Assembly (NCBI GenBank): GCA_040954595.2
Contig: CM082598.2
Location: 6,525,097-6,589,096 of the forward strand
DNA: 64,000 bases
Source of the DNA: Balanoglossus misakiensis
Taxonomy: Eukaryota; Animalia; Hemichordata
Reading direction: 5' to 3'
In this document: piece after piece, positions 1 to 64,000 of the stretch
How the letters are laid out: every line of letters starts with the position of its first letter
How positions within the stretch are numbered: the stretch's first letter is position 1
The notes under the pieces: generated by a model
Database searches by the model: none
Told to the model about the DNA's origin: nothing
The model's input: the letters and a program-made list of their open reading frames with translations, nothing else
Made by a program: the position numbers and the translations under genes

Positions 1-639
1 TTGCTGACATTTAAAATCAATAAGATCTTGAATTTCACAATGAATACATCTAATCGATTTTTCTTTTATCAGTAAATAGAATGTACGTTTCTCGAGTATC
101 GGTCCACCGACCCCACTGATATGTTGACTGTATACAGTAGCGAACTCATTAACAAAGTTATACTTTCAGCGCCTTTGGAAATAACTTTGTTATTGATTCT
201 GGCGCTTTATAAATGTTTGTTTTGATTGATTTGATTTGAAAGTAGTATTTGCATTTCTCATTGTTCATAATTTGCATAGTAATTAAATGCTATGTTAATG
301 AGTTCTTGTGTTTCCCAAACTTTTGAACACGGAGCAATTTCGATTCCTTGTTAATACTCAGCTGAGAAGAATGTCTTTCTCTATGAGAAAGTAATTAACA
401 TTCACATTTCCAATATTTGTCGATCATTTCGCATGACGCGCCGTGTCTTGATCCGATCCAGCAAAATTGGACAATATGTAACAATATGTATAAATGTATT
501 GATGTTTTGAACTTGGGTCGCACACCCCCCGTACGAAAACTATGGGAGTACCCTTCCCCCTACCCGGGGGTTCCACACAGGCAGAGTCACAGCTCTGAAC
601 CGCCGTCCACAAGACTGACCATATACCCGGTAAACGTAC

Positions 640-2435
640 CTGGTATGTTGCAAGTTGGTCCAATAAAGCGACTCCCCTCCCTGCAGATACAGGAAAAAGT
701 ACCGCTGGTAGGGTTTTCTAGGCACCGTCCTCCGTTCAAACAAGGTTGACTGGCGCACGGTCTTGCTCTTGCCTGAAATACATTATTCCGTCTGACTAAG
801 TATACTCACCCACATATACTACACATCAGATTGGCGTAATTTCCATGCAATAGCCACAGAATGATAATATTCAACGTATAGTAATTATGACGTCAAACGC
901 ATTCCTTTTAAAATCCCAATGTTTTACTCGGATATTTTGACACATTTTTTTGGAACTGAAAACCGTGGAAATTCATACAGCCCAGGAGGTCATATGGAAT
1001 AACAAATATGTTACTGTCGATGGGAACACCATGATATTCTAAAAAAATGGTTCCAACAGGGTATTAAGTACATAAGTGATTTCTTTAATGTCACTGGTGC
1101 TCCACTGCCCTGGCAGGTGTTTAAGGAAAAGTTTAACGTCAATGTAGATTTTATAACATATAGTGGCGCTATCTCCTCAATACCAAAGAAAACGGAAAGA
1201 ATCATTGAGAAATGGAAGTTCCAGCAACTGATGAAAATACACAAGAATATCTTGAAAAATATCAAATTCGAACAGGCACCACAAAGGAATTCTACGAGAT
1301 GTTTAAGCAAAACAAGTTTCTCCCACCCACTTCAGAAAAAAAGTACTCTAAAATGAATTATGCGCAAAACGTTAACTGGACAAAAATATGGAAACTGCCA
1401 TTTGAAACCACAAAAGAAATGAAATTGAGAGTTTTTCAATTTAAAATCAATCACCGCATACTAGCTACAAACCTTTTCTTAATGAATAATAAAATAAAAG
1501 ACAGCGATAGCTGTCAACACTGCAATTTGCAGTTTATAAAGCATGTATTCTGGGAATGTAGCGAAGCCAGAAAATTTTGGACCACCTTTCAAAAATTCTA
1601 CCAGTTTAAAACAAATCAAATAATCACACTATCTTGTCGAGATGTCCTTTTTGGTGTCCTTCCTCAAAACAGAAACTCACTATTAAACCATTTATTAATT
1701 ATAGCCAAGTACCATTTATATGCAATCCGTTTTTAAATGAGAAACCGTCTCTTGCTGTCTTCATTGAAAAAGTTAAAAGTATTGTAACCTCAGAAAAAAA
1801 TATTGCAAAGAAAAATGGAAATATCAATCTTTTTCACACGATAAATGGAAAGTAATCCTGCCACTGTGATGTCTTCAGATTCTCGATTATGACAATTGTT
1901 ATTCTTGTTTTTGATTTGTTTTTGCTCTTTGTCCTCCCCTTCCTTTTGTTTTTGTTTTTTTGTGTTTTTGACTTCCCTTGCTCTGTATTCCTTATTTTTT
2001 CTCTGACTTAAAAAAACATGAATCAAGCTCGATATTAGAAATTTTATGTGGTTAGTGTTTTCTTACCTCGATAAATGTGTACTGATCATTTCGACCGTAA
2101 ACCCAACCTGGACGGTGCTGCAGGTAGTCATAGTTCGGCGCCTCGGTCGGACAGATCTCACAGATTCTCTGAAAGGCTTGATAGTTGAACGACTTGCACT
2201 TCTCGCCCCGCCGGTAGCACATGTTGGCGCACAGAAGCACGTGGAAGCTGTCCCTGAGCATCGTCGGATTCGGGCACGAGAACGACATGTGCGGATGCGG
2301 GGTAGGGATTTCGCTCTGGACAAGGCACACCTGCGCCTCCGGGTCAAACTGGTCCCCGCTGTCGGGCGACGCTGCGACAGAACCCAGCGCAAAGGTGGAA
2401 ACTTGGGCCAGCAGAACCAACGCTTGCAAACTCAT
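640..2435 (-). CDS. Paralog A of secreted PAN-EGF-(TSP1...) mosaic protein; exon 1 (signal peptide + PAN, 2435-2067) and exon 2 (EGF, 772-640); gene continues off the left edge
   Basis: ATG at 2435 starts a hydrophobic leader MSLQALVLLAQVSTFALG, then PAN-like CANMC...CKSFNY...CEIC, ending at GAG|GTAAGA (phase 0). Exon 2 follows TTTCAG| and reads ARARPCASQPCLNGGRCLENPTSGTFSCICREGSRFIGPTCNIP, ending G|GTACGT (phase 1). Confidence 0.85.
880..2020 (+). mobile_element. 3' fragment of an L1/Tx1-type LINE (zf-RVT region) in intron 1 of paralog A
   Basis: ORF 1212-1736 has WTKIWK...KLRVFQFKINHRILATN...CQHC...HVFWEC. It is frameshifted and absent from copy B. Confidence 0.8.
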
Positions 2436-5202
2436 GGTTAAGCGCTGGCGGGCGTTGGCTAATGTGTTAAAACTTGTCAAAGCCCTAGAGTTTTACTCCT
2501 GCGTGTTTCGGGGTAATTACCTACTCGATAACCATAAGCTCAATGAGCATAGGCGTATTTACTCATCAACCTATGAAATTAAAAGTAATTTAGATGTTTA
2601 GTTAGGCCTACCCAGTGTGGCCGGAACAGCCCACGATATTTGCATCAATGCTGTCCTCATGCGAAACGCAAAGGGAAGTGTTCCACTGCGTTGAACTCAG
2701 GTTAATAAAACGAAAAAAAACGTGTCAGGATTCACGTCTTCCTGGAGTCAAAGTGAATAAAGACTTATAATATGCGCGACTCTGTAACATTCACAGACAA
2801 CTGTCACTACTTATTACGTCTAAACAAGTCATATGTGCATTCATACTCGGGGGGGGGGGTATTCGGGTCAGATAATCATTACCCCATGAAATGTTTTCAA
2901 ATACACTGATGCTTTTAAATTATTTTGCAGTTTACGGTACAGACAGGTAACATGTTTCTGTTGCCGCGGTAACCATTGGAATTAATTCCACTATTAATGG
3001 CCTTACAATTACCAAGGGCGTGTCGCGCAATAAATTTGCTCGTGTTTTATTATACGACACAATTTAATTTTCGTTATGTTTACCAAGCAGCTTCATCCGG
3101 TGCCGGTAAAAAGCAATTAATCATTAATTTGTTTTATATTTTGTCCGCAAATTAGAACAAAATTTCACTAAGACAATAATAGGTATCACGGAGAACAATA
3201 TACGATGTAATGTAAACATGGCTCTCATTGGTCAATAAATACGAGCATTGTGATTGGACGAAAGCTCTTTCCAACATTACAACCCTGAAGCCTGTGTTTG
3301 TTTGCCCGCCTGCCTGCCTGCCTGTCTCCCTCTCTGACTTTCCAGCAATTTCAGAGTATCTATCTGCCTTATATCCCGCCCACCTTTGGCCTTGCCCTCT
3401 TCGCTTCAGTGCAGAATTCACCTGAACCGAAAACCAACTCTACTTATTTAAGGATGTACGCGTAGAACATAAACCGGAAACTGCGCGCACCCGTCTTTTC
3501 CCCGTAGCATTATATTGAAAATCGCCAGAAAACAAACTTCTACTATTGTCATTTTCACGAAATTTCACATAAAGCTCAGTCCAGCAAATATAAATTCATT
3601 GGTCAAATAAAATACAGGGGTCACCGCGCTCTATTTTGAGATAAATTGCGTTAAAAATGGTGGTGTGTGTCGCTACACTATTTGAAACCGTTCCCGCGTG
3701 GCCCGTGAAAATATCATCGGCACCATAAAACATGTCAGTATAGCGCCGCCGTGGCTATGTAAATGTATTGTAGAAACCAGAAATAATTTATAAGACACGT
3801 TCTTGGGAATCGACGATGATTTTGATCGTGTACTGATTTATGCCTTTTCATTAAAACACTGAATTGATACCTGTCGACAACTCAACGAGCGATGTCTTTG
3901 ATCAATCAATGGTCAACGGGGTAGAAAAGTTTGAGGGTAGTAACGATTGAAACCGTTACAAACATCGTCTTAACAGGAAGGAACAATGTCTTTCTTTTGT
4001 TGTCTCATACAAAATGGCTACAAAATGGCTACAAACATGTATCGCATGCAAAAATGCCATATTATTTGATTTCCTTTGAATTTATAGATCACGACTTTCC
4101 TCTGATGTATTTTGCATAAAGTGCCCATCATCTTCCTCGCTTACATTGCCGAATCACCAGCTTGGACAACAACGTCATGGTAAACAAATCTTTCGTTTTT
4201 GTTGGGTTTCATGGCGGGAGTGGTGGCGGAAACGCAACAATGTTTGTGGCCTTTTTGGTCAGATAATAATATCACATACCTTGTACATTGTAATTGCTAA
4301 TCCATGGCACTCCATTTGTTGTACAAAGATATGCCTTCCAATACGGCATTCACCAGGTGTTGTTGGTTCGAGCAACCTAATTACCAGGTGCGAAATTACC
4401 AGGTGCAAGAAACAAAGAGAACAATGAACATTAAATAAGGGTAATCTTGAGCGACCGCAAATTTATGGTACCAAGTGTCTCGAACGAGTACGCGTGTCTT
4501 GCCAGCATGCTACACCCAACAAGACGGACCCAAAGTGGCAAATACAAGGGTAATGGATTACCTGGTTTGCCATGGTAACCACCTCTGAAGACTGGGCACG
4601 AAAGAGGGAAAATCTTACTGCTCACAAGTCAATAACAACTTGAAATTTTGAATCCTAGCTGGAGACGATTCTCGAGGACCCCCTGCTCACCGTCTGCTGG
4701 CATCTCGCTATGTCATGTGATAGAGCGCCCTCACGTTACAGTATGGGATAACCAAAGGTGGATTTCGAAGCTCTGACCCCCCCCCCCCCCAAGACCTCTC
4801 TCACTCTTTCTTTCTGACTCGCTCTTTCTCTCTCTCTCTCCCTCTCTCTCATACTCTCTCTCCATCAAAAATTCCGTCGTGAATATTAATAGGGCGCCAC
4901 CAAGGTTAAATGTATTATTACTATTGTTTCCCTTCGATGACTTTGCGTCCACGTGACAAGCAATCATGCCATGTCCCCGAATGAGCAGACGCGGATAATT
5001 TCTATTTGCCGACCATTACCACGACACACTCTGAGGCAACACTAGTACTCTGTTAGATTGCACAATACAATATTAGAATATTTTGACTCAAACCACCGTG
5101 AGCCATACTTTTTAATTGGAGGGATATATGGAGCAGTCGAGACCGGTTTGAGGCCTGTATGTATATGTATATTGAAAAAATGAAAACGATTGTAGACAAT
5201 TC

Positions 5203-5560
5203 GACACAAAACAGACGTTCTATTTCTAGTAAATGAAAGTACACGTAAATTTGACTTGAATACATAACATCTTAAAGTTCCAATAGCTTACATTTTTTTT
5301 CTGATCATCATTTAACTTTCGACATTAGAATTGTCCATTTGAGTTAGTTAACTGGTAGGCACACATATCAGCAACCTCCGATTGACACAAAACAGACGTT
5401 CTATTTCTAGTAAATGAAAGTACATGTAAATTTGACTTGAATACATAACATCTTAAAGTCCCAATAGCTTCCAATTATTTTTTCATCATTTAACTTTCGA
5501 CATTAGAATTGTCCATTTGAGTTAGTTAACTGGTAGGCACACATATCAGCAACCTCTGAT
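5203..5560. repeat. Direct tandem duplication of about 181 bp
   Basis: gacacaaaacagacgttctatttctagtaaatgaaagtac...cacatatcagcaacctc occurs twice in a row. Confidence 0.9.
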
Positions 5561-6390
5561 TGTGGCTGTTAATTTAAATATGAAATTCAAAAATATATGG
5601 GTGTCGCACCCGTTTATTCAACTAGCAATTACAAGAGTACACAACTATTGTGGTGTGTGCACACGGGTAAAATATTCTCCACAAACTTTGGATTGAACGA
5701 AATGTTTGAACACTCGAAATAACGCATGTGTGCATAAGATGGTAAGATATGACGTGGGTGATATCAATCGTTTGGACGAACAAGACCGAGAGATTGCGTC
5801 TGTTGCTGCGGGGATGTGACGCTATTCTTCACAAATCCAGTAGTTCTCCGAAGATTTAGAAGATTCACAATCTTCAACTTTCATTCTCCTTTTTTTCTTG
5901 CCGATTTTTATCAGCTTTACGCAGCCAACCCCGTCTTCCGGCGGGTCTCCGTCAGCCCATTTCTTGTAGCCACCTGTATCACCGTCAAGCCATGCATATT
6001 GACGCTGTTTTCACACAGACAAAAATAAAACAAGGCGAAGTTTCAGTGAATCTCCAAAAAATATTTTCTATATTTTTGTATGTGTGAAATGTGCGCTGGT
6101 AGTGGCATATATTCATTTATCGACAATATTAGTGGCTGTTTAAGTGTATTTAATGAATATTTAATCCGCTTTAAGTCACAGAAAAGAAATTGTAGTGGCA
6201 TACATTCATTTATCAACAGTATTTATAAGTGGTTCCATATATTGTGTGTTATATACAGAATATCTAATCCGCTCCAAGACATAGAAAAACTGTATTCGGC
6301 TCTCGTAACAAATATTCCGAAAGAAATCATTGGAAATAAACAGTATAAAAAGGTTTCTGAGACAGGAAAGGGTGCATGGGGAAGTTGTCA

Positions 6391-8088
6391 TCACAATTTA
6401 TAGACTGCCTATAGCCAGAAAAGAGAATGCTATATACAGCGGATTGGGAGATCATCAACATGTACCATGTACACCTATACAGATTTGTAAATTAAATTTG
6501 TTTCAAATTACTTCACCGAAATTCGCATGCACACTTGTGAAGCGACGGTAAAAGTCTTTATTCTCATCACAAACAGACAGACGGACAGAGAAAAGGACAG
6601 ACAAACAAACAAACAACACTGCGATCATACCTTTCCATCAATTGTAGCTGTCCTCAACCCTATCCAGTACGGGTACTGGGCATCTATGTTAGTCAATTCT
6701 GTCAAAATATCGTCGAATTTGGTCTTGTTATCGAACTTGACCAGAGTACCGCCAATGTCCTCGCAATTATCTTTCGCGTCATGCCATTTATATTTCGATT
6801 CGCCCGCACAGACTGTGTACGATCCCAGTTGAACGATTTTACGGCAGAGATTCTTTGCTGAAAAATAATCACACACTTCGGTTCATTTTCTGCATAAAAA
6901 CATACATTCGGCATTGTTCAGGACGACCCTGCCGACCAATACATGATATTTCAAAGTCAATTGAAAATATGATTGTTTACCATGAGGTACATTGAAACAC
7001 AAAGTAACATGACAGACATGTACATTGTAGAAGATACACTACAGTGTTATACAAAGTATCAACATCATTGTTTGCAGTGATGTTCATTGTAGCAGTTACA
7101 CTTTTCGGCTTCTATGACTTGCTAGCAACTGTATCGTTTGGGACCAATACCAAGAGACGGAGGCAAATTTGGAGTCAAAGGAATATTTTTGAAGTCAAAC
7201 CAGGTGTTCATCTTTAATTCTTGAAGTTGGAAATATCTAGGGATTCTTTGAATGCCCGGGTTATGTAGGAGGACACTTTTTTAGTCAAATGGGCGTCGAC
7301 ACTTTTGAAGTCAACCCAGATGGAGACACTCGCCCTTTTATAAGTGGCTTGGGAAAGATTTCAAGAGAGAGAGAGCAAACTAGTTCGCGACGGTGAGACT
7401 ACACATACATGTACAGGGAATAAATCAGCTCTGCTGAAAAATACCACGAAGACGAGCGTTGCGATGTCGCTGTAGGAACATAAACAGCACAAGTCACAGT
7501 GACCCGGTTGACCCGGAAGTGTATCTCGGTCTATCCCACAACTCAATGAGACTTTCCAAGATGGCGGAAATACTATGTCACCCTCTATTCAACTAGGTGC
7601 TATGTGGTAAATAGACAAGACTAGTACCTACGTGAACATGCTGGATTAGGAGTCGGTTCCCACTGTCCTTCATTACAGGTTATAGTGTTATGATCTATTT
7701 CGTGAAAGCCGATAGTGCATTGAACGGTTGCCTCCTCGTCGTGACGCGTGATAGCATCTCCAATTAACTCCGTAACGATATTTAAATCCGCCGATGACGG
7801 AAGCAAACATGATTCTTTGGATAAAAAAAATGATATCCATTAAAATTAAATATTATATGGACTCATTAGCATATAGCTAAACCAGTCTGAAAACACTGCG
7901 CACGTGCACACACAACAGTGTAATAACATACATACATACACACATACACACATACATACATACATACATACATACATACATACATACATACATACATACA
8001 TACATACATACAAATAACATACATACATACATACATACATACATACATACATACATACATACATACATACATACATACATACATACAT

Positions 8089-8125
<37 letters not shown>

Positions 8126-11100
8126 ACACATACACACATACATACATGTATATTACCTTTGCAAACAGGCAGTGGATTTGACCATTCACCTTCAATGCAC
8201 ATGCTTGATTGTTTTCCGAACAAAGTGTAAAATATCTTGGCTGTTTCGTTCCACTCACACGTGAATGTCAGATAGCCAGTTCTTACAACAGTCACATGAC
8301 CATTCTCTATCGTTCCCGGATCTGAGCAGTCTGTGGAGCAAAAAACACCAGTTGTCACTTCAACGTTTGAAAACCATGTATGGACAATTCGATTGGCTCC
8401 TTGACTTGCGAATCAGATTTGTGATAGTTCATATAAATTCCATGCCAAGACAAGGCTATGAAGTTGAACATAGATAAGTAGGCGAACTGGACACCATGGT
8501 CGATTCATATAACATAGATTCTGAAAAAAAAGATAGTCTACAGTTACAGATGATCTGCTTACTGCAATGCACAAGCGATTTCCTACATGGCCTTTCTTCT
8601 CGATCAACGCCTGCGCAGTCTGCACCTCCGTCTGCAGGTGGTGGAGTGTCACACTTTCTGGTGCGCGTGCGCACATTCCACCCACAACTGTCTGGACAGG
8701 ATCCCCACGGAGACCACTTGCCCCATGCACCATCGCCTGGAAGAAGTGAAACACGAGCGATGGTTAAATAATACTTTTTATATCTTGATAATTCGTTAAA
8801 AATTCACGTGACGATAATCATACAAACTCCCCTACACTCCCTTAGTTGTGACAAGGCAATCTCATCACTACATGTATAGGCCTACATTCTATCTGCTCAC
8901 ATTTCAACACTCGGGCACATTTGTTACTCACCAGAATTGCACCCCACCGCATCTCGACGACGAGCACAGATATCTGCACCAGCCTGAGCTTCATGCTTGA
9001 TAGCCTCGATAATCTTGTTCGCTGCGGCCCCACTTACTGTCGATTGGCAAGAGGGAAAATGTGATAAAATCGAAGGAACATGGCCGTGCGACCTGTCAAT
9101 AAAGCATCTCAAAAAGGATAATCGCAATTAACAATATTTGGTAACTTAAGCGTTTTCCACATCACTTAGACCCAAGCTAAAGACCTAAAGAATCACCTCC
9201 AAGTTACATATACCCAAATATGAATGAATGTGTGTGGTTAAGTCCTACGCACTTTTCTGGCCCTCACTACCATAAACGACGTTGAATTTATTGTGATCAG
9301 TATTTACCTTCACAAATATGCACAAAACAAAAACGGTACTATCACTTTAACATGCTGTATACAATGTACCAAGGTTTGCATTACTGAGAGCTGGTCGGAT
9401 AATTAATATTCATGAGCTAATTAATATTCATCAGAAATACTATAGGGGCCGGACATAAAATTAAAAGACTCACCGAGGGCGCTGCGAGTATCACAAGGCA
9501 CAGTTTCATTGTCATGTCCCGTACACCCAATATCAACATTGGGAGTTCCGCCGAAGAGGCACTCGCGAGTTCTATTGCGGCGACCGACCAATCCGCCTCC
9601 TGGCACTGGTTCACATGGAGCCAGACTCCACATTGACCAAACTAGAACAAACAATAACAAGTAGTATGCTTGATCAGTTTCACATTGAACACAAAATTAT
9701 CACTGGGAAAACTTGCAAAAAGACAGCTACGTTTCCAACGAAGTGTGTTGTACGAGGACGGTAGGGCAATTCTGACTCACCCGGACAAATATGCATGTGA
9801 CACTTCTGGTAGTCTGTACGACGACTCGCACAGGAGTTTCCGCCATCTCCGGGGACCGGGCTGTTGCACTCTCGTGTACGGGTTTGATATCCGGCGTTAC
9901 ACGACGCCGTACAGTCGGACCAGGAGCTCCAATCGCCCCAGCCGCCGTCAGTAACTGGAGCACAATGAAAGAAAGAAAAAAACATAAACGAGAAACTTCT
10001 CATTTCGCACATGACTTAACATTCTTTATTCGCCTCTGCTCCATCTGAAGCCTTGAGTTGTTCAACATCTCTCGGAATATCAATCAACTTCTCATTAAAT
10101 CCTAAATCGCCAAGGAAACTCCATTGAACAGTTTTAATTGCATAGTTGTTGACATTGTAGTTTCAAAAGGGGCGATTAAAATGTTGGGTAAAACTAGTGG
10201 ACAGTTAATGAATGACGTTCCCCGAGCCCGAGTGACACTCAGCAACACACATTGCATACATTTAATCACGTTTAATTTATTAATAGAGAATAAGAAATTT
10301 GCTCCTCAATTTTCTAACTAGCAACACAGTTAATTTGCTGACATTTACAATCAATAAGGTCTTGAATGTCACAATGAATACATTTAATCGATTTTTCTTT
10401 TATCAGTAAATAGAATGTACGTTTCTCGAGTATCGGTCCACCGACCCCACTGATATGTTGACTGTACACAGTAGCGAACTCATTAACTAAGTAGTCTTTG
10501 CATTTCTCATTGTTCATACTTTGCATAGTAATTAAATGCTATGTTAATGAGTTGTTGTGTTTCCCAAACTTTTAAATACGGAGCAATTTCCTTATTAATA
10601 CTCAGCTGAGAGGAATGTTTTTCTCTATAAGAGAGTAACTAACAGCCACATTTCCAATATTTGTCGATCATTTCGCATGACGCGCCGTGTCTTGATCCGA
10701 TCCAGCAAAATTCGACAAAATGTAAATGTACAGACTGACTGCTACTTTCTATCTACTTTCTGGGGACATTGCAGGGTTGTTCTTTATTAAGTTTACTGGA
10801 TTTTTTTTTCTTTTGTGTATCTTTTTATGGAGTTGTTTCTGTTTTTTTAATGTTTTTTACAGTATGGGCATACAGCCTGAATTAAAGAATTAATAAAATA
10901 AATAAAGTATTAATGTTTTGAACTTGGGTCGCCCCCCCCCCCGTACGAGAACCATGGGAGTACCCTCCCCCCGGGGGTTACACACAGGCAGAGTCACAGC
11001 AACGAACCGCCGTCCACAGGACTGACCATATACCCGGTAAACGTACCTGGTATGTTGCAAGTTGGTCCAATAAAGCGACTCCCCTCCCTGCAGATACAGG

Positions 11101-12102
11101 AAAAAGTATCGCCGGTAGGGTTTTCTAGGCACCGTCCTCCGTTCAAACAAGGTTGACTGGCGCACGGTCTTGCTCTTGCCTGAAATACATTATTCCGTCT
11201 GACTAAGTATACTCACCCACATATATTACACATCAGATTGGCGAAGTTTCAATGCAATAGCCACAGAATGATAATATTCAACATATAGGAACTACTCGTT
11301 GACAAAATCCGAGAAAAGAAACTTAATTTTGGGATCTATATGGAAAATTCGACTACAGACTAGCAGTGTGTCTTTCACCGTAGTGGCGATTGTTCAAGCA
11401 AGATGAACTTATCATAAGCAAGAACCAACAAGAAAATGTGAAATATCATTTAAGGACACTAAAGCTGCCAATGGGAAAAATAGTAGAATTTCGGCAGCTC
11501 ATTGGACTTTAAGTCATACGAGAATCAGGTTCGTTGTTGTTGTTTTATCGAACGTTGTTGCTTTTTTTCCTTTGGACGTGTGACTGGTAAATTTTAGCAC
11601 AATGCAAGTCAATCATTAGCAACTTCAGCTTGAAATCCAACTGGTGTTGTATCCCTGGTGGGTAGGATCGAAACGCGGGAAGCTTTCTTTATGAATCAAG
11701 GTCGATATCGGAAATGTTATGTGGTTAGTGTTTTCTTACCTCTACCACTGTGTACTGATCATTTCGACCGTATTCCCAACCCGGACGGTGCTGCAGGGAG
11801 TCATAGTTCGGCGCCTCGGTCGGACAGATCTCGCAAATTCTCTGAAAGGCTTGATAGTTGAACGACTTGCACTTCTCGCCCCGCCGGTAGCACGTGTTGA
11901 CGCACAGAAACACGTAGAGGGTGTCCCTGTGCATCGTCGGATTCGGGCACGAGAACGACATGTGCGGGGTAGGGATTTCGCTCTGGACAAGGCACGCCTG
12001 CGCCTCCGGGTCGCACTGGTCCCCGCTGTCGGGCGACGCTGCGATAGAACCCAGCGCAAAGGTGGAAACTTGGGCCAGCAGAACCAACGCTTGCAAACTC
12101 AT
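6391..12102 (-). CDS. Paralog B: secreted SP-PAN-EGF-TSP1-TSP1-linker-TSP1-Sushi-Sushi-C-type lectin protein; exons 12102-11740, 11179-11047, 9954-9781, 9641-9474, 9036-8932, 8736-8563, 8330-8157, 7814-7632, 6857-6631, tentative last exon from 6408
   Basis: All listed junctions are GT-AG with compatible phases (0,1,1,1,1,1,1,1,0). TSP1 motifs WGDWSSWSDCTASC and WGKWSPWGSCPDSC, Sushi motifs CSDPGTIENG...GEWSNPLPVC and C...GQWEPTPNPAC, CTLD motif WHDAKDNCEDIGGTLV...YWIGL. The terminal exon is uncertain. Confidence 0.85.
7926..8147. repeat. (ACAT)n/(AC)n microsatellite in an intron
   Basis: Directly visible. It produces the spurious MYVC ORFs. Confidence 0.98.
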
Positions 12103-13305
12103 GGTTAAGCACTGGCGGGCGTTGGCTAATGTGTTAAAACCTTTCAAAGCCCTAGAGTTTTACTCCTGCGTGTTTCGGGGTAATTACCTACTCGATAACC
12201 ACAAGCTCAATGAGCATAGGCGGATTTACTCATCAACCTATGAAATTAAAAGTAATTGAGATGTTTAGTTAGGCCTACCCAGTGTGGCCGGAACAGCCCA
12301 CGATATTTGCATCAATACTGTCCTCATGCGAAACGCAAAGGGAAGTGTTCCACTGCGTTGAACTCAGGTTAATAAAACGAAAAAAACGTGTCAGGATTCA
12401 TGTCTTCCTGGAGTCAAAGTGAATAAAGACTTATAATATGCGTGACTCTGTAACATTCACAGACAACTGTCACTACTTATTACGTCTAAACAAGTCATAT
12501 GTGCATTCATACTCGGGGGGGGGGGGGTATTCGGGTCAGATAATCATTACCCCATGAAATGTTTTCAAATACACTGATGCTTTTAAATTATTTTGCAGTT
12601 TACGGTACAGACAGGTAACATGTTTCTGTTGCCGCGGTTACCATTGGAATTAATTCCACTATTAATGGCCTTACAATTACCAAGGGCGTGTCGCGCAATA
12701 AAGTTTGCTCGTGTTTTATTATACGACACAATTTAATTTTCGTTATGTTTACCAAGCAGCTTCATCCGGTGCTGGTAAAAAGCAATTAATCATTAATTTT
12801 TTTATATTTTGTCCGCAAATTAGAACAAAATTTCACTAAGACAATAATAGGTAATACGGAGGACAGTATACGATGTAATGTAAACATGGCTCTCATTCGT
12901 CAATAGATACGAGCATTGTGATTGGACGAAAGCTCTTTCCAACATTACAACCCTGAAGTTTGTGTTTGTTTGCCCGCCTGCCTGCCTGCCTGTCTTCCTC
13001 TCTGACTTTCCAGCAATTTCAGAGTATCTATCTGCCTTATATTGGCCTTGCCCTCTTCGATTCAGTGCAGAATTCACCTGAACCGAAAACCAACTCTACT
13101 ATGTACGCGCGGAACATAAACCGGGAACTGTGCGCACCCGTCCTTTCCCCATAGGATTACATTGATTATCGCTTGAAAACAAACTTCTACTATTGTCATT
13201 TTCACGAAATTTCACACAAAGCTCAGTCCAGTAAATATAAATTCATTCGTCAAATAAAATATAGGGGTCACCTCGCTCTATTTTGAGATAAATTGCGTTA
13301 AAAAT
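10336..13305. repeat. Segmental/tandem duplication, copy B
   Basis: Collinear with 1-3656, including the EGF exon, the PAN exon and the upstream region. Confidence 0.95.
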
Positions 13306-13509
13306 TCTGCCCATAGACAAACCATTGGTGAAAAATGCTGAGTCAGCAGTTTTCTTCTATTATCGACTAAATTCATGGCTCTGTATTTCATAAACAAGCG
13401 CGGTGACCCCTATATTTTATTACGGATTTTCTTTATACATACAAAGGAGAATCCAAAAATCTACAATTATAAAAATGACAATAGTTTCAATTTTACTGAA
13501 CGTACATAC
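13101..13509. mobile_element. Kolobok-like MITE (GGATGTACG TIR family); truncated copy at 3452-3656, full copy at 62250-62621
   Basis: Ends cgtacatac-TTAA and shares internal sequence with the TTAA-flanked copy at 62250-62621. Confidence 0.75.
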
Positions 13510-15372
13510 TTAACACTACATTGCCGGTCACATCAGCGTTATCTTTCGCCAGGGAGGTAAACATATCATCTCTCTGTAACAAACCGACCACATTTCAATT
13601 ACAGAAGGCACAGCAGGGGGAGATAGGTAAACAATTTACACGCCGCGGGCCAAGCGATACACCCAGTCGGCGCGCCAGGTCTAATGCCACATTTTCCTTA
13701 TTAAAAAGAATAACATAATTCATATCTGGTGATACCACATGTGGGATTTTGGTTCTTGTATGTCGTCTGTTTTTAATTTGAAGAGGGCTAAGACTCCTTT
13801 CAAAGTAAATTTATAGTTTCAGCCATTTTGGCAATTCCAAAGTGTAGGGCAGGGTAAACATATCCTCAAAGTGCTGGTATGTCTGATAGAGGTGTATTAT
13901 CCATCACCAGTTTCACTTAGGTCAACTTCCATTGGTTAAACACAGAAGAAATCCGCCATCTTGAAATTCTGTCGATCACATGATTTTTTATCACTCACCT
14001 AGGTAGCAAAAACTTATTTAATGTAGTTAGAATAGGCCGGTATTAGATTCAGGAGACAAAAAGTATCACTGATACCGACAATGGTAATAACTAAAGTCCA
14101 GAACAGACTGACGAAATTGGGACTGTGTAACCGATGGTTTCATCCGCAATACAATCTTCATTCTCTATCTCATAAAATATGCAAGTTGCTTAATTAAGAT
14201 GGCGGTTTCGTGGGTAGTAAATTACCTAATGTTTTGTATCGACCGGAATGGAAGAAATCTAAAACCGAAATAACACAAAATAAGAAGAATACTTTCATGT
14301 CGATTGAGTTCGTGACTGTCGTAAAAGTGTCCCCTTGGAAAAATAGTAACTCTTGCCGATAACGTGGTTTCGCTATACTATTTGAAACCGTTCCCGCGTG
14401 GCCCGTGAAAATATCATCGGCACCATAAAACATGTCAGTATAGCGCCGTCGTGGCTATGTAAATGTATTGTAGAAACCAGAAATAATGTATAAGAGACGT
14501 TCTTGGGAATCGACGATGATTTTGATCGTGTACTGATTTATGCCTTTTCCTTAAAACACTGAATTGATATCTGTCGACAACTGAACGAGTGATGTCTTTG
14601 ATCAATCAATGGTCAACGGGGTAGAAAAGTTTGAGGGTAGTAACGATTGAAACAGTTACAAACATCGTCCTGTTGATAACCGGAAGGAACAATGTTATCT
14701 TTCTTTTGTTGTCTCATACAAAATGGCTAAAATCATGTATCGCATGCAAAAATGGTTACAAAACATACAGGTGTGAAGAGTCTTAGAGGTTGTTGTCGAC
14801 GGTAGCACGCAATGCAAACCCAAGCTGACATATTTGGAGGCAGAGTTCGAAAAGGTTACTCAGTTTGATAGCAGAACAAGTGTTCGGGCAGAAGAGACCA
14901 TGGTTTTCGAGGAATGATTTGGACCTGGGGGGGGGGGGGGGGGCAGTACACCTGCTGTAAATCTCTGAGATTATTATGACAAACAACGGACAAAATATTA
15001 GCTTACCTTCTCATAATCTTCAGGCTTTTCTTTGTTCGGCCATAGGCTCATATAAGTATGAACGTGGTAATGACAACCGTCTACAGATTGAAACAAAGGG
15101 GTAAAAGTGAGACTTTCAATGGATAAAGTCAGTTCACCAGCTTCACGCAACATCCACAAATTGGAACACCTTTTTGTTTCTCGAGTGTGGTCTATGTGAG
15201 AAGTTATCTTTTTTGGAAACCCGTTAACAGACTCTACAGAGAAAAAAACATGACACACATCGCCCCAAACTTTTTTGGCCACCCCTGGGTTGCACTTTAG
15301 GTGACAGAAATCGACCGATGGTTTCCAAAAATCCGCTTACTACCATGAGCGGTATGTAATGCAACGGTATTA

Positions 15373-16184
15373 GGCTGCATTCACAAACACCTCTGGAGGG
15401 GGGGGGGGGGGGGGGGCGGGAGAATTCAATTTTTTTTACCGCTAATTTTCACATGCCCCCCTTCCGAACTGCCAATATTTTCAAATCCCCCCCTTCCGAA
15501 CTGCCAAAATTTTGAAATCCCCCCCCCCGTTTTCTTTCACAGAGCAAAACACATCACCTATCTATCTTGTAAAAAGAAAAACAGCGCTCCCATGAAAAGA
15601 ATTTGAAACTGATGTTTCCCCTCATCAGTGGGTATTAAAACTGAACATTGTTTTTATTTTTTAAGTACATATATTTGTATTCTGTGTTGGGAGACATTGT
15701 AAACCGAGAATTGAAGGGGGTGGGTTTGGGAGGGGGTGTCCCCCTCCCACGTAAGAAAATTTTCTAAAATACAGAGCTCAAAGCTGCATTTTAATGAACC
15801 TGGCAAAAGCAAATTAACTCAACTACCGGTATGTTGGGGAGGACAAATTTAACCGTCGTCGCTCAAAGTTATCATGGGGTGGGGCAAGTCCCCTGACCTG
15901 GGACACTAGATAAACCAGTCAATGATTGAAAGGTGTTGATGAATGGAGGGGGTGGGTGTGGGAGGGGGTGTCCCCCTCCCACATTAGAAAATTTTGTAAA
16001 ATAAAGGGCGCGAAACTGCATTTTTGTGGACTCAAAATAAATATTTAGTCGTTAAAGTTTTCAAGTCCCCCCCTTTCAGTCCCTAAATTATTTCAAATCC
16101 CCCCCCTTACATACCCTCAATTTTTTCAAATCCCCCCCCTCAATTCTCCTGCCCCCCCCTCCAGAGGTGTTTGTGAATGCAGCC
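15373..16184. mobile_element. PIF/Harbinger-type MITE
   Basis: TIR GGCTGCATTCACAAACACCTCTGGAGGGGGG at both ends and a TTA target duplication (15370-72 and 16185-87). Confidence 0.88.
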
Positions 16185-18052
16185 TTAGTCACCCCATTGC
16201 CCATCAGAAAAAAGGGACGTATTTGGCAAAGTATTGCAAAGCATTCAGTTGACCAAGAGAAAGTTGACGAAGCATGCATATGTGGACAGTGGGTGTTGAC
16301 AACAAAGTGACATATTGATGATAGCTTAATATTAATGCCAATCATACTTGCAAATTAATTGTCTGTGTGGATGACTGCTCCTGTATTGGTGTGCTTTTAT
16401 ATATAGCATATAATCATTGACAATAATAAAACGACAGTGTTTCATCAGGTGTTCTCGCAAATTTAAAAAAAATGCATTTTTTATATATTTGGACTTAAAT
16501 ATATTCTGCTTCGTCATACAACATGTAATCGGGTATTAGTACCGTTCAAAAGATCCAAAAGGTTTCAAAAGTCGTACTCTGCCATATAACTGATAAAACG
16601 AATTGTGGTATCGGTAAATGTTAGATGTCGTCTTCGATCTCGGGGAACGGAACGCGTCAGGAGCGATATCGATCGCCAGCACTTGCACAACCGTTCTGGC
16701 AGAGGCTCGCTGCCCTCTCGTTCATCGACAGATTTTGCTGGCGAGCTGCGCTTCTCTGGGACCTCTGAGGAGACATTGCATTTTCCATCTCAGTTCAGAC
16801 ACCGGCAGCTGTTTCACCCCTGCAGAAGCTAGTATTGATTGTGCAAAGACCTTTACTCGCCGCCTCAGAGCGCGCCTCGCGCACAGAGAAACAATCGCCC
16901 GAGCATTGCCGCTTCCGGGTTTCTGTAATTATTTCTTCCGTTAGCGCCTTGCGTCATTGGCGCAAAATGTCACGTGTCACACGCGCCATATGAGTTGGAG
17001 ACGCGAGCTTGTAAAGAAAAGTTTCCTTCCGACCTTAAACTTTCTCAGGTGTCTCTAGATATCACACGGTGCAATTTGAGCTGCATACATAGCAGTTGTG
17101 TTCTGGTGGCATTGATCCTGGGTACAAAAAATTCGGTCTGAACTTTTGTGCATTTTCATATTTCAACAACGTACCCAACCCATCATATATTGCTCTTTTT
17201 AAGTCAATACCGGTCGATGCAAACCGCTTTCCCTTACACGGCTATGTGCCTGAGTTGTCGCACACCCCACGAACGTGCAGAATAGCGACAGACAGGAATA
17301 CAACTGCCTCCAATTTGAGATTTTCTTTCGATTTCCGATGAGGGGACATTCGTTCTTACGGTACTTAGTAGCGACGGCGACACAATTCAATAATTCCCGG
17401 CTGAGAGACAGCTTAGCGGCGTGGTCACGTGACAAGCTGCTTAGCGACGAAGCCAGTAACGAAGTGAACAGCAGCCGATCTCTCTTTTGTCATTCTTGTC
17501 TATTTGTAGCACTCGCTACGTCACTGTTACCATCAAAATTTATCGAAATTTGTCAAAAGATCTAAATAAAGCATCGTTTTAATAAAGGCATGCTAAAAAT
17601 AGCATAACAGGTAACATTATCATCGATTGGGCAGGTCTCAAATTTCACCAACAACGAAGTTTAGCCGAACGATCAAAATGTATGCATACGCCATTCCTAA
17701 TTAATTATTCATAGTTCAAACACATCGATTCGACGATGTCGATACGGTCTTTTCTATGAGACACTTAGGGCTAGTCAATTTTCGACTTTTTTTCTGGGCA
17801 ACACATAAAAGCAAGAGAACAGGATGTCTTTCCATCAGTGAGGGGAATGTTTCATTTCGATAAGAGGTATCAGCTGGGTTTGGACGTTTGCGACTGATCA
17901 AGCCACGTTTGCAAGCACTTGCAGAACTTTTGGGGAAGACTCTATGGCTGTGAACACGATTAGGTTACGTTGGTCCGTCTCTCGAAATTTTAAGAACCTT
18001 CAGATTGCTTTTTTTCTTACCCTTTCACCCCATGGTTAAGTGCAAACAAATT

Positions 18053-18350
18053 GTTAGCTCACGTGCTGACACGGATCGGCTAATGTCGTACCGATTTCTG
18101 ACCGTGTGTGCATGTGTCTGTCTGTCTGTCTGTCTGTCTGTTTTGTCTGTCTGTTGGTCTGTCAGTCTGTCTGTCTGTCTGTCCGTCTGTCTGTCTGTCT
18201 GTCTGTCCGTCTGTCTGTCTGTCTGTCTGTGCACACTATATCTCAAGAATGGCTAAACGAATTTAAGTAAATTTCGGTACGCTGGTTCAAGTTTTAAATG
18301 GAAAAAACCGATAAGGTTTGTTGGGCGGTGCTTGCATATTAATGAAGTTA
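18053..18350 (+). mobile_element. Helentron/DINE-1-like non-autonomous element with (GTCT)n microsatellite
   Basis: TTAGCTCACGTG start, internal (TGTC)n tract, then a conserved-looking atatctcaagaatggct..gaatt..aaatttcggt block. Confidence 0.55.
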
Positions 18351-18917
18351 TGAGGGTTACATGTTGTCGCGATGCAGGATCGCGTGTAATTCTACGACGC
18401 ATGTTCTGCCGATGATTGGCACAGGCAGTAATGTTTGGCAGTACCCTGACTGAATTGTCGTTGCGTCACAGTTGGGGGAAATTGTTCCTTGTGCACTGTA
18501 TGCCAAGATTGTCATGATCTAGTCACGTACGCCTTTCTTGTTTCGACTCTGACGTCAGCGCAAGTTCCCGTCGTGACAGTCAACCTTGTACTTGTACATA
18601 TGTTCATTGCTTTGTTTGCTTGGCTACCAAGAGTCAAAGCAGCTGAATTCGATATCAACTCAAGATATTTGTAATAAGTTACTACATCGATTACACTCTA
18701 TCAAAGTAGCATTTCTTTAGAGTTGACTTCCTACCTCCCTTACGGAGGATAAACATTTTTGTTTTCTTAAATTCACTTTCATCTACCAATGGTCACAGAA
18801 CTCCTAAGTGAAGACTGTTCATAAGGTGTTGCAAATTGGCAATTGAATCTGTAATAATAACTTCATCATCTGCATATAGAAGTGCAAACAAATTATAAAT
18901 TACTTGTGCCAGTTTAA

Positions 18918-21127
18918 GGTGGCATTGCATGAAACCGTCGAGACTTTTTCAGAGGCCTATTTCTCATCAAAGGCAACGTTAAAACCCCCATAAACCATAC
19001 ATATTCTGGAAGCTGAGTTTGTGAACTTTTGTTTGAGTTGCATAGATTATTGATCCCCGGAAATGGTGGCGTTTTGCGGTTAAAAAACCCATTTTTTATA
19101 TTATGTCATTAAATTTAAATTAGGTAAAAAAGATGCCCGTGCATCATGCATCTTAATATGTCATTCGAAACTAGAGTACACGTGCAAAAAAACGGTACGT
19201 AATTTTGTTTTGCGTTATCTGCTTCCATTGAGGAGTAACAGCGTTTGAAAGTTAGATTTGTAGAAAATTTGACCAAGTTCACGGTGAGTTGTATTGAATC
19301 AGAGGTTTTCCCGCCAGGGTCACTGTATCGACTAAAAAATCCGTTTTGTTGGATGGGTCATACACAATCGCCTGTTAAAATTTGAGCAAATTCGGCCAAC
19401 GCAGAGCGAAGCTAAATTCTTCTGAAGTTGTCAAGAGCAGCGAAAATGCAAACTGAGAAAAACGGTCATTTGCATTGTTGACACCTATTTGTTAAACCCC
19501 AGTGCGGGGTATAAAAGGCCCCCCAAATCAGTGGCGAATCTTAATGCCGTTTGACTGACAACAGCCAACACCAACGATCTTGGCTCTATGAAAATCGGCC
19601 CAAACAGGTCCAAGTATAAAGAATTACACCACAGAACGACAGTAGTTGGCTTTATAAACACGCACAACATAAAGTTATCGACGAAAAAGAACACGAGCTT
19701 GTGAAACAATGATGATTTTGGGAGAAATCTGGTTTCAGTGCTTTTCAGAACAATGGATCGCGTCCCTAGGAAACAATGGCCATGCCATTCAAACAGCTGT
19801 CAATCTTTCAGAGACGCGTACAGGCGAGAAGTATTCAATTATTTGCTATGTACATTGAGATCAATTACACAATAAACAAAGATTATATGCTTTGAGAGAT
19901 CTTAGTTGTCGCAATCATGGACAGCACCATGAAGAGACTATGATGCAAAACAACAGGCGTACGCGTAGGCCTATGCGGAGCGAACAGTCTGGTCGTAGCC
20001 AAAGTTATACTCGCGCGCGTGATACAACTGGTTGATTCAAACAAACGTGGTAAATTATGATTCCACTAACAGAAAACATAGTCACTCTACTTCTTCAACA
20101 TGTACTAGTAATATATATGAAAAACCTAAACCTGATACTGTACAGTCTCGCTAAAGCTAACTTTTCGAATGTTCGTGGATATATAGTCCTACGTATGGCG
20201 AGAGTGTCCGAGTAGCGACCACAGCGCACGCCATGCCATTAGGACTTCGACTAATGACTCTCAGTTGCTGATTGTGAGATCATTCGTTGAACTTCAAGGC
20301 GCAAACTCGCACCACACTGTCGAAGACACGAGAACGGAAACGATGACGAGAAATTGATTTACATCAGTTTGGAAAAATGGTTTTTTGTTTCCGCGAATCA
20401 TTGCTGACCTGAGTTGGGAGTATCGAAACCAGTCACGTGTTTGAGTGCAATCGTGACCGGGTAGCTATCGAGCAATCTAACACACACCGACTCACATTTG
20501 GTCCATTGTTCTGACATTACAATATCATTCGAAAATTCGCACGGAGGACCGTGGACAACGATTCTGATGGCCTATTTATTAGTCTGTGGAAAATTTAAAA
20601 TCCGCCAATACTTCAAGTTTTACTCTGTCACTGGATTTTACAGCTCGTCAAACCGGTGTCTGGCCAGGCTGAGTCTATTGCAATCGTTTTAGGACTTTAC
20701 CGACAACCCGCCAGAAAAATACGTCGATTGCGCACTGCTGATCGCACTTCGTCGCTGAACAGTCGGCTGCTAAAAACTAACCGTCGCTCACGTTCCAAGA
20801 CTTTCAGAGAAGTATTGCGATTAGCCCACCTGGTCAAACAGATTACGCAGATAAACTACCAATGCTCCCGACCGTTAATTATACAGTCATTATGCACGAC
20901 GACCACTCCCAAATAAACAACTATACAAACACACGTTAATCCGAACCCCAGTACTTTCCGCTCCGGGGTTTAAGCTGTGGACTCATTCAGAAAAGTGCTA
21001 TTTTTGGGTGATAATGCACCATTTCAGCCAAAACGTATTAGTCAGGATGTGGATCAGTATTAGACCTACCGATTTATGTAAAAAAGTAAAATTTGGCAAA
21101 AATCACAACTTTTCATGCAATGCCACC
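18918..21127. mobile_element. Kolobok-like non-autonomous DNA transposon (GGTGGCATTGCA TIR, TTAA TSD)
   Basis: TTAA-GGTGGCATTGCATGAAA ... TTTCATGCAATGCCACC-TTAA. Related copies start at 61520, 62626 and 63680. Confidence 0.85.
19496..20969. mobile_element. Nested TTAA-targeting element (ACCCC(A/G)G(T/A)GCGG TIR)
   Basis: Flanked by TTAA on both sides. The empty site (cacctattt.ttaagctg.ggactcatt) is seen in the sister copy near 62080. Confidence 0.85.
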
Positions 21128-23930
21128 TTAATTCCTGTACGCCTGCCAGACATCAACATTAAATTGAGTTCGTCGATTATTCGATGAAAGTGAGAGAGAA
21201 AAAGAAAAGTGAGAAAAAAGAAAAGAAAAGTAGAGTATGCCTGGTTATGTGTAGTGAAATTCAGAGAAGTCACTTACCGCTTTGTCCCACAAATACTATT
21301 GCCAAATACACAGAAATCGTGACAAGTTTGTCCATCTGCCGTAGCGGAAAATGTTTTTCTTCTTTTCGATACCTCATCTTCCAGAATACCGGTATGATGT
21401 TGTTGTTAATAATCTGATAATTTTGACTTTGTGAAAGCTGCGGTATCCGTCGACTGGAATCAGCGACTGGGACAAACTATTATGACCAGAAATGGAGGAT
21501 TCCTAACGATTTTATTTGTCAACTGTTAATATCTTCGTTTACGACTACTTGGGCTTCTGTTGACTGGCGATTGAATTTCCTCATGAAACGTGTGATGATA
21601 TCATGATTTCTCATGGGAAGCAGTTGGTGGACGCATAAAGACTTCTTCAGCTAAAGATGAGAATATTTGACACCTGCCTTTCGGCTCGTGTGTAAGAGAA
21701 CAAACGACGCTTCACTCTTTGGTTTACGGCTAAATGATAAAAAAATGTTGAAGAGATAAATAGATAATGCACATATTTTCACCCAGAGAACAGAGAGCAA
21801 GCAGCATTGAAGGGGCCAAAGCATAGAGATAATAATCATTAGACTCCATGCAGGGTTGTACCATTCAAATGCGTAGGCTGTATTTGCTCTGGATGTGGAG
21901 ATATGGGGAAGTAGGCAACCACCCGAAATGGATGTCCTACAATTAGTACAAACACAACAGCCAAAAGTGAACTTCTACGTTATGTAAGTACTTCAGTAAG
22001 TACTTCAAAGGTCAGCTGAGGGTACCCAAAAATTGGGCCAACAATTTTGATTCCTATTTGGTTCATATTCAAGACAACGGAACATACTCGCCCTTTGGGT
22101 TTGTCAAATAAGGTATGGCCATAATAATGAGTTACGCAAGTAAGTTACAGGTGGCCCCAGGAATTTAGCATTTCATGACGGTCCTACCCTACCCCTCCAA
22201 ACACCTGGCTATATATGCCGTGCATGCTAACATATGGAAAGCAGGTCAATGGACACCTGAGGTCACCCAAAAATTTGACCAAAAATTTTCATTCCTGTTT
22301 ATGTCATGTGCAACAAATCGTACATTTGCAGCCCTTTCACTTTGCCTACCATTAGGTAAGCACGTAATACATGAATCAAGCAGGTGTCACAGGTATGATC
22401 GTATCCCCCTGTATTTGGCATTCCATGATAGTTTCATCCCTCCAAATACCAAAGCTGCACCTATACAACGTGCTGAGATATGGCACTGTACGACAGAGGT
22501 CATCCACATCACCTTATACATTTGGGCAAAAACCAACTGACACTTACATTCGCCCTGTGGAACAAACACCACACCTATCGCCCTGTTGGTTAGTGTCCAA
22601 TTAAATGTACAAAATCAATGACTTAGGCAGGTGCAACAGGTGACCCCGCCTTTGGTATATCATTATGGTCCCATCCGTATATGCCCCCCTCCCAAGCCAA
22701 AGCTGCATGCATCTGCTGTGCCATGGATGCTCACTAAGAAAAAGTAGGTGAAAGGTCACATAAGGTATCCCACAACTTGACGGGAAAATCGCACTTCATA
22801 TTGATCCATCCATTGATCCATGATTAATGTCCATTTGCAACGTCACGACTGAAGCAGGAACTTTTGAACGGCAACGAAGCCTGATCTCTGATTATTGCTG
22901 GTACCATACTCCCTTCGTGCAAGAAATCACTGGTCTGCTTACGTATTTCGGCCAATTTCCCGAACTACTATCCACTACATGCGACTGCAATGCTAATGAA
23001 ACATCCCACAACATTAGCGACTGAGGGTCAATGTCCACTGCCGCAATGCTAATCAGTGTAGCCGGGTCTGCGTAGCGACATCTGAACGGCAAAAAACTGT
23101 AAAGCTAGCAATTGCAATCCGGGGAGGATAGCGATTCGCGCGTACTTGATAAAGCTGGCGATCACGATAATTAAAACGAATTTTGGACGTGTTCAATATT
23201 TTTCGGTAAACAATTCATGGAATCTTTCAGCTATAGTATGCATACTTAATCCAAAAACTGATACACAACAGATCGATAAAGATTAATCGATAACTTGTAT
23301 CCGTTTTTATCAGAGACGCAGCAGGCAAAATGATGAATGGTCGTGAATGCAAGAAAGTAACACAGGTAAAGTATTTACTGATTGTCTCAGGTGCATACAC
23401 AGCTATCAAAATCGAAAATATATAGGGGTAGCCAGGCTAAACAGTAGACGGGGAATTTTCAAAAGCGGGTGGCCGATTTGACGGACGATCGGGATGCATT
23501 ATGGGAAGTGGCGACAGCTTGCTTTTCGGAAACTGACCGTGGAACAACCAATCAAAATGTGAACAGGTGACATCAAAATATAGCGTGGTCTCAAGGCCAC
23601 GTTTACACAGCTGTCTGTTCCACAGCTACACGTTACAATTTGGTCAGGTATAGTTTCCTTAGTGAGTTGTTAGTTCATCGGCTAGTTAGTTAGCTAGTTA
23701 GTCATGTAGTCAGTCAGTCATGTGTTCGAAAAGTGGAGCTGTTTTATTTTATCTTTTAAGTTACCAAGAATAGAAAAATGTGCGACTCCGATAACCCATT
23801 ACGTACCATGAACAATCCTGACCCATAATACAGTTGAAACAGTCCCAGAGGGAGGGTCTGTGTACCATGGGACACACATATCATTTAATAAAACGCGCGT
23901 CTCTTTTCAGAATGTGCACCCAGAGAAATC

Positions 23931-26900
23931 ATGAGTTGATTCCGAAATTGTCTCCGCCATTTTGCCTTGTTTGTTGTCCAAACCCAAGTATGTCCTGGGC
24001 TGGTATAAATATGACACGACCGGTTCACGCCTGTTCGATCGAGTAGCCAAGGAGGACCCGGACTATCATATCTACCGAGCTGAGTCTGAAATCTTCCAAA
24101 ATAACAATGGTGAGTTGTCGTTTAACCTCAGGTTTGCGGAACGCTACATTTTCGCTGTCAAAATCGCGTCCCTCATCACTGAATGTGTTGAAACAGTTTT
24201 CTTATTTTCACAAATTTCCCTATTCGCCTTAAAGCCACAATATTTCTCGTTTTCGCATAAATTTTGTTTGAAACGGCATCTTCAATTTCTAAAAAAACAT
24301 GATAATTGATACTGAATCGAACAGTTATCGTGCCCAGCTCTGTTCATAAACACATACAATTTACAATATAACGAGTGAAGAATGACTTTCTGTCCGGACA
24401 GAAAGTCAGGCTCTGTTGACATACGGAATGCAACGTTAACAAACCCGCGCATCATTTCAAGTGTTACGGGCAATATTTACGGCTTGCATGTAGCTAAAGT
24501 TGCCCAAACCTTTCTTATATCATTATGTAGTATTGCATGATGAATGTACGGGAAAAACGGGCAATTTTCGATGATGAAAAATGGATAAACACGAGAAATA
24601 CTGGGGCTTTAATTCTAGACCACAGACAACCAAGTGGACATAAGTTATGGGGCTATTTTTAAAAAAAATGGCAAAATGTTGCCAAACTTGCCAAATACTA
24701 GTACACAGCTGGCGAGGGTGATTTGCTTTCTGGAAGGAGTTCTGCAACTGGTTTGTGTAGGTGTGCACATAATCAACTTGATCAACATATAAATAAGTTG
24801 ATAGTCCACAGATGCACTAATAGGCAATTTTCCTGACTCCTATTTGACCTTACTTCCTTGTTCTTTTGGTGGGACGGGGTTGTTAACATTCAACATTTTG
24901 GAACAAGTAACGTGCAAAATGTTGCTTGAAAAGGCGTCACTTTTGTAAGTTAACAGCTGCAATTATAGAGATTTTGTACAGAGAGGTTTTAGTCAACCTG
25001 ATGGATTCATACCAACCGGAAGTACGAGGATGTAAGGTCATGTAGGGGTCATGAAAATGGTCTTTTGTTCTACGCATTTTGTTCTTTGTCATTATTGATT
25101 CTGGCGAGTAATGCTATCAACTTGCTCTGTTTCAGACGATATTGCTTCGTGCGCAGGAGCGCCTACTCTTGTGGAACTGGGTGCAGGCAGCTCAACGAAG
25201 ATTTTGTACTTGATCAAAGCGCTGTTGGAAAAGTACGGGAGTTTGACATTCATTCCCATCGACATTGCAAAGGGTACGTGAGTCTGTTCTACCCCACAAT
25301 CCACTGTGTTTCCAAGATGGCGGCTCAGACAAACCTTCCCATATACTAATAAAGCTGGTCTTGCTGTGACCTGTGCACATTCATGACATTTTAACTTAAT
25401 AAGGCCAAATAAAAAAATATGTGCCGTCCCGATTACATAGTTTTCAAAAATAGGGTAGGTAGGTAGGGACAAATTTTTATTTTGCAATGTTTTATATCTT
25501 TGGCCGCCGAAGTGTAGAAGAATGTCGTCATAGTTCTTGCGTGATTCTCACAATTTTCATATATTTTGTATATTTGACTTCCGGTTTAAGAAGCTCTAAA
25601 ATGTTTAGGGTTGGCGGGCTAAAATTAGTGTAGGTCGGGTAATCGGAACAGCACATATTTTTTTATTTGACTAATCAGAAATCGACTTATTGCACCATTT
25701 TGTGGCATCTCGCCCACCGTTGATGGCGTATTACTGTGTATTTCTAAAACAAAATTTTCTGCGTGCCAATTACTTCAGATTTTATCGAAGAACATGCCCG
25801 CATTATGATGGACAAATTTGAAGGCCTCACCGTGGCCCCCTTTGGTGGTTTATATGTGGATGGCATACGCCACCTAAAGAATATTCCGGGGCAGAAACTC
25901 ATCATATTTATTGGGGCTAGTATCGGCAACATACCGATTGAGCAGATGGAGACCTTCTTGCTTGAAGTGAAAAGTGTGATGGGTAAGGCATTACATAGCA
26001 GTTAAAGGCCCGTATTTGTTGACGTGGACATTTCTATAGATACAAACAATAGATAAGTGTTTATTGAGAAACAATGGGCCAGATGTGTGTAGTATATGCC
26101 CCTTTAAACAATATCATCATTATTAAGCCGCTCGTCTCTGAAAGTTGGTGATATAGTTTCGGTGCTCTCGCCTCCAATCCTTTTTAGTTCTCTGCTGCTC
26201 CAACCTCTATATCATGTATGCAGATAACCAATTTCTGGTTTAATCACAGGGATCTATTCAGGGAATGTTTAGTAATAATTATATGATAGAAACTTAATAA
26301 CTTAGTTGTCTGTTAACTCTGAATCTTCTGTCTTTTTCTTAACGATACGATTCTAACCGGAACACTGAGGCTTCTCTGCACAGTATTATAAACAATGGAT
26401 GATAAAATGCGCCCTCTTTTGGTGAAGTGTTCCTACCGCCTGACCCCTCCAGCTGACCGCCTGCATGAAAACAAACTTATTCAGTTTCTATCACATAATT
26501 ATTACTAAACGTTCCCTGAATAAATCCCTGTGGTTTAATACTCCAATGTATAAGGTAATCTATGCAAATTTAGCTACAGTTACCATGGCAAACTGAGATC
26601 TAGCCAATCTAGCCAATCAAAAATTTTAAGTGGGTGGCACACGCGAAAAAGGGCGCCACCATACGTTCTTTAGAACACTCAGATACGCCATTTTTGCTAT
26701 TTATGGATATGTAAATTGTAGGTGGCCGTGTGCCTTTAAGTAAATAAATTGTTTGTGTGGTTGACGATTTACAGTGCAGTGGTTGTTCTAAATAACCTCG
26801 ACCCGTACGTGTAATACGTGTTGGGAGGAGTATTTACATTTTGCAGTGGTGTCGTGGTATTGAAAACGTATATCTTCCATTTAAAACGTGTTATTATGAT

Positions 26901-28099
26901 ATACATACAACGTTTTACATGTATTTAGATGGAAGACAACTAAAAAAGTAACTGGAAAAATGGATTTCTACTAAATGTTTTTACTACTTGTCACTCTGTA
27001 AGGGTCTCGGTAATTATGTCATTGTGTTTTATAAAACACCTATATTAAATTTCTCCTTTTCGTCCCCTTTTTTGAAACAGCAGGACCAAACGACGGTTTT
27101 CTCGTGAGTTTTAGCCTTGTACAAGATAAGACAAGCCTTCTGACGGCTTACAATAACCCATGGGAGGAGTTTACTTTACACGTTCTGACTCGGATCAATC
27201 AGGATTTCCACGCCAACCTAAAAAGGGACAATTTCACACTCTACTTCAACTACGTCATTCGTGACGACACCGTCGGAATAATCGGCAAACCACAATACAT
27301 ACAGAAGGGCTTGAAGAGTCGATGCCACCAGAAAGTCCAATTGGGTAAGTCATGTACCTTCCTCACCCAAGTCCAAACCATTATATTATGATCAGCATAC
27401 TCTGTTATTTCGCACGAATACGGCACAGTTTAAACCTCCATTTCGCTTTGTTTTCTGTATTTCTGTTTTGTGTATCTACTGCAGTTTCTTGTTCAAATTC
27501 CCTGAGCATGAAGAAATGTCCGGTGCTTAGCTTATCAACACAACATAAATTTGTATAATCAGCAGTATCATTGTGCCAATTTTGAATTAAAATGCCGACT
27601 ATAATCCATTTGTCAACAATAACAATGGCCGGTACACACATGCAGGGTATGTTGACCAGAGGAGTACTCGGTTTATTACAATGTTTTTTTGGAGTACAGC
27701 AAGAAATTGAATTTGATACACAAAACAAAGTTACTGGAAAGAAAGTTACAGTTAATGTCCCTTTAACAACTCTCTCTCGTTCGTTTCTAATTTGTTCCGT
27801 TCTTTCAGTCAAATCCTAATTCATTTACAATAACAGTATACCAGAGTCTGGATCGACCTGTCTGCCTTTGTCTAACTACAGAATATTTATTTTTATAATT
27901 TTCAGGGGCTGTTGATTTAGACTTGACTTTTGAAGAAGGGGAAGTGTTGTATTGTCACGAAGGGGACAGTCGTGTCATTAAGTGGACGTGGACGCAGTTT
28001 GAAGATGCGGTTACCAAGTGCGGCTTTTATTTGGACAGAAAATGGACAGACGCGAAAGAGAACGTGGGCTTGGTGTTGATGAGATGCAAGGCACAGTAA
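23931..28099 (+). CDS. EgtD/Methyltransf_33-family SAM-dependent amino-acid N-methyltransferase; exons ~23931-24109, 25136-25273, 25779-25982, 27081(or 27084)-27344, 27906-28099; start codon out of frame
   Basis: Spliced product of about 324 aa: LLSKPKYVLGWYKYDTTGSRLFDRVAKEDPDYHIYRAESEIF, LVELGAGSSTK...FIPIDIAK, LIIFIGASIGN, GPNDGFLVSFSLVQDK...AYNN...VLTRINQDFHAN, LTFEEGEVL...GFYLDRKWTD. All four introns are GT-AG and phase 1. AATAAA at 28337. Confidence 0.88.
24233..24608. mobile_element. TTAA-flanked MITE in methyltransferase intron 1
   Basis: TTAA-AGCCACAATATTTCTCGT ... ACGAGAAATACTGGGGCT-TTAA. Confidence 0.7.
25403..25671. mobile_element. PIF/Harbinger-type MITE in intron 2
   Basis: TIR of about 33 bp (CAAATAAAAAAATATGTGC.GT.CCGATTAC) with TAA on both flanks. 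Confidence 0.8.
26244..26534. mobile_element. TTAA-flanked MITE in intron 3
   Basis: Inverted repeat of about 55 bp, CACAGGGAT.TATTCAGGGAA.GTTTAGTAATAATTAT.TGATAGAAAC. Confidence 0.75.
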
Positions 28100-28136
28100 C
28101 GCTCGCGTCCAGCCAGTCACCGTTTACCACACACCC

Positions 28137-28297
28137 TTTTCATAAGTCTAGCGCCCCCATGCAGCCATCGTGAATTACACCTCAAATCGAGGCCAATTGG
28201 GAAATTCCCTTGATGTGTGATTGGTCAACTTTCCCTATTGGCCTCGCTTTGAGTTCAAATTCATGATGGCTGCACGAGGGCGCTAGACTTATGAAAA
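28137..28297. repeat. Fold-back hairpin element in the methyltransferase 3' UTR
   Basis: ttttcataagtctagcgccc...gaggccaat pairs with attggcctc...gggcgctagacttatgaaaa. Confidence 0.85.
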
Positions 28298-29496
28298 GAG
28301 ATGGTGTATACTGATATGATGTAACTCTGTACTAGAAATAAAGGGAACATACGAGTTCTCTATTATTTTGAACTTATATCTATACCTTTCTGTATCTTTT
28401 TATAGCATATAAAGAATTTATGAGACAGTTCATCATCGCAAAAATATGGATGTTACTTTGTATTACAATGTACACAGTACATCATTGCAAACAATATGGT
28501 TGATGCTTTGTATTACAATGTATATCATGGTAAACAACACGTCCTTACTTTTTATCATATATCTAAGTTACTGAAGGTAGGGCAATGGGCCTGGTATGAC
28601 AACGCCGTGCATTTTTCGTGCATACAGGCAACTTGGTTACAAGAAACCCTAATTAATAGCAACTGTTAACATTTTTAATGTTTATTGGCTCGGTTGAAAG
28701 TTGTATACTAATACATTACCTTCTCATCAATAGGCACGATGTAAATACTGGTAACTTATTATAGTGGGAGAAATTGGTCATTCAGATTATTTTACTCATA
28801 TAACAAGTATTTTGCCAACACGACAAAGTTTGGTAAATGTTTGAAGTTATATTTGGAGATCGTACGGTCATTGGAATTGGGTTACAATGGAGAGAGGGGA
28901 AAGGGGGGAGAGAGAGAGGGTGATGGATGGAAGGAGGGAGTGATGGAGCGAGGAAGGGGGAGGAAGTGAGACCATGTTGGGAGTTACCAGCACAAAGTAG
29001 ACAACAGTATGTTCGACAACACGTCGAAGGGATTTAAAACCACATTCCTCGGCGGAAACTGTGAAAGAAACAGATTTATGCAAACAATTGGGTTTTGGTA
29101 ATTACACAGGAGGCGCTCTGGTATGGGCGACTCGACGGTAATCACAAGGACACTAGCTACACGTCCCATCGACATACCAAGGCGGATCCCCAGCGCTGGT
29201 ATAAGAATAACTTCCTAAAAGGAATTACGTTAGCATAGAAAAGCAAGCTCTAGTACAAAACAAGGCACTTCTGTATGATTTACAACCGTTATTGTTCCTC
29301 GCTACATCCACCGCGTCAGCGCACAGGGGGGGGGGGGGCGCCCTCCGTGCTTTTATTGTGTGTGTGTGTGTGTGTTCGTTTGTTGTTATTGATTGGCATA
29401 ATAAACAAATAAATATTTATTAATAAATATGGTTTGTTTGTTGACATGTGAGGGTTAGGGTATATTTAACGGTTAGAGTGTCACGGTTGTCGCCTT

Positions 29497-30138
29497 TGTC
29501 ACGGTTGTCGCCGTTCATTCCAACATATTCACACCAAACAGGTTACGGGTAACAAAGACATAGGCCTTACATTTAATAACTGAAATGGAACAAATACATG
29601 TCAGTTCCAACGTGTGTGGCCGGTCTGGCTACAGAGGTGAACTGCTAAATTACACACATGTATGGGAGTTCACCTCCAACAGAATACACCAAAATTCATG
29701 CAAGTGAAAAATATAGACATACAATTGGAAAATTGACGCAAGTTAAAGACACCAATTACTTGTGCTGAAATGAGTCGGTAGAATGCACCAAAATACAAAG
29801 CTTCAAGCAACAGGTAAGGTACAAGGAAACTAACCTGAAATGGAACAAATACATGTCAGTTCCAACGTGTGTGGCCGGTCTGGCTACAGAGGTGAACTGA
29901 CCAATTTTATGCACCATGTCCTTTTATATCAGCAATTACATCATAGTGCCAGATTAGCTTGTGTTCATTGGTCAAATGAAACTTCCAGGTGGTTTGCATA
30001 TAATTAAGATCAACCAATTGAAGGTAAGTACTATTACGTCATATGAATAATTGAATAACTAATTACTATAAGATACAGGTATAACATACATACAGATATA
30101 CATGTATACAAATTCAATGGATCAACAAGGCCGTTACA
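29497..30138 (-). repeat. 3' LTR (642 bp)
   Basis: No difference from 36912-37553 seen by eye. A short purine tract GCAGGGGTGCG precedes it on the minus strand. Confidence 0.97.
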
Positions 30139-30197
30139 CGCACCCCTGCGAGGAGAAATGGCGTCCTCGTCATTTAAAGTAAGTTAAAGATATTTGA

Positions 30198-33100
30198 TTA
30201 ATAGTGGCAATTAATAAATGGTATAGAAGATAAAGTCGTATGAGCAAACTGTTTTAGATTCCATTGTTCGGGACTATATCTATCTGGAGGTCGTCTCTGT
30301 CGTGTAGGATAGCGTGGTTCAGGTTGAGTACTACTACTGGAGTCAGGACTGATGTTGGTTGTAGCAGGAGTGATACCATCTGGATCGCTCGATGACCAAC
30401 CATCCGTACTTTGCAAAATATGATTCGAGAAATCTGAGGTAAGTACTTGAGAAGGTCCATCCGGATTAACCATACTTGTGGGGTTGTCCATCAGGGAACT
30501 TTCTCTTCTGGATGGGATGAATTCTGCAGCAGTAGGATTAAGAGCATTGTGTTCTGTTGGCAAGTTGATAGTTGACACGAATTGCAATTTACCAATGCCG
30601 TCATCCTCTTCGTCCACGGCATCCTGGGTAGCATCGTTGATAACACCCGGTACACTCTGCTTAACATCACGCTGCGTCATCTTGGTGTTAACATCGTCAT
30701 CCAGTTCGTCCGGAATTATTGGTATTGGGAGTAGCAAATTTCTATGTAGTGTCCGCTTCCTTCCACCCTTAACTTGTTTTTGTACCACGTATACTGGAAT
30801 GTCTTCTATGGGCTGTGAAATCACTGTATATGGATCCTTTTCCCATTGGTCTGCCAATTTGTAATTGTCTTTAGGTCCTGTATTCTTCACCAACACAGTA
30901 TCACCAGGTTGTATTATGGCCACCTTCACTTTTCTATCATATGACTTCTTCTGCCGTTCACCAGACTTAACAGACCGTTCCGTTGCTACTTTATAGGCGT
31001 AATCCAACCGTTCGGCAAGTTTCGTCACATAATCTGAAACTGTTCCACCATATTCTAGGTTGGTCTGGTCTGCATGTCCAGATACATCTATAGGCAGTCT
31101 TGGTTCACGACCAAACATCAAAAAGAAAGGTGAATATCCGGTGCTTTCATGCTTTGTAGAATTATAGGCATGAGCCATCGTATTGACATGTGAAGCCCAT
31201 CTTGTTTTGTTGTCTTCATTCATAGTTCCAAGCATCTGTAATAACGTCTTATTAAATCGTTCGCACATTCCATTTCCCTGGGGGTGGTATGGAGTGGTCC
31301 TGGACTTCTTAATATTTGCTATTCGGCAAAGTTCCTGAATTGTAGACGACTCAAAGTTTCGCCCCTGGTCACTGTGTAATCGTCCTGGGAACCCATAATG
31401 CAAAATCAAATGTTCAAACAATGCTTTGGCAGTTGTTTTGGCAGACTGGTTCTTTGTAGGTACTGCTATAGCGTATCGAGTGAAATGGTCCGTCATCACT
31501 AATATGTTGCTATATCCTTGATCTGGTGTTGGTATATGGAGAAAGTCGATGCACACCATTTCCATCGGTTGTGATGTGTGAATATTAACCAAGGGAGTTC
31601 TGGGTAAGGAAGTTGAACTTTTCCTGCGAATGCATGGTAAACAATGTTCCACTTTCTTTTGAACATCCATCGACATCCTAGGCCAGTAGAATCTTCGTCG
31701 TACCAGATCCAGGGTTTTATCTTGGCCAAAGTGTCCAAGTTTATCATGTAGTTCCTCCAGGACATCTTTTCTATGGTGTACTGGTAAGACAAGTTGCAAA
31801 TATTGTATATCATCGATGAAGCATTTCCTGTATAGGACTCCATTCTTCAGAACAAGGCGTTTCCAATCTCGTATAAGTAGTCTGATATCTCCTGTATGAT
31901 CTCTCATAAGTGGTTTGTGGTCCTTTTCAAGCTGATCAGTCACATACCGTATTGTTGAATCTTTGGACTGCTCCGTCTTCCAGAACACATCATCCCCACC
32001 TTGAACTACTGCAGGTCTGTCCTCATCTGCTACCATTCCGAATGAAGTTACGTATGGACCTTCTGTTGCTCGACAAAGCGCCTGGACTACATCGGCTCCC
32101 AGATTGGTTTCCGTCTCTGGATTCTCTCTATTCCATGGAATCCTAGACAAAGCGTCAGCCTCTATATTCTTCTTACCACTCCGGTAAACAATAGAGAAGT
32201 CGTACAATGACAAGTCTGACAACCATCTGTGTCCCACCGCATCCAGTTTCGCAGAAGTTAACACATACGTCAAAGGGTTGTTGTCTGTAAACACAGTGAA
32301 TTTGCTTCCATACAGGTAGTCGTTGAACTTCTTGGTGACGGCCCATTTCAGTGCCAAAAATTCTAATTTATGAGCTGGATAATTACTTTCAGACTTGGTG
32401 AGTCCTCTACTTGCATAGGCAATTACTCTGAGAATACCTTTCTGGCGTTGATACAGCACTGCTCCCAGACCTGTGGAACTTGCATCAGTATGTATTTCAA
32501 ATGGAAGTGAGTAGTCAGCAAAGGCTAGTATTGGTGACGACATTAGGCTCTTCCTCAGAGTGTCGAAAGCTTGTTGTTCCTGTTGTCCCCACTGGAGTTT
32601 TTCAAATTTTCCCGCCTTATTCCTTGACTGACGTCCACACAGCAAGTCGTTAAGTGGCTTGGCAATATTACTGTAGCTTTGGATAAATCTCCTGTAATAC
32701 CCTGCAAATCCAAGAAATCTTCTCAGTTCTGTTACAGTAGTGGGTATTGGCCATTCCTTCAGAGCTGCTACCTTGTCTGGGTCCGTTGTAATTCCGTCGG
32801 CTGATACCACGTGTCCAAGATATTTCACCTTCTTCTGGAATAAAACACATTTCGTTGCCTTCAACTTTAATCCATGTGATGCCAGCCGCTGGAATACCCG
32901 CTCCAATCTATTGAGGTGGTCTTCAAAAGTCTTCGAAAATACTATGATGTCATCTAAATACACACAACATTCTCTGAACGCCAATTCTCCAAAACACTTC
33001 TCCATGAGACGCTGGAAAGTTGCAGGTGCGTTGGTCAGACCCATAGACATACGGTTGAATTCAAATAAGCCGAAGTTTCCCACCGTGAAAGCTGTCTTCG

Positions 33101-34457
33101 CTTTGTCGTCTTCCGCCATCTCTACTTGGTAATATCCAGACCGTAGATCAAGCGATGAAAACCACTCGGCGTTACTAAGGTTATCAAGCGTATCCAATAC
33201 CCGGGGTAATGCGTAAGCGTCTTTAATGGTTTTGGCGTTGAGACGTCTATAATCAATACACACCCTCAGCTTCCCATCAGGTTTTCTGACACATACAACA
33301 TTTGAGGACCACGGGCTGTTTGATTCTCTAATCACACCACTCTGTAGCATATCTTGCAGGTACTGTTGCAATTCTTCGTACATACCCATAGGGATTCGAC
33401 GGTATTTATCTTTAAAGGGGGTTTCATCCGTTAACTTTATCGAATGTGTTACCAATGTTGTGTGTCCCAAATCTCTCTCACCTGTAGAGAACACGGTTTG
33501 CCATTTACCAATGGTAGCCAAGGCTTGGTCTTTCTCGATTTCTGTTAATTCTGTATCTGCCTCTTGTAATCCCAGGTCTTTTATCAGCCAATCGGGTACT
33601 TTTGGTGAGGTGGTCCCATCTGAGTTTGTATCAATATCATCTCCATATGGATCTAAAGGCTGTGAGACATTAGATGCCAAGTTCATGTTACATAGGGTGC
33701 TTTTAGGGGGAACTGTGACAGCACGTGCTCCATAGTTGGTCACCATTACTGGGATTCGACACGAATTACCACGAGGCTCTAACTTCAACACGGCTGGAGT
33801 AACAAGTAAACCACCAGGTAAAAGTCTGTCATTTTCTGGTTCCACCACAACTACTGATTGACAATTTCTTAGGTCCACTCTGCAAAATCCATGGATGACT
33901 GTGCGTTCGTATGGTCCAATGGTTGTGGGTTTAGTAGTGGTAACTGTAAATGTCCTACCTTCGGCCCTCTGCCGGTGGATAGTCGCTTGGTATGCTAGTC
34001 TCCATACTGAGGATAGGTCTGTACTGTACTGTGTATCTTCATCCACAAAATGTTGGAGAACATTTGTGCCTATCACAACTGGAACCATCTGATTATATTC
34101 CGTGTCTTCAACAACAAGCAATAATATATCTTTAGACATCTCTTGTCCATGGCTATCTGGGAATTTCACTTCAACTTCAATATAACCAAGGTAAGGAACT
34201 TCTGTACCACTAGCCCCTTCTACCTTCACCAAGTTGTTCAGGTCATGAATTGGTTTCTGTAGCTTCTCTCTGTTAAAAGTGTCAGCAACAGTAGATACCA
34301 TGGACCCGGTGTCTATCAGCGCAATACACGAGGATCCTTCCAACACAATCTCAGTTTCATTGGCGTGGCCTATTAAAGAATCAATAACATTAGAGGGACT
34401 GTTACCGTTCCGACCTAGCGCATGTCCCTCCGGATGCCTGGTCGCTCCCCATTTAAA
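30198..34457 (-). CDS. pol: Pol (protease, RT, RNase H, integrase), expressed by -1 frameshift from gag
   Basis: LIDTGS, YLDDII, TDAS...ELE-like KLEFLAL, HHCC zinc finger, DFL...SDQG...ER. The -1 frame is open from the TTTAAAT heptamer at 34457-34451. Confidence 0.95.
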   Translation of the reverse strand, partial: FKWGATRHPEGHALGRNGNSPSNVIDSLIGHANETEIVLEGSSCIALIDTGSMVSTVADTFNREKLQKPIHDLNNLVKVEGASGTEVPYLGYIEVEVKFPDSHGQEMSKDILLLVVEDTEYNQMVPVVIGTNVLQHFVDEDTQYSTDLSSVWRLAYQATIHRQRAEGRTFTVTTTKPTTIGPYERTVIHGFCRVDLRNCQSVVVVEPENDRLLPGGLLVTPAVLKLEPRGNSCRIPVMVTNYGARAVTVPPKSTLCNMNLASNVSQPLDPYGDDIDTNSDGTTSPKVPDWLIKDLGLQEADTELTEIEKDQALATIGKWQTVFSTGERDLGHTTLVTHSIKLTDETPFKDKYRRIPMGMYEELQQYLQDMLQSGVIRESNSPWSSNVVCVRKPDGKLRVCIDYRRLNAKTIKDAYALPRVLDTLDNLSNAEWFSSLDLRSGYYQVEMAEDDKAKTAFTVGNFGLFEFNRMSMGLTNAPATFQRLMEKCFGELAFRECCVYLDDIIVFSKTFEDHLNRLERVFQRLASHGLKLKATKCVLFQKKVKYLGHVVSADGITTDPDKVAALKEWPIPTTVTELRRFLGFAGYYRRFIQSYSNIAKPLNDLLCGRQSRNKAGKFEKLQWGQQEQQAFDTLRKSLMSSPILAFADYSLPFEIHTDASSTGLGAVLYQRQKGILRVIAYASRGLTKSESNYPAHKLEFLALKWAVTKKFNDYLYGSKFTVFTDNNPLTYVLTSAKLDAVGHRWLSDLSLYDFSIVYRSGKKNIEADALSRIPWNRENPETETNLGADVVQALCRATEGPYVTSFGMVADEDRPAVVQGGDDVFWKTEQSKDSTIRYVTDQLEKDHKPLMRDHTGDIRLLIRDWKRLVLKNGVLYRKCFIDDIQYLQLVLPVHHRKDVLEELHDKLGHFGQDKTLDLVRRRFYWPRMSMDVQKKVEHCLPCIRRKSSTSLPRTPLVNIHTSQPMEMVCIDFLHIPTPDQGYSNILVMTDHFTRYAIAVPTKNQSAKTTAKALFEHLILHYGFPGRLHSDQGRNFESSTIQELCRIANIKKSRTTPYHPQGNGMCERFNKTLLQMLGTMNEDNKTRWASHVNTMAHAYNSTKHESTGYSPFFLMFGREPRLPIDVSGHADQTNLEYGGTVSDYVTKLAERLDYAYKVATERSVKSGERQKKSYDRKVKVAIIQPGDTVLVKNTGPKDNYKLADQWEKDPYTVISQPIEDIPVYVVQKQVKGGRKRTLHRNLLLPIPIIPDELDDDVNTKMTQRDVKQSVPGVINDATQDAVDEEDDGIGKLQFVSTINLPTEHNALNPTAAEFIPSRRESSLMDNPTSMVNPDGPSQVLTSDFSNHILQSTDGWSSSDPDGITPATTNISPDSSSSTQPEPRYPTRQRRPPDRYSPEQWNLKQFAHTTLSSIPFINCHY

Positions 34458-35839
34458 GGACAGTCTGTCTTTTTGTGTCCATGTTCACCACACTTGAAGC
34501 AGTTGCCTGGGAAAACTTGTTTGGGTTGGCGAGTTCCATCGTTGCCACGCCGATCCCGGCCATTTTCATTGTTGACACGTCGGCGAAAAGTAGACTCTGG
34601 AGTTGATGATGTTGAAGTTCGCTTCTCTAGTTCAGCAACCTTCTCAGCTAAGTTCTTCAGACCTTTGGTAAGTTCCTCCAATTTGGTTATCATCGTCTTG
34701 TCAGCAACAGTTGCTTGGTGAACCCTGGTAGTGGTCTCCCTATTTACTTCAAGCTTTCTTGCGGCTAGCAACAATCCTGAATAATCTTCTCCCGTATCAT
34801 ATCGGTGTCTGATTGCATTCTTAATGTGCTCATCTGACAGGCCAGAAAAGAATTTGGTTCGAAGCATGGTTTCTTCTGAATTACTAGAGATGGACTGACC
34901 TGATCTGAGTTCATCCAAAAGTCCTTCGATGCGACAGGCCCATTCTGCTACCTTTTCTGTCTTCGTTTGTCGTGCTGTATAGAATTTTTCCAAAACTGCT
35001 TCCGGTGGCAATACTTTCCCAAAGACCATGTCCATCTTCGCCATCAATCGGGACACTGTGATGTCTTCTCCCATATGTAGTAGGACTTCAGCAGCGGACG
35101 CTCGTAGGGATTTCCGAACAGCCTGCATAATTATGGTCTCCGGAAACACATTCTCCCTCTGTAGTGCTCGAACTTCATATCGCCACATTTCATAAGTGAC
35201 ATCACCTTTGCCAGAGAAGACGACTATTCTTGGGAATTCCACCGAGTGAAAAGCAGTAGTGGCTGTGGCTGGCTGTGCAGCAGCTGCTTGGGCAGGTGAA
35301 GACATAATAAATGGTGAAGAATCTGCAACTGAAGTTGGTACTGGAAATGCTGGAAATGGAATCGGATGTGGCATAGGGGTTGATACGATTGGTTTCAGTG
35401 GAGCAGGTGATATGGCCTGTGCAACCGCTTTCCTATCTGCTTCAGACAGTAAACTCAACATGTTAATAATTTCCTGTACATCTGCTTTGGGTTTGGATGT
35501 CTTGGGATCACTGGTTTCATTGTAATCTAGGCCAGTACTTTGTTCGGTTTCCTCAATTAAATGCCACAGTTCCAACCCTCGGGCTGTGGTCACAAGACTT
35601 GCCCGTAATTTGCTTTCTTCAAAAGTGCTTTTATGTATTACTGGCAGAGCGGCTGTGGCTGATTCTATATTCTCAAATATGACAAAAGCGGAATCTTTAT
35701 CAGAAATATAAATTTGATCAACCTGGGCCAAACCAAGCTGTAACTCGATAAATTCACTAACATTTTTCTTTGTACATTCAAAAGGCAAGTGTTGCACATA
35801 AATGCTTCGCTCTTGAATTGATATTTTGGACACAGCCAT
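34415..35839 (-). CDS. gag: Gag (N-terminal RRM-like domain, PNMA-like capsid, coiled coil, CCHC knuckle)
   Basis: ATG at 35839. SIYVQHLP and SAFVIFE are RNP2/RNP1-like, FSGKGDVTYEMWRYEV is capsid-like, and CFKCGEHGHKKTDC is a zinc knuckle. Confidence 0.92.
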   Translation of the reverse strand: MAVSKISIQERSIYVQHLPFECTKKNVSEFIELQLGLAQVDQIYISDKDSAFVIFENIESATAALPVIHKSTFEESKLRASLVTTARGLELWHLIEETEQSTGLDYNETSDPKTSKPKADVQEIINMLSLLSEADRKAVAQAISPAPLKPIVSTPMPHPIPFPAFPVPTSVADSSPFIMSSPAQAAAAQPATATTAFHSVEFPRIVVFSGKGDVTYEMWRYEVRALQRENVFPETIIMQAVRKSLRASAAEVLLHMGEDITVSRLMAKMDMVFGKVLPPEAVLEKFYTARQTKTEKVAEWACRIEGLLDELRSGQSISSNSEETMLRTKFFSGLSDEHIKNAIRHRYDTGEDYSGLLLAARKLEVNRETTTRVHQATVADKTMITKLEELTKGLKNLAEKVAELEKRTSTSSTPESTFRRRVNNENGRDRRGNDGTRQPKQVFPGNCFKCGEHGHKKTDCPLNGERPGIRRDMR

Positions 35840-36890
35840 TCTTTTCCCCAGAAAATGAAAGGCAATTTGGGAGGATTCTGACGTGTCGTTAAATACGATG
35901 CAATGCAAGCTATTTCACTGGAAAATCTTAACAATAATATCAGTATCTACTGGCATAGCACATACGTTAACAGGGAATGGACTAAGCATAGAATAGTTTA
36001 CAGACACTGCCAAAGGTTCTATAGAGACTAATGTATGATTTGGATGAATACGACCATTCATGGACAGTCTCAATAATAATGAAACAACTAAATAACTAAT
36101 ACAATAATAAACTAACTCAAGTCAATATACAATATTTAACTTATAACTTAATATTTTTTTTTCAACAAGTGCTGACAATTTTTTTTTTCACGTCGTTTGG
36201 AAAATAATGAACTGAAATTTACAAAGAAAATTTATACTTCAGCACTTAACCAAAATATACTGTTGAAAGAAAATAATTTTTTTTTTTTTTTAAAGCAGGC
36301 TAAAGGCAACAAAACATGGGTTTATATCCACATGGAGCCCACTTCAACAATTAAATCAAAGTCAAAACTACTTTGACCACATTGCATTATATAGACAATA
36401 TTGAAATTTCTAAGAAAAATTTACAAACATTACGTTACACCAGGTTCTACGGCGAATAACCAGAAAGTTCGTTTGCAATAAAATACCCAGTCCACAAGTT
36501 CAAGTCCGAAGTTATCACAGATGGAAACTATGCGCCACGGACGGAATTTATGCGCACTGTCTCTAGTTTGCACGGAATAACACTGTCAAGTTCTGGACAC
36601 ACAATACCTTGTATACCGCGATGAACACTTCACACTAAACAGTTCCGGCCGGTAACAGTTCAGCGACTTCACCACTTGGCACTCTGCAGAGAATTTTCCT
36701 CGCCGTTGACGCTTGGACCTGGCTCCCGTCTGTCTGCAGTCCGGGTGGCTCCCCAAGGACGTCCAGCTCAGCGAAAGACACACCTGGTTGGGCGTTGTCC
36801 GTTGTCCAGACACTTCTGACCAGTTAAAACATGGCACTTGTCAGTATCATCCTCTCCGTCCCGAAAAAAGAACTTGCGTAGGAATTGCCA

Positions 36891-36909
36891 AATCCTGCCG
36901 ACTACGCCA
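36891..36909 (-). promoter_or_regulatory. Primer-binding site for tRNA-Ser
   Basis: TGGCGTAGTCGGCAGGATT is complementary to the animal tRNA-Ser(AGA/TGA-type) 3' end AATCCTGCCGACTACGCCA. Confidence 0.9.
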
Positions 36910-36994
36910 TTTGTCACGGTTGTCGCCGTTCATTCCAACATATTCACACCAAACAGGTTACGGGTAACAAAGACATAGGCCTTACATTTAATAA

Positions 36995-37249
36995 CTGAAA
37001 TGGAACAAATACATGTCAGTTCCAACGTGTGTGGCCGGTCTGGCTACAGAGGTGAACTGCTAAATTACACACATGTATGGGAGTTCACCTCCAACAGAAT
37101 ACACCAAAATTCATGCAAGTGAAAAATATAGACATACAATTGGAAAATTGACGCAAGTTAAAGACACCAATTACTTGTGCTGAAATGAGTCGGTAGAATG
37201 CACCAAAATACAAAGCTTCAAGCAACAGGTAAGGTACAAGGAAACTAAC
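36995..37249 (-). other. Predicted 255-nt spliceosomal intron in the LTR R region (also 29580-29834)
   Basis: Donor CAG|GTTAGT, branch point CTGAC about 20 nt before TTCCATTTCAG|, and ATTAAA 2 nt after the acceptor. Confidence 0.7.
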
Positions 37250-37309
37250 CTGAAATGGAACAAATACATGTCAGTTCCAACGTGTGTGGCCGGTCTGGCT
37301 ACAGAGGTG

Positions 37310-37343
37310 AACTGACCAATTTTATGCACCATGTCCTTTTATA
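37310..37343 (-). promoter_or_regulatory. LTR core promoter: TATA box plus initiator
   Basis: TATAAAA (37343-37337) lies 30 nt upstream of the A in TCAGTT (37313). Confidence 0.8.
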
Positions 37344-37992
37344 TCAGCAATTACATCATAGTGCCAGATTAGCTTGTGTTCATTGGTCAAATGAAACTTC
37401 CAGGTGGTTTGCATATAATTAAGATCAACCAATTGAAGGTAAGTACTATTACGTCATATGAATAATTGAATAACTAATTACTATAAGATACAGGTATAAC
37501 ATACATACAGATATACATGTATACAAATTCAATGGATCAACAAGGCCGTTACAAGAGTATTAAGTGTTCGCATTTTTTTCAATCCACGGCACTCCCAAGC
37601 CACAAGAAGAGACAAGGGTGGCAACATTTCCGGGTCTCCAGCACTGTATTTTCAAGTCCAGAATAACACAACAAATAAATGTCTGACAATTGAATTATTA
37701 CGTTTGCAGTAACAACATACTCTATACTTACTATATCTACTCTGTAATTCAATGAAAAGGTATAAATCGGCGATATGTTGTTTGGTGGCGCTGTTGATCG
37801 GCTGCCTTTTAGCTCTCTCCAAATTATTGTGATTTTTATTGCTTATTTCGCGTTTTGCTGTGCTGAATTTTTACCATCGGATGTGTAAAGACTCCTGGTA
37901 GCGACTGCTGATTTTACTCCGTCCATTTCGCATTCTGTTGGCTATATTTTTTCGGCTATTTCTTGCTGTGACTGTGGTACATTTCCGGCAAC

Positions 37993-40900
37993 ATGGCATC
38001 GAAGCTTTGGACATCCATTGTGCGGACACCTGCAGCTCGAATTGTGTATTCCACCAATCAGACTCATCAATGGTTTAGACCACGTGGAAGAAAGGCTGGA
38101 CGGAAACATCCCAAACCAAGGTGCCAAATTCCAACTATTGTTAGCCATCATCGCAAACAAAGGCCGGCCGGGTATACATGTATTCAGACACAGGTGCTAC
38201 GGCAGATTCCAACCTCCCATCATGCGGATACAAAGACAGAATATTACATTCAAACTGGTATAGCTATATCTACAGTGCTAAATGTCTTTCAGCGTCAATG
38301 TATGTATCGTCCACGCTTTATCAATGTGTTAAATCGTATTACCCTGCGCAGAGAATCAACATCTTTGCAAGCTCGCACCGTTAACTTTACGTTATGGAAT
38401 GCCCGATCCATAAGTACCAAGGTACAATCTGGTTCTGATTCCATCATTCAGAATAAGACCGACATATTTGCTGTAACTGAAACATGGTTAAAAGAATCGG
38501 ACAATAACATCTCAGCGCATTTATCATCAACTCTGAGTGGTTACAGAATATTCCAGGTATCGCGTGCGAAACAACGTGGTGGAGGGATAGCTGTTATATT
38601 CAGATCCAACCTGAAATTCATCTCAAACAAGACACACTCATTCAGTTGTTCGCCTTCTAGTCATCTATAGACCACAAAAGGGAACTGTCAGTGACTTTCT
38701 ACGTGAATTTTCCACCCTCTTGGAGAGTGTGATTTGTTCTCAAGGGCGACTAGTAATTGTTGGTGATTTTAACATTCACTTCGACGATAGTACGAATAAT
38801 GACAACATTAAGTTTGTAGATTTACTCAACACAATGGGACCACGGGCGTCATGGAACAATAAAGTGTATGGATAATTTAGCATAGGCCTAAACGAACACA
38901 CAATAAATTATTTCGTGTTTTTTTATGTGAACGAGAACTACACTCACGAACGGCCTAGCAAAATATGCGAGCGGAACGCGGAAGTGATCGAGCAATCTAC
39001 AACCGCACGAGCGCACGCGCCCGGCCCAGCGCGCGCGGCAGACGATCGTACGACTCCGCTCCGTTGCTAGCCAGGACAGACGCGTTCGTATACAGGGCAG
39101 ATCAGTTGCGGGCGCGCACGCATGCTCAATACGAGATCGTATACACACGGTGCCTATCCCCTATAGAGGTACGCGTACGGTGTGGTTTTGCACATAAAGT
39201 TAACACTGACCTAGCTTTAGTGCATTTCTCGTCCGCACCAAACAAACCTATGAAATATTTTATTCTTTGTTCATTGTGGACGTCGCGTTTATGCTAAGTT
39301 TATTAATATCTATACACTTTATTGTTCCATGACGCCGGTGATGGGACTTGCACAACATGTAATTGGACCGACGCATACAAAAGGCCACACATTGGATTTA
39401 ATTATCACTCGCGCAGCTGATCCATGTGTAAACGAAACCAGATGTGATTGGCTCTTGCTATCTGACCATGCTGCCATTCACTTTTCAACTGTTTTCATGC
39501 GACCACGTCCACTGAGAACTCTCCAATCATCGAGAAAGCTTACTAACATCGACATCAGTGATCTTCAGCAGAAAATTGCATCATCTCCATTGCCAAGTCT
39601 CTCGGAAATTGACGGGTGCCCTTCTCTTCTTGTGAGTACGTATAATGAAGCCCTGACTACAGTTATTGATGCCATTGCACCTGTTGTCACGAAATATGTT
39701 TTGGACAAAGTGCGTTCACCGTGGTTTACAGAAGATTTACTGAAGTTGCGACAAAAGCTCCGTCAGTTAGAAAGGCAGTGGGTGAAGACAGGCCTGGTTG
39801 TACATGAAGAAATGTTTAAATCCGCTAGAAACCAGTATACAGCCAGATTACGTGATGCACATTCATCCTATCATCGTAGCTGTATTGTGTGTGCTGATAC
39901 CAAGAAGTTGTTTCGTATAATTGATGAGATCGCAGGTACTAAGGGCGCGTTGGCATCAGCCACACCGGACATGGACTCAAACAAATTACCGGACACCTTC
40001 GCAGATTTCTTCCTTTCTAAGATCAAGAAGATCCGTGAGACTTTGGTATCTGTTCCACCTTGTGATTTTCCTAAAGACTATAAGCTTTGATCTCAGTGCT
40101 TTCAAAACAGTTTCAATTGATTTTGTTGAAAAGCTCATTGGTTTGCTCCCCACCAAATCCTCATATCATGATCCCATACCAACATCATTGCTAAAACAGT
40201 GTGTTCATCAAGTATCTCCAGCAATTACCGGTATCATCAATTCTTCACTGAAGTCTGGTGTATTTCCCAGCCCATGTAAATCGGCGATTGTACGCCCATT
40301 ACTAAAGAAGTCAACCCTTGATAAAAATGTGTTGAAAAATTATGGACCGGTGTCGAATTTAACTTATATCTCTAAGTTGATTGAGAAGTCAGTTTTATTT
40401 CAACTTAATTCGCATCTGTGCAGTAACAACTTGTACGCTAAATGTCAGTCTGCTTATCGACAAGGTCACAGTACTGAGACTGCGCTCATTCGAGTCCAAA
40501 ACGATGTGCTTCGGGCTCTAGATCGCCGGGATGATGTTATTTTAATTCTTCTTGATTTGTCAGCCGCCTTCGATACCATCGACCACAACATCTTGATTCA
40601 TAGAATATGTCATAGGTTTGGTATCCAGGGTACCGTTCTCAACTGGATTACTTCATATTTACAAGGCAAAACAATGAGAGTACGTATTGGGTCGGTGATG
40701 TCGGAGGCACAACCACTTGATTGCGGCGCTCCCCAGGGCTAGGTCTTGGGACCAGTTTTATTTAGTTTGTATACAACACCGCTTGAGGACATTATAGATA
40801 AACACGGTCTACAAAGTATGTTTTATGCTGATGACTCTCAGTTGTATATTGTTTGCTCTCGTGATTGTGTCCCGAGTAAAATTATTGAGAACTGTATAAG

Positions 40901-41115
40901 TGAAATTCGCCAGTGGATGCATGATAACATGCTTGTACTTAGACCGAAGTTATTAGATTCTCTTCTGAGTTTGGCGATAGGGACCGACCACGAGAGTGTG
41001 ATGTACAAGTCGGGGATATCAGCGTCCATTCATCACCTACAGTGATTGACCTCGGTGTCACATTTGATATTACGATGACCATGACATCACATATTTCCAC
41101 TTTGTGTAAATCAGC
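37993..41115 (+). mobile_element. Degenerate L2/Crack-type LINE (APE endonuclease + RT), 3' truncated
   Basis: LWNARSI, VTETWL, GGGIA, GDFN, THTKGHTLDLII, SDH, LDLSAAFDTIDH, YADDSQLY. It carries frameshifts and a stop near 40740. Confidence 0.88.
38841..39340. mobile_element. 500-bp MITE with CAC...GTG ends and 7-bp TSD ATGGGAC (possibly P superfamily) inserted in the LINE endonuclease
   Basis: TIR CAC(G/C)GGCGTCATGGAACAATAAAGTGTAT. ATGGGAC at 38834-40 and 39341-47. Confidence 0.85.
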
Positions 41116-41159
41116 GTAGGTAGGCAGACAGACAGACAGACAGACAGACAGAGACAGAG

Positions 41160-43445
41160 GGTAATACATTTGGAAGCATTAACTATTATGTCATTATTGG
41201 TGGTTGGGTTAAGGCACGGCGTAGAGTTTGGAAGGCCTCTTCTGTTCCTTCAGTCAACTTGAACTTCGCATTAGTCCTGGTCAGTTCATGAAGAGGTAAT
41301 GCATTCTGGGCAAAATTGGCGACGAATCTTCTGTAATAACTACATAATTCGATGAAAGCTTTGACTTTAGTGATACTCTTTGGTGTAGGCCAATCGGCTA
41401 CTTTTGTGATACTTTAGAGTCAGGCTGAATTCCATCACCAGAGATTTGATGCGAGAGAAACGAAACTCTTGCAGAAAAGAACTGGCACTTATCTGGTCTG
41501 ATTTTGAGATTAGCAGCACGGAATCTGGTGAACACTTCTTCTAGGTTCTTTAGATGATCGTCAAATGTTTTCCCCAGGACAAGAACATTATCCAGGTACA
41601 CCAAAACCTTAGACCAATGTACCCCAGGCATTACTTTGAATTGTTATAAACCATCACCTGTTGTAAAGGCCGTATTTTCTTTGTCTTCTCGATCCATTGC
41701 AATCTGCCAGTATCCACTAGCAAGGCCAATCACTGTGAAATAAACAGAACCTCCCAGAGCATCTAAGGAGTCGTCAATTCGTGTTAAAGGGTTTGAATCT
41801 TTAACAGTGACCTTGTTCAAATGACGATAGTCCACACAGAAGCGATATGACCCATCCTTTTTCTTGACCATTACTATTGGGGCTGCCCATGGACTGCAAC
41901 TTACTTCAATGACATCCTTCTGAATCAGCTTATCGACTTGCCTTTGTATTTCGTCATGCATTGATGGAGAAGTACGATACGGTCTTTTCTTAATGGGTAA
42001 AGTTTCCCACGTACAAATTGTGTGTTGTGTTAAAGTCGTTCGGCCATAATCGTTGGTTCCCTTGCTGAAAATGTCACTTTTTCAGCGAGTAATTTCTCCG
42101 CTTTCGTTTTCATTTCTTCTGTAAGTGTAGCTTTATTCAGGCTGATGGATGGCATAGGTTTAGGCTTTTCAACCATTCCCTGGATACAGGAGCTGTCCCA
42201 GACAACTGGAAGAAAGCTAACATTACTCCTATCTTTAAAAGGGGTGCAAAGTCTGATCCGGGTAATTATCGTCCAGTCAGCTTAACCAGCATTTGCGGCA
42301 AGATCTTGGAGTCCATCATCAGGGACCACATTGTTAGCCATTTAAACAAGCACAACTTGACCACTAGCTCACAACACGGTTTTTGCCATGGAAAGTCTTG
42401 TATGACTAATTTGTTGGAGTTCCTAGACGAGATAACTTACTTCATGGACGATGACGACCCAGTGGATGTAGTGTACTTGGATTTTGTTAAAGCTTTTGAC
42501 AAAGTTCCCCACAGTATATTCAATTAACCAGTCATGGAATCAGAGGCCAAATTGCCAAGTGGATAGAGGCTTGGTTAACTGACAGAGAGCAGCGTGTGGT
42601 GTTTCATCTATGTGGCAGTCTGTTTCTAGTGGTGTTCCACAGGGCTCGGTCCTCGGCCCTCGGCCCAGTGCTATTTTTGATTTATATCAATGACATCGAT
42701 GTGGGAATAAAATCAACAATCACGAAATTTGCGGACGATACCAAACTATATAACCCAGTTGGCACAACTGCCGACAGAATAGTTTTGCAGCTAGATCTGG
42801 ATAGGCTACACAAGTGGGCCTGTGACTGGCAAATGAGCTTTAACGTAAAAAATGTAAAGTGATGCACCTTTGGAGCAAGAATCCAAACCATATCTATAAC
42901 ATGAATACTATTCCACTGGAAAGCATTGATGAAGAAAAGGATCTGGGTGTCATTGTTCATAGGAGCTTGAAACCATCACGACAGTGTGTAGAAGCAGTGA
43001 AAAAAGGCAAACAAAGTTCTGGGGATGATGAAAAGAACTCTTTCGTTTAAATCCAAGGATATAATTTTGCGTTTGTACAATCAGTTGGTAAGGCCACGAC
43101 TTGAGTACTCGGTTCAGGCTTGGTCACCTTGGCATTCTCGAACAGGTGCAGCGTCGCGCAACAAAACTGATTCCTCAACTCCAACATAAGCCTTAAACGC
43201 AGCTCCACCAAGACGAGTAGGTAAAATTGTAGCCAAATAATTATCATCTAAATTTGGGTAAGCACGAACTGCAACTTCAAAGCGACGGCACCACTGAAGA
43301 AAATCTTCCTTACCGTCTACCAAAAGCATTGTGGCAGTTCAAATTTGAAAGGAGCTCGAAAATTGGCTCGTAGTTGTACACCTGGCTCTGCTTCTGGGTT
43401 GTTCCCGTCTGGCTGTGGCTGCTGGTCTTTTTCGTTATTCATAGT
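41160..43445 (-). pseudogene. Decayed second Gypsy element (RT/RH at 41160-42170, gag fragment at 43133-43445)
   Basis: SPWAAPIVMVKKKDGSYRFCVDYRHLN, LASGYWQI, YLDNVLV, and gag-like EDFLQWCRRFEVAV. Confidence 0.85.
42178..43132 (+). pseudogene. CR1-type LINE RT fragment
   Basis: PDNWKKANITPIFKKG...NYRPVSLTS, QHGF, YLDFVKAFDKVPH, FADDTKL, LVRPRLEY. Confidence 0.88.
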
Positions 43446-43565
43446 GGTTTTTCTTGTCCGAATTCTTTTGAAACCTTCAGCCAATTTCCTCAGGTATAAG
43501 TAACTCGAATTTCAGTTCAATGCACTTGAAAAACTGTGTTGAGTTTCAGAGAAAAATAAAAATTA

Positions 43566-43857
43566 CGTGCAGTATAATTATGGTTATTCTTCTTACCTGG
43601 AGTGAGTGGAGTGAATTGAAATAGCTGAATTCCCTTGACCTCCGGGTGAACGTAGCCTTTTAAAGTCGACCTATGACCTATAACCTGAATAAATTAAAGT
43701 ATACATGCAATGCACTCTGGGAAATCCCCTCATGGAAGCCATCTTTGAAAGCAGGATAACAAACAAATAAATTAACACAATGAGGGGGAGGGAGGGAGCT
43801 ATTTCAATTCACTCCACTCACTCCAGGTAGGAAGAATAACCATAATTATACTGCACG
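43566..43857. mobile_element. Miniature inverted-repeat derivative of the DIRS-like element
   Basis: Inverted repeats of about 57 bp (CGTGCAGTATAATTATGGTTATTCTTC.TACCTGGAGTGAGTGGAGTGAATTGAAATA). The same motif is at 47980-48040, next to the DIRS recombinase. Confidence 0.7.
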
Positions 43858-44589
43858 GAAGTATGGCAAGCCTCAGGGGTCTTAAGTATAGCAATAGTAG
43901 TATATAATGTTGAAGTAGTACGATTATATTTTGATTCGTTAATATATTATAAATAAACTTGACTCTATTAATGGTAACACTGTGTATATTATGAAAAGCT
44001 ACAAGTTTATTATAAGTGGACATTATTATTTTATTCTAAAAGCTTATCCATTAATTAACTTACAATAAAATATTATTTACAAACATTATTAATATAATTA
44101 CATTCATCTCTATATTATTTAAACATGGTATTATATTATTTAATTGTATTTACAAATTATAATTTTGTTTGATAGTATGATTGCCATCTTGAAGATGTAT
44201 GTTTTTAAAATAATTATTTGATTTTTAAATACGAGAAAATGGTTGGTACATCACATCAATTTATTTTAACTTTTATTTTTGTTATTTATTAAAATGGTGA
44301 AATGAATATAAACACAAATTTTTATATTTTAAGTGACTATGCTTTTATGTTAATTCTGTAGTCTGTTAGATGATCATTGAATAGCTTATGTTTTCCATGC
44401 ATTATATATAGAGGGCGTGTGTTTAAGCTATTCAAAGACTCTAAGATTTTAAGACACTTTGCAAGTATTGATATTATTTACTTGTTTACTACCTTCACTT
44501 CCACCTCACTAGAGGGCGCACAATTTTTGCTGTCGGCCATTTTCCGTGTTTTCCGTTTGTTTTGCGCGTCTCAGTCGCAGTCGGAAGAG

Positions 44590-47540
44590 ATGGACATCGA
44601 GGCAATATTGCAGGAGATAAATTTGGCAACGTTGGTAGAGAGGTTCAAGTATGAGCGGGTTGAAGGTGCCACCGTTCTTTCCATGACGGAAGGGGAAATA
44701 AAGAGATTGGGAGTTACAAGAGCAGGTGATCGAGTGCGACTCCCACTGGGCAAAAAGGTTGATATACATTCAGTATTTTCACGTATATGGACACGTAGAT
44801 CAGGAATATGCGCAAGTATACAATAGTCTGCACAGTTGTACATCTACACTCTGCACCACGTATATGTGACGTATATTCACGTATATGGAACATACCAATG
44901 TGTTAGTATACGTGCACGTATATCTATGAAGATCACGGGTGTGCACAACGCAGACCAATGCAGATCAAGTGCACACCATAAACATTCCAACGTATTTGTA
45001 CACATTCTCAGTGCATATCTTCCTTACTATTTGCATGACTGTGTTATTAGCATACGTTACATCATCATCACAGACATTTAGTTGAGTTCACGTTCCTGGT
45101 ATTTTTACGTATATTTAACGCAGACCCTTCCAGAAATTACCATACATTATGTCATCATTGTTGGCAAATATTTGCAAAATAATTTTGGGGTCATATTTAA
45201 ATTACCCCAAAGGTCACAATTCTGGGGTCATCCTTCATGGTCAGGGTTTGACCTTTCCTTCTTATTCACCTTTGCTGTAAATTTGTTACTATTAATCTGC
45301 TTTGAGATGCAACTGCATTTCAAAGCAGATCAATAGCAACAAATCGGTAAAAGCATATTTCAAGCCGATACACTTCCTCCCATCATGCATCAACAAAAAA
45401 CTGCTCACATAATAAAATTCACTTAAAAGGTAATTTTATTTAAAACATATAAAATGATTAAAGACATTACATGGACAAAGAACAAAGTGTTTTGTTTTTA
45501 AATGCAAACCTAAAATCTGAAAAATAATCCTCAAAGTCTAGCTTCATTCAGTAATCTGACATCATCAGATCGCCTGCTTGCACCATGTTATCCTATTAAG
45601 ATTTGTCTTCAAAATCCACCATCTTGCCATGACTCTGTAGAAGCTGTCAAAAAGAAAAGAAAAAGAGTATTTAGTTTGGTCATCTTAAGCACTTATCTTT
45701 GACTGCAGTGCCTATGAGCTACAGCTTTTGGGAAGTCTGAACCACTGGCAGTTTATATAGAGTGGGCTGTAAACACCTTCACCTGGAACACAGCGACAAG
45801 TCAGTCCGTTCTGTTTTTACCTTTGTCGCCAACATGACAGTGCACTGTTTAAGTTTATAATAAACGTCCCCCATTGTTTTTAGTTTATGGGTGAAAATGT
45901 CTCATTTGCATTCAACAAATCGGGCCTTGGGAAATGTCTTCACACCTTCCAAATGTATACTTTGTTATCTGTCATGTTGACAATGTACAAAAAGCATACA
46001 GATTCAGTGTGCTGTTATCGCAACCGAGGTCAAATAGTTATGACTGAATAGTTTCTCACTATCACGCGTAAGAGCATGGTGTGGTTAGAGCTACCAAGTA
46101 TCAAAGCTCAGTAGCTGCTAAAATATCTGAACGTCAGCTATTCTGGCAATCCAGCAATCCCGCGCTTATATGCATCTTTTGTTTGTCGTCAACCATGAAA
46201 CACCAAGCTGAAGCGCACACATGGAAATCAACCCAATTTGTTTATCTTTTGTTCTAGCTAATCCTCAAGGCCTTTGATCTTGGCCGATGTTCCGCGTCTT
46301 TTTTCTCTACGGGTTATGCTCAATGTTATAAATCATACTACACCAAATTGAATGAAAAGTCTAAGAATAAAAGAGATATACTTACTCGTTGGTTGTATCA
46401 GATGAATCTTCTATGGTTACATAAAGCTGAGTGCTTTACCTGCCGCTGCAAAGTAAAACAAGGGACATTTGAGATAACAATACAAATGCTTGGTGGAAAT
46501 GTCAAATTGTCAATCAAAACCTGTTTCTAGTTCTACATACATGCTTGATGCACTAATGCAAACGGCAGAAATAAAAAGGACTCGGACTAACAACGAGTAG
46601 AAATAGTGTCAAAACGCAGACACCTGGGTGGGGTGGATATGGACAAGACCAAAACACGATGTATGTTTAAACTTACAAAAATCATACGATCCGGTCTTCC
46701 TTTGTTGGTGCATAGATTATCACCGCCGCATGTCGATTTTTCCTCAAAGACTTCTGTTCTGCGTCCAGACTATCAAGTTTCTGTGAAAACTCTTCTTTCG
46801 CTTTGTCTGGTGTTGAAACAAACTTATGCACACGGTTGACGGCGTACAGTGACTGCCAGCGGTGCTGGTGTTTCTATGTACCGGAGGTGGACGTCGTAAA
46901 ACGTCGTAAAACAACCAGCGTTTTGCGACATAAAGTGGCCGCAGAAGTGCTACCCAGATCTTTCATCAAACTTTTGAAAGCATTTGCTTTTAAAAACGGG
47001 TGGTCCAAATAATCCTAATAATTAGCATGAATATACGTACATATACATGGATGTATACTGTAGGCACACTATTCGGTAGAAAATAACTACAAATACGTAG
47101 ATCTGCGGAACGTATATGTAAGAGAACGTGTACATGATGTATACTTCACGTATTTGTACACATATCTAGCAGCTTGCATTTGTTACGTAAATGCACGTAT
47201 ACGAAACGTATATGTCAAATGTACAAACTTAGAAGTTTTACGTATATTGTCGTATATCAATCATTTTGCCCAGTGTCCGAGACCTTTGCAAGAAAGCAAC
47301 TCGGCCGTCACCGGCCTGGCTCTGCGTACAGGTCTGTGTGTTCCCGGCGTTACACGGCCTCCACCACAGCCCTGCAAGGCGCCATAGAAAAAACTGGTGC
47401 TTTTTCGGCCGAAATTCGTTTTATCGAAGCAAAATCCTTTCCCTGTCTACTTCTGCCCCCTAACCGACTCCAAATATGATGCGATTAACTTGTCCTAACG
47501 TCCGAACCACTCGCGTTTGATTCATTTTTGTGTGTTTACA
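44590..47540 (+). pseudogene. SAM-domain ORF relic split by the CACTA insertion
   Basis: MDIEAILQEINLATLVERFKYERV...MTEGEIKRLGVTRAGDRVRL continues in frame as RDLCKKA after removing 44744-47275 and one TCC. Confidence 0.75.
44744..47275. mobile_element. Non-autonomous EnSpm/CACTA (CMC) transposon
   Basis: CACTGGGCAAAA.G.TTGATATAC TIRs, 3-bp TSD TCC, and many subterminal ACGTATA repeats at both ends. Confidence 0.88.
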
Positions 47541-47544
47541 TGTT

Positions 47545-47657
47545 GAGATCGTCATATTAAATATAAGGCTTACAGCAAGTTTATCTCTTTCTAAAACTTT
47601 TTTGTTTACCCATGGAGATAAACTCGCTGTAAGCCTTATATTTAATATGACGATCTC
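47545..47657. repeat. Hairpin (arms of about 44 bp)
   Basis: GAGATCGTCATATTAAATATAAGGCTTACAGC.AGTTTATCTC and its reverse complement. Confidence 0.9.
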
Positions 47658-47939
47658 GAAAAAGCTGCGGTCCGGATCCGTGATATGCTGTCTTGAGATT
47701 TGTTGCATGGATTCTGTACGTCATGGGTCGAGTCTCCATCAGCCAATGATTGACCCCCATCATTAGCTAGAAGTGGTTTCCCTGCTGGCAATGTCTAGCA
47801 TCTTGTCTTGGAGATTGAAATCTAACTCTGCGGCCAGGTGGAGTTTGGTAACGTCTGCGATAACAATATGGATCACCCTCACCGTTAGCATTAGAGCGAG
47901 TCTTGTGGCTGTCAGAATATCTCCGTGGGCTGTCGCAGG

Positions 47940-49540
47940 GTAACAAACAAATAAATTAACACAATGGGTGGGAGGGAGGTATTTCAATTCACTCCACTCA
48001 CTCCAGGTAGGAAGAATAACCATATAGTAATTGCACGGAAGGCTGGTATAATTTTTTTTATTCTTCACATCTTCTGTTCGTTACGTTCATTTTCAATAGC
48101 TGAATTTGAAGAAACACGAACAAAAACAAAGTGAACTCACCTAGTGAGAAATGACGTTCATGACGCTAACATCCCTGGTGGCCAAATCACACTGATAATG
48201 CTTGGCAAATGTACTAGCTGAAGACCAGTCCGCAAGATTCATGATCCCTTGAAGTGTAAGACGCTGGTGATAGCTGCTCGGGTAGAATGGGCAGTAAATT
48301 CTCTATCCACTCCAGCCTGACGAAGGACCATCTGCAACCATCAATAGTAGCTGGTTTCACTGGCTTGCCCGTGGCATAACCGACAAACAAAGTAGCATCT
48401 GACTTGCGCATCTCCTTGATACGTTTCAAATAAGCAAATAAATAATATACAACACAAACTCGCCTATCTTTCTTGAAGGCAGGTAAACATAAAACTTTCT
48501 TGGTCTTTGAGGGCCTGTCTGTCTTGGCTAAATCACCTTGAAGTAGCGTAGCAGACCCTGACACAACATACACCTTCCTCACTTGGAGATTGGCAATATC
48601 GGAACAACGTCCAACTGTGCAAAGAGCAGTCAACATCACTGTCTTGAGTGTCAACATTTTGTGAGAGCTCCTTAGCTGGCGATAACGTATGAAGATAATC
48701 GAAAACTTGATTGACATTCCAAACTGAAGTAAACTTGGGCTTGGAAGGCCGAGAAACAAAAATCCCTATCATAAACTGTACCACAAGAGGGTGGTTACCA
48801 AGGAGATAACCATCAACTGACAGGTGTACCGATGATATAGCAGACCGATAGACATTAAGCGTGCGGTATTCCAGCTTCTTGTCAAATAAATACATCAAAA
48901 ATTCCAGAACTACAGGTACAGGTGCTGAAATAGGATTATCCTTTTGCAACTTGCACCAATTACCCCAGCGACGCCTTGCTGACTCATACTGCGTGGCTGA
49001 ACCGCGCCGTTATAGCGACTGTAAGACCACTCTGGACACTCGTTTTGAAACCCCTCTGGCTCTGAGGGTACTCCTGAGAGCTGCCATACGGCTAGACGTA
49101 TCTTTCTTTCTAAGGGGTGATCCTCGCTTGTCACTGGATTTCTCAGTAGATGTGGATACTGTGGTAGTAACAGTGGTGGAGCGTGTAACAAAGTCAGCAG
49201 GTCTGCATACCATGGTTGTGCCGTCCATAATGGTGCCACTAACAGATGTCTTGTCTGATCTTGCCGGATCTTGCATAACACATGTGGAATTAGGTAAATC
49301 GGTGGAAATGCATACCCCTGAAGGCCGGTCCAATTAAACGTATCTATCCCCCAAGCTTGTGGATCGGGTTTCCATGCTACATACCGAGGAAACTGATTGT
49401 TGGGTCTCAATGCAAACAGATCCACCTGAGGAGACAGTTTGAGTTGCCTAAGTGCTGCCTGGAGAACAGTGGGATGAAGATGCCACTCTTTGAAATTGCG
49501 CGACAGGTAATCTGCCTCTACATTGGTCTTTCCTGGTCTG
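47940..49540 (-). mobile_element. 3' half of a DIRS-type tyrosine-recombinase retrotransposon (RNase H end, methyltransferase-like domain, YR), decayed
   Basis: EADYLSR, VDLFA...WKPDPQAWGIDTF...YAFPP...VAPLWTAQPWY, YRTLNVYRSAISSVH...HPLVVQFM...WNVNQV, LTLKTVMLTALCTVGRCSDI. Confidence 0.88.
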
Positions 49541-50164
49541 TGACTTGCATAATTCTTAACTTTTTGTTAAAATTATAAGTCTCATTTAAAAGGAGAAATA
49601 TTGCTTGTATAATATACAACCTTACCTTTACATGTACCTTGCTTGTAGATATATTGATAGTGATAATTTAAAGCAGGTTAAAGCGGGCAGTGAGGATGTT
49701 TTTTTTTTGTAATTTTCAGAGAAGATACTTTGAAGAAGAAAGCAGTGGTGTATACAAAGTGGTGTCACATGACAGCCAACTTAAAGCTGAGACTAGTGAA
49801 CAACTAAATCTCGGTAGAACCCAGCAATATAAATGGCGCGGGCTGACTCTTCAGTGTGCTGAACACATTCATTCCTCCGTTCCGGTGTGTTCTGTTCAAG
49901 GTCAAAGGTCATTCAAAGCTTCTAGGGCTGCTTTGGATGGTCTTTGGCATGCACCTATTACAACGGCTTCACTCAAGTCAACTACAACCCTTTTTGTCTA
50001 ATTCACCCAAAGTGTTCTTCCTTCCGTTCTCAAATCATCAAGCAAAGATCTGGAGAATGACGAAAGTAATATGATTTGAAGTTTAAAGTGTCTATATGTG
50101 ATTGGTGTTACGTCGAAACAGAAATATGCTGCACTATTAAAGGAAAGCTGAGTTAGGTTTCATA

Positions 50165-53100
50165 ATGCAGAGAGAAAAGCTGACAGGAACAAAACACCTG
50201 CTTCTCGGCTCAATGCCCAAACTGACTCCATACAAGAAAGTGATATCCTTTATTCAAAGCCTAGATATCGGTGACTTAATTCCAGTTGTAGTTGAAGGCA
50301 TAGTCGTTGGTCTTAAGCGCCCCCTGATTTCCATGCTTCTAAAATTAACAGAGTTATATTTGAAAATGGAGGAAAATAAGCCATGTGACCAGTGTTGGTT
50401 TGGGAAACCCAATTGTTTTCAAATCGCTTTGGGGTCAGATGGAACTCCCTTTGGAAAGCATAATCAGGCCACAAGCTGGTTAATAAGCTTTCTCAATGTT
50501 ACACACAAGCTTGCTAGTCCAGATCATAACTTTTTACTACTTGGTACTCTTTACTGACATCTCTGAGTTCAGTGTCGAAGATAAGAGTGATTCTGATCAT
50601 TTTCCTCTGGCGTGTACCATAAATATTAAACGGTTTTGCCGTCATGTAAGAAATACAAAATCAAAAGTCATTGATGTTGATTTGCATAAATATTCTTATT
50701 TCAAATGGGACAAAGAAAAACTTGGTAATTTCAATACTTATATTGCTTCTAAGGAAGGTGAAGAGCGTGTAAAGCGGGTTCTTGAATGGGATAGACAAAA
50801 TGTAAATGAGTTGATAAATGGAGTTTATGATTTGTTATATTGGGCTGCCACCGATTACCAGAAGATGACCATCAAAACATTTACAGGAGACAAAACCAGA
50901 TCATCGCAGCCAAAATGGTTCAATAAAGACTGTGAAACTGCTAAGAAAAAAATGTACAAAGCACTTAGAAATTTCAGAGCATCAAATGACATGAATAGTC
51001 TGAGTATATACAAAGAACAGAAATCAAACTTTAAAACAATATGTAGAGTAAACAAAGAAAGCTTTAAAAGCTCCATCTGTAGAAATGTTGGGTCACAGGG
51101 ACAAAATATCTGGCAACATGTTAAGCGTTTTATGGGAGGTATGAAATCTTTTTCAAATATTTCCTCTAGTGACTGGATAAATCATTTTAAAACCCTCCAT
51201 AACCCAAAATGGCATAGAACAAGGTTTGATATTACTGTGGAAGAGTTTTTAGAAAACTTTGCCCCTTCCCCGGAAGATTTAAATAGCGATGCTGAAGAGA
51301 TTCTAAATAGTCATATTACAACTCATGAAATCGTCTGTGCACTGAATAAGTTAAAAGCTGGTAAATCCCCGGGTCCGGATGGTATCCCAAATGAATTTTA
51401 TCGAAATGCAAAACAAAGTCTAATCACGGTACTTGATTTCACGTTCAATGCCATTTTTGACTCTGGTGTTTTTCCAAGCGAGTGGAATAAGGGAATAATT
51501 GTACCACTTCATAAGAAGGGTAGTTTACATGACCCAAACAATTTCAGAGGCATCACTTTATTGAATTGTCTAAGCAAGATTTTTACTTTTATACTAAATC
51601 AGAGACTTGTAAAATGGGCTGAAATGCAAGGTTGTATCACTGAATGTCAAGCTGGTTTCAGACGTGATTTTAGCGCTGTTGATAATATCTTTGTTCTTCA
51701 CATTATGGTACAGAAATATCTTTCTAGATCAAAAGGTCGTTTCTATTGTTTGTTTGTAGATTTCAGTAAAGCTTTTGATTCAGTAAATCACAATCTCTTG
51801 TTATATAGACTTTGTCTAGAGGGTGTCATGGGCAAAATGTATAATATTCTTAAATCCATTTATAAAGAAGTTAAATCTTGTGTCAAGAGTCGAAATGGAG
51901 TAACCGATTTCTTTAATTGCTCTGTCGGAGTTCGACAAGGGTGTATGTTGAGTCCTTTTCTTTTTTCTCTGTTCATCAATGAATTAAATAATATGTTAGT
52001 AAATTCGGGTAATCATGGTATTCAAATCACTCAAGAACTTTACGACCTTTTTGCACTTCTTTATGCTGATGATGTTACAATTTTTAGTGATACGCCAGTT
52101 GGGCTACAAAGACTGATTAGAGTACTGGAATGTTTCTGTCATAAATGGAAACTATCTGTAAATATGGAAAAGTCACAAATAATTGTTTTTCGTAGAGGGG
52201 GTGTTTTAAAGAAATGTGAAAAATGGTTTTATAATAGAGAACAACTAAAAACTGTCAGTTACTACAAATATTTAGGTTTAATAATTTCAAGTAGAAACAT
52301 CTGGAGTAAAGCTGTTACCGTACTCTCAGACCAAGCCAGAAAAGCTATGGGCGCTATTTTCCGTATGATTAAAAACAGTGGCACTTTATCTTTTAAAGAC
52401 TATTTTAAACTTTTTGATTCCATGATTTTGCCAGTCTTAACATATGGATCTGAAATATGGGGATATCAGAGATATCAAGTTGCTGAAAGAGTACAACTGA
52501 AATATTGTAAAGCCTTTATGGGCGTTAAATCAACTACACCAGATGCTTGCATTCTAGGAGATTGTGGAAGACATCCAATATTTATTCACACTTTTAAGAA
52601 AGTTATTTTATACTGGTTCAAGTTATTAAAAATGCCCACAAACAGAGTAGCCAAACATGCCTACAAATTATCGGTGACACTGGACAAAAATGGGAAAAAA
52701 TCATGGGCAACAAATGTAAAATGTCTTCTGTATGAACACGGTTTTGGAGATGTATGGCTATGGCAAGGCCCAGGGGATTTTGATCTTTTTCTTCTCAATT
52801 TTATGACAAGAGCAAGTGATATTTTCAAACAAAACTGGTTCTCAGACACCTGTAGTAAGAGTAAACTTCGTTTGTACTGTAACTTTAAAACATCATTTCA
52901 TACAGAGAACTACTTAAAATTGAATATTGTTTTCAAACTAAGGAGTGCCCTCGCTCGTCTCAGAACTTGTGGTTTTGATTTGGCAGTTGAGGAGGGGAGG
53001 GCACAGGGAATCGACTTTGAAGATAGAATTTGCAGAGTATGTGGGTCTACTGAGATCGAGGACGAATATCACTTTATTTGTATCTGTCCTTTATACCAGA

Positions 53101-53780
53101 CTTTAAGAAGCATGTATTTACCGAGATGGTCATATACAATTCCAACACCCGAAAAATATTACTCACTCATGGCTTCAGATAATAACAAAGAAATACGAAA
53201 TCTGGCCTTATTTGTTCACAAAGCAATCAGTTTGAGAAAAGAATGTTTGTAATTTTTATCTCTTTTCTCTTTTTGTACTCTCTGTAAAATTCTGTGTGTA
53301 TAAATATAAGTTTGCAATATGGGCTGGAGGCCTAAAAGAGCAATAAAGCATTATTATATATACTACTTGGGGCAAACCTTAAAGAAGATGATGAGTACAC
53401 GAGAAATTATGCTGAGAGTATGAGCTCTGAATTACAAGCCATTGTTACAGAGAAACATGACGTATTCCAGCATGTGGTGTCATTCAAAGTTTCCCTTCTA
53501 CCATTCGACATGAAAAGATTGGCATTTGTTTCAAGGGAGCTTAGCAATGCCGTAAAGTATTTCTCCTCTTTTGCCAATGTTTCAACAGCAAACATGAATA
53601 CACCGAATGCCTCAGTGGGTCTAAGTAGTAAATGGCAGAAATGGGATTATAGCAAACGATTTATTGATGCAGCAGCTGTCAGCAAAATGAAGAATACTCA
53701 AAACAAATCTATCAACAGCTAGGACAAAAATCACAGACTCAATAGCAAAATGACAAAGTAGACACGAATTTGGGTTCGTT
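50165..53780 (+). pseudogene. DDE transposase relic with RAG1/Transib/Chapaev-like core, split by the RTE-X LINE
   Basis: IALGSDGTPFGK...ASPDHNFLLLG joins in frame to ANLKEDDE...FKVSLLPFDMKRLAFVSRELSNAVKYFSSFANV once the LINE and one TSD are removed. Confidence 0.6.
50545..53360 (+). mobile_element. 5'-truncated RTE-X-like LINE with uninterrupted RT ORF (to 53252)
   Basis: TSD TACTACTTGG (50535-44 and 53361-70). KSPGPDGI, QAGFR, FVDFSKAFD, GVRQGC, YADD, C-terminal CRVC...EDEYHFICICPLY. AATAAA followed by an (ATT/AT) tail. Confidence 0.9.
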
Positions 53781-54029
53781 GAGTAAAAAAGAATAATATT
53801 CATGTCTTTCTTGCCAGTATTCAGAGCTTATTTTGAATGACATTTTAAAAATAAATTCTTGATATCATGTCATAAAGAATTTCCTTCATTCTGTATGAAT
53901 GGGGAGAATCAGATTTTTAATAACCAATTACAAACCCAATGATGGTATTAGGATCTTGTTAAATATCCTTTGCTTAAAAGCTCTACATTTATTTATAATT
54001 GACAAATCCTGTGTTGTTCACTTTTAGAA

Positions 54030-54365
54030 ACTCAAACAGCTTCAGTCCTCCTCGAAGGCTGTTGACTGGTCTGAAGAGGACAAGGAGAAAATAAAACGAG
54101 TCCTGACGGCTGAATCTATATCCTCGGAAGAGAGTGATTTTGATGATGAGGGGGGGGGGGGGGGATCAAACAGTACATACGACGTCCTCTGACCTGGGAA
54201 AGGAAAAAAGTTGCTTAAAGCAAAAAAACAGTTAATGGATATTTATTTCAAATCCCTATCGGCAAAGCAGCACCAGCTCCGTCTTCCCAGGTCAGATGGA
54301 CCCCCCCCCCCCCCCGCCCTCTTCCAGGGAGCGACCTGACTACCCAGAGGATTGGGCCGTCAGGG
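54030..54365 (+). pseudogene. Frameshifted exon-like relic, probably a transposon accessory ORF
   Basis: Reads WSEEDKEKIKRVLTAESISSEESDFDDE...RRPLTWER...SSRERPDYPEDWAVR across homopolymer frameshifts, after a TTTTAG acceptor. Confidence 0.4.
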
Positions 54366-54922
54366 ATGCGTCTGGGATAATTATGGGTCTTTTTCTGGAA
54401 CAGGTTCTCTGGAGGAGGGATGTACTATTCTCACACTCCTGGCAGCTGGGAGTGTGGGATAGAGAGTGTGGGTCGGATCAAATCGATCCCACACTCTGTG
54501 TTAATGCGCACACAGACAACTGTTATTTGACATGAGCTCTGATTGGATAATATTTTTACCCCTCAGAATGAGCAAATATTATCCGTTTGTGTGATGTGTT
54601 GTACACGAACCGGAACTACAAAGTGACCAGGTCATGTGCAGAAGACAGTGGTGTACATGGTTGATGACAGAATCGCAAAAACGATTGTATTTTCCAGATA
54701 TCCCGCGAATTTATGCCACTGGAAACAATCTCCGTATTTTAATGTGTTGAGCACATTTTTGAGGCATGTGTGTACTGTAAACTCGTGATGAAACGGGGAC
54801 TATGTTTTGTGGGGCGGATCAATATATGACCGGTTGAGCAGTTATCAGTGGGTATTTTATTGATTTAGTCCTTTGATTGTAAATAAACGTGAATATCGCA
54901 AATTTGTGGTTTTGTGAGAAAG

Positions 54923-55051
54923 AGAATCTCACACACCAAGGACCTGGGATCGTATTTGTCACACTCGTCGGGGCCTGCGGCTCGTGTGGGACAGAAAATC
55001 CCCAACTTGTGTGAGAAATACGATCCCAGGTCCTTGGGAGTGTGAGATTCT
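54923..55051. repeat. Hairpin/fold-back repeat
   Basis: AGAATCTCACAC..CCAAGGACCTGGGATCGTATTT.TCACAC and its reverse complement. Confidence 0.85.
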
Positions 55052-55990
55052 ATTAGTCCCCACTGATTGATATTGCACTTCATTTTTATAATGATTTTTT
55101 TTTCTATCTATAACTTAATTTTTGTTTTTGACTTTTTATTTTTAATGACATTTGAATTTATTTTAGGATTGTTTTTAATTGTGTTTGTGATTTGTATTCA
55201 AGTTTGTATTTTAGTTTGTAAAGGTTATTTTTTGCCTTCTTTTACTTTCTAGTTTCTTAAATTTTTCGTTATATTGTAAATAGTAGTACTTAGTAATAAA
55301 CAATTCATACAATTCATGACAATGTCCCACTGCATGTATATATAGCTTGTGTATGTGTGATCTATTTCACGGTGGTGGAGTGTACTGGTACATGTGCAGG
55401 AATGAAAAAAAAAATGGATGAAGACAAAGCTGACACAGTAAATACAATATGTAATGGTGTGATCAGAGTTCCATAATTACTTCCACAATAGAGGGCCAAA
55501 GAAAAGAATGATCACTGACACAGGATATATTCTACCCTTTAGTTATGCATGAAACAATGAATGTATTAAACAAAGGTGGTATAAGCCTTTTATTGTTAAT
55601 AAAATTATTCCCCCAACATTTGTAAACTCTCTCTGGATAAAGTGAATATTCCAAAAGCAGAAATGAGAATCAGAAGCTAAAGCAAATATTCTGATCAGTC
55701 TGACTTAAAGCTGTATAAATGTGACGCTAGGTGTATAGAAATGCGTCTATTTATTCATCTGTATTAGAGTGCATAAATGTGAATGCAAGATGTACATGAA
55801 TTATTCACCTTTATGAGAGTGCATAAAGGTGATTATTTGTGATCAGCCATTATACCAATTTATAGAGTTGCATAAAGATGTATAAAATGAGTATCTTTAT
55901 GCTGCATAAAGATGATTACAGGAACAGCTTTAATCATAATTATTTATACCAACTTTAAGCATTTCATAAACCATTGCATAAATCTTCCAG

Positions 55991-58900
55991 CCCCCCTCTC
56001 CAGGATATCATATGGTCCACCCCTTATGTGCGCCCTCACTGATGGCAGTACAAGTCTTGGACCCCCTCTCCAGGATATCAAATGGTCCACGCCTTATGTG
56101 CGCCCTCACTGATGGCAGTGCAAGTCTTGGACCCCCTCTCCAGGATATCAAATGGTCCACGCCTTATGTGCGCCCCCACTGATGGCAGTACAAGTCTTGG
56201 ACCCCCTCTCCAGGATATCAAATGGTCCACCCCTTATGTGCGCCCTCGCTGATGGCAGTGCAAGTCTTGGACCCCCTCTCCAGGATATCAAATGGTCCAC
56301 GCCTTATGTGCGCCCCCACTGATGGCAGTACAAGTCTTGGACCCCCTCTCCAGGATATCAAATGGTCCACGCCTTATGTGCGCCCCCACTGATGGCAGTA
56401 CAAGTCTTGGACCCCCTCTCCAGGATATCAAATGGTCCACCCCTTATGTGCGCCCTCACTGATGGCAGTGCAAGTCTTGGACCCCCTCTCCAGGATATCA
56501 AATGGTCCACGCCTTATGTGCGCCCCCACTGATGGCAGTACAAGTCTTGGACCCCCTCTCCAGGATATCAAATGGTCCACCCCTTATGTGCGCCCTCGCT
56601 GATGGCAGTGCAAGTCTTGGACCCCCTCTCCAGGATATCAAATGGTCCACGCCTTATGTGCGCCCCCACTGATGGCAGTACAAGTCTTGGACCCCCTCTC
56701 CAGGATATCAAATGGTCCACGCCTTATGTGCGCCCCCACTGATGGCAGTACAAGTCTTGGACCCCCTCTCCAGGATATCAAATGGTCCACGCCTTATGTG
56801 CGCCCCCACTGATGGCAGTACAAGTCTTGGACCCCCTCTCCAGGATATCAAATGGTCCACGCCTTATGTGCGCCCCCACTGATGGCAGTACAAGTCTTGG
56901 ACCCCCTCTCCAGGATATCAAATGGTCCACCCCTTATGTGCGCCCTCGCTGATGGCAGTGCAAGTCTTGGACCCCCTCTCCAGGATATCAAATGGTCCAC
57001 GCCTTATGTGCGCCCCCACTGATGGCAGTACAAGTCTTGGACCCCCTCTCCAGGATATCAAATGGTCCACGCCTTATGTGCGCCCCCACTGATGGCAGTA
57101 CAAGTCTTGGACCCCCTCTCCAGGATATCAAATGGTCCACCCCTTATGTGCGCCCCCACTGATGGCAGTACAAGTCTTGGACCCCCTCTCCAGGATATCA
57201 AATGGTCCACGCCTTATGTGCGCCCCCACTGATGGCAGTACAAGTCTTGGACCCCCTCTCCAGGATATCAAATGGTCCACCCCTTATGTGCGCCCTCGCT
57301 GATGGCAGTGCAAGTCTTGGACCCCCTCTCCAGGATATCAAATGGTCCACGCCTTATGTGCGCCCCCACTGATGGCAGTACAAGTCTTGGACCCCCTCTC
57401 CAGGATATCAAATGGTCCACGCCTTATGTGCGCCCCCACTGATGGCAGTGCAAGTCTTGGACCCCCTCTCCAGGATATCAAATGGTCCACGCCTTATGTG
57501 CGCCCCCACTGATGGCAGTGCAAGTCTTGGACCCCCTCTCCAGGATATCAAATGGTCCACGCCTTATGTGCGCCCCCACTGATGGCAGTGCAAGTCTTGG
57601 ACCCCCTCTCCAGGATATCAAATGCTCCACGCCTTATGTGCGCCCCCACTGATGGCAGTGCAAGTCTTGGACCCCCTCTCCAGGATATCAAATGCTCCAC
57701 CCCTTATGTGCGCCCTCGCTGATGGCAGTGCAAGTCTTGGACCCCCTCTCCAGGATATCAAATGGTCCACCCCTTATGTGCGCCCCCACTGATGGCAGTG
57801 CAAGTCTTGGACCCCCTCTCCAGGATATCAAATGGTCCACCCCTTATGTGCGCCCCCACTGATGGCAGTGCAAGTCTTGGACCCCCTCTCCAGGATATCA
57901 AATGCTCCACCCCTTATGTGCGCCCTCGCTGATGGCAGTGCAAGTCTTGGACCCCCTCTCCAGGATATCAAATGCTCCACCCCTTATGTGCGCCCTCGCT
58001 GATGGCAGTGCAAGTCTTGGACCCCCTCTCCAGGATATCAAATGGTCCACGCCTTATGTGCGCCCCCACTGATGGCAGTGCAAGTCTTGGACCCCCTCTC
58101 CAGGATATCAAATGCTCCACCCCTTATGTGCGCCCCCGCTGATGGCAGTGCAAGTCTTGGACCCCCTCTCCAGGATATCAAATGCTCCACCCCTTATGTG
58201 CGCCCTCGCTGATGGCAGTGCAAGTCTTGGACCCCCTCTCCAGGATATCAAATGGTCCACGCCTTATGTGCGCCCCCACTGATGGCAGTGCAAGTCTTGG
58301 ACCCCCTCTCCAGGATATCAAATGGTCCACCCCTTATGTGCGCCCTCACTGATGGCAGTGCAAGTCTTGGACCCCCTCTCCAGGATATCAAATGGTCCAC
58401 CCCTTATGTGCGCCCTCACTGATGGCAGTGCAAGTCTTGGACCCCCTCTCCAGGATATCAAATGGTCCACCCCTTATGTGCGCCCTCACTGATGGCAGTG
58501 CAAGTCTTGGACCCCCTCTCCAGGATATCAAATGGTCCACCCCTTATGTGCGCCCTCACTGATGGCAGTGCAAGTCTTGGACCCCCTCTCCAGGATATCA
58601 AATGGTCCACCCCTTATGTGCGCCCTCACTGATGGCAGTGCAAGTCTTGGACCCCCTCTCCAGGATATCAAATGGTCCACGCCTTATGTGCGCCCCCGCT
58701 GATGGCAGTGCAAGTCTTGGACCCCCTCTCCAGGATATCAAATGCTCCACCCCTTATGTGCGCCCTCGCTGATGGCAGTGCAAGTCTTGGACCCCCTCTC
58801 CAGGATATCAAATGGTCCACGCCTTATGTGCGCCCCCACTGATGGCAGTGCAAGTCTTGGACCCCCTCTCCAGGATATCAAATGGTCCACCCCTTATGTG

Positions 58901-60260
58901 CGCCCTCACTGATGGCAGTGCAAGTCTTGGACCCCCTCTCCAGGATATCAAATGGTCCACCCCTTATGTGCGCCCTCACTGATGGCAGTGCAAGTCTTGG
59001 ACCCCCTCTCCAGGATATCAAATGGTCCACCCCTTATGTGCGCCCTCACTGATGGCAGTGCAAGTCTTGGACCCCCTCTCCAGGATATCAAATGGTCCAC
59101 GCCTTATGTGCGCCCCCACTGATGGCAGTGCAAGTCTTGGACCCCCTCTCCAGGATATCAAATGGTCCACCCCTTATGTGCGCCCTCACTGATGGCAGTG
59201 CAAGTCTTGGACCCCCTCTCCAGGATATCAAATGGTCCACGCCTTATGTGCGCCCCCACTGATGGCAGTGCAAGTCTTGGACCCCCTCTCCAGGATATCA
59301 AATGGTCCACCCCTTATGTGCGCCCTCACTGATGGCAGTGCAAGTCTTGGACCCCCTCTCCAGGATATCAAATGCTCCACGCCTTATGTGCGCCCCCACT
59401 GATGGCAGTACAAGTCTTGGACCCCCTCTCCAGGATATCAAATGCTCCACCCCTTATGTGCGCCCTCGCTGATGGCAGTGCAAGTCTTGGACCCCCTCTC
59501 CAGGATATCAAATGGTCCACGCCTTATGTGCGCCCCCACTGATGGCAGTGCAAGTCTTGGACCCCCTCTCCAGGATATCAAATGCTCCACCCCTTATGTG
59601 CGCCCTCGCTGATGGCAGTGCAAGTCTTGGACCCCCTCTCCAGGATATCAAATGGTCCACCCCTTATGTGCGCCCTCACTGATGGCAGTGCAAGTCTTGG
59701 ACCCCCTCTCCAGGATATCAAATGGTCCACGCCTTATGTGCGCCCCCACTGATGGCAGTACAAGTCTTGGACCCCCTCTCCAGGATATCAAATGCTCCAC
59801 CCCTTATGTGCGCCCTCGCTGATGGCAGTGCAAGTCTTGGACCCCCTCTCCAGGATATCAAATGGTCCACGCCTTATGTGCGCCCCCACTGATGGCAGTG
59901 CAAGTCTTGGACCCCCTCTCCAGGATATCAAATGGTCCACCCCTTATATGCGCCCTCACTGATGGCAGTACAAGTCTTGGACCCCCTCTCCAGGATATCA
60001 AATGGTCCACGCCTTATGTGCGCCCCCACTGATGGCAGTACAAGTCTTGGACCCCCTCTCCAGGATATCAAATGGTCCACGCCTTATGTGCGCCCCCACT
60101 GATGGCAGTGCAAGTCTTGGACCCCCTCTCCAGGATATCAAATGGTCCACGCCTTATGTGCGCCCCCACTGATGGCAGTGCAAGTCTTGGACCCCCTCTC
60201 CAGGATATCAAATGGTCCACCCCTTATGTGCGCCCTCACTGATGGCAGTGCAAGTCTTGA
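55991..60260. repeat. Tandem satellite, 70-bp unit, about 61 copies
   Basis: Unit ACCCCCTCTCCAGGATATCAAATG(G/C)TCCAC(G/C)CCTTATGTGCGCCC(C/T)C(A/G)CTGATGGCAGT(A/G)CAAGTCTTGG. No indels seen. Confidence 0.98.
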
Positions 60261-60599
60261 TTCTGACTGGTTGATGCTCATCATCACATGACTATATTGG
60301 ACTTTGAAAGAATAGAAAAGCTTTGGGATTGTCTGACACTTAGTGACAGAAGTGTTGCTGCTTGATGTATGTGAAGACTGTTCCGTCCTTGGCCTGTCTC
60401 TTCATTGCTCCAAGTTGTGCATGCAAGTCCTGCCACCCACAGCTTCTTTATGGTGAGTCCATATTTTATTACAGCCTTGTGTGAACACAACATGAGAAAC
60501 AGGAAGCCCTCTTGTGAAGGTATTAGATACACAACACTTCAATCACATAGTCTTCTCGCACAGGTTGTCAGGTCGACTGCATTGTACAATCTCGCAGCG

Positions 60600-60779
60600 C
60601 GGGTAATTGTGCCGATCAATTTGTATTTTAACTTCCATCCCTGCCAAAGGAAAACCATTGCTAATGTTTACACAGCAAACTAAATGGCAGGTTTGAATGA
60701 CACAATTATAAATGAGGACAGAAACAAAAAATATTGAATAGAAAATGCAATCATACAAATTGATCGGCACAATTACCCG
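60600..60779. mobile_element. Small MITE-like inverted repeat
   Basis: CGGGTAATTGTGCCGATCAATTTGTAT and its perfect reverse complement about 150 bp away. Confidence 0.75.
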
Positions 60780-61015
60780 TATATGCACAGTGTTCAGTGT
60801 TCATTGCTAGATGCACTGCTCACAATGGGTATGTTTTATTTGCGTGCTCACAAAGTTTCTTTGCGTGCAGTCAAATACACACAGCACGGAACCTCAAAAG
60901 TTGTCATTTTCGGCAACAATTGAACCATAATATTTAATGCAAACAATTATGGAATAATTACATGAAATTAATTTGTAATTTTACTTCCTTTGGTGTTGAT
61001 TTGAAACCCAGTCAT

Positions 61016-64000
61016 AGTCTATGTACATGTATTAGTCCCGCCATGAACAACGTCCATAATCGCACGTATCTCTTCTTGTATGTGGAAGCGATTAGTTACA
61101 CTTTGGGCGTAACACCCTGACTGTTTTGTCGATGTCGCCGCTCGATACTGCACAGAAAAAAAACAAATCAACATGAATCGTTAAAGTTTAAGCTTGGGCC
61201 TACTATCCCTATGTAAAGCTGAGTGTCAATTACTGTTAGCAACAATGTTATTTGGCGATGATTTTTGAGATAAGCAAGATGTCACTCAAAGGAGTGGGTG
61301 TGGCCATGGTGTTGTGATGTTATACGCACATTAATCAAAGATATCGCTTTGGTCCAAAAACACAATTTGTTCTGACACGTTCTTGTCTCACTTAAAAGTC
61401 TCTGCGTTTGGATGATACCAAGAGGTGATGGTACGATTAGGGTATTTATGGCCAGAGTGGAAGATACCTGTGTTCTCTCTGATAATTTAGCCCCAAAGTT
61501 GCTATAGATTTCCTTTTAAGTCGGCATTGCACGAAATCGCCAAGACTTTTTCAGAGGCCTATTTCTCATCAAAGACAACGTTAAAACCCCAATAAACTAT
61601 ACATATTCTGGAAGCTGAGTTTTTGAACTTTTGTTTTAATTGCACATTTTATTGACCCCTGGAAAAGGTGGTGTTATTGGGTTAAAAACATTTGTTGATA
61701 TTATGTCATTCAATTGAAATTAGGTAAAAAAGTTGACCATGCATCATGCATCTTAATATGTCATTCGAAACTAGAGTACACGTGCAAAAAACAAAATTTT
61801 GTTTTGCGTTATCTGCTTCCTTTGAGGAGTAACAGCGTTTGAAAGTTAGAATTTTAGAAACATTGATCACATTCACGGTGAGTAGTATTGAATCAGAGTT
61901 TATTCCCGCCAGGGACACTTTATCGACTAAATATTTTTCCTGTTGCTAGATGGGTCATACACAATCCCCTGTTAAATTTGAGCAAATTCGGCCAATGCGG
62001 AGTGATGCTAAATTCTTCTGAAGTTGTCAAAAGTGACGAAAATACAAACTGAGAAAACGGCAATTTACATTGTTGACACCTATTTCTTAAGCTGCGGACT
62101 CATTTAGGAAAGTGATATTTTTGGGTGATTATGTACCATTTCCACCAAAACGCATTTGTCAGAATATGGGTCAGTATTAGACCTACCAATTTATGTGAAA
62201 AAAGTACAATTTGGCAAAAATCACAACTTTTCACGCAATGCCACCTTAAGGATGTACGTGCAGAACGTAAACTTGTAAACTGTGCGAATTACTATGCATA
62301 TGTCTTTTCCTACAAAGGATTACATTGAGAATCGCTAGAAAAGCTCACTTCTACTATTGTCATTTTCACAAAATTATACACATATTCAGTCAAGTAAAAA
62401 TAAATTCATTGGTCAAATAAAATCGTGTGGTCACCGCGCTCTATTTTGAGATAAACTTCATTAAATGTTTTGCCCATAGACAAACCATTGATGAAAAATA
62501 CTGACTCATTCATAGCCTTGTATTTCAAAAACAAACCTATATTTTATCACAGATTTTTGTTTATGCTTATCAAGGAGAAACCAAAAATGACAATACTTTC
62601 AATTTTACTTATCGTACATCCTTAAGGTGGCATTGCACTAAACCGTCAAGACTTTTTCAGAGGCCTATTTCTCATCAAAGACAACTTTAACACCCCTATA
62701 AACCATACATTTTCTGGAAGCTGAGATTTTGAACTTTTGTTTGAATTGCACATTTTATTGACCCCTGGAAATGGTGGTTTTTTGGGGTTAAAAAACTTTT
62801 TTGATATCATGTCATTCAATTGAAATTAGGTAAAAAAGTTGACCATGCATCATGCATCTTAATATGTCATTCGAAACTAGAGTACACGTGCAAAAAACAA
62901 AATTTTGTTTTGCGTTATCTGCTTCCTTTGAGGAGTAACAGCGTTTGAAAGTTAGAATTTTAGAAAAATTGATCACATTCACGGTGAGTTGTATTGAATC
63001 AGAGTTTATTCCCGCCAGGGACACTTTATCGACTAAATATTTTTCCTGTTGCTAGATGGGTCATACACAATCCCCTGTTAAAATTTGACCATTTTCTATG
63101 GTGATGGTTTGAAATCCAGTCAGTATCTCATTTTCTGTTCCACATAGAAACAAACTGGCAGCCTCATTTTACCATAAAGCTCCAGTCTATATGTACATGT
63201 ATTAGTCCCACCATGAACGACGTCCATAATCGCACGTATCTCTTCTTCTACGTGGAAGCGATTAGTTCCACTTTGGGCGTAACACCCTGAATGTTTTGTC
63301 GATGTTGCCGCTCGATACTGCACAGATAAAATCAATCAACATGAATCGTTAAAGTTTAAGCTTGGACCTACTATCCCTATGTATAGCTGAGTGCCAATTA
63401 CTGTTAGCAACAATGTTATTTTGCGATGATTTTTGAGTTAATCAAGATGTCACTCAAAGGAGTGGGTGTAGCCATGGTGTTGTGATGTTATACGTACATT
63501 AATCAAAGATGTCGCTTTGGTCCGAAATACAATTTGTTCAGACACGTTCTTAAAAGTCACTGCGTTTGGATGATACCAAGAGGCGACGGTACGATTAGGG
63601 TATTAATGGCCAGAGTGGAAGATACCTGTGTTCTCTCTGATAATTTAACCCTCAAATTTGCTATAGATTTCCTTCTTAAGGTGGCATTGCACGAAACCGT
63701 CAAGACTTTTTCAGAGGCCTAATTCTCATCAAAGACAACGTTAAAACCCCTATATACCATACATATTCTGGAAGCTGAGTTTTTGAACTTTTGTTTGAAT
63801 TGCACATTTTATTGAACCCTGGAAATGGTGGTGTTTTGGGGTTAAAAAATCATGTTTTTGATATTATGTCATTCAATTGAAATTAGTTTAAAAAAGTTGA
63901 CCATGCATCATGCATCTTAATATGTCATTCGAAACTAGAGTACACGTGCAAAAAAAACGAAAATTCTGTTTTGCGCTATCTGCTTCCATTGAGGAGTAAC
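61016..64000. repeat. Tandem duplication with period of about 2.17 kb (61016-61840 vs 63184-64000)
   Basis: atgtacatgtattagtccc...gctatagatttcc followed by a Kolobok-like copy occurs twice. Confidence 0.9.
61520..63090. mobile_element. Chain of Kolobok-like MITEs (61520-62245, 62250-62621, 62626-~63090) joined by single TTAAs
   Basis: ...GCAATGCCACC-TTAA-GGATGTACG...CGTACATCC-TTAA-GGTGGCATTGCA... Confidence 0.85.

Follow-up and report, generated by a model that had tools for sequence, protein, structure and literature searches.

Copies of a predicted first exon at the 3' end of a predicted LTR intron in a hemichordate Ty3/Gypsy retrotransposon and its distant relatives

Results

An intact Ty3/Gypsy element

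The window, i.e. the whole stretch of 64,000 nucleotides of Balanoglossus misakiensis DNA that was analysed, contains on its minus strand an intact Ty3/Gypsy retrotransposon, which hosts the layout reported here in both of its LTRs. The element has the following parts.

36912..37553, minus strand: 5' LTR, 642 nt, TGTAACGG...CCGTGACA; matches the 3' LTR exactly
36892..36909, minus strand: primer binding site, an 18-nt TGG site separated from the 5' LTR by an AA linker
34415..35839, minus strand: gag, with a weak RRM, a PNMA-type capsid and a CCHC knuckle
30198..34484, minus strand: pol, uninterrupted over 1428 codons and in a different frame from gag, which it overlaps; with RT, RNase H and integrase
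30139..30150, minus strand: short purine-rich stretch preceding the 3' LTR, a weak PPT
29497..30138, minus strand: 3' LTR, with blocks at 29899-29835 and 29644-29580
29479..29496, minus strand: AA plus a second copy of the last 16 nt of the LTR, between the 3' LTR and the target-site duplication
29475..29478, minus strand: target-site duplication CTCT; partner copy at 37557-37554

The two LTRs are identical at 642 of 642 nucleotides. Assignment to Ty3/Gypsy is based on these direct repeats with TG...CA ends, on the CTCT target-site duplication, which is offset by the 18-nt extra piece on the 3' side, and on the order RT-RNase H-integrase of the pol domains (Pfam) downstream of gag, which is the Gypsy order. 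The primer binding site is a candidate match to tRNA-Ser; no tRNA genes were found within the window. The extra 18 nt beyond the 3' LTR (29496-29479) look like an RT slip at the copy of the primer site, because the 5' LTR, too, is followed by AA and GGCG (AA TGGCG).

Among named Gag proteins, the nearest comes from Ptychodera flava (63% over 62% of the query). With Metaviridae that have a PNMA-type Gag the element shares the PNMA-type capsid, the CCHC knuckle and the domain order of pol. One report (PMC3670739, available part) places PNMA genes under the Barthez lineage; what links the window element to that lineage is the PNMA domain alone, the RT tree described below having been built from our loci with no named reference elements. 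The N-terminal RRM of Gag (35839-35600, E 0.0003) barely passes the Pfam cut-off. An RRM is unusual in Gag, and is of interest alongside an RNA that would depend on splicing. The 1-kb leader is very AT-rich between 36450 and 35918 (GC 0.21-0.34), with runs of A and of T, and this stretch ends in TTTTCCAG about 80 nt upstream of the gag ATG. It is possible that the leader holds a second intron serving the gag mRNA, with candidate donors at 36786, at 36610 or in the LTR.

Elsewhere, the window carries a GC-rich tandem array (55852 to about 60300; 70-nt unit, about 60 copies, 95-99%) and, on the plus strand, other RT-related frames, presumably LINE-like: a 921-codon RT at 50487-53252, an RT fragment at 39921-40742 and a zf-RVT fragment at 1209-1736. 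Short elements with long inverted ends at 43563-43860 (64 nt), 26239-26538 (72 nt) and 47545-47657 (43 nt) may be MITE-like or hairpins.

A duplicated block at the borders of a predicted intron

Each LTR contains two copies of a 65-nt block. Features in the 5' LTR are, in the direction of transcription:

37337..37343, minus strand: TATAAAA, predicted TATA box, beginning 29 nt upstream of block 1
37310..37315, minus strand: TCAGTT, initiator-like; predicted TSS at 37314-37313
37250..37314, minus strand: block 1, predicted exon 1 (65 nt), defined by its identity to block 2
37244..37249, minus strand: predicted splice donor CAG/GTTAGT (the slash marks the junction), 8 of 9 matches to the U1 consensus
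36995..37249, minus strand: predicted 255-nt intron, made up of a 190-nt unique spacer and block 2
37060, minus strand: G directly before block 2 (T precedes block 1), candidate trace of a copied cap
36995..37059, minus strand: block 2, containing CTGAC (37019-37015), a pyrimidine tract and CAG; site on which the first strand transfer is predicted to land
36987..36992, minus strand: ATTAAA, predicted poly(A) signal, 2 nt past the acceptor

Block 1 (37314-37250) and block 2 (37059-36995) are identical at 65 of 65 positions and are spaced by 190 nt. The block occurs four times in the window, always within the two LTRs. The duplication is not due to chance, because BLAST gives the pair an E value of 2e-28 and the same geometry is found in relatives with unrelated sequence (see below). 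A preliminary description of this DNA, which had read the arrangement as an intron that restores itself, thus gave the two blocks correctly for both LTRs; the sequence likewise confirms its positions for TATAAAA, TCAGTT, GTTAGT, CTGAC, ATTAAA and the pyrimidine tract, and its figure of 387 nt for an LTR deprived of the intron is right, given LTRs of 642 nt.

Both blocks end in CAG, and block 1 is then followed by the donor. The features expected of a U2-type intron are present, i.e. a GT donor matching U1, a pyrimidine tract and a YAG acceptor. CTGAC is located at -25 relative to the acceptor; among the twelve elements compared below, a YTRAY motif lies 15-50 nt before the acceptor in four. 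TCAGTT was called initiator-like by its resemblance to the initiator consensus, and the identity between the blocks begins on TC, one base ahead of the expected A. The 190-nt spacer itself starts with GT and ends with AG (TAATTTAG), a rival acceptor that abuts block 2 and is completed by the G at 37060. The TSS, the splicing and the poly(A) site of the window LTR are predictions. A search of 35800-37700 against Rfam gave a single match, located outside the LTR and far below the gathering score (E 0.34); the idea that the block is a known structured RNA (spliced leader, snRNA or ribozyme) was dropped, there being no Rfam match over the block.

The exon-copy layout in distant relatives

Relatives were collected with an alignment of six Pol proteins, which yielded 102 loci, 80 from metagenomes and 22 from bacterial genome bins; no relatives of the window element were found in the viral contigs searched. 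The 22 Gypsy pol loci L081-L102 stand in records titled bacterial MAGs, 12 of them within one record set, and are probably animal DNA binned with symbionts. Thirty-seven loci were examinable, i.e. chosen by hand because they included either a complete LTR or no less than about 450 nt of sequence from the LTR side; the other 65, with too little or no recognisable LTR, were left unscored.

The exon-copy layout was found in 12 of the 37 examinable LTR regions, and 25 were without it. Eleven of the positives have a repeat anchored at AG/GT (L002, L004, L006, L012, L022, L027, L068, L071, L082, L083 and L085) and form, with the window element, the set of twelve used in the comparisons; their RT regions are 51-65% identical to that of the window element. 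In the twelfth positive, L019, the LTR is split over contig ends and the repeat is at least 90 nt long at 100% identity. Most positives are flanked by LTR context, either an upstream purine tract and TG, or a downstream CA end and primer site, or both. Nine of the eleven relatives have repeats of 61-104 nt at 96-100% identity, seven of them at 100% (L083, 96%; L027, 99%), and two have repeats of 23-26 nt. The predicted introns in relatives measure 153-531 nt. Two further loci were not scored as positive: L054 (67-nt repeat, 97%, AG/GT after both copies) and L020 (an end resembling block 1 only).

It had been predicted in the preliminary description that the borders of the repeat in related elements would coincide with splice sites. 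An exact repeat of at least 20 nt was present in 12 relatives, and in 11 of these 12 it ended at AG/GT or within 2 nt of it, the background of AG/GT in these LTR regions being 31 sites in 8657 positions. The sole miss was L096, with a 51-nt repeat that is not at splice sites. All twelve elements of the comparison have donors with 7-8 of 9 matches to the U1 consensus, and in all twelve AG closes block 2. The blocks also behaved as expected under the proposed co-variation, being identical or nearly so within an element and mostly unalignable between elements: BLAST between blocks of different elements gave one weak match in 66 pairs, and the blocks of the sister elements L006 and L022, each identical to its own copy, aligned with a score of 0.61 versus 0.53 after shuffling.

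On a quick RT tree (92 rows; 11 loci omitted for short RT), the trait is clustered yet scattered. It requires 7 changes, compared to 10.2 for shuffles, of which 9 in 500 were as low, and three of the changes are forced by well-supported branches. L018, the sister of L027 on this tree, has a 420-nt LTR without the spacer and may, weakly, represent a form that lost the intron; its LTR barely aligns with that of L027.

A plain LTR intron as a property of the 25 relatives without the copy was considered and rejected: such introns were predicted in 13 of 25 in the sense direction, in 4 in antisense and in 10 with reversed sequence, i.e. not above control. A looser scan for donors (32 vs 21 of 32) was uninformative. 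Four of the regions without an exon copy (L028:7060-7695, L048:6213-7110, L066:2200-3246 and L011:4817-5800) have a strong donor and acceptor, with a poly(A) hexamer 13-34 nt downstream of the acceptor. Such regions could be ancestral or derived; taken over all regions, the scan did not exceed its reversed control.

Candidate signatures of an RNA template

The twelve elements were inspected for signs that one copy of the block had been made from RNA. Identity begins on YR, an initiator-like start as foreseen in the preliminary description, in 8 of 12 elements (3.0 expected, P 0.003), and a G precedes copy 2 in 7 of the 11 decidable ones (2.8 expected, P 0.008). AATAAA or ATTAAA occurs between -45 and +8 of the acceptor in 7 of 12 elements (0.9 expected), 27-42 nt upstream of it in five and 2-5 nt downstream in two; in five of the twelve there is no canonical hexamer near the acceptor. 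In 5 of 12 elements AATAAA is found within the block itself, and in L019 it stands a few bases past the acceptor. Because the YR, G and hexamer tests were chosen post hoc and the elements are related to one another, these P values err on the optimistic side.

The m7G cap can template a C for RT of the MMLV type (PMC6885630, available part); a cDNA run to the cap would therefore leave a G before copy 2. The hexamer beside the acceptor predicts that the RNA 3' end would lie near the end of block 2, which would make block 2 the partner of R. In the window, ATTAAA is located downstream of the acceptor, and thus cleavage would not remove the AG.

Copies in DNA reads and a second subfamily

The DNA runs X1, X2 and X5 are from one sample, possibly the source of the window; depths were taken from X1 contigs. 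Contig depth was 3280 for U3, 2986.5 for the spacer and 1374-1473 for the internal region. As the spacer is about twice as deep as the internal region, there are two spacers per element, and intronless LTRs amount to at most about 9% by contig depth. The abundance of intronless LTRs was assessed by depth and not by joints, because the block exceeds the assembly word. A genome holding mainly 387-bp LTRs had been named beforehand as evidence against the self-restoring intron, and these depths do not show one.

A second subfamily was assembled at depths of 1418 and 1369 (about 1400), half of the window type. It differs from the window by 20 letters and 3 gaps along the spacer contig; along the block-1 contig the differences are 14 letters and 3 gaps. 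Certain changes relative to the window (at 37278, at 37279 and an insertion near 37270) are common to both of its blocks, which shows co-variation again. The two blocks nevertheless appear to be non-identical, because contigs of this subfamily run through both blocks, where contigs of the window type break, and because a change at 37299 is listed for just one of its contigs. The unequal blocks mean that recopying is not obligatory, or that this subfamily multiplied in another way. In the original proposal the intron was regenerated in each cycle; in that form this part lacks support, in view of the abundant sister subfamily and of L083 (96%) and L027 (99%). The comparative predictions of the proposal are borne out.

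Predicted folding of the donor

In the window, the donor was predicted to be fully paired only when U3 was included (0.01 unpaired vs 0.27; none of 12 shuffles was as low). The fold predicted in the presence of U3 is a hairpin (37281-37240) in which the donor is paired with the CTGAC stretch of block 1. The predicted U3-dependent switch was seen in the window element, in L022, in L071 and weakly in L083, and was absent in 9 of 13 elements; a switch of the foamy virus type was accordingly rejected as a general feature.

Discussion

A proposed model for the restoration of the intron

The arrangement is a genuine and conserved way of building an LTR, seen in elements of a known kind, and a mechanism for it has to be read from signatures in the DNA. 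The best explanation, which we regard as probable, is that strong-stop cDNA made from spliced RNA lands on block 2 and thereby restores the intron. R-mediated first strand transfer is an established step, and the model would add splicing to it as follows. Transcription would start at block 1, with the TSS at the start of the block. Splicing near the cap would then remove the intron, from the donor through to the last nucleotide of block 2, and give an RNA of the structure cap-block-U5-primer site. The 3' copy would mostly escape splicing, because cleavage and polyadenylation would take place at the acceptor or very close to it, so that the 3' end of the RNA would keep the spacer and block 2. 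The first cDNA, consisting of U5 and exon 1 and often of an additional cap-derived base, would anneal to block 2, and its extension would recopy the spacer, block 1 and U3. In the new LTR, the 3' LTR would be the source of block 1 and exon 1 that of block 2, i.e. block 1 would overwrite block 2, and this is why the exon would end in acceptor signals.

Unspliced templates would have both blocks copied separately and let them drift, and a spliced 3' end would yield an intronless LTR; on these two grounds the system is likely to be leaky. Several observations speak against the model: the 25 examinable relatives that lack the exon copy, the 7 changes that the trait requires on the tree, the apparently unequal blocks of the second subfamily, the 5 of 12 elements with no canonical hexamer near the acceptor, the position of the window hexamer past the acceptor and the start of the window identity on TC. 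The likely gain for the element is a spliced transcript for export and translation, together with control over the choice of the poly(A) site: by analogy with foamy viruses, a donor beside a poly(A) signal may silence it at the 5' end.

Other explanations

The donor might instead serve mainly as a U1 site controlling poly(A) choice, in which case packaged RNA would normally be unspliced and block 2 would be a by-product of a rare spliced template. Foamy viruses provide a precedent (PMC3694450, available part), and the AATAAA inside the block in 5 of 12 elements, the apparently unequal blocks of the sister subfamily and the window donor predicted to be paired only in the presence of U3 all agree with it. 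However, the fold switch is not general, 9 of 12 relatives having no such lean, rare events would not hold 61-104 nt at 100% identity in 7 of the 9 relatives with long repeats, and the 3' border would still require splicing. We therefore judge this explanation unlikely.

Could the blocks be kept alike without any splicing, by RT template switching or by gene conversion between direct repeats? RT is known to switch templates between direct repeats, and such switching tends to delete the spacer. The repeats of the Drosophila element TART have been proposed to be recopied by a template jump (PMC1636488, available part). Yet the expected loss of the spacer is at odds with its depth of about twice the internal region, and the AG/GT borders (11 of 12), the U1-type donors (12 of 12) and the G before copy 2 are left unexplained, which makes switching or conversion very unlikely.

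If the acceptor were the AG just before block 2, a 190-nt intron would be removed and the blocks would be left in tandem. The spacer does start with GT and end with TAATTTAG, but an AG is found there in only 3 of 12 elements (window, L006 and L012), as opposed to 12 of 12 at the end of block 2, and the copy of the block would go unexplained; in the strand-transfer model the rival AG would be accounted for by the same candidate cap-derived G before block 2. We consider this acceptor highly improbable. Equally improbable is a plain recent duplication that coincides by chance with splice-like motifs, or an origin of the intron by segmental duplication, for although a working intron can arise by duplication (PMC3265369, available part), the spacer is unique rather than a tandem copy, only 65 of the 255 intron nucleotides are duplicated with no second spacer copy within the LTR, and recurrence in 12 relatives with mostly unalignable blocks contradicts it.

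Comparison with known systems

No exon-copy intron in an LTR was found in the literature searched, a scope that left most subscription papers and Repbase outside. The comparisons below refer to the available portions of the cited sources. Closest in location are the LTRs of maize, which hold spliced introns, according to the authors the first such evidence (bioRxiv 10.64898/2026.05.08.723830). These are canonical introns within the LTR itself, as here; in contrast, they are long (mean 1303 bp) and belong to LTR-contained non-coding RNAs, and the available text of the preprint mentions no exon copy, strand-transfer model or intron-keeping route (10.64898/2026.05.08.723830). Of the reads contained in the 3' LTR, 69.2% were spliced (10.64898/2026.05.08.723830), which counts against a 3' copy that escapes splicing, although these reads begin inside that LTR.

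Penelope-like elements have a short intron 46 bp past the TSS inside the terminal repeat, and this leader intron is needed for expression after transcription (PMC2377424). They differ in being non-LTR elements whose pseudo-LTRs arise by tandem insertion; the portion available states no obvious mechanism of regeneration and mentions no exon copy (PMC2377424). In the foamy virus LTR a splice donor lies upstream of the poly(A) signal and the two ends are handled differently, but this is achieved by U1 binding and an RNA fold switch, and not by a whole LTR intron with a duplicated exon (PMC3694450). TART resembles the window element in that its 5' sequence is repeated near the 3' end, with the recopying by RT template jump referred to above, whereas it is a non-LTR element with introns on the antisense strand and with repeat borders not tied to splice sites (PMC1636488). 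In split-intron retroviral vectors the duplication of the LTR during reverse transcription installs a splice site; these are engineered, act for a single round and block further mobility, whereas the window layout would renew itself (PMC3182074). The TART jump, the split-intron vectors and the introns born by duplication each have one feature only in common with the present case.

Implications

The classic demonstration that a retroelement moves through RNA is the loss of its introns, on which most reporter assays also rely. An LTR able to retain an intron, its own spliced exon being copied onto the end of that intron, would be a general exception to this rule. The removal of introns by retrotransposition was demonstrated with the marked-intron test in Ty, and few internal introns are known, those in Ogre and EVADE (PMC12786077, available part).

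On balance we lean towards the view that the window element represents a hitherto undescribed build of LTR, in which R is a spliced first exon with its landing site at the 3' end of an intron and the cap leaves a G at the junction, and which is common to many Gypsy lineages of marine animals, having been gained or lost repeatedly. Were this so, host splicing and poly(A) choice would join the reverse-transcription cycle, with an intron rebuilt from its own spliced product, and there would be a natural route to intron ends made by RT. The way in which U3, R and U5 are drawn and annotated would change, and the repeat borders would read out the TSS and the splice sites from DNA alone. It would also suggest how the two ends of an element come to be processed differently although their LTRs are identical, would explain the persistence of the introns recently seen in LTRs, and may suggest a vector design that retains a leader intron.
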